This document shows, piece by piece, positions 1 through 24,000 of a DNA stretch of 24,000 bases; position 1 is the stretch's first letter; every line of letters begins with the position of its first letter. The translations under genes and the position numbers were made by a program. The stretch spans positions 1 through 24,000 of the forward strand of contig CAXXDN010000001.1 of NCBI GenBank assembly GCA_963667465.2, written 5' to 3'. The DNA comes from Dehalococcoidia bacterium (lineage in GTDB: Bacteria > Chloroflexota > Dehalococcoidia > UBA2979). Under the pieces are notes generated by a model. The model had not been told where the DNA came from and did not search any database. It saw only the letters and a list, made by a program, of their open reading frames with translations.

Positions 1-5823: not shown

Positions 5824-7818
5824 CTAGCCTTCGCTCCCCATGGAGCCTTCGCTGTCCATGGCGTCCGCTTCACAGCTGGAGACCCAGACGAAGGTCATAC
5901 CGTCGAAGCCGTCCGCGAATGCCGTGGTGAACCCGATGATCGCGAACGCCGGAGCGGTGCTGCTCCAGAGGTGCCATTCGCCATCGGCGTCCTGGACAGC
6001 GATCTGCGAGCCGCCGGGGCACTCAGCCGCGGCAGCAGCCGCGAAGGCATCGAGCGAGCCGCCGCTGAAGCTACCAATGTTGCCCTGGACGGTCAGCGTG
6101 GCGTCGCCGTCAGGCATGGCCGGCATGTCCGGCTCCTCCGGCATCGCCTCGCCGACCTCGATCAGGATCTGCTCGCGAGCAGTCTGCGTGGTTCCTCGAG
6201 TGCCATCCGCCTTCTCGTTCCACGTCCGAACGAGGAACTGAGCAGTGCCCGAGCTGGACGGTGCGAGGTAGCTGAACTTCGCACGGCCGTCGGACGTGCG
6301 TCCGGATACGGCGCTGGTAAACACGCCGTCGTCGCTGACCTTGACCACCGAGTAGTGGACCGAGCCCACACGGACGTCCTCGTCGTCGAGCACGGTCAGG
6401 TTCACCGTGATCTCACTCAGCGGGTCCATCCGCTCGGGAGCGTCGCTCGTGATCGTGGCCGGCGCACCGCCGATCTCGATCTCGACCGTCACGTCCGCGG
6501 AGCCGTCGGCTGCCGGCCCGGCGATGGTGATGGTGTGCGTGCCGCGCGTGGTGTCGTCCGCAGTCGACGCGGTGTTGGCACCGGCCGTCGTCACCTGGAT
6601 GACGCACTTACCGGCGGCGTTGGTGCCGTTACCCGTCCACCATAGGGACTCGTTAACATCAGTGCCGTCGACGTCCACTCGGTCAGGGGCGTCGCCACAG
6701 GCAGGCAGGTCACCCGCGCCCGCTGCGAGGCCGCCGATGGGGGCGACATCCTTGTCGGCGACGTTGCGCACTACCACCTCGTTGGAACGGGCCTCCGGGC
6801 CGACGACGCCGCTCGCGCCGCTCTTGACGTCGACCGGGTGCCCGGCGACGGCGTTGCCGCCTGCGTCCGTCGCGGTCACGACGATGAACGTGCTGCCGCC
6901 GATCTGGAGGGCCGTCTGCTCGGCAGCCGCCGTGATCGTCTTGGCCGCGCCGTACATCACGATGTCGGCGGTCTGGGTCAGCGTGCTGCCTGCCAGCCGC
7001 ACCGTGATGGTCGCGATGTCCGCCACGCCGCCAGCGGTGAACTTCACGGCTGCATAGCCAGCACCATCCACGTCTTCATCCCCAGTATCGGTGCTGGTGG
7101 TGACGGTGCCGACCTGGGTGCCGCTGCCGTCGAACTCGATGCCACCTGTAACGTCAGTCCAACCGTCGGGGGCGTCGTCTAGGCCCTCGAGTTCCCCATG
7201 ACTGGCGATGACCGTCAGGGCCTTCCCACCGATGCCCTTGCCGTTCTGGTCGGTGAGACGGAACGTGAGCGTGCTTTCGTCCGCAGTATCCGAGCCCTCA
7301 CCAGCGCTGATGGCCTTCGGCGAAGGGCTCGCCGTGAGCTTGGTCGGCACCGGTGCGACGCTGACAGCCAGCTCGTCGGCGGTGGTGACACCGGTCGCCA
7401 GCACGGTCTGCTTGACGATGATCCCGCCAGAGCCGGAATCCTTATCGATCTTCACCGCCACGGTGGTGCCGTCGGCGGTGTTGGCGTCACACGTTCCGGT
7501 AGTCGTCGCGGGCGAGCAGTAGAGGGTCTGTCCGTCGTTCTGTGCACTCGAGTGCGTGAACGACGCGGACGCGTTCCCAATCGCCGTGATCTCGTACAGG
7601 ACGAAGCCCCCAGCGCCGTTATGGATGTAGACGGTGTCGCCGTTGTTCTTCTTGATCGGGGTGTCCAGGGGGCTGCCTGTGGCAGTGTCCCGCACCTCCG
7701 CCTCGACCGTGGAAGTGGAGACGGACAGCAGCACCGCGAGCGCTACCGCGAAGGCGGCGGCGACGGTGAGGCCGTAGGCTCCCAACTTTGTTACGTATTC
7801 AATTTCGACCCCCCTCAA
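5824..7818 (-). CDS. Cell-surface/secreted protein with bacterial Ig-like repeats, right (intact) copy
   Basis: 664-aa ORF with high GC3, an N-terminal hydrophobic signal/anchor, Ig-like repeat segments, and a C-terminal domain shared with the left copy. The start is uncertain: TTG at 7818 per the ORF track, or the internal TTG 27 nt downstream. Confidence 0.8.
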   Translation of the reverse strand: MRGVEIEYVTKLGAYGLTVAAAFAVALAVLLSVSTSTVEAEVRDTATGSPLDTPIKKNNGDTVYIHNGAGGFVLYEITAIGNASASFTHSSAQNDGQTLYCSPATTTGTCDANTADGTTVAVKIDKDSGSGGIIVKQTVLATGVTTADELAVSVAPVPTKLTASPSPKAISAGEGSDTADESTLTFRLTDQNGKGIGGKALTVIASHGELEGLDDAPDGWTDVTGGIEFDGSGTQVGTVTTSTDTGDEDVDGAGYAAVKFTAGGVADIATITVRLAGSTLTQTADIVMYGAAKTITAAAEQTALQIGGSTFIVVTATDAGGNAVAGHPVDVKSGASGVVGPEARSNEVVVRNVADKDVAPIGGLAAGAGDLPACGDAPDRVDVDGTDVNESLWWTGNGTNAAGKCVIQVTTAGANTASTADDTTRGTHTITIAGPAADGSADVTVEIEIGGAPATITSDAPERMDPLSEITVNLTVLDDEDVRVGSVHYSVVKVSDDGVFTSAVSGRTSDGRAKFSYLAPSSSGTAQFLVRTWNEKADGTRGTTQTAREQILIEVGEAMPEEPDMPAMPDGDATLTVQGNIGSFSGGSLDAFAAAAAAECPGGSQIAVQDADGEWHLWSSTAPAFAIIGFTTAFADGFDGMTFVWVSSCEADAMDSEGSMGSEG

Positions 7819-7965
7819 CCCCGCCCGCTCCGGCGAGGGGAGAGGGGGCCGGATCCCCTTCCGATCCCCTCACCCTCCGCCCTCTCCCGCAAGGGGCGAG
7901 GGGACCCGGACCGGACACTCACCCCCGCCCTCTCGCGAGGGGAGAGAGGGGCCGGATCCCGATCG
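7811..7965. repeat. REP-like cluster (family 1), three hairpin units
   Basis: Units are ctccggcgaggggagaggggg, ccctctcccgcaaggggcgagggg and ccctctcgcgaggggagagagggg. The middle unit is near-identical to 9236-9280. Confidence 0.6.
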
Positions 7966-7989
7966 CCCGCCCGTGGTGACACGAAGCGC

Positions 7990-8019
7990 TTGACTCGTCC
8001 TTGGCACGCATGTTCTAGT
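7990..8019 (+). promoter_or_regulatory. Candidate sigma70-type promoter for the 8155-12810 gene string
   Basis: TTGACT (7990-7995), 18 nt, then TCTAGT (8014-8019), in a locally AT-richer patch about 135 nt upstream of the first gene. Confidence 0.3.
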
Positions 8020-8154
8020 ACCCAGCGCCGGGACGCCCCTCGCGTACCCCCTGCACGCGGCGGGCGTTCCGGCAGCAGGCGGAGGGAGGCCGGGTGCGAT
8101 GAACGCGGGGACGGGCTCAGGACATCACAGGCAGGGCAGAGCGGAAGGAACGCA

Positions 8155-8454
8155 GTGTCGATCTTCTCGGGGCTCGCGATTGCGGGCGAGCTGGCGACCG
8201 CGGGGAGCGGCGCGGCAAACGCCGCCTGGTTCGCGCATCGCGCCACTCAGGCGGCCGGGCCGCGGCGGCTCGCGGCGCTGTTGCTGATGCTGCTCTTCGC
8301 CGCCGTGGCGCTGGACGCCGCGGCGCACGTGCTGCCGGGCGCGCCCTCGTGGCCGTCGCTGCAGGGCGTGCTGCTGCGGCTGCCCTTGCTGGCGGCGAAC
8401 GTGCTGGCCGGACTCGCGATCCTCGCGGGCCCGCGCCGGGAGCGCGCGCAGTGA
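8155..8454 (+). CDS. Small integral membrane protein (about 3 TM segments), function unknown
   Basis: GTG start with GGAAGGA 5 nt upstream, high GC3 and three hydrophobic stretches. Its stop overlaps the next start (GTGA). Confidence 0.55.
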   Translation: MSIFSGLAIAGELATAGSGAANAAWFAHRATQAAGPRRLAALLLMLLFAAVALDAAAHVLPGAPSWPSLQGVLLRLPLLAANVLAGLAILAGPRRERAQ

Positions 8455-8624
8455 GCGCCGGGGTGAGCGCGGGAGCACTGGGCGAGGCGCTGCGCGAGGA
8501 GCGTTACGAGGCGGCCGCGCTGCGGCTGCTGCTCGGCGTCCTCGCGGCGCTCGGGCGGGCGGCGGAGTCGGCGCCCGGCACGCGCGAGGAGCTGACCGTG
8601 CTGCTCGGGGCGGAGGACGCATGA
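8451..8624 (+). CDS. Small hypothetical protein (57 aa)
   Basis: Coupled on both sides (GTGA at 8451-8454, ATGA at 8621-8624), with high GC3. The start could instead be GTG 8463. Confidence 0.4.
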   Translation: MSAGVSAGALGEALREERYEAAALRLLLGVLAALGRAAESAPGTREELTVLLGAEDA

Positions 8625-8971
8625 GCGCGGCTCGGTCAGGCGGGTCCGGCAGGTCAGGCGGGGCCGGCGGGGCGCGCGAGGGCTTCTACGAGTCGGCGCT
8701 GGCGGCGGCGGACGCGGCGGCGCTGCGCGAGGCGCGGGCGTTGTCCGGTCTCGGCGACGAGGTGGCGCTGCTGCGGGTGCAGTTGCGGCGCGCGTTCGCG
8801 GACGCGGAGGCGGACCCGCGGACGGTGCAGGCGGGGGTGCGGTTGCTGGTGCAGGCGCTGCTGGCGCAGCACCGGCTCTCCCCGCAGCAGGCGGAGCACC
8901 TCGGCGAGGCGGTCGCGAACGTCCTCGAGGAGTTCGGGGAGGTGCTCGGTGCGGCGGGAGCGGCGGCGTGA
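8621..8971 (+). CDS. Helical hypothetical protein (116 aa); a terminase small subunit role is possible but unproven
   Basis: ATGA-coupled, with high GC3. It lies upstream of the terminase large subunit. I recognise no diagnostic motif. Confidence 0.5.
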   Translation: MSAARSGGSGRSGGAGGAREGFYESALAAADAAALREARALSGLGDEVALLRVQLRRAFADAEADPRTVQAGVRLLVQALLAQHRLSPQQAEHLGEAVANVLEEFGEVLGAAGAAA

Positions 8972-8982
8972 GCGCTCCCGTC

Positions 8983-9002
8983 ATTCCGGCGAACGCCGGA
9001 AT
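8983..9002. other. Perfect palindrome attccggcg-aa-cgccggaat just after the stop codon
   Basis: 9-nt arms, 12 nt downstream of the 8971 stop, with no U-tract. REP-like or a weak terminator. Confidence 0.4.
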
Positions 9003-9070
9003 CCAGGCGCGCTCGACGGTGCTCGGTGCATCGAAGGGTTGGTGCCCCTCGAAGGCTCTTGCCCGGCGGG

Positions 9071-9400
9071 CGTCGGACGAGCGCGCTGCGCGCGGCTCGG
9101 CCCACCCACCCGCCCTTCATTCTTCTTCATGTGGGGGGCTGCGCCCCCCACGCCCCCGCTGCCGCAGAGCGAAGGGTTGTTGCGCCCTCAGACGTCCTTG
9201 CCCACCGGGCGTCGGAGGGGCGCTGCGCGCCTCCCCCTCACCCTCCGCCCTCTCCCGCGAGGGGCGAGGGGACCGGATCGGCCCTCGGAGGGTTGGGTGC
9301 GCCCTCGGAACTTCCGAGGGGGGCGTGGGGGCGCAGCCCCCACATGAAGAAACTCCGAGGGCGGGTGGGCGGGCCTGAGCGGCGCGCAGCGCTCGCTCTC
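9071..9400. repeat. Inverted pair of family 2 REP/MITE-like units bracketing a family 1 REP
   Basis: The left unit 9071-9155 (…ggcccacccacccgccct…ttcttcatgtggggggctgcgccccccacgccccc) matches the reverse complement of the right unit at about 9290-9400. A family 1 hairpin at 9231-9285 lies between them. A third family 2 copy is at 18200-18330. Confidence 0.6.
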
Positions 9401-9498
9401 CGGGATGGGGTGTGGGGGCCTGCGAGGTTTCCTCGCGTCAGATCGAAACAGCGCCCCCCCAACAGACACGCAGGGACGACACGAAAGAGCTGGAACAG

Positions 9499-9759
9499 AT
9501 GACGGAAGACACACAACGGACACCCCTCGCTCCCACCCTCTCGCCGGAGGGCGCCGGAGCGGGCGAGCGGCTGGCGCTGGTGCTGCGGCGCATCGCGGGC
9601 GTCGGGACGCGCGACCGGCCGCCGGAGCACGATCTGCACGCGCGCATCGACTACCTCGAGCGCGACGCGGGGGAGATGCGGCTGCGCGTCAACGGCCTCT
9701 TCTTCGGCCTGATCGCGCTCGCCGCCGGCGAGATCCTGCTGCGGGCGCTGGCCGGATGA
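9499..9759 (+). CDS. Small protein with C-terminal TM segment (86 aa), function unknown
   Basis: ATG 9499 is the first start clear of the repeat. The stop overlaps the terminase ATG (ATGA at 9756-9759). The hydrophobic tail is GLFFGLIALAAGEILL. Confidence 0.45.
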   Translation: MTEDTQRTPLAPTLSPEGAGAGERLALVLRRIAGVGTRDRPPEHDLHARIDYLERDAGEMRLRVNGLFFGLIALAAGEILLRALAG

Positions 9760-11219
9760 GCGCGCCAGCAACGATCGCCGGGGCGCCGGCGACCGCCGGG
9801 GCGTCGCAATCCGCGGAAGGCGCGAGCGGGCTGCCGCGGCTGCGGCCCTACCAGGCAGCGGTCGCGCGCGCCGTCCTCGAGCGGGTCGTGGGCGGCGAGG
9901 GCGGCTCGATCTCGGTGCAGATCGCGCGCCAGGGCGGCAAGAACGAACTCTCGGCGCAGCTCGAGCTGGTGCTGCTGCTGACACGCCAGCGCGCGGGCGG
10001 GACGGTCGTGAAGTGCGCGCCGACCTTCGAGCCGCAGGCCGCGATCTCGCGCGATCGCCTGCTGGCGCGTGCGGACGGCGCACGCCTCGGGGCAATCGTG
10101 CGCCGCGAGGGCGCGGGGTCGGTGCGCTGCGGGCGCGCGGAGGCGCGCTTCCTCTCGGCGGGGCCGGGCGCCTCGGTGCTGGGGCACACGGCGGACCTGC
10201 TGCTGGAGGTCGACGAGGCGCAGGAGGTCCCGGCGGAGAAGTTCGATCGCGACTTCCGTCCGATGGCCGCCGCGACGAACGCGCCGGTCGTCTTCTACGG
10301 CACGCCGTGGGGGCCTCGGTCGCTGCTTGCGCAGGCCGAGGCCGCGCATCGCGAGGCCGAGCGCGCCGACGGGCGGCGGCGCTGCTTCCGCTTCGACTGG
10401 GAGCAGGTGGCGGCGCACAACCCCGCGTACGGCGCGTACGTGGAGGAGGAGCGGCGGCGGCTCGGCGAGCGCCACCCGCTGTTCCGCACGCAGTACCTGC
10501 TGGAGGAGCTGCGCGAGCAGGACCGCCTGCTCGACGGGGCCGCCCGCGCGCAGCTTGAGGGCGAGCACGAGCGCCGCCGCAGCCCGCGGCGCGGCGAGCG
10601 CTACGTCGCCGGCCTCGATCTTGCGGGACCGGCGCTGGCGGGCGGGCGCGGGGCAGACCAACACGACTGGACGGTGCTCACGGTCGCGCGCGTGCGCGCG
10701 GGGAGCAGCGGCCTCCCGCTGCTCGAGGTCGTCGAGCACCAGGCCTGGCAGGGCGCCCCGGCCGGCGAGTTGCTGGACACGCTGGCGGACCGCCTCGCGC
10801 GGGTCTGGCGCGTGCGCCGCGTCGTCGTCGACGCGACGGGCCTCGGCGGCCCGGTCGCCGACCTGCTGGCGCGGCGCTTGCCCTCGGGCCGGGTCGTGCC
10901 GTTCACGTTCACGGCAGAGCGCAAATCGCAGCTCGGCTTTGGGCTGCTGGCGGCGGTGCACTCGGGCCGGCTGCGCCTCTATCGCGTCGACGGTTCGCGC
11001 GAGGCGGCGGAGTGCCGCGTGCAGCTGGAGCGCGCGCGGGCGGCGTACGGCGAGCGCGGGCAGCTGCAGTTCGACGTCGACCCCTCGGAGGGCCACGACG
11101 ACTACCTGATGAGTCTCGCGCTGGCCGTGCACGCCGCGCGCGACGAAGGCGGATCGCGCACCGCGCGCGGCCGCACGCCCGCCGGCGCGGTCGAGGCGGC
11201 GACGGCGGTGGCGGCATGA
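9756..11219 (+). CDS. Phage terminase large subunit-like protein
   Basis: Walker A-like ARQGGKNE, Walker B LLLEVDEAQ and coupling motif FYGTPWG. The C-terminal RNase H-like nuclease aspartates are at VAGLDLAG, VVVDATGLG and HDDYLMSLA. The upstream extension of the 604-aa ORF runs through repeats, so ATG 9756 is preferred. Confidence 0.75.
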   Translation: MSAPATIAGAPATAGASQSAEGASGLPRLRPYQAAVARAVLERVVGGEGGSISVQIARQGGKNELSAQLELVLLLTRQRAGGTVVKCAPTFEPQAAISRDRLLARADGARLGAIVRREGAGSVRCGRAEARFLSAGPGASVLGHTADLLLEVDEAQEVPAEKFDRDFRPMAAATNAPVVFYGTPWGPRSLLAQAEAAHREAERADGRRRCFRFDWEQVAAHNPAYGAYVEEERRRLGERHPLFRTQYLLEELREQDRLLDGAARAQLEGEHERRRSPRRGERYVAGLDLAGPALAGGRGADQHDWTVLTVARVRAGSSGLPLLEVVEHQAWQGAPAGELLDTLADRLARVWRVRRVVVDATGLGGPVADLLARRLPSGRVVPFTFTAERKSQLGFGLLAAVHSGRLRLYRVDGSREAAECRVQLERARAAYGERGQLQFDVDPSEGHDDYLMSLALAVHAARDEGGSRTARGRTPAGAVEAATAVAA

Positions 11220-11593
11220 ACGCCCCGGAAGAGCCGCAGCCGGAGCTGGTGCGCGCGGACGCGCTGCCGGAGCAGGTGGAGTACCGGGACCAGGGCTGCG
11301 ACCTGTTCCCCTCGTGCCTGCACTGCCCGCTGCCGCGCTGTCGCTACGACGAGCCGGGCGGCGCGCGGGCGATGCTGAATCGCATCCGCGATCGCGAGAT
11401 ACGGCGGCTGCGCCGCGAGCACGAGCTGCCCGTCGACGAGATCGCGCGGCGCTATCGCGTCTCGCGCCGGACCGTCTTTCGCGCCCTGCAGCACGGCCCC
11501 GCCTCGCGAGGGCGTCGCGGCTCCTCGGGAGACACGCACGGTCCTCGCGGCGCGCGCCAGGCAAACCACGCCGATCGGAAGGAGATCGAATGA
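11216..11593 (+). CDS. Cys4 + helix-turn-helix protein (125 aa)
   Basis: ATGA-coupled on both sides. It has CDLFPSCLHCPLPRC (C-x6-C-x2-C-x4-C) followed by the HTH VDEIARRYRVSRRTVFRAL. Confidence 0.6.
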   Translation: MNAPEEPQPELVRADALPEQVEYRDQGCDLFPSCLHCPLPRCRYDEPGGARAMLNRIRDREIRRLRREHELPVDEIARRYRVSRRTVFRALQHGPASRGRRGSSGDTHGPRGARQANHADRKEIE

Positions 11594-12810
11594 TGACCCA
11601 GGCAGCAGTCGCGCCGGCCGGCGCAACACCATTCCCGCGCACCCTCGCGCAGCGCGATCGCGAGCGCCTCGCGCGCTACCGCGAGTTCCTCGACTACTAC
11701 GAGGGGCGGCGGGGCGCGGCGCCGGGCGGGCCGCGTGAGCGATCGCTGAGCTTCAACTACGCGCGCGCCTTCGTGGAGAAGGGCGCCTCCTACCTGATGA
11801 CCGCGCACCGCCCGGACGTCGTCGCGGTCGACGGCGGGGGCACCGCCGAGGCGGAGCAGGCGCTGGGCGAGCTGTGGGAGGCGAACGACCTCGAGCGGCT
11901 CGACCTCGAGAGCGAGTTCGACACGGCGACGCTCGGCGACGGCGCGTTCAAGGTGAGCTGGGACGAGCAGGAGCAGCGCGTGGTGGTGACGGCGCCGGAC
12001 GTGCAGGGGCTGTATGTCTGGTGGCTGGGCGACGACGTGCGCCGGATCCGGCGCGTGGCCGCCCGCTACGAGACGCCCTCGGAAGACGCGGAGGCGCGGA
12101 CGGGGCGGCTGCCGCGCGGGCCCGGCGGCCGCACCCCGGAGCGCGTGACGCTGACGGAGGTGTGGACGGCGGAGCGCTTCGAGCTGTGGGTGGAGGACGA
12201 GCCGGTCGAGGCGCGGGCCAACCCGTACGGAGTGATCCCGTTCGTAATCTTCCCCAACACCCCGCGCCCGAAGCAGTTCTGGGGCATCTCCGACATCGAG
12301 CCGCTGCGCGAGTCGATCGTCGAGCTGAACCGCGCGATGACCCAGCTGAGCCGCATCCTCGAGCTCTCCGGCAACCCGATCGCCGTCCTCGAAAACGTCG
12401 AGGAGTCACGCGGCATCGCGGTGCAGCCGGGTGCGGTCTGGGAGCTGCCGGAGGAGGCGCGCGCGTACCTCCTCGATCTGCTGCAGGGCGGCGGGGTGCG
12501 GCTGCACGCCGACTACCTGAACCAGGTCTACCGGACGATGCACGACCTCGCGGAGATGCCGCGCATCGCGTTCGGGGACGGATCGGGCGACCGCTCCGGG
12601 GTCGCGCTGCGCCTCGAGCTGGACCCGCTGCTACGCAAGGTGGCGCGCAAGCGCCTGATCCGCAGCGCGGCGATGCGCAAGCGCGATCGGCTGATGCTGC
12701 GCATCCTCGCGCACCATACGGGCCGCCGCTTCGAGGGCGTCCGCACGGAGATCGCCTGGTCCGCGATCTACAGCGGCGATGAGACAGGCCTGATCGAGGC
12801 GGCCGCGTAG
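11590..12810 (+). CDS. Phage portal protein, SPP1 Gp6-like
   Basis: GGAAGGAG RBS 5 nt upstream of ATG 11590. Portal-type pattern: RYREFLDYYEG…SFNYARAFVEKGASYLM…NPYGVIPFVIFPN…ISDIEPL…ELNRAMTQLSRILELSGNPIAVL. Confidence 0.7.
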   Translation: MMTQAAVAPAGATPFPRTLAQRDRERLARYREFLDYYEGRRGAAPGGPRERSLSFNYARAFVEKGASYLMTAHRPDVVAVDGGGTAEAEQALGELWEANDLERLDLESEFDTATLGDGAFKVSWDEQEQRVVVTAPDVQGLYVWWLGDDVRRIRRVAARYETPSEDAEARTGRLPRGPGGRTPERVTLTEVWTAERFELWVEDEPVEARANPYGVIPFVIFPNTPRPKQFWGISDIEPLRESIVELNRAMTQLSRILELSGNPIAVLENVEESRGIAVQPGAVWELPEEARAYLLDLLQGGGVRLHADYLNQVYRTMHDLAEMPRIAFGDGSGDRSGVALRLELDPLLRKVARKRLIRSAAMRKRDRLMLRILAHHTGRRFEGVRTEIAWSAIYSGDETGLIEAAA

Positions 12811-12825
12811 CACCCAGCGGGGCGA

Positions 12826-14247
12826 CTACTCGTCAGGCAGAACGTCGTCGTCCAGAACGTCGTCCGGAACGGGAGTGGCGTAGAGGGCCTCGCGGTAGGC
12901 CTCGAAGGCGTCGTAGAAGTCATCGGCGGTGATGCCGAAGACATCCTCGAACGCGTCCTCCCAGTCCCGGGCGGACGCGAGCCGCCGGTAGTACTCGATG
13001 TAGGCGGCGGTCTCCGTGAAGCTGTCCGGCCACCCCACCTCCTGCGGCGCGAACTCCGCCTCGTCGCCGTCCAGGGCCAGGCGCCCTTCCAGCCACTCGA
13101 CGGCGAGGGCGGCGAGGCTGTAGACCGGCGCCTCACCGGCGTAGAACACCCTGATCAACTCGAGGTCGCCGATCGGCTCGGTGATGTGACTGCTGTGCTG
13201 CCAGCGGGCGTTGCGCAACTGCTCGCCCGTGATGTCCCGGACGGCGAGCCGGTAGCGGCCGCCCGCGTACGTCGCGGTGCCTTCGGTCATCCAGGCCGGC
13301 GAGCGCGTCCGCCCGGCAAGGTGGCGTTGCAGGACGTGGAAGTACTCATGCGCGAGGGTCACTGTGCGCAGCGGGTAGTCCATGACGTCGCTGCTCAGCA
13401 GGATCCGGCTGGACAGGGCTCCTGCGAAGATCTGCAGGTCAGGGTGGTACTCCACCTGGAATGGCGGAGGTTCGATCCCGTAGCGCTCCGCGAAGAACGT
13501 GACGACACTCGCCATGTCCTCCCGAAGCGATGCCTGCTCCTCCTCGGTTCGCTCACCTCCGAACTCGAACGTCGTCCCCACCAGCCCCGATTGCCACCAG
13601 CGCGCCGCACCACTCAGCTTCATCCAGAACGCGTCGCCCCGCTTCAGTTCGCGCAGCGTGTTGGCCGAGTCTTCCGCGTCCAGCCGGTACCGCTCGTACC
13701 GTTGCGTGACCGCGTTCCAGCGCTTCGCCTCGAGCAGCGAGTCGCCGAAGCGTTCGACCGACTCGGCGAACGGCTCGCCGTCGCGTCCCCCCCAGCCGAC
13801 GAGGTTCCAGCCCGCCTGAAGGGTGAGCAGTACGCCACCCTCGGGCAGCGTGAGGGTCCACTCGACGATCGAGTCGCCGCCGATGTAGAGCCACAGCCCC
13901 ATGCCGGTAGTCACGTGCCTGAGCGCGTAGCGCGGCCTGCTGGTGGGAAAGGCCCGCAGGTAGCGCTCGGCCTCGTTGTCCCACCCGTAGACGCGCTCCA
14001 ACTCCGGAATCGCATCGAACACATCGGAGACGGGACCAGCAGGCCCGAGCCAGGCGGCCATGTTCCAGCCGGGCTGCAGCTGCATCGTCAGCGTGGCCGG
14101 CGCTTCTTCCGATCCGTCCGCCGATGCAGTCGTGGATGTGGAGGCAAGGGAGGCGCCGAGCAGCGCGGCTGCGAGAAGGACGGCCAGGAAGAGCCGCAGA
14201 CGCCTCGGCAAGATGCCGCCTCCAATGCGAGAACGGGGGCCCGCCAC
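12826..14247 (-). CDS. Secreted zinc metalloprotease-like protein (HExxH) with two N-terminal beta-rich modules
   Basis: Signal peptide LRLFLAVLLAAALLGASLAS, two LxLxxGWN…W…GDAFW modules, then LAHEYFHVLQ (HExxH). TTG at 14211, with GGAGG 7 nt upstream, is the more likely start. Confidence 0.75.
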   Translation of the reverse strand: MAGPRSRIGGGILPRRLRLFLAVLLAAALLGASLASTSTTASADGSEEAPATLTMQLQPGWNMAAWLGPAGPVSDVFDAIPELERVYGWDNEAERYLRAFPTSRPRYALRHVTTGMGLWLYIGGDSIVEWTLTLPEGGVLLTLQAGWNLVGWGGRDGEPFAESVERFGDSLLEAKRWNAVTQRYERYRLDAEDSANTLRELKRGDAFWMKLSGAARWWQSGLVGTTFEFGGERTEEEQASLREDMASVVTFFAERYGIEPPPFQVEYHPDLQIFAGALSSRILLSSDVMDYPLRTVTLAHEYFHVLQRHLAGRTRSPAWMTEGTATYAGGRYRLAVRDITGEQLRNARWQHSSHITEPIGDLELIRVFYAGEAPVYSLAALAVEWLEGRLALDGDEAEFAPQEVGWPDSFTETAAYIEYYRRLASARDWEDAFEDVFGITADDFYDAFEAYREALYATPVPDDVLDDDVLPDE

Positions 14248-14401
14248 CCCGCTCCGGACCGCCGTAGGCTACCCGATGCCGTCCACTGACCGTGCGCGAA
14301 TCAGCGCGGCGCCCCCGGCCGGACGGCGCCCCGCGAAGCTCGCCACAGGCGCGGCCGGGCCTCCCATCTCGCTACGATGAGCGGACGCGACAGGGGTATC
14401 G

Positions 14402-14710
14402 ATGCGCCTGCTGCTTGCCGCCGCCCTGCTCGTCGCCGTATCCGTTCTCGCCGGCCGCGCCTCGCCGGCGGCGCCCGCCAGCCCGCTGCGCTTCCTGCAC
14501 CTCCTGCTGAACGACCCGCAGCCGCTCGCGATCTGGCGCTACAACGCCGAAGAGGAGCGCTGGATGCTGCACTTCGCCGGCGCACCCGACTGGGTGAGCA
14601 ACCCCGGGAGCTTCGATGGCGGAGACGAGCTGTGGATCCGCTTCCCCGTCGCGGAGGTTCCGGTCGCGGAGGTCCCGGTCGTTGGGGTCCCGATCGCGGA
14701 GAGCAACTGA
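14402..14710 (+). CDS. Small secreted protein with PVAEV-type C-terminal repeats
   Basis: Signal peptide MRLLLAAALLVAVSVLAG and high GC3, with AGGGG 5 nt upstream of the ATG. The core (IWRYNAEEERWMLHF…GGDELWI) resembles the module in 12826-14247. The tail is PVAEVPVAEVPVVGVPIAE, from 15-nt tandem DNA repeats. Confidence 0.6.
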   Translation: MRLLLAAALLVAVSVLAGRASPAAPASPLRFLHLLLNDPQPLAIWRYNAEEERWMLHFAGAPDWVSNPGSFDGGDELWIRFPVAEVPVAEVPVVGVPIAESN

Positions 14711-14736
14711 CATCAAGGCCCGGGAGACAAGAAGAC

Positions 14737-14756
14737 GCCCGGGCTGCAACCCGGGC
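14737..14756. terminator. Possible bidirectional hairpin between convergent genes
   Basis: gcccggg-ctgcaa-cccgggc, a 7-bp stem with no clear U-tract. Confidence 0.3.
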
Positions 14757-14787
14757 ACTCTCACGAGGCAGCCGTGCGCTCCGCCGC

Positions 14788-15759
14788 CTAGTAGTGCTCG
14801 CGGATGTAGTGGGAGGCGACGACGACGCCGTCCTGGGCGGCCCGGCGGGCGGCGCCGAGCGCGCGACCGTTCTCCTCGTCCGCCTTCGCCGCCGCCAGCA
14901 GTGTCCGGCCGTGCGCGGTCTGGGTGAGGTAGCTGATCACGTGCTGCTTCGAGACGGCGTCCGGCTGCGCCTCGAGCTGCTCCGCTACGAGGGCGATCGA
15001 CTCGGTGATATCCCGCAGCATCTCCGGGTCAACCGGCTCATCCCTGTACACGTTGTCCGCGATCGCCGTGAGCAGCACGTCAATGCGCTCGATCTCCACC
15101 TCGATGAGCCGGGCGGCGTACCGCTCCTCGTCGCCGGGTACGAGCGGACCGAGATCGGCGGGCGGCGCGACGGCCGGCTCGGCCGCGCCGCCACCGAATA
15201 CCTCGATCGCGTCGAGTTGGGGATCAACTACGTAGTCGTTGAAGAACATGCCCTTGGCCGGACTCGTCCGCGCTGCCGGCTGCGGCGCGCCGCTGTACGG
15301 AGCCGGAACGGGGATCGTGACCGTCTCCACCGGCGGGTAGTCCGCGAACGGCTCGACGATCGCAGCAGTCTGAGGCGGCGACGAATCCAGCTGGGTGGCG
15401 ACGACGAACGCGAGCACGAGCACCGCCGCCGCCGCGGCGCTGAAGACGGGCGTCAGCACGTTCCAGCGGAAGATGAAGAACGGCTTCGGATCCTCGCGCG
15501 GCGCGCTGTCGTCGACCCGCTGCGCGGCTCGCCTCGCCCCGAGGCGGTTCAGCACGTAGGTGCGCGAGCGCTCGCGATAGGACTCAAAGCGGGGCGACCG
15601 GGTTGCGGTCTGCTCGGTGTCGTAGAGCTCGGCCGCGAGCGCCGCCAGCGAGAAGAGGGTGGGATCCTCGCGCGGGTCGAGGTCTGGCTCCGCCAGCGCC
15701 TCGATCGCGTCGAGGGCCTGGGCGAATCGTTCGGCCTCCACCAGCTCGAAGTTGGTCAT
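14788..15759 (-). CDS. Single-pass membrane protein, putative anti-sigma factor
   Basis: The start overlaps the ECF sigma stop (ATGA). One TM segment (VFSAAAAAVLVLAFVVA) lies after a ~110-aa cytoplasmic N-domain. There is no zf-HC2 motif, so the assignment is by position only. Confidence 0.55.
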   Translation of the reverse strand: MTNFELVEAERFAQALDAIEALAEPDLDPREDPTLFSLAALAAELYDTEQTATRSPRFESYRERSRTYVLNRLGARRAAQRVDDSAPREDPKPFFIFRWNVLTPVFSAAAAAVLVLAFVVATQLDSSPPQTAAIVEPFADYPPVETVTIPVPAPYSGAPQPAARTSPAKGMFFNDYVVDPQLDAIEVFGGGAAEPAVAPPADLGPLVPGDEERYAARLIEVEIERIDVLLTAIADNVYRDEPVDPEMLRDITESIALVAEQLEAQPDAVSKQHVISYLTQTAHGRTLLAAAKADEENGRALGAARRAAQDGVVVASHYIREHY

Positions 15760-16379
15760 GGCTTTCTCGCCTCGCGGATCCCGGACGGTTCGGCAAGCAG
15801 TTCACGCAGGCGCTGCACGCCCTTGTGCTGCAAGACCTTCACGTTTGGCACGTGCTTCCCGAGCGCTTCCGCCGTCTCCCTGACGGAGAGGCCGGATGCA
15901 AAGCGCAGCAGGATCACGTCGCGCTGCGCCTCCGGAAGTTCTCGCACCGCCCGGAACACCTCCTCGATCGTCAGTTTCGTTTCTGTCAGCTCCTGAGGGC
16001 CGCGGCCCTCATCGCGGAGACGCTCGGCGACGAGGTCGGAGAACTCCGCCCGCCGCGGTCGCGCCGCCGCACGGCGCTGGAACGATGCCACCTCGTTGCG
16101 GGCGATGCGGAAGATCCACGCCCCGAAGGGGATGCGCTGGCCTTCCGCGCCCGGCCGCCATTCGAAGCGGTCGATCGCTCCCAGGACCTTGACGAAGATC
16201 TCCTCCGTCAGATCCTCGGCCTCGGTCTCGTCGCCGACGCGGGTGAGGCAGTAGCGATACAACCTCGCCACGTAGGCGTCGTAGAGGCGGCCCATCGCCT
16301 CACTCTCACCTGCCTTGGCACGGTCGACGAGCGACCGCTCCTCTTCAGGCGAGAGACCGAACAGTGGTGGAGATGACAT
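15756..16379 (-). CDS. ECF (group 4) sigma-70 family RNA polymerase sigma factor
   Basis: Region 2 is DLTEEIFVKV…FGAWIFRIARN. Region 4 is LPEAQRDVILLRFASGLSVRETAEALGKHVPNVKVLQHKGVQRLRELL. Confidence 0.9.
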   Translation of the reverse strand: MSSPPLFGLSPEEERSLVDRAKAGESEAMGRLYDAYVARLYRYCLTRVGDETEAEDLTEEIFVKVLGAIDRFEWRPGAEGQRIPFGAWIFRIARNEVASFQRRAAARPRRAEFSDLVAERLRDEGRGPQELTETKLTIEEVFRAVRELPEAQRDVILLRFASGLSVRETAEALGKHVPNVKVLQHKGVQRLRELLAEPSGIREARKP

Positions 16380-16570
16380 GCTGCCGCTCCGCGCGAGCCC
16401 CCGGCCGACTGGTCCCGCCGAGGCCAGCGCGTGCCGGATCAGGACCCAGTATAGCCCTCTCCGACCCGCGGGGCGGCGTTACGCCGCATTCCCACCACAT
16501 GCCTAAGAACGCTGGCGACCCACAACCGGTTAACGCAGCACTCGCCGCCCGGCAAGCCGCCGGCAGGCGT

Positions 16571-17179
16571 TCAGCCCTGCCGCAGCGCCGCCGGCAGTGC
16601 CTCCCGCGTCTCGATCGCGTGCGGGTGCAACTTGAACCCCTCGCGCTCGGAGCGCGCCGCCTCCAGCTCGAGGTAGGCGAGCGCCGCGGCCTCCAGCGAG
16701 TCCTCGGCGAGGTCAATCACGCGCTGCAGCTCCGGCCGCCGGGCCAGCTTCGCCGGCTCGATCTTGTCGGCGACGAACATCGCCCAGGCCTCGGGGCCGA
16801 ACGCCGGGTCGCCCGTCGTGTGCCAGTGGATCGCGTGCAGGACCAGCTCGTCGTCTACACCAAAGCGCTCCGCGAGCTCGAGCGCGCCGAGCGGCCCGTG
16901 CAGCAGCACCGGCCGCACCCGCTCGACCGGCAACGGCTCGAGGCCGCGCGCCTCCGCGCGCGCCAGCCATTCTGCGTCCGTGAGCGCGCGCAGCAGGTCG
17001 TGCCCCTGTGCGGCGAGCAGCGTGCGGCCCACGTCCGCGCCGTGCCGGCGCGCCAGCGGTTCGGCCGCCGCGACGACCCGATCGATGTGCGCGAGCATCG
17101 CGGGCGGCACTTCCGCGGCCATGCGTGCGCGCAGCGCCCGCGTCTCCGCCGTGCCGGCCGCTGGCTCGCCTTCGCGCAT
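16571..17179 (-). CDS. yqeK: HD-domain hydrolase, YqeK-like (bis(5'-nucleosyl)-tetraphosphatase family)
   Basis: H…HD (AAQGHDLLRA), AIHWHTTG and FVADKIEP match the YqeK HD-phosphohydrolase pattern. 202 aa. Confidence 0.7.
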   Translation of the reverse strand: MREGEPAAGTAETRALRARMAAEVPPAMLAHIDRVVAAAEPLARRHGADVGRTLLAAQGHDLLRALTDAEWLARAEARGLEPLPVERVRPVLLHGPLGALELAERFGVDDELVLHAIHWHTTGDPAFGPEAWAMFVADKIEPAKLARRPELQRVIDLAEDSLEAAALAYLELEAARSEREGFKLHPHAIETREALPAALRQG

Positions 17180-17211
17180 CGTGGGTTCGATTCCGGCGCG
17201 ACGCCCGGGCG

Positions 17212-18042
17212 CTACTGCGGGTAGCCGGCCATGCGGCGCAGGCGCTCGATGCGCTGCTCCATCGGCGGGTGCGTGGAGAAGAGGCCTCGGACGCTGCTCC
17301 CGCCCAGCGGATTCACGATGTAGAGGTGCGCCGTCGATTCGGAGACCTCGCGCGGCATCAACTGGGCGCCCTGCTCGAGCTTCGCCAGCGCCGAGGCGAG
17401 CGCGAGCGGGTCGCCGACGTAGTTCGCGCCGTCCGTGTCGGCCTGATACTCACGCGAGCGGCTGATCGCGAGTTGAATGAGCGAGGCCGCGATCGGTGCA
17501 AGCAGCGCCGCGACCAGGGCCAGCATGCCGCCTCCGTCGCGCCGTCCCCCGAACCAGAGCGCGAAGAACGAGAGGAACGAGATCGCCGAGGCCACCGTCG
17601 CGACGACCGAGGACGTGAGGATGTCCCGGTTGGCGACGTGGGCGATCTCGTGGCCGATCACGCCTCGCAGCTCGCGGTCGGTGAGCAGCCGGCGGATGCC
17701 GGTGGTGACGGCGACGGCGGCGTGCTTCGGGCTGCGGCCGGTGGCGAAGGCGTTGGGCTGCGGCGAGTCCATGATGTAGACGCGCGGCATCGGCAGTCCG
17801 GCCCCGTTCGCGACCTGCTCGATCATGCGGAACAGGTCCGGGTCGTCCTCGTAGCCGATCTCCTGCGCCTTCGAGGTCTTGAGCACGATGTCGGCAGAGA
17901 ACCAGTAGGAGCTCACGTTCATCGCGAGCGCGACCACGAGCGCGATGATCAGGCCGCCGAGCCCGCCGACGCCAAACCCGATCAGCATCAGCAACCCGTT
18001 GATCGCGGCCAGCAACACCACCGTCTTGAAGTTCTGCATCAC
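17212..18042 (-). CDS. htpX: M48-family zinc metalloprotease HtpX
   Basis: N-terminal TM pair, HEIAHVANRD zinc motif, a second TM pair, and the C-terminal …FSTHPPMEQRIERL. The ATG at 18039 probably is the true start, as the ORF track starts one codon earlier at GTG. Confidence 0.9.
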   Translation of the reverse strand: MMQNFKTVVLLAAINGLLMLIGFGVGGLGGLIIALVVALAMNVSSYWFSADIVLKTSKAQEIGYEDDPDLFRMIEQVANGAGLPMPRVYIMDSPQPNAFATGRSPKHAAVAVTTGIRRLLTDRELRGVIGHEIAHVANRDILTSSVVATVASAISFLSFFALWFGGRRDGGGMLALVAALLAPIAASLIQLAISRSREYQADTDGANYVGDPLALASALAKLEQGAQLMPREVSESTAHLYIVNPLGGSSVRGLFSTHPPMEQRIERLRRMAGYPQ

Positions 18043-18164
18043 CCAGTCCCGGTCTCTGGAATCCCGCCTGCGAGGCGTTGCAACACGCCTCGGATCGATC
18101 TTATTCGATCACGGGCTGCGGGGGTGAGGATCTGCAGTATTGGATGCAACTCACGAGGGCTCGC

Positions 18165-18330
18165 GCAGCGGTTGCTCGCGGGGGGCTGCGCCCCCCACAC
18201 CCCTATCCCGGACGAGCGTGCGCTGCGCGCCGCTCTGGCCCACCCACCCGCCCTCGGATGTTCTTTCTGTGGGGGGCTGCGCCCCCCACGCCCCCACCCG
18301 GAGTTCCGAGGGCGCACCCTCACGCCGAGG
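18165..18330. repeat. Family 2 REP/MITE-like unit(s)
   Basis: Hairpins are at about 18178-18198 and at 18269-18289 (gtggggggctgcgccccccac). 18200-18330 is colinear with 9071-9155 and with the reverse complement of 9290-9400. Confidence 0.55.
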
Positions 18331-18584
18331 GCGAGCCGACGCTCTCTCCGCGGTGAGAGGGCGGGGATGAGGGCGCTCGCTTGGCCGCAGAGAACGCAGG
18401 TGGGCGAGGGTGAGCGCATCTCGCCTGCCAGATCGAACTCCTCGGCGGGCATGAAGAGGGCGACCGCTATGGGGCCGCCCCAACCGGCCTCAAGGGCCGG
18501 GGAGTCGTACGAGCATCTTCACACAACCTGTCAGACGTGACAAGCGATCATGGCACTCCGATGAGTCGCGCCTCCATCCAACGA

Positions 18585-18612
18585 AACGGGCCGCCCTCGC
18601 AGGCGGCCCGTT
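18585..18612 (-). terminator. Rho-independent terminator after the acyl-CoA dehydrogenase pair
   Basis: Perfect 11-bp stem aacgggccgcc / ggcggcccgtt with a 6-nt loop, 24 nt beyond the 18636 stop. The minus-strand RNA continues ucguugg. Confidence 0.6.
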
Positions 18613-18635
18613 GGCTGCGTAGCCCTCGAGGGCGG

Positions 18636-19745
18636 CTAGATGCCGAGCTGGTCGGCCACCAACTCGCGGTGGTGGTCCGTGTCGCCCCAGGCCAGCTCCG
18701 CACGCTTCTGACGGCGGTAGTAGAGCTGGATCTTGTAGTCCTTCGTGAAGCCGATGCCGCCGTGGATCTGCTGGCCGTGCGCCACCACGCGACGGGTCGC
18801 CTCGGAGGTCCACGCCTTCGCCATGTTCACGGCCATCTGCGTGTCCTCCTGGTCCGTGTTGATGGACCAGGCGGCCTTGTACATGATGAAGCGCGAGCCA
18901 TCGACATCGGTGACCATGTCCGCGCACTTGTGCTGGATCGCCTGGAACGAGCCGATCGGGCGGCCGAACTGCACGCGCTCCTTGGCGTAGTCGACCGAGA
19001 TCTCGAAGTCCATCTGCGCGAGGCCCACCAGGTAGGCGCACTCGGCGACGGCGTAGCGCTGCATCACCGGCTGGAGGTGCTCCCAGCCACTGCCATCCTC
19101 GCCCAGCAGCTGGCCCTTCGCGCCGTCGAGGATCACCTCGCACTGCTTGTCGCGCGCGATCGTCAGCAGCTGGTTCACCGTCACGCCCGGCTGGTCGGTC
19201 GCCACGATCGCCAGCGTCACGCCGTTGCCCGAACGTGCGGCTACGACCATGTAGTCGGCGACGTTGGCGTCCGGGACGAACAGCTTCGTGCCGCTGATCG
19301 TGACGTCGTTGCCGTTGACGGTCGCCTCGGCCTCGATGCCCTGCTCGTCGAAGCGGGCGGACGGCTCGGTTTGGGCGAGCGTGAAGATCAGGTCGCCGGA
19401 GGCGATGCTCGGCAGGAATTCCTGCTTCTGCTCCTCGGAGCCGGCCACCAGCAGCGGCACCGCGCCGCCGAGGACGGAGGACATGAACGGGCCAGGAACC
19501 AGCGCGCGCCCGAACTCCTCGAGCAGCACGCAGAAGTCGAGGAAGTCGAAGCCGACGCCGCCGTACTCCTCGGGGATCAGCAGACCTTGCCAGCCCTGCT
19601 CGGCCATCTTCGACCAGAGCTCGGGCGAGTAGCCGCGCTCGTCCTCCTCCATGTCGCGAACGAGCTGCTCGGGGCACTCGTTTTCCAGGAAGTCACGCGC
19701 CGCGTTCTTGAGCAGTTCCTGCTGCTCCGTGAAGCCCAGGTCCAT
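18636..19745 (-). CDS. Acyl-CoA dehydrogenase family protein (369 aa)
   Basis: Full ACAD architecture, with AAGGAGG RBS 3 nt upstream. The C-terminal helix region is …QQIHGGIGFTKDYKIQLYYRR…. Confidence 0.9.
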   Translation of the reverse strand: MDLGFTEQQELLKNAARDFLENECPEQLVRDMEEDERGYSPELWSKMAEQGWQGLLIPEEYGGVGFDFLDFCVLLEEFGRALVPGPFMSSVLGGAVPLLVAGSEEQKQEFLPSIASGDLIFTLAQTEPSARFDEQGIEAEATVNGNDVTISGTKLFVPDANVADYMVVAARSGNGVTLAIVATDQPGVTVNQLLTIARDKQCEVILDGAKGQLLGEDGSGWEHLQPVMQRYAVAECAYLVGLAQMDFEISVDYAKERVQFGRPIGSFQAIQHKCADMVTDVDGSRFIMYKAAWSINTDQEDTQMAVNMAKAWTSEATRRVVAHGQQIHGGIGFTKDYKIQLYYRRQKRAELAWGDTDHHRELVADQLGI

Positions 19746-19855
19746 GTCGTCCTCCTTTTGCCCGCGCGCCTCCCGGCGCTTGGGCCGCGGCGTGCCGCCG
19801 GCTTGTCTCCTCTACGGTTTCCCCGGTGTCCCGGGTGTCCGTGTCTTCGCTGTCC

Positions 19856-21082
19856 CTAGCCGCGCGGCAGGCCGAGCCCGCGCGTGGCGATGATGTTGCG
19901 CTGAATCTCCGAGCTGCCGCCCGCGATCGTCGAGGGGATCGCGCGCACGTAGCCGTGCGTGAACTGCGATCGCATCGGCGCGTACGCCGAGTCCTTGCCC
20001 CAGACGTTGCCGTAGAGCCCCAGCGTCTTCGTGCCTGTCCGCATCACCCGCTGGTGCGTCTCCGTGCCGAACATCTTGCCCGTCGAGGCCTCGTAGTTCG
20101 GCACCACGCCCGAGGCCTGCATCGAGGCGATGCGCATCCCGAAGTTCCGCGCCACGTCGCACTCGATGTAGCGGTCCGCGATCTCGGCACGCAGCGTCGG
20201 CAGGTCGCCGGTCCGCGAGCACACCTCGCCCTCGTCGCTGCCGATGTACTCGATCAGCTCCTCGACCATGGTGCGGTCCAGGATCGCGCTGTCGATGTTG
20301 GAGCGCTCGTAGTCGAGCAGCGTCATGCCGACGTACCAGCCGCGGTTCTCCTCGCCGAGGCGGTTGGAGACGGGCGCGCGCACGTCCTCGAAGAAGGTCT
20401 CGTTGAAGTGGTGGTTGAAGGTCATGTCGACGAGCGGGCGCACCTGCACGCCGGCCTCGTGGATGTCATCGATGATGATCAGCGAGATGCCGCGGTGCTT
20501 CGGCGCGTCCGGGTCGGTGCGCACGAGGATGTACATGTTGTCGGCGTTGTGCGCGTTGCTGGTCCAGATCTTCTGGCCGTTGATCACGTACTCGTCGCCG
20601 TCGCGGCGGGCGCGCGTCTGCAGCGAGGCGAGGTCCGAGCCCGCCCCCGGCTCGGAGTAGCCCTGGCACCAGGCGGTGTCACCCTCGAGGATGCCGGTCA
20701 GGTACTTCTCCTTCTGCTGCTCGTTGCCGTGCACGATCACCGTCGGGCCGATCTGGGTGACGCCCTGGCCGCCCACCGCGGGCGCCCCGGCCTCGGCCAT
20801 CTCCTGCTTGAAGATGAACTGCTCCCAGACGGTGAGGCCCGCGCCGCCGTACTCCTCGGGCCAGTTGGGCGCGACCCAGCCGTTTTCGGCGAGCGCCTTT
20901 GCCCAATCGCGGGCAGCGCCGCTCTCCTCGGGATCGTCGCTCGCGCGATGCGCCTGCCAGCCGCCGTCGAGGCCGCTGCGAGTGGCGTGCAGCGCGCGGT
21001 AGAAGTCGGGTAGTCGTTCGCCGACAAACTCGCGCACCTGCGTGCGGAAGGATGCCTGTTCGGCGGAGTCGCCCCAGTCCAT
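19856..21082 (-). CDS. Acyl-CoA dehydrogenase family protein (408 aa)
   Basis: ATG 21082 with AGGAGG 6 nt upstream; the longer 466-aa ORF has no support. Motifs: [37 protein letters not shown]. Confidence 0.9.
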
Positions 21083-21378
21083 GCTCGCCTCCTGCCTCGT
21101 CGCTCGCGCACGTGCTCCGCACCCGGCCCCGCGGCCAGACACGCCGGCCGGATCGATCGAGGTGGATGGAGCCGCGAACGACACACCGAGCCGCCGCTTG
21201 CTCGGCGGCGCGATTATGGATTTCGCCGGATCAGCCGTCAACCGAGCGGCCCGCACCCCGCCGGGCCGGATCGGGCTGCGGAGGTATCATACCCGCATCC
21301 CAACTATCATTCGCCGACCGGCGATTCGGGGCAGCGCGCACGCATCGCGAGACGCGCCCCCGCGGTGGGGACGGCGGC

Positions 21379-22692
21379 TTGAAGCAGACCTCCCGGACAC
21401 GGCGTCGAGCGCTGCTCGCGGCCGCGCTTGCCGCAGCCGCACTGCTTGCCTCGGCCCCCCTCGCGACACCCGTCGACGCTGAGAACCGGCCGTTCGACGA
21501 GATGTGCGACGAACTGCACGCCGCTGCCGCCGACTTCGAGGGACGCGTCGCCTTCGTCGTCCACGACCTGACCGCGGGGTCGCGCTGCGAGCGCGCCCCC
21601 GGTGCCATCCACACGACCGCCTCGCTCTACAAGCTGGTCGTGCTCGCCGAGGCGCACCGGCAGCGGGAGACGGGGACCTTCTCATTCGACGAGCCAATCC
21701 TGCGGTTCCGCGCCAGGGACGCGATCCACAGCATGATCCAGCTCTCCAGCAACGACACCGCGCACGCGCTGCTCCAACGCCTCGGTCCCGAGAACGTCGC
21801 GGCGCTCGCGCCCACACTGGGCATGAGCAACACCGTCATCGTCGATGACGTGAACGAGGACGACACGACGACTGCAGCCGACATCGCGCACTTCTTCATC
21901 GAGCTGCACGCGCGGCGCCTGATCAGCCCGGAGGCGGACGCGGCGATGCACGACGTGCTGCTGGGGCAGGAAGTCCGCGATCGCATCCCCTGGCTGCTGC
22001 CGCCGGAAGTCCCCATCGCGCACAAGACAGGACGCCTCGATCGCTCCGCCCACGACGCCGGCATCGTCTACGCACCCGGCGGCGCGTACGTGCTGGTGCT
22101 GCTGACCGAGGGCGCGCCGTACCAGAACTGGAATCCGGGCCACGAGGCGATTCGCCAGCTGGCCGCGCTTTCGTATACGGCCTACAGCCAACCGGCCGGG
22201 GCAACTCCGACACCCACGCCGACGGCCGAGGCAACTCCGACACCCACGCCGACGGCCGAGGCAACTCCGGCACCGACACCGACACCGACCGAAACCCCGG
22301 AGCCAACTCCGACAGCGACCCTCGAGCCAACTGCAACGCCCGAACCCACGCCCACGCCGACACCTTCGCCAACTCCAACGCCCACCACCACTCCGACAGC
22401 GACTCCCGATCCAGCGCCGGCAGAGACGCCGCCGCCCGCGGCAGTCGCCGCCGCCGCGCTCTCGCCCACCGCCACGCCCGAGGCGACGACGCTGGCAGCG
22501 GCGGCGACACGCCAGGGCAGCGCCAACGCGCAGCCTGCCGCCAGGCCGGGATCCGCCGGAACGAGATTCGGACTTCCGCAGGCCGGCTTGCTCGCGCTCG
22601 CCGTCGCACTCGCGCTCGTGGCGCTGGAGCTGCTGGCCCCGCAATGGCGCCCGTGGAAGGTGGCCGCTTCCGAGGAGGATGCGGGGGACTGA
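21379..22692 (+). CDS. Class A beta-lactamase-fold serine hydrolase with Pro/Thr-rich linker and C-terminal TM anchor
   Basis: Motifs are S-x-x-K (TASLYKL), S-x-N (LSSNDTA) and K-T-G (HKTGR). The N-terminus is Tat/Sec-like ([20 protein letters not shown]). TTG 21379 is the only plausible start before the signal. About 110 aa of PT-rich linker follow, then the TM segment [18 protein letters not shown]. Confidence 0.75.
22201..22269 (+). repeat. Perfect 30-bp tandem repeat (2.3 copies) inside the PT-rich linker
   Basis: gcaactccgacacccacgccgacggccgag occurs at 22201-22230 and again at 22231-22260, with a partial third copy. Confidence 0.9.
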
Positions 22693-22699
22693 CGGAGCC

Positions 22700-23500
22700 C
22701 TACGGCTCCTCCAGCACGGGGGGCTCCCCGATGATCACGCCTGTCGAGAGGTCGAGCGGCGGCAGCGCGTCGTCCTCCAGCTCGGCGAGGTCGACGACGT
22801 TCCCCGCTTCGATCTCGCGCTCGATCTCGCCCAGGCGCTCCTCGCGGCGCTCGCGCGCCTCCTCGGTCAGCTCCAGTTCCTCGGCGATGCGGTCGGCGAG
22901 CACGTTCGAGGGCGACTCGAAGTCGCGAGGCAGGCGCGCCTCGATCGCGGCGTCCAGCGCGGCGTACTCGTTGCCGCCGAGGAAGTGCAGCGGGCGTGTC
23001 TCTTCCGCGCCGAGCAGCCAGCGCTCGCCGAAGGAGCGCTCGTCCACGTGCACCGCCACGGCGATGGCGATGCACAGCTCGTGGTCGCCGAAGGGGAGCA
23101 CCTCCTGCAGCTCGCACTCCACCCAGGCCACGCAGCCCTTGAGCAGCGGCGCGTCGATGTGCGTCGCCGTGAACGTCTCCAGCCGCGTGGCGTCGAACTT
23201 GTCGATCTCCTCGCCGCTGTAGGAGCCGAGGTACTGGACCAGGTGCAGCAGCGGACGCGCCGGGATGTTGAGGGCGAACTGCTCCGCGGCGCGGATCAGC
23301 TCCAGTGAGTGGCGCGTCTGGTGCAGCGCGACGCCGACCAGCGGCGGGTCTGCCGAGAGCGGCGTGTGCCAGGCCACCGGCAGCACGTTGTCCACGCCTC
23401 GATCGTGCGTGGTGACGAGCGCAACCGGCCCGCCGAGCAGGATGCGGGATGTTGCCGTCGCGGGACGGCGTTCGACACCGTCGGGGGGATGTTCGATCAC
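22700..23500 (-). CDS. Flavin reductase-like (FMN-binding split-barrel) protein with acidic C-terminal extension
   Basis: GPVALVTTHDRGVDNVLPVAWHTPLSADPPLVGVAL…FALNIP… is typical of the flavin reductase domain. GTG start. Confidence 0.8.
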   Translation of the reverse strand: MIEHPPDGVERRPATATSRILLGGPVALVTTHDRGVDNVLPVAWHTPLSADPPLVGVALHQTRHSLELIRAAEQFALNIPARPLLHLVQYLGSYSGEEIDKFDATRLETFTATHIDAPLLKGCVAWVECELQEVLPFGDHELCIAIAVAVHVDERSFGERWLLGAEETRPLHFLGGNEYAALDAAIEARLPRDFESPSNVLADRIAEELELTEEARERREERLGEIEREIEAGNVVDLAELEDDALPPLDLSTGVIIGEPPVLEEP

Positions 23501-23528
23501 GTCCGGAGTATAGGACGCGGCGAGGCGG

Positions 23529-24000
23529 CTACGCTCCGTCCAGCACGGCGATCAGCGCCTCCTCGAGCTCCTCCTCCGGCGCGAACGCCTCGAAGCGCCC
23601 GGCCACCAGGCCGTCCGCGCCGATGATGAAGGTCCACTCGGGTGTGTGCAGGCCCCACTCCCGCAGCAGCGGCGTCTCGATCGCCACGCCCAGGCCCATC
23701 GTGCGGATCTCCTCCGGGTTCTCGTAGAGATCGACGTGGATGAAGTTCGCGCGATCGCCGTGGCGCTCGCGCAGCACGGTCAGGATCTCGGCCTGCGGGC
23801 CGCACAGCGCGTTCGTGCAGAAGCCCGGGCTGGCGAAGACGATCACGAACGGGCGGCCTGCCTCGATCGCCTCGGCGACCGTCAGCGCGTAGAGCGCCGG
23901 GTCCGGCTCGGCGCCGGTGGAGAGCTGGTAGACGGACTCCACGTCCTCGAGCGTGCGGTTGAGGCTCGCCGGCGCCGGCTCGCCCACGTCCGGCGCGAGC
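23529..24000 (-). CDS. Thioredoxin-fold (redoxin/TlpA-like) protein, probably 5'-truncated by the window edge
   Basis: FVIVFASPGFCTNALCGPQ…FIHVDL…WTFIIGADGLVAGRFE is a redoxin-like pattern. The frame stays open to the window end, so the GTG at 23987 may not be the true start. Confidence 0.6.
   Translation of the reverse strand, partial: LAPDVGEPAPASLNRTLEDVESVYQLSTGAEPDPALYALTVAEAIEAGRPFVIVFASPGFCTNALCGPQAEILTVLRERHGDRANFIHVDLYENPEEIRTMGLGVAIETPLLREWGLHTPEWTFIIGADGLVAGRFEAFAPEEELEEALIAVLDGA

Follow-up and report, generated by a model that had tools for sequence, protein, structure and literature searches.

The locus considered here raises the question of why the chromosome of a Dehalococcoidia bacterium should carry an intact phage DNA-packaging cassette with no capsid genes beside it. 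The window, that is, the whole stretch of 24,000 nucleotides that was analyzed, contains seven genes on the same strand at 8155-12810 (A, B, C, D, TerL, Cys-HTH, and portal), with a promoter upstream. The initial annotation regarded the last four as an orphan module with nothing to package into and suspected a domesticated element, for example a satellite- or gene transfer agent (GTA)-like hijacker, or a decoy. Judging from the sequences compared here, the interpretation with a probability of roughly 70% is that the seven genes and their promoter make up the DNA-packaging operon of a particle system of phage origin that is vertically inherited in Dehalococcoidia under purifying selection. The system would be domesticated, probably SOS-controlled, and GTA-like, with particles carrying host DNA.

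Organization of the Packaging Operon

Adjacent genes of the operon are coupled by start/stop overlaps, with GTGA at 8451 and ATGA at 8621, 9756, 11216, and 11590. The last three had been described previously and are borne out in the sequence. The four-gene unit deduced from them requires extension: the overlaps are real, but the operon begins further upstream, with the promoter at 7990-8022 and genes A, B, and C. The earlier identification of a membrane protein, a TerL, a Cys-HTH protein, and an SPP1-type portal agrees with Pfam and PHROG matches and with the C-terminal anchor in gene D. The frames are unbroken, and the GC3 of TerL and portal (0.89-0.98) is the same as in the adjoining genes, in keeping with the reported lack of frameshifts and host-like GC3. 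The next gene, at 12826-14247, is convergent, as stated before; an HExxH motif is visible in its sequence, and it has no Pfam match. The absence of capsid, protease, tail, and integrase genes from the 24 kb also holds, with no such family found among the remaining ORFs of the window.

Gene A (8155-8454, plus strand; ORF GC3 0.90-0.96) encodes a protein of 99 aa with three hydrophobic segments, a candidate membrane or holin-like protein. Its homologues occupy the same place in relatives from the genus and the family, and its dN/dS is 0.14-0.26. Gene B (8451-8624, plus strand) encodes 57 aa and shares the GTGA overlap with gene A. Gene C (8621-8971, plus strand) encodes an all-helical protein of 116 aa, is located directly upstream of TerL class-wide, and is present in most of 80 related loci. 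Residues Y23, A38, E47, R52, and L76 are invariant in its alignment (A2), and its dN/dS in close pairs is 0.05-0.08. The AF2 model of gene C (pLDDT 72) contains five helices and has no Foldseek match at E<0.1; a profile search of the PDB gave chance coiled-coil matches only, a member-wise Pfam scan gave no consistent match, and PHROG was also empty. Because the profile, Pfam, PHROG, and Foldseek searches were empty, the small-terminase (TerS) label is taken from position alone, and gene C is a small-terminase candidate by its place before TerL and its class-wide conservation. Gene D (9499-9759, plus strand) encodes 86 aa, including a coiled coil and, at the C-terminus, a membrane anchor, and overlaps TerL by ATGA. 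In dozens of loci, the interval between C and TerL is occupied by its equivalents, small ORFs with a C-terminal hydrophobic segment that have in common the motif R-V/I-N-G/A-L-I/F-F. Pfam and PHROG scans of genes A, B, C, and D returned no match.

Between C and D, the operon is interrupted by a spacer filled with REP/MITE elements (8972-9498), which had been noticed earlier. It contains a REP copy at 9234-9274 that is 98% identical to 7866-7906, as well as a 58-nt inverted repeat pair at 9099-9156 and 9318-9375. In the G013-type relatives examined, the C-D gap is ~100 bp or less, and in other lineages the distance of 210-340 nt from C to TerL is occupied by gene D. The 527-bp insertion might affect expression, and it counts against a working system.

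Terminase, Regulator, and Portal

TerL (9756-11219, plus strand, 487 aa) has the composition of a large terminase, with an N-terminal ATPase (Walker A/B and coupling motif) and a C-terminal RNaseH-like nuclease with three acidic residues. It matches Terminase_6C above the cut-off (3.6e-7) and, among PHROG families, phrog_7579 (2.4e-11), 5713, and 38. Its ATPase and nuclease motifs, previously described as intact-looking, do not vary among 37 species; they comprise RQxGKNE (Walker A), LLEVDE (Walker B), and the GT motif, together with D288, D359, and H447-D448-D449. The gene is present in a single copy in the genome and has a dN/dS of 0.17-0.24.

The following gene (11216-11593, plus strand) encodes a DNA-binding protein of 125 aa with a Cys cluster and an HTH domain. 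It matches HTH_23, sigma-70 region 4, and phrog_836, annotated as 'late transcriptional activator' (9e-7). C28, C37, and C42 are shared by all of 23 sequences, and C34 by most of them; a profile search of the PDB matched generic HTH domains only, none of them on the Cys cluster. The protein is a candidate for activating transcription of the particle genes, and one guess is that the cluster binds zinc or an iron-sulphur center.

The portal (11590-12810, plus strand, 406 aa) is of the SPP1 type. It matches SPP1_portal (PF05133) at 4.9e-13, with a score of 49.3 bits (cut-off 25.5) and an alignment that spans model positions 6-354 of 416; the match to phrog_64 is at 5e-21. It is a single-copy gene with 81 invariant columns in nine sequences from seven families and a dN/dS of 0.06-0.17.

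Promoter and Probable SOS Control

The promoter (7990-8022, plus strand) consists of TTGACT, 9 nt, GCACGCATGTTC, and TAGTAC, and includes a LexA-type (Cheo-like) box with one mismatch to GAAC-N4-GTTC (GCAC for GAAC). It is kept in relatives from the genus, several of which have the perfect GAAC-N4-GTTC, and among 80 related loci this promoter position is where the boxes are concentrated. The recA promoter has an identical architecture. The pattern TTGRC-N6-10-GNAC-N4-GTTCTA occurs only three times in the 2.97 Mb genome, and perfect boxes precede recA, ruvB, and imuB/dnaE2. A generic scan for sigma-70 promoters and terminators over 7700-13000 was uninformative. The box and its conservation suggest that the packaging operon is probably SOS-controlled; the mismatch in this genome and the lack of a box before the capsid operon in this genus count against such control.

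The Capsid Operon

An operon encoding a head and a stub tail lies on the minus strand of the same contig (G000:C1:351.7-356.1 kb), ~340 kb from the packaging operon. It comprises a scaffold, an HK97-type capsid protein, an SU10-like adaptor, a hub protein, and a 70-aa protein. The genome contains a single HK97 capsid match, and portal and TerL are likewise present once each; a second prophage as the source of capsids is therefore rejected. The view that TerL and the portal have nothing to package into consequently has to be abandoned, given that a matching scaffold-capsid-adaptor-hub operon lies on the contig, shares the presence or absence of the portal in most relatives, and is contiguous with the portal in other families. 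Because the packaging half is not orphaned but belongs to an inherited kit with its capsid half ~340 kb away, the system becomes a candidate for a new GTA-like system.

The adaptor matches PF24175 (SU10_adaptor) over its whole length (3e-9). The capsid protein likewise makes contact with SU10_MCP and GP7; its best match in a cultured phage has 43% identity, to Pseudomonas phages such as PaMx11, and its dN/dS is 0.06-0.16. Since the adaptor and capsid match SU10 families, a short-tailed neck architecture is suggested. The hub protein gave no match in sequence-family scans, and its identity comes from structure prediction only: the AF2 model (pLDDT 92.7) shows a gp27/Mu gp44-type fold joined to a lectin/sialidase-like beta-propeller, with Foldseek matches to Mu gp44 (1wru; E 1e-13, TMt 0.70) and to CIS, T6SS, and T4 hubs. 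This hub fold is typical of the baseplates of long-tailed phages and of contractile injection systems. The capsid operons of two relatives (G038 and G037) are longer and encode extra proteins, including those of 154, 228 (Laminin_G_3), and 89 aa. Because a tblastn search of this genome at E 1e-3 matched none of these, the capsid operon of this genus is the compact form.

No prohead protease was found with PF04586 (Peptidase_S78), the one protease family searched, no tape measure exceeded the cut-off, and neither the packaging nor the capsid locus has a recognizable gene for a tail tube, fibre, or endolysin. Contig C1 carries no integrase, the four tyrosine-integrase matches all being on the other contig, and no integrase, repressor, replication, or lysogeny gene is found among the ORFs of the window or the capsid locus. 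These observations bear on the possibility of a mobile satellite that hijacks a helper phage, similar to phage-inducible chromosomal islands (PICIs). Capsid-forming PICIs also have small gene sets with their own terminase, portal, and capsid. However, inspection revealed neither an integrase nor a primase/replicase nor att-like flanks, and the genes occupy fixed chromosomal positions, are split over hundreds of kb, and descend vertically, making a satellite extremely improbable. The satellite, hijacker, and decoy ideas of the initial annotation are without support, as neither locus contains integrase or replication genes and a full particle gene set is in the chromosome; the satellite and decoy readings are accordingly rejected.

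Distribution and Descent

The portal is present in 234 of 401 sampled Dehalococcoidia genomes (135 of 223 genera), in at least 542 species-level contigs, and in 33 of the 41 relatives in which the capsid gene was also checked. The gene order C-(D)-TerL-HTH-portal is kept in nearly all of 80 species-level loci and extends over at least 80 species at 46-99% identity. The portal and the capsid operon are jointly present or absent in most relatives, with both halves absent in six (G021-G024, G039, and G040). The distance between them varies. The portal adjoins the scaffold/capsid genes or lies within a few kb of them in G038, G025, and G037, and is separated from the capsid by 5-46 kb in G034, G020, G030, and G029; of 43 informative loci, 16 have the two halves no more than 10 kb apart. 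In this genus the distance amounts to 350-780 kb in all members with both genes on one contig, and the flanks of the capsid operon are fixed, in the order GNAT, capsid operon, ruvB.

Identity to this genome is closely correlated between RuvB and the portal (Spearman 0.96, n=25) and between RuvB and the capsid protein (Spearman 0.91). The particle genes are thus inherited vertically, their divergence tracking that of the housekeeping gene ruvB. The split of the two halves is old and common to the genus, unlike a breakpoint that arose recently as a prophage decayed. Structural genes of the same prophage beyond a rearrangement breakpoint had been named as an observation against domestication; such genes do lie elsewhere in the genome, but the age and genus-wide extent of the split speak against decay.

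Selection and Losses

The particle genes are under purifying selection, with dN/dS of 0.06-0.24, comparable to the cellular neighbors (ECF sigma 0.04-0.14, M48 0.03-0.23, RuvB 0.08-0.13). Deletions are found in 3 of 18 species of the genus. In G009, the stretch from gene A to TerL residue 217 is deleted; in G014 and G017, the TerL C-terminus, HTH, and portal are missing, and an IS110 element is located in the gap. Together with the 167 of 401 class genomes lacking the portal, these deletions show that the system is dispensable.

These data make it possible to weigh an old defective prophage that was split by rearrangement and is slowly decaying, its frames intact by chance. Such a remnant could explain why structural genes lie elsewhere in the genome, why REP/MITE and IS110 activity surrounds the locus, and why three sister species have deletions and many class members lack the genes. 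It does not explain selection as strong as in cellular neighbors, catalytic residues invariant in 37 species, a gene order that tracks ruvB over this range of species, or a genus-wide split with fixed host flanks and without integrase, repressor, or replication gene at either locus. None of the marks of a prophage was found, whether an integrase with att sites, an uneven distribution among close strains, or relaxed selection. This explanation is very unlikely and largely refuted. The earlier proposal that the locus departs from the usual prophage decay and represents a domesticated GTA-like module is upheld by the class-wide synteny, the dN/dS values, and the invariant catalytic residues.

Comparison with Known Particle Systems

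GTAs, including RcGTA of Rhodobacter capsulatus and its alphaproteobacterial relatives, BaGTA, VSH-1, Dd1, and VTA, likewise consist of phage head, packaging, and tail genes that are fixed in the chromosome, vertically inherited, and under purifying selection. Both they and the Dehalococcoidia system lack integration and replication genes, occupy more than one locus, and have been lost in some lineages; control by a host regulator may be a further common trait. As in GTAs, the structural and packaging genes are chromosomal, vertical, and selected, with no self-propagation genes (integrase, replication, lysogeny) beside them. Since the genes are spread over ~340 kb, no head of ordinary size would be expected to hold the whole set in one piece.

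The Dehalococcoidia system differs from known GTAs in its independent origin, with TerL, portal, and capsid of other families, and in being known from genes alone. Its tail is reduced to an SU10-like adaptor and a gp27-type hub, with no PF04586 protease and no tape measure above the cut-off; its control appears to be of the LexA/SOS type, whereas RcGTA is controlled by CtrA and quorum sensing. The RcGTA lineage is defined by a homologous ~15-kb cluster that includes an HK97 prohead protease, a tail tube, and a tape measure; membership was rejected because there was no Peptidase_S78 match, no tape measure exceeded the cut-off, and no tube gene was recognized at either locus. Defective or cryptic prophages share with this system phage structural genes without lysogeny functions, nearby IS/REP activity, and occasional deletions, but here the synteny is class-wide, dN/dS is low, the catalytic residues do not vary, and divergence follows the host. 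Escherichia phage SU10 (Kuravirus) has the adaptor and capsid families matched here (SU10_adaptor, SU10_MCP). In contrast to SU10, this system has no SU10-like nozzle, needle, or fibre genes, and its adaptor gene is followed by one for a beta-propeller fused to a hub of the gp27/Mu gp44 type. Literature searches returned no relevant report of a GTA in Dehalococcoidia or Chloroflexota and no paper on this system.

Proposed Mechanism

A possible course of particle formation can be outlined. DNA damage would lift LexA repression of the packaging operon, and the Cys-HTH protein would then activate the capsid operon, upstream of which a box within one mismatch is absent in 9 of 10 loci of this genus. 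Proheads would assemble from the scaffold, capsid protein, and portal and would be filled with DNA by TerL and gene C, the small-terminase candidate. The adaptor and a trimeric hub may seal the portal to give a nearly tail-less particle, whose release could be aided by the membrane proteins A and/or D.

Whether such particles serve gene transfer is a separate matter. A domesticated and selected particle could have another job, such as SOS-triggered killing or adhesion (with hub and propeller used as in tailocins), DNA release or disposal, or interference with incoming phages. The conservation data would be the same, and a tail made up of only the adaptor and the hub, whose propeller is lectin/sialidase-like, is odd for DNA delivery, as it lacks tube and fibres. 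Against this stands the strict conservation of the TerL ATPase/nuclease residues and of the portal, because of which the filling of capsids with DNA is argued to be the selected activity; moreover, the known tailocins (R/F pyocins) lack capsid, portal, and terminase. Another job is thus unlikely, though less so than a prophage remnant. Within the favored GTA-like reading, a more specific version is tentative and falls somewhat short of even odds: an independently evolved Dehalococcoidia GTA, triggered by DNA damage and nearly tail-less (head, adaptor, and propeller-bearing hub), whose operons lie hundreds of kb apart and yet would cooperate via the Cys-HTH activator.

Implications

To our knowledge, few independent domestications of GTAs have been described, and none in Chloroflexota. 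The Dehalococcoidia system would be a class-wide, vertically kept particle system. This genome represents the extreme of dispersal: the halves are ~340 kb apart, REP elements have invaded the operon, the operator is weakened, and sister species show losses linked to IS110. A terminase-portal cassette that seems "orphaned" can be one working half of a dispersed system, and prophage or GTA finders that consider contiguous clusters only would overlook such systems. Among the Dehalococcoidia are organohalide respirers, sponge symbionts, and marine lineages of the SAR202 type, and the class is difficult to grow and to modify genetically. Confirmation of the system would point to a natural route of DNA exchange in this class and would provide a possible tool for DNA delivery.

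Packaging operon

The source assembly comprises 2.97 Mb on two contigs with 71% G+C, of which contig C1 accounts for 1.06 Mb; the window covers its initial 24 kb. The ORF list, together with GC3 plotted by frame, defines a string of co-oriented genes on the forward strand: gene A (8155-8454; 99 aa, three hydrophobic segments), gene B (8451-8624; 57 aa), gene C (8621-8971; 116 aa), gene D (9499-9759; 86 aa), the large terminase TerL (9756-11219), a DNA-binding Cys-HTH protein (11216-11593) and the portal protein (11590-12810). The genes overlap by GTGA at 8451 and by ATGA at 8621, 9756, 11216 and 11590, and C and D are separated by a non-coding spacer of 527 bp (8972-9498). TerL matches Pfam Terminase_6C (3.6e-7) and phrog_7579 (2.4e-11), the portal matches Pfam SPP1_portal (4.9e-13; 49 bits against a cut-off of 25.5) and phrog_64 (5e-21), and the Cys-HTH protein matches the PHROGs family phrog_836, 'late transcriptional activator' (9e-7). 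Neither TerL nor the portal has a second copy in the genome. Gene C is a candidate for the small terminase, and the product of gene D, a small protein found class-wide, combines a coiled coil with a membrane anchor at its C-terminus.

The spacer contains a REP copy with 98% identity to 7866-7906, as well as a 58-nt inverted repeat pair, and represents a REP/MITE insertion inside the operon. In a close relative (L039:7168-8111), the C-D spacer has expanded to ~750 bp through five tandem copies of a short unit, one frame of which reads PRLDSGFRRNDGKGEPAPSPGGEGGAPPM; REP-type arrays are therefore expanding within the operon of that subclade. Outside the operon, the window consists of cellular and IS DNA. 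It encodes an ECF sigma factor, an M48 peptidase, an acyl-CoA dehydrogenase, a beta-lactamase-like protein, a flavin reductase and, 5 kb ahead of the operon, an IS110-family transposase (3510-4733). Consequently, the initial annotation described these genes correctly, including the ATGA overlaps of the last four, the TerL, HTH and portal identities and the REP-bearing spacer. The convergent neighbour of the portal (12826-14247, minus strand) is a 473-aa protein that contains HExxH, has an N-terminus resembling a signal sequence, and matches no Pfam family. It diverges fast, with 62% identity to the related genome G004 versus 93% for the portal.

Capsid operon

The same annotation considered the terminase-portal module an orphan with 'nothing to package into'. 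This view does not hold, as the whole genome contains exactly one match to the HK97 capsid family (C1:354.6-355.4 kb, minus strand), located in a five-gene operon (C1:351.7-356.1 kb) on the same contig, about 340 kb away if the contig is linear; around a circle, the true distance could be shorter. The operon encodes an acidic, helical scaffold-like protein (162 aa), the capsid protein (phrog_212, 7e-71; Pfam Phage_capsid, GP7 and SU10_MCP), an adaptor (201 aa; Pfam SU10_adaptor, 3e-9), a hub protein (656 aa) and a last protein of 70 aa. Its flanks are cellular, with ruvB on one side and GNAT, VKOR, DsbA-like and ClpC genes on the other.

The hub protein has no match in sequence-family scans, and its assignment comes from a high-confidence AF2 model (pLDDT 92.7, pTM 0.89) and Foldseek structure matches. 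The C-terminal half matches 1wru (E 1e-13, TMt 0.70) as well as hub structures from contractile injection systems, T6SS, T4 and pyocin R2, and also resembles viral 'tail protein / protein D / gpP' models. It is thus predicted to be a baseplate hub of the gp27/Mu gp44/VgrG type, while the N-terminal half is modelled as a sialidase- and lectin-like beta-propeller. A search of the genome for the prohead protease Peptidase_S78 (PF04586) found none, no tape measure match exceeded the cut-off, and no tail tube was recognised at the packaging or capsid locus. All four tyrosine integrase matches lie on a contig other than C1.

Longer versions of the head operon, as in G038 (L031:6424-7110) and equivalents, carry extra genes between capsid and adaptor, one with a Laminin_G_3/concanavalin-like domain (3e-11); these genes are absent from the source genome's genus. 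The GNAT gene diverging from the capsid operon has TACGAT 6-8 nt before its ATG (L038:11185-11215), kept in nine relatives and resembling the promoter of a leaderless mRNA.

Linkage and distribution

Of 41 sampled relatives, the source genome included, 33 carry the portal and 30 the capsid gene, and six (G021-G024, G039, G040) lack both. The portal-only relatives are fragmented assemblies of 120-340 contigs, and the capsid-only relatives (G014, G017) are both deletions. The capsid gene lies directly after the portal or within a few kb in G038, G025 and G037, at 5-46 kb in G034, G020, G030 and G029, and at 350-780 kb in every genus member with both genes on one contig. Within the genus, the GNAT gene always flanks the capsid operon on one side, with ruvB on the other wherever it is present.

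Portal relatives are encoded on at least 542 species-level contigs, of which the best 80 were analysed. Almost all of these 80 are labelled as Dehalococcoidia or Chloroflexota MAGs, and the order C-(D)-TerL-HTH-portal recurs in them with few exceptions. In 16 of the 43 loci having at least 8 kb downstream, scaffold, capsid, adaptor and hub follow on the same strand (directly adjacent in 4 of the 16). In an even sample of the class, the portal profile was detected in 234 of 401 genomes, 184 of 299 high-quality genomes and 135 of 223 genera, and some families were empty (0/25, 0/11, 0/8). The packaging and capsid loci belong together and are old residents.

In the otherwise compact and contiguous system of G038, TerL and the HTH gene are separated by an oppositely oriented gene for 812 aa (L031:11301-13739). 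A small contig of G011 (C4) carries a second capsid gene and a second ruvB with 80-85% identity to the source genome versus 94-95% for the main copies, which suggests a contig binned from another species.

Descent, selection and loss

Amino-acid identity to the source genome drops in parallel with taxonomic distance and with RuvB. The Spearman correlation of RuvB identity is 0.96 with the portal (n=25) and 0.91 with the capsid protein, with the genomes being related, so that p-values overstate significance. Simple pairwise NG86 estimates of dN/dS against close relatives are 0.06-0.17 for the portal, 0.17-0.24 for TerL, 0.06-0.16 for the capsid, 0.05-0.08 for gene C and 0.21-0.36 for the hub; the cellular genes give 0.04-0.14 (ECF sigma), 0.03-0.23 (M48) and 0.08-0.13 (RuvB). 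The particle genes are under purifying selection. At a GC3 near 0.95, dS is probably compressed, and the ratios would therefore, if anything, be overestimates. The Walker A (RQxGKNE), Walker B (LLEVDE) and GT coupling motifs of TerL and its three nuclease acidic sites (D288, D359, H447-D448-D449) are invariant in 37 sequences. Nine portal sequences representing seven families share 81 columns without any variation, and the HTH protein retains C28, C37 and C42 in 23/23 sequences and C34 in most.

All parts of the system are intact in the source genome. Within the genus, G009 carries a deletion from A residue 58 to TerL residue 217, and TerL is reduced to residues 1-419 in G014 and 1-380 in G017. 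In the latter two genomes, the portal is also gone, together with half of the convergent neighbour, and an IS110-family transposase occupies the gap; their capsid operons are still intact (capsid identity 92-94%). Consequently, the system is not essential, and some lineages are losing it; such loss is also known for gene transfer agents (GTAs).

Control

The operon promoter upstream of A (7990-8022) consists of TTGACT, 9 nt, GCACGCATGTTC and TAGTAC. Its layout is kept in genus relatives, several of which have a perfect GAAC-N4-GTTC; the LexA-type operator here has one mismatch. The genes recA, ruvB and imuB/dnaE2 are classic LexA targets, and in the source genome perfect boxes precede recA, ruvB and a divergent imuB/dnaE2 pair; the box of lexA itself is GAAC-ATAT-GTAC. 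The palindrome of this pair (G000:C1:1033192) lies between imuB-like (400 aa) and dnaE2-like (1152 aa) genes, identified from N-terminal sequences alone. The composite TTGRC-N6-10-GNAC-N4-GTTCTA occurs three times genome-wide, two occurrences being recA and the packaging operon. The third (G000:C2:398141, minus strand; TTGGC...GTACAAATGTTCTA) has no high-GC3 ORF start within 400 nt downstream.

The best 80 loci contain 50 perfect boxes, most of them in two places: just upstream of A (450-620 nt before C; about 25 of 80 loci) or just upstream of the scaffold gene (about 8 of 80). No box of the GAAC-N4-GTTC type precedes the capsid operon in the source genome's genus, and the obvious candidate for its activator would be the HTH protein, whose gene lies between TerL and the portal.

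Relation to known systems and proposed mechanism

The putative particle system resembles GTAs in function. It lies outside the RcGTA lineage: the protein families differ, searches gave no PF04586 protease and no tape measure, and no tail tube was recognised at either locus. The nearest cultured-phage capsids (42-43% identical; Pseudomonas phages such as PaMx11, and Acinetobacter phage Effie) are more distant than every Dehalococcoidia copy. Full-text literature searches turned up no GTA-like system described for Dehalococcoidia or Chloroflexota.

The genes form a complete minimal set for head, packaging and neck/hub, which is intact, vertically descended and under purifying selection, and whose packaging operon has a LexA-type promoter. 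Spread over about 340 kb, the set would be too large for any ordinary head to carry whole, and the element therefore should not be able to spread as a virus. In the proposed mechanism, DNA damage would de-repress the packaging operon, and the HTH protein would then activate the head operon. Gene C and TerL would fill proheads through the portal, the adaptor and trimeric hub would close the filled proheads, and A and D would act at the membrane, possibly for release. The resulting particles of this probably domesticated, GTA-like system inherited by Dehalococcoidia would carry host DNA to other cells.
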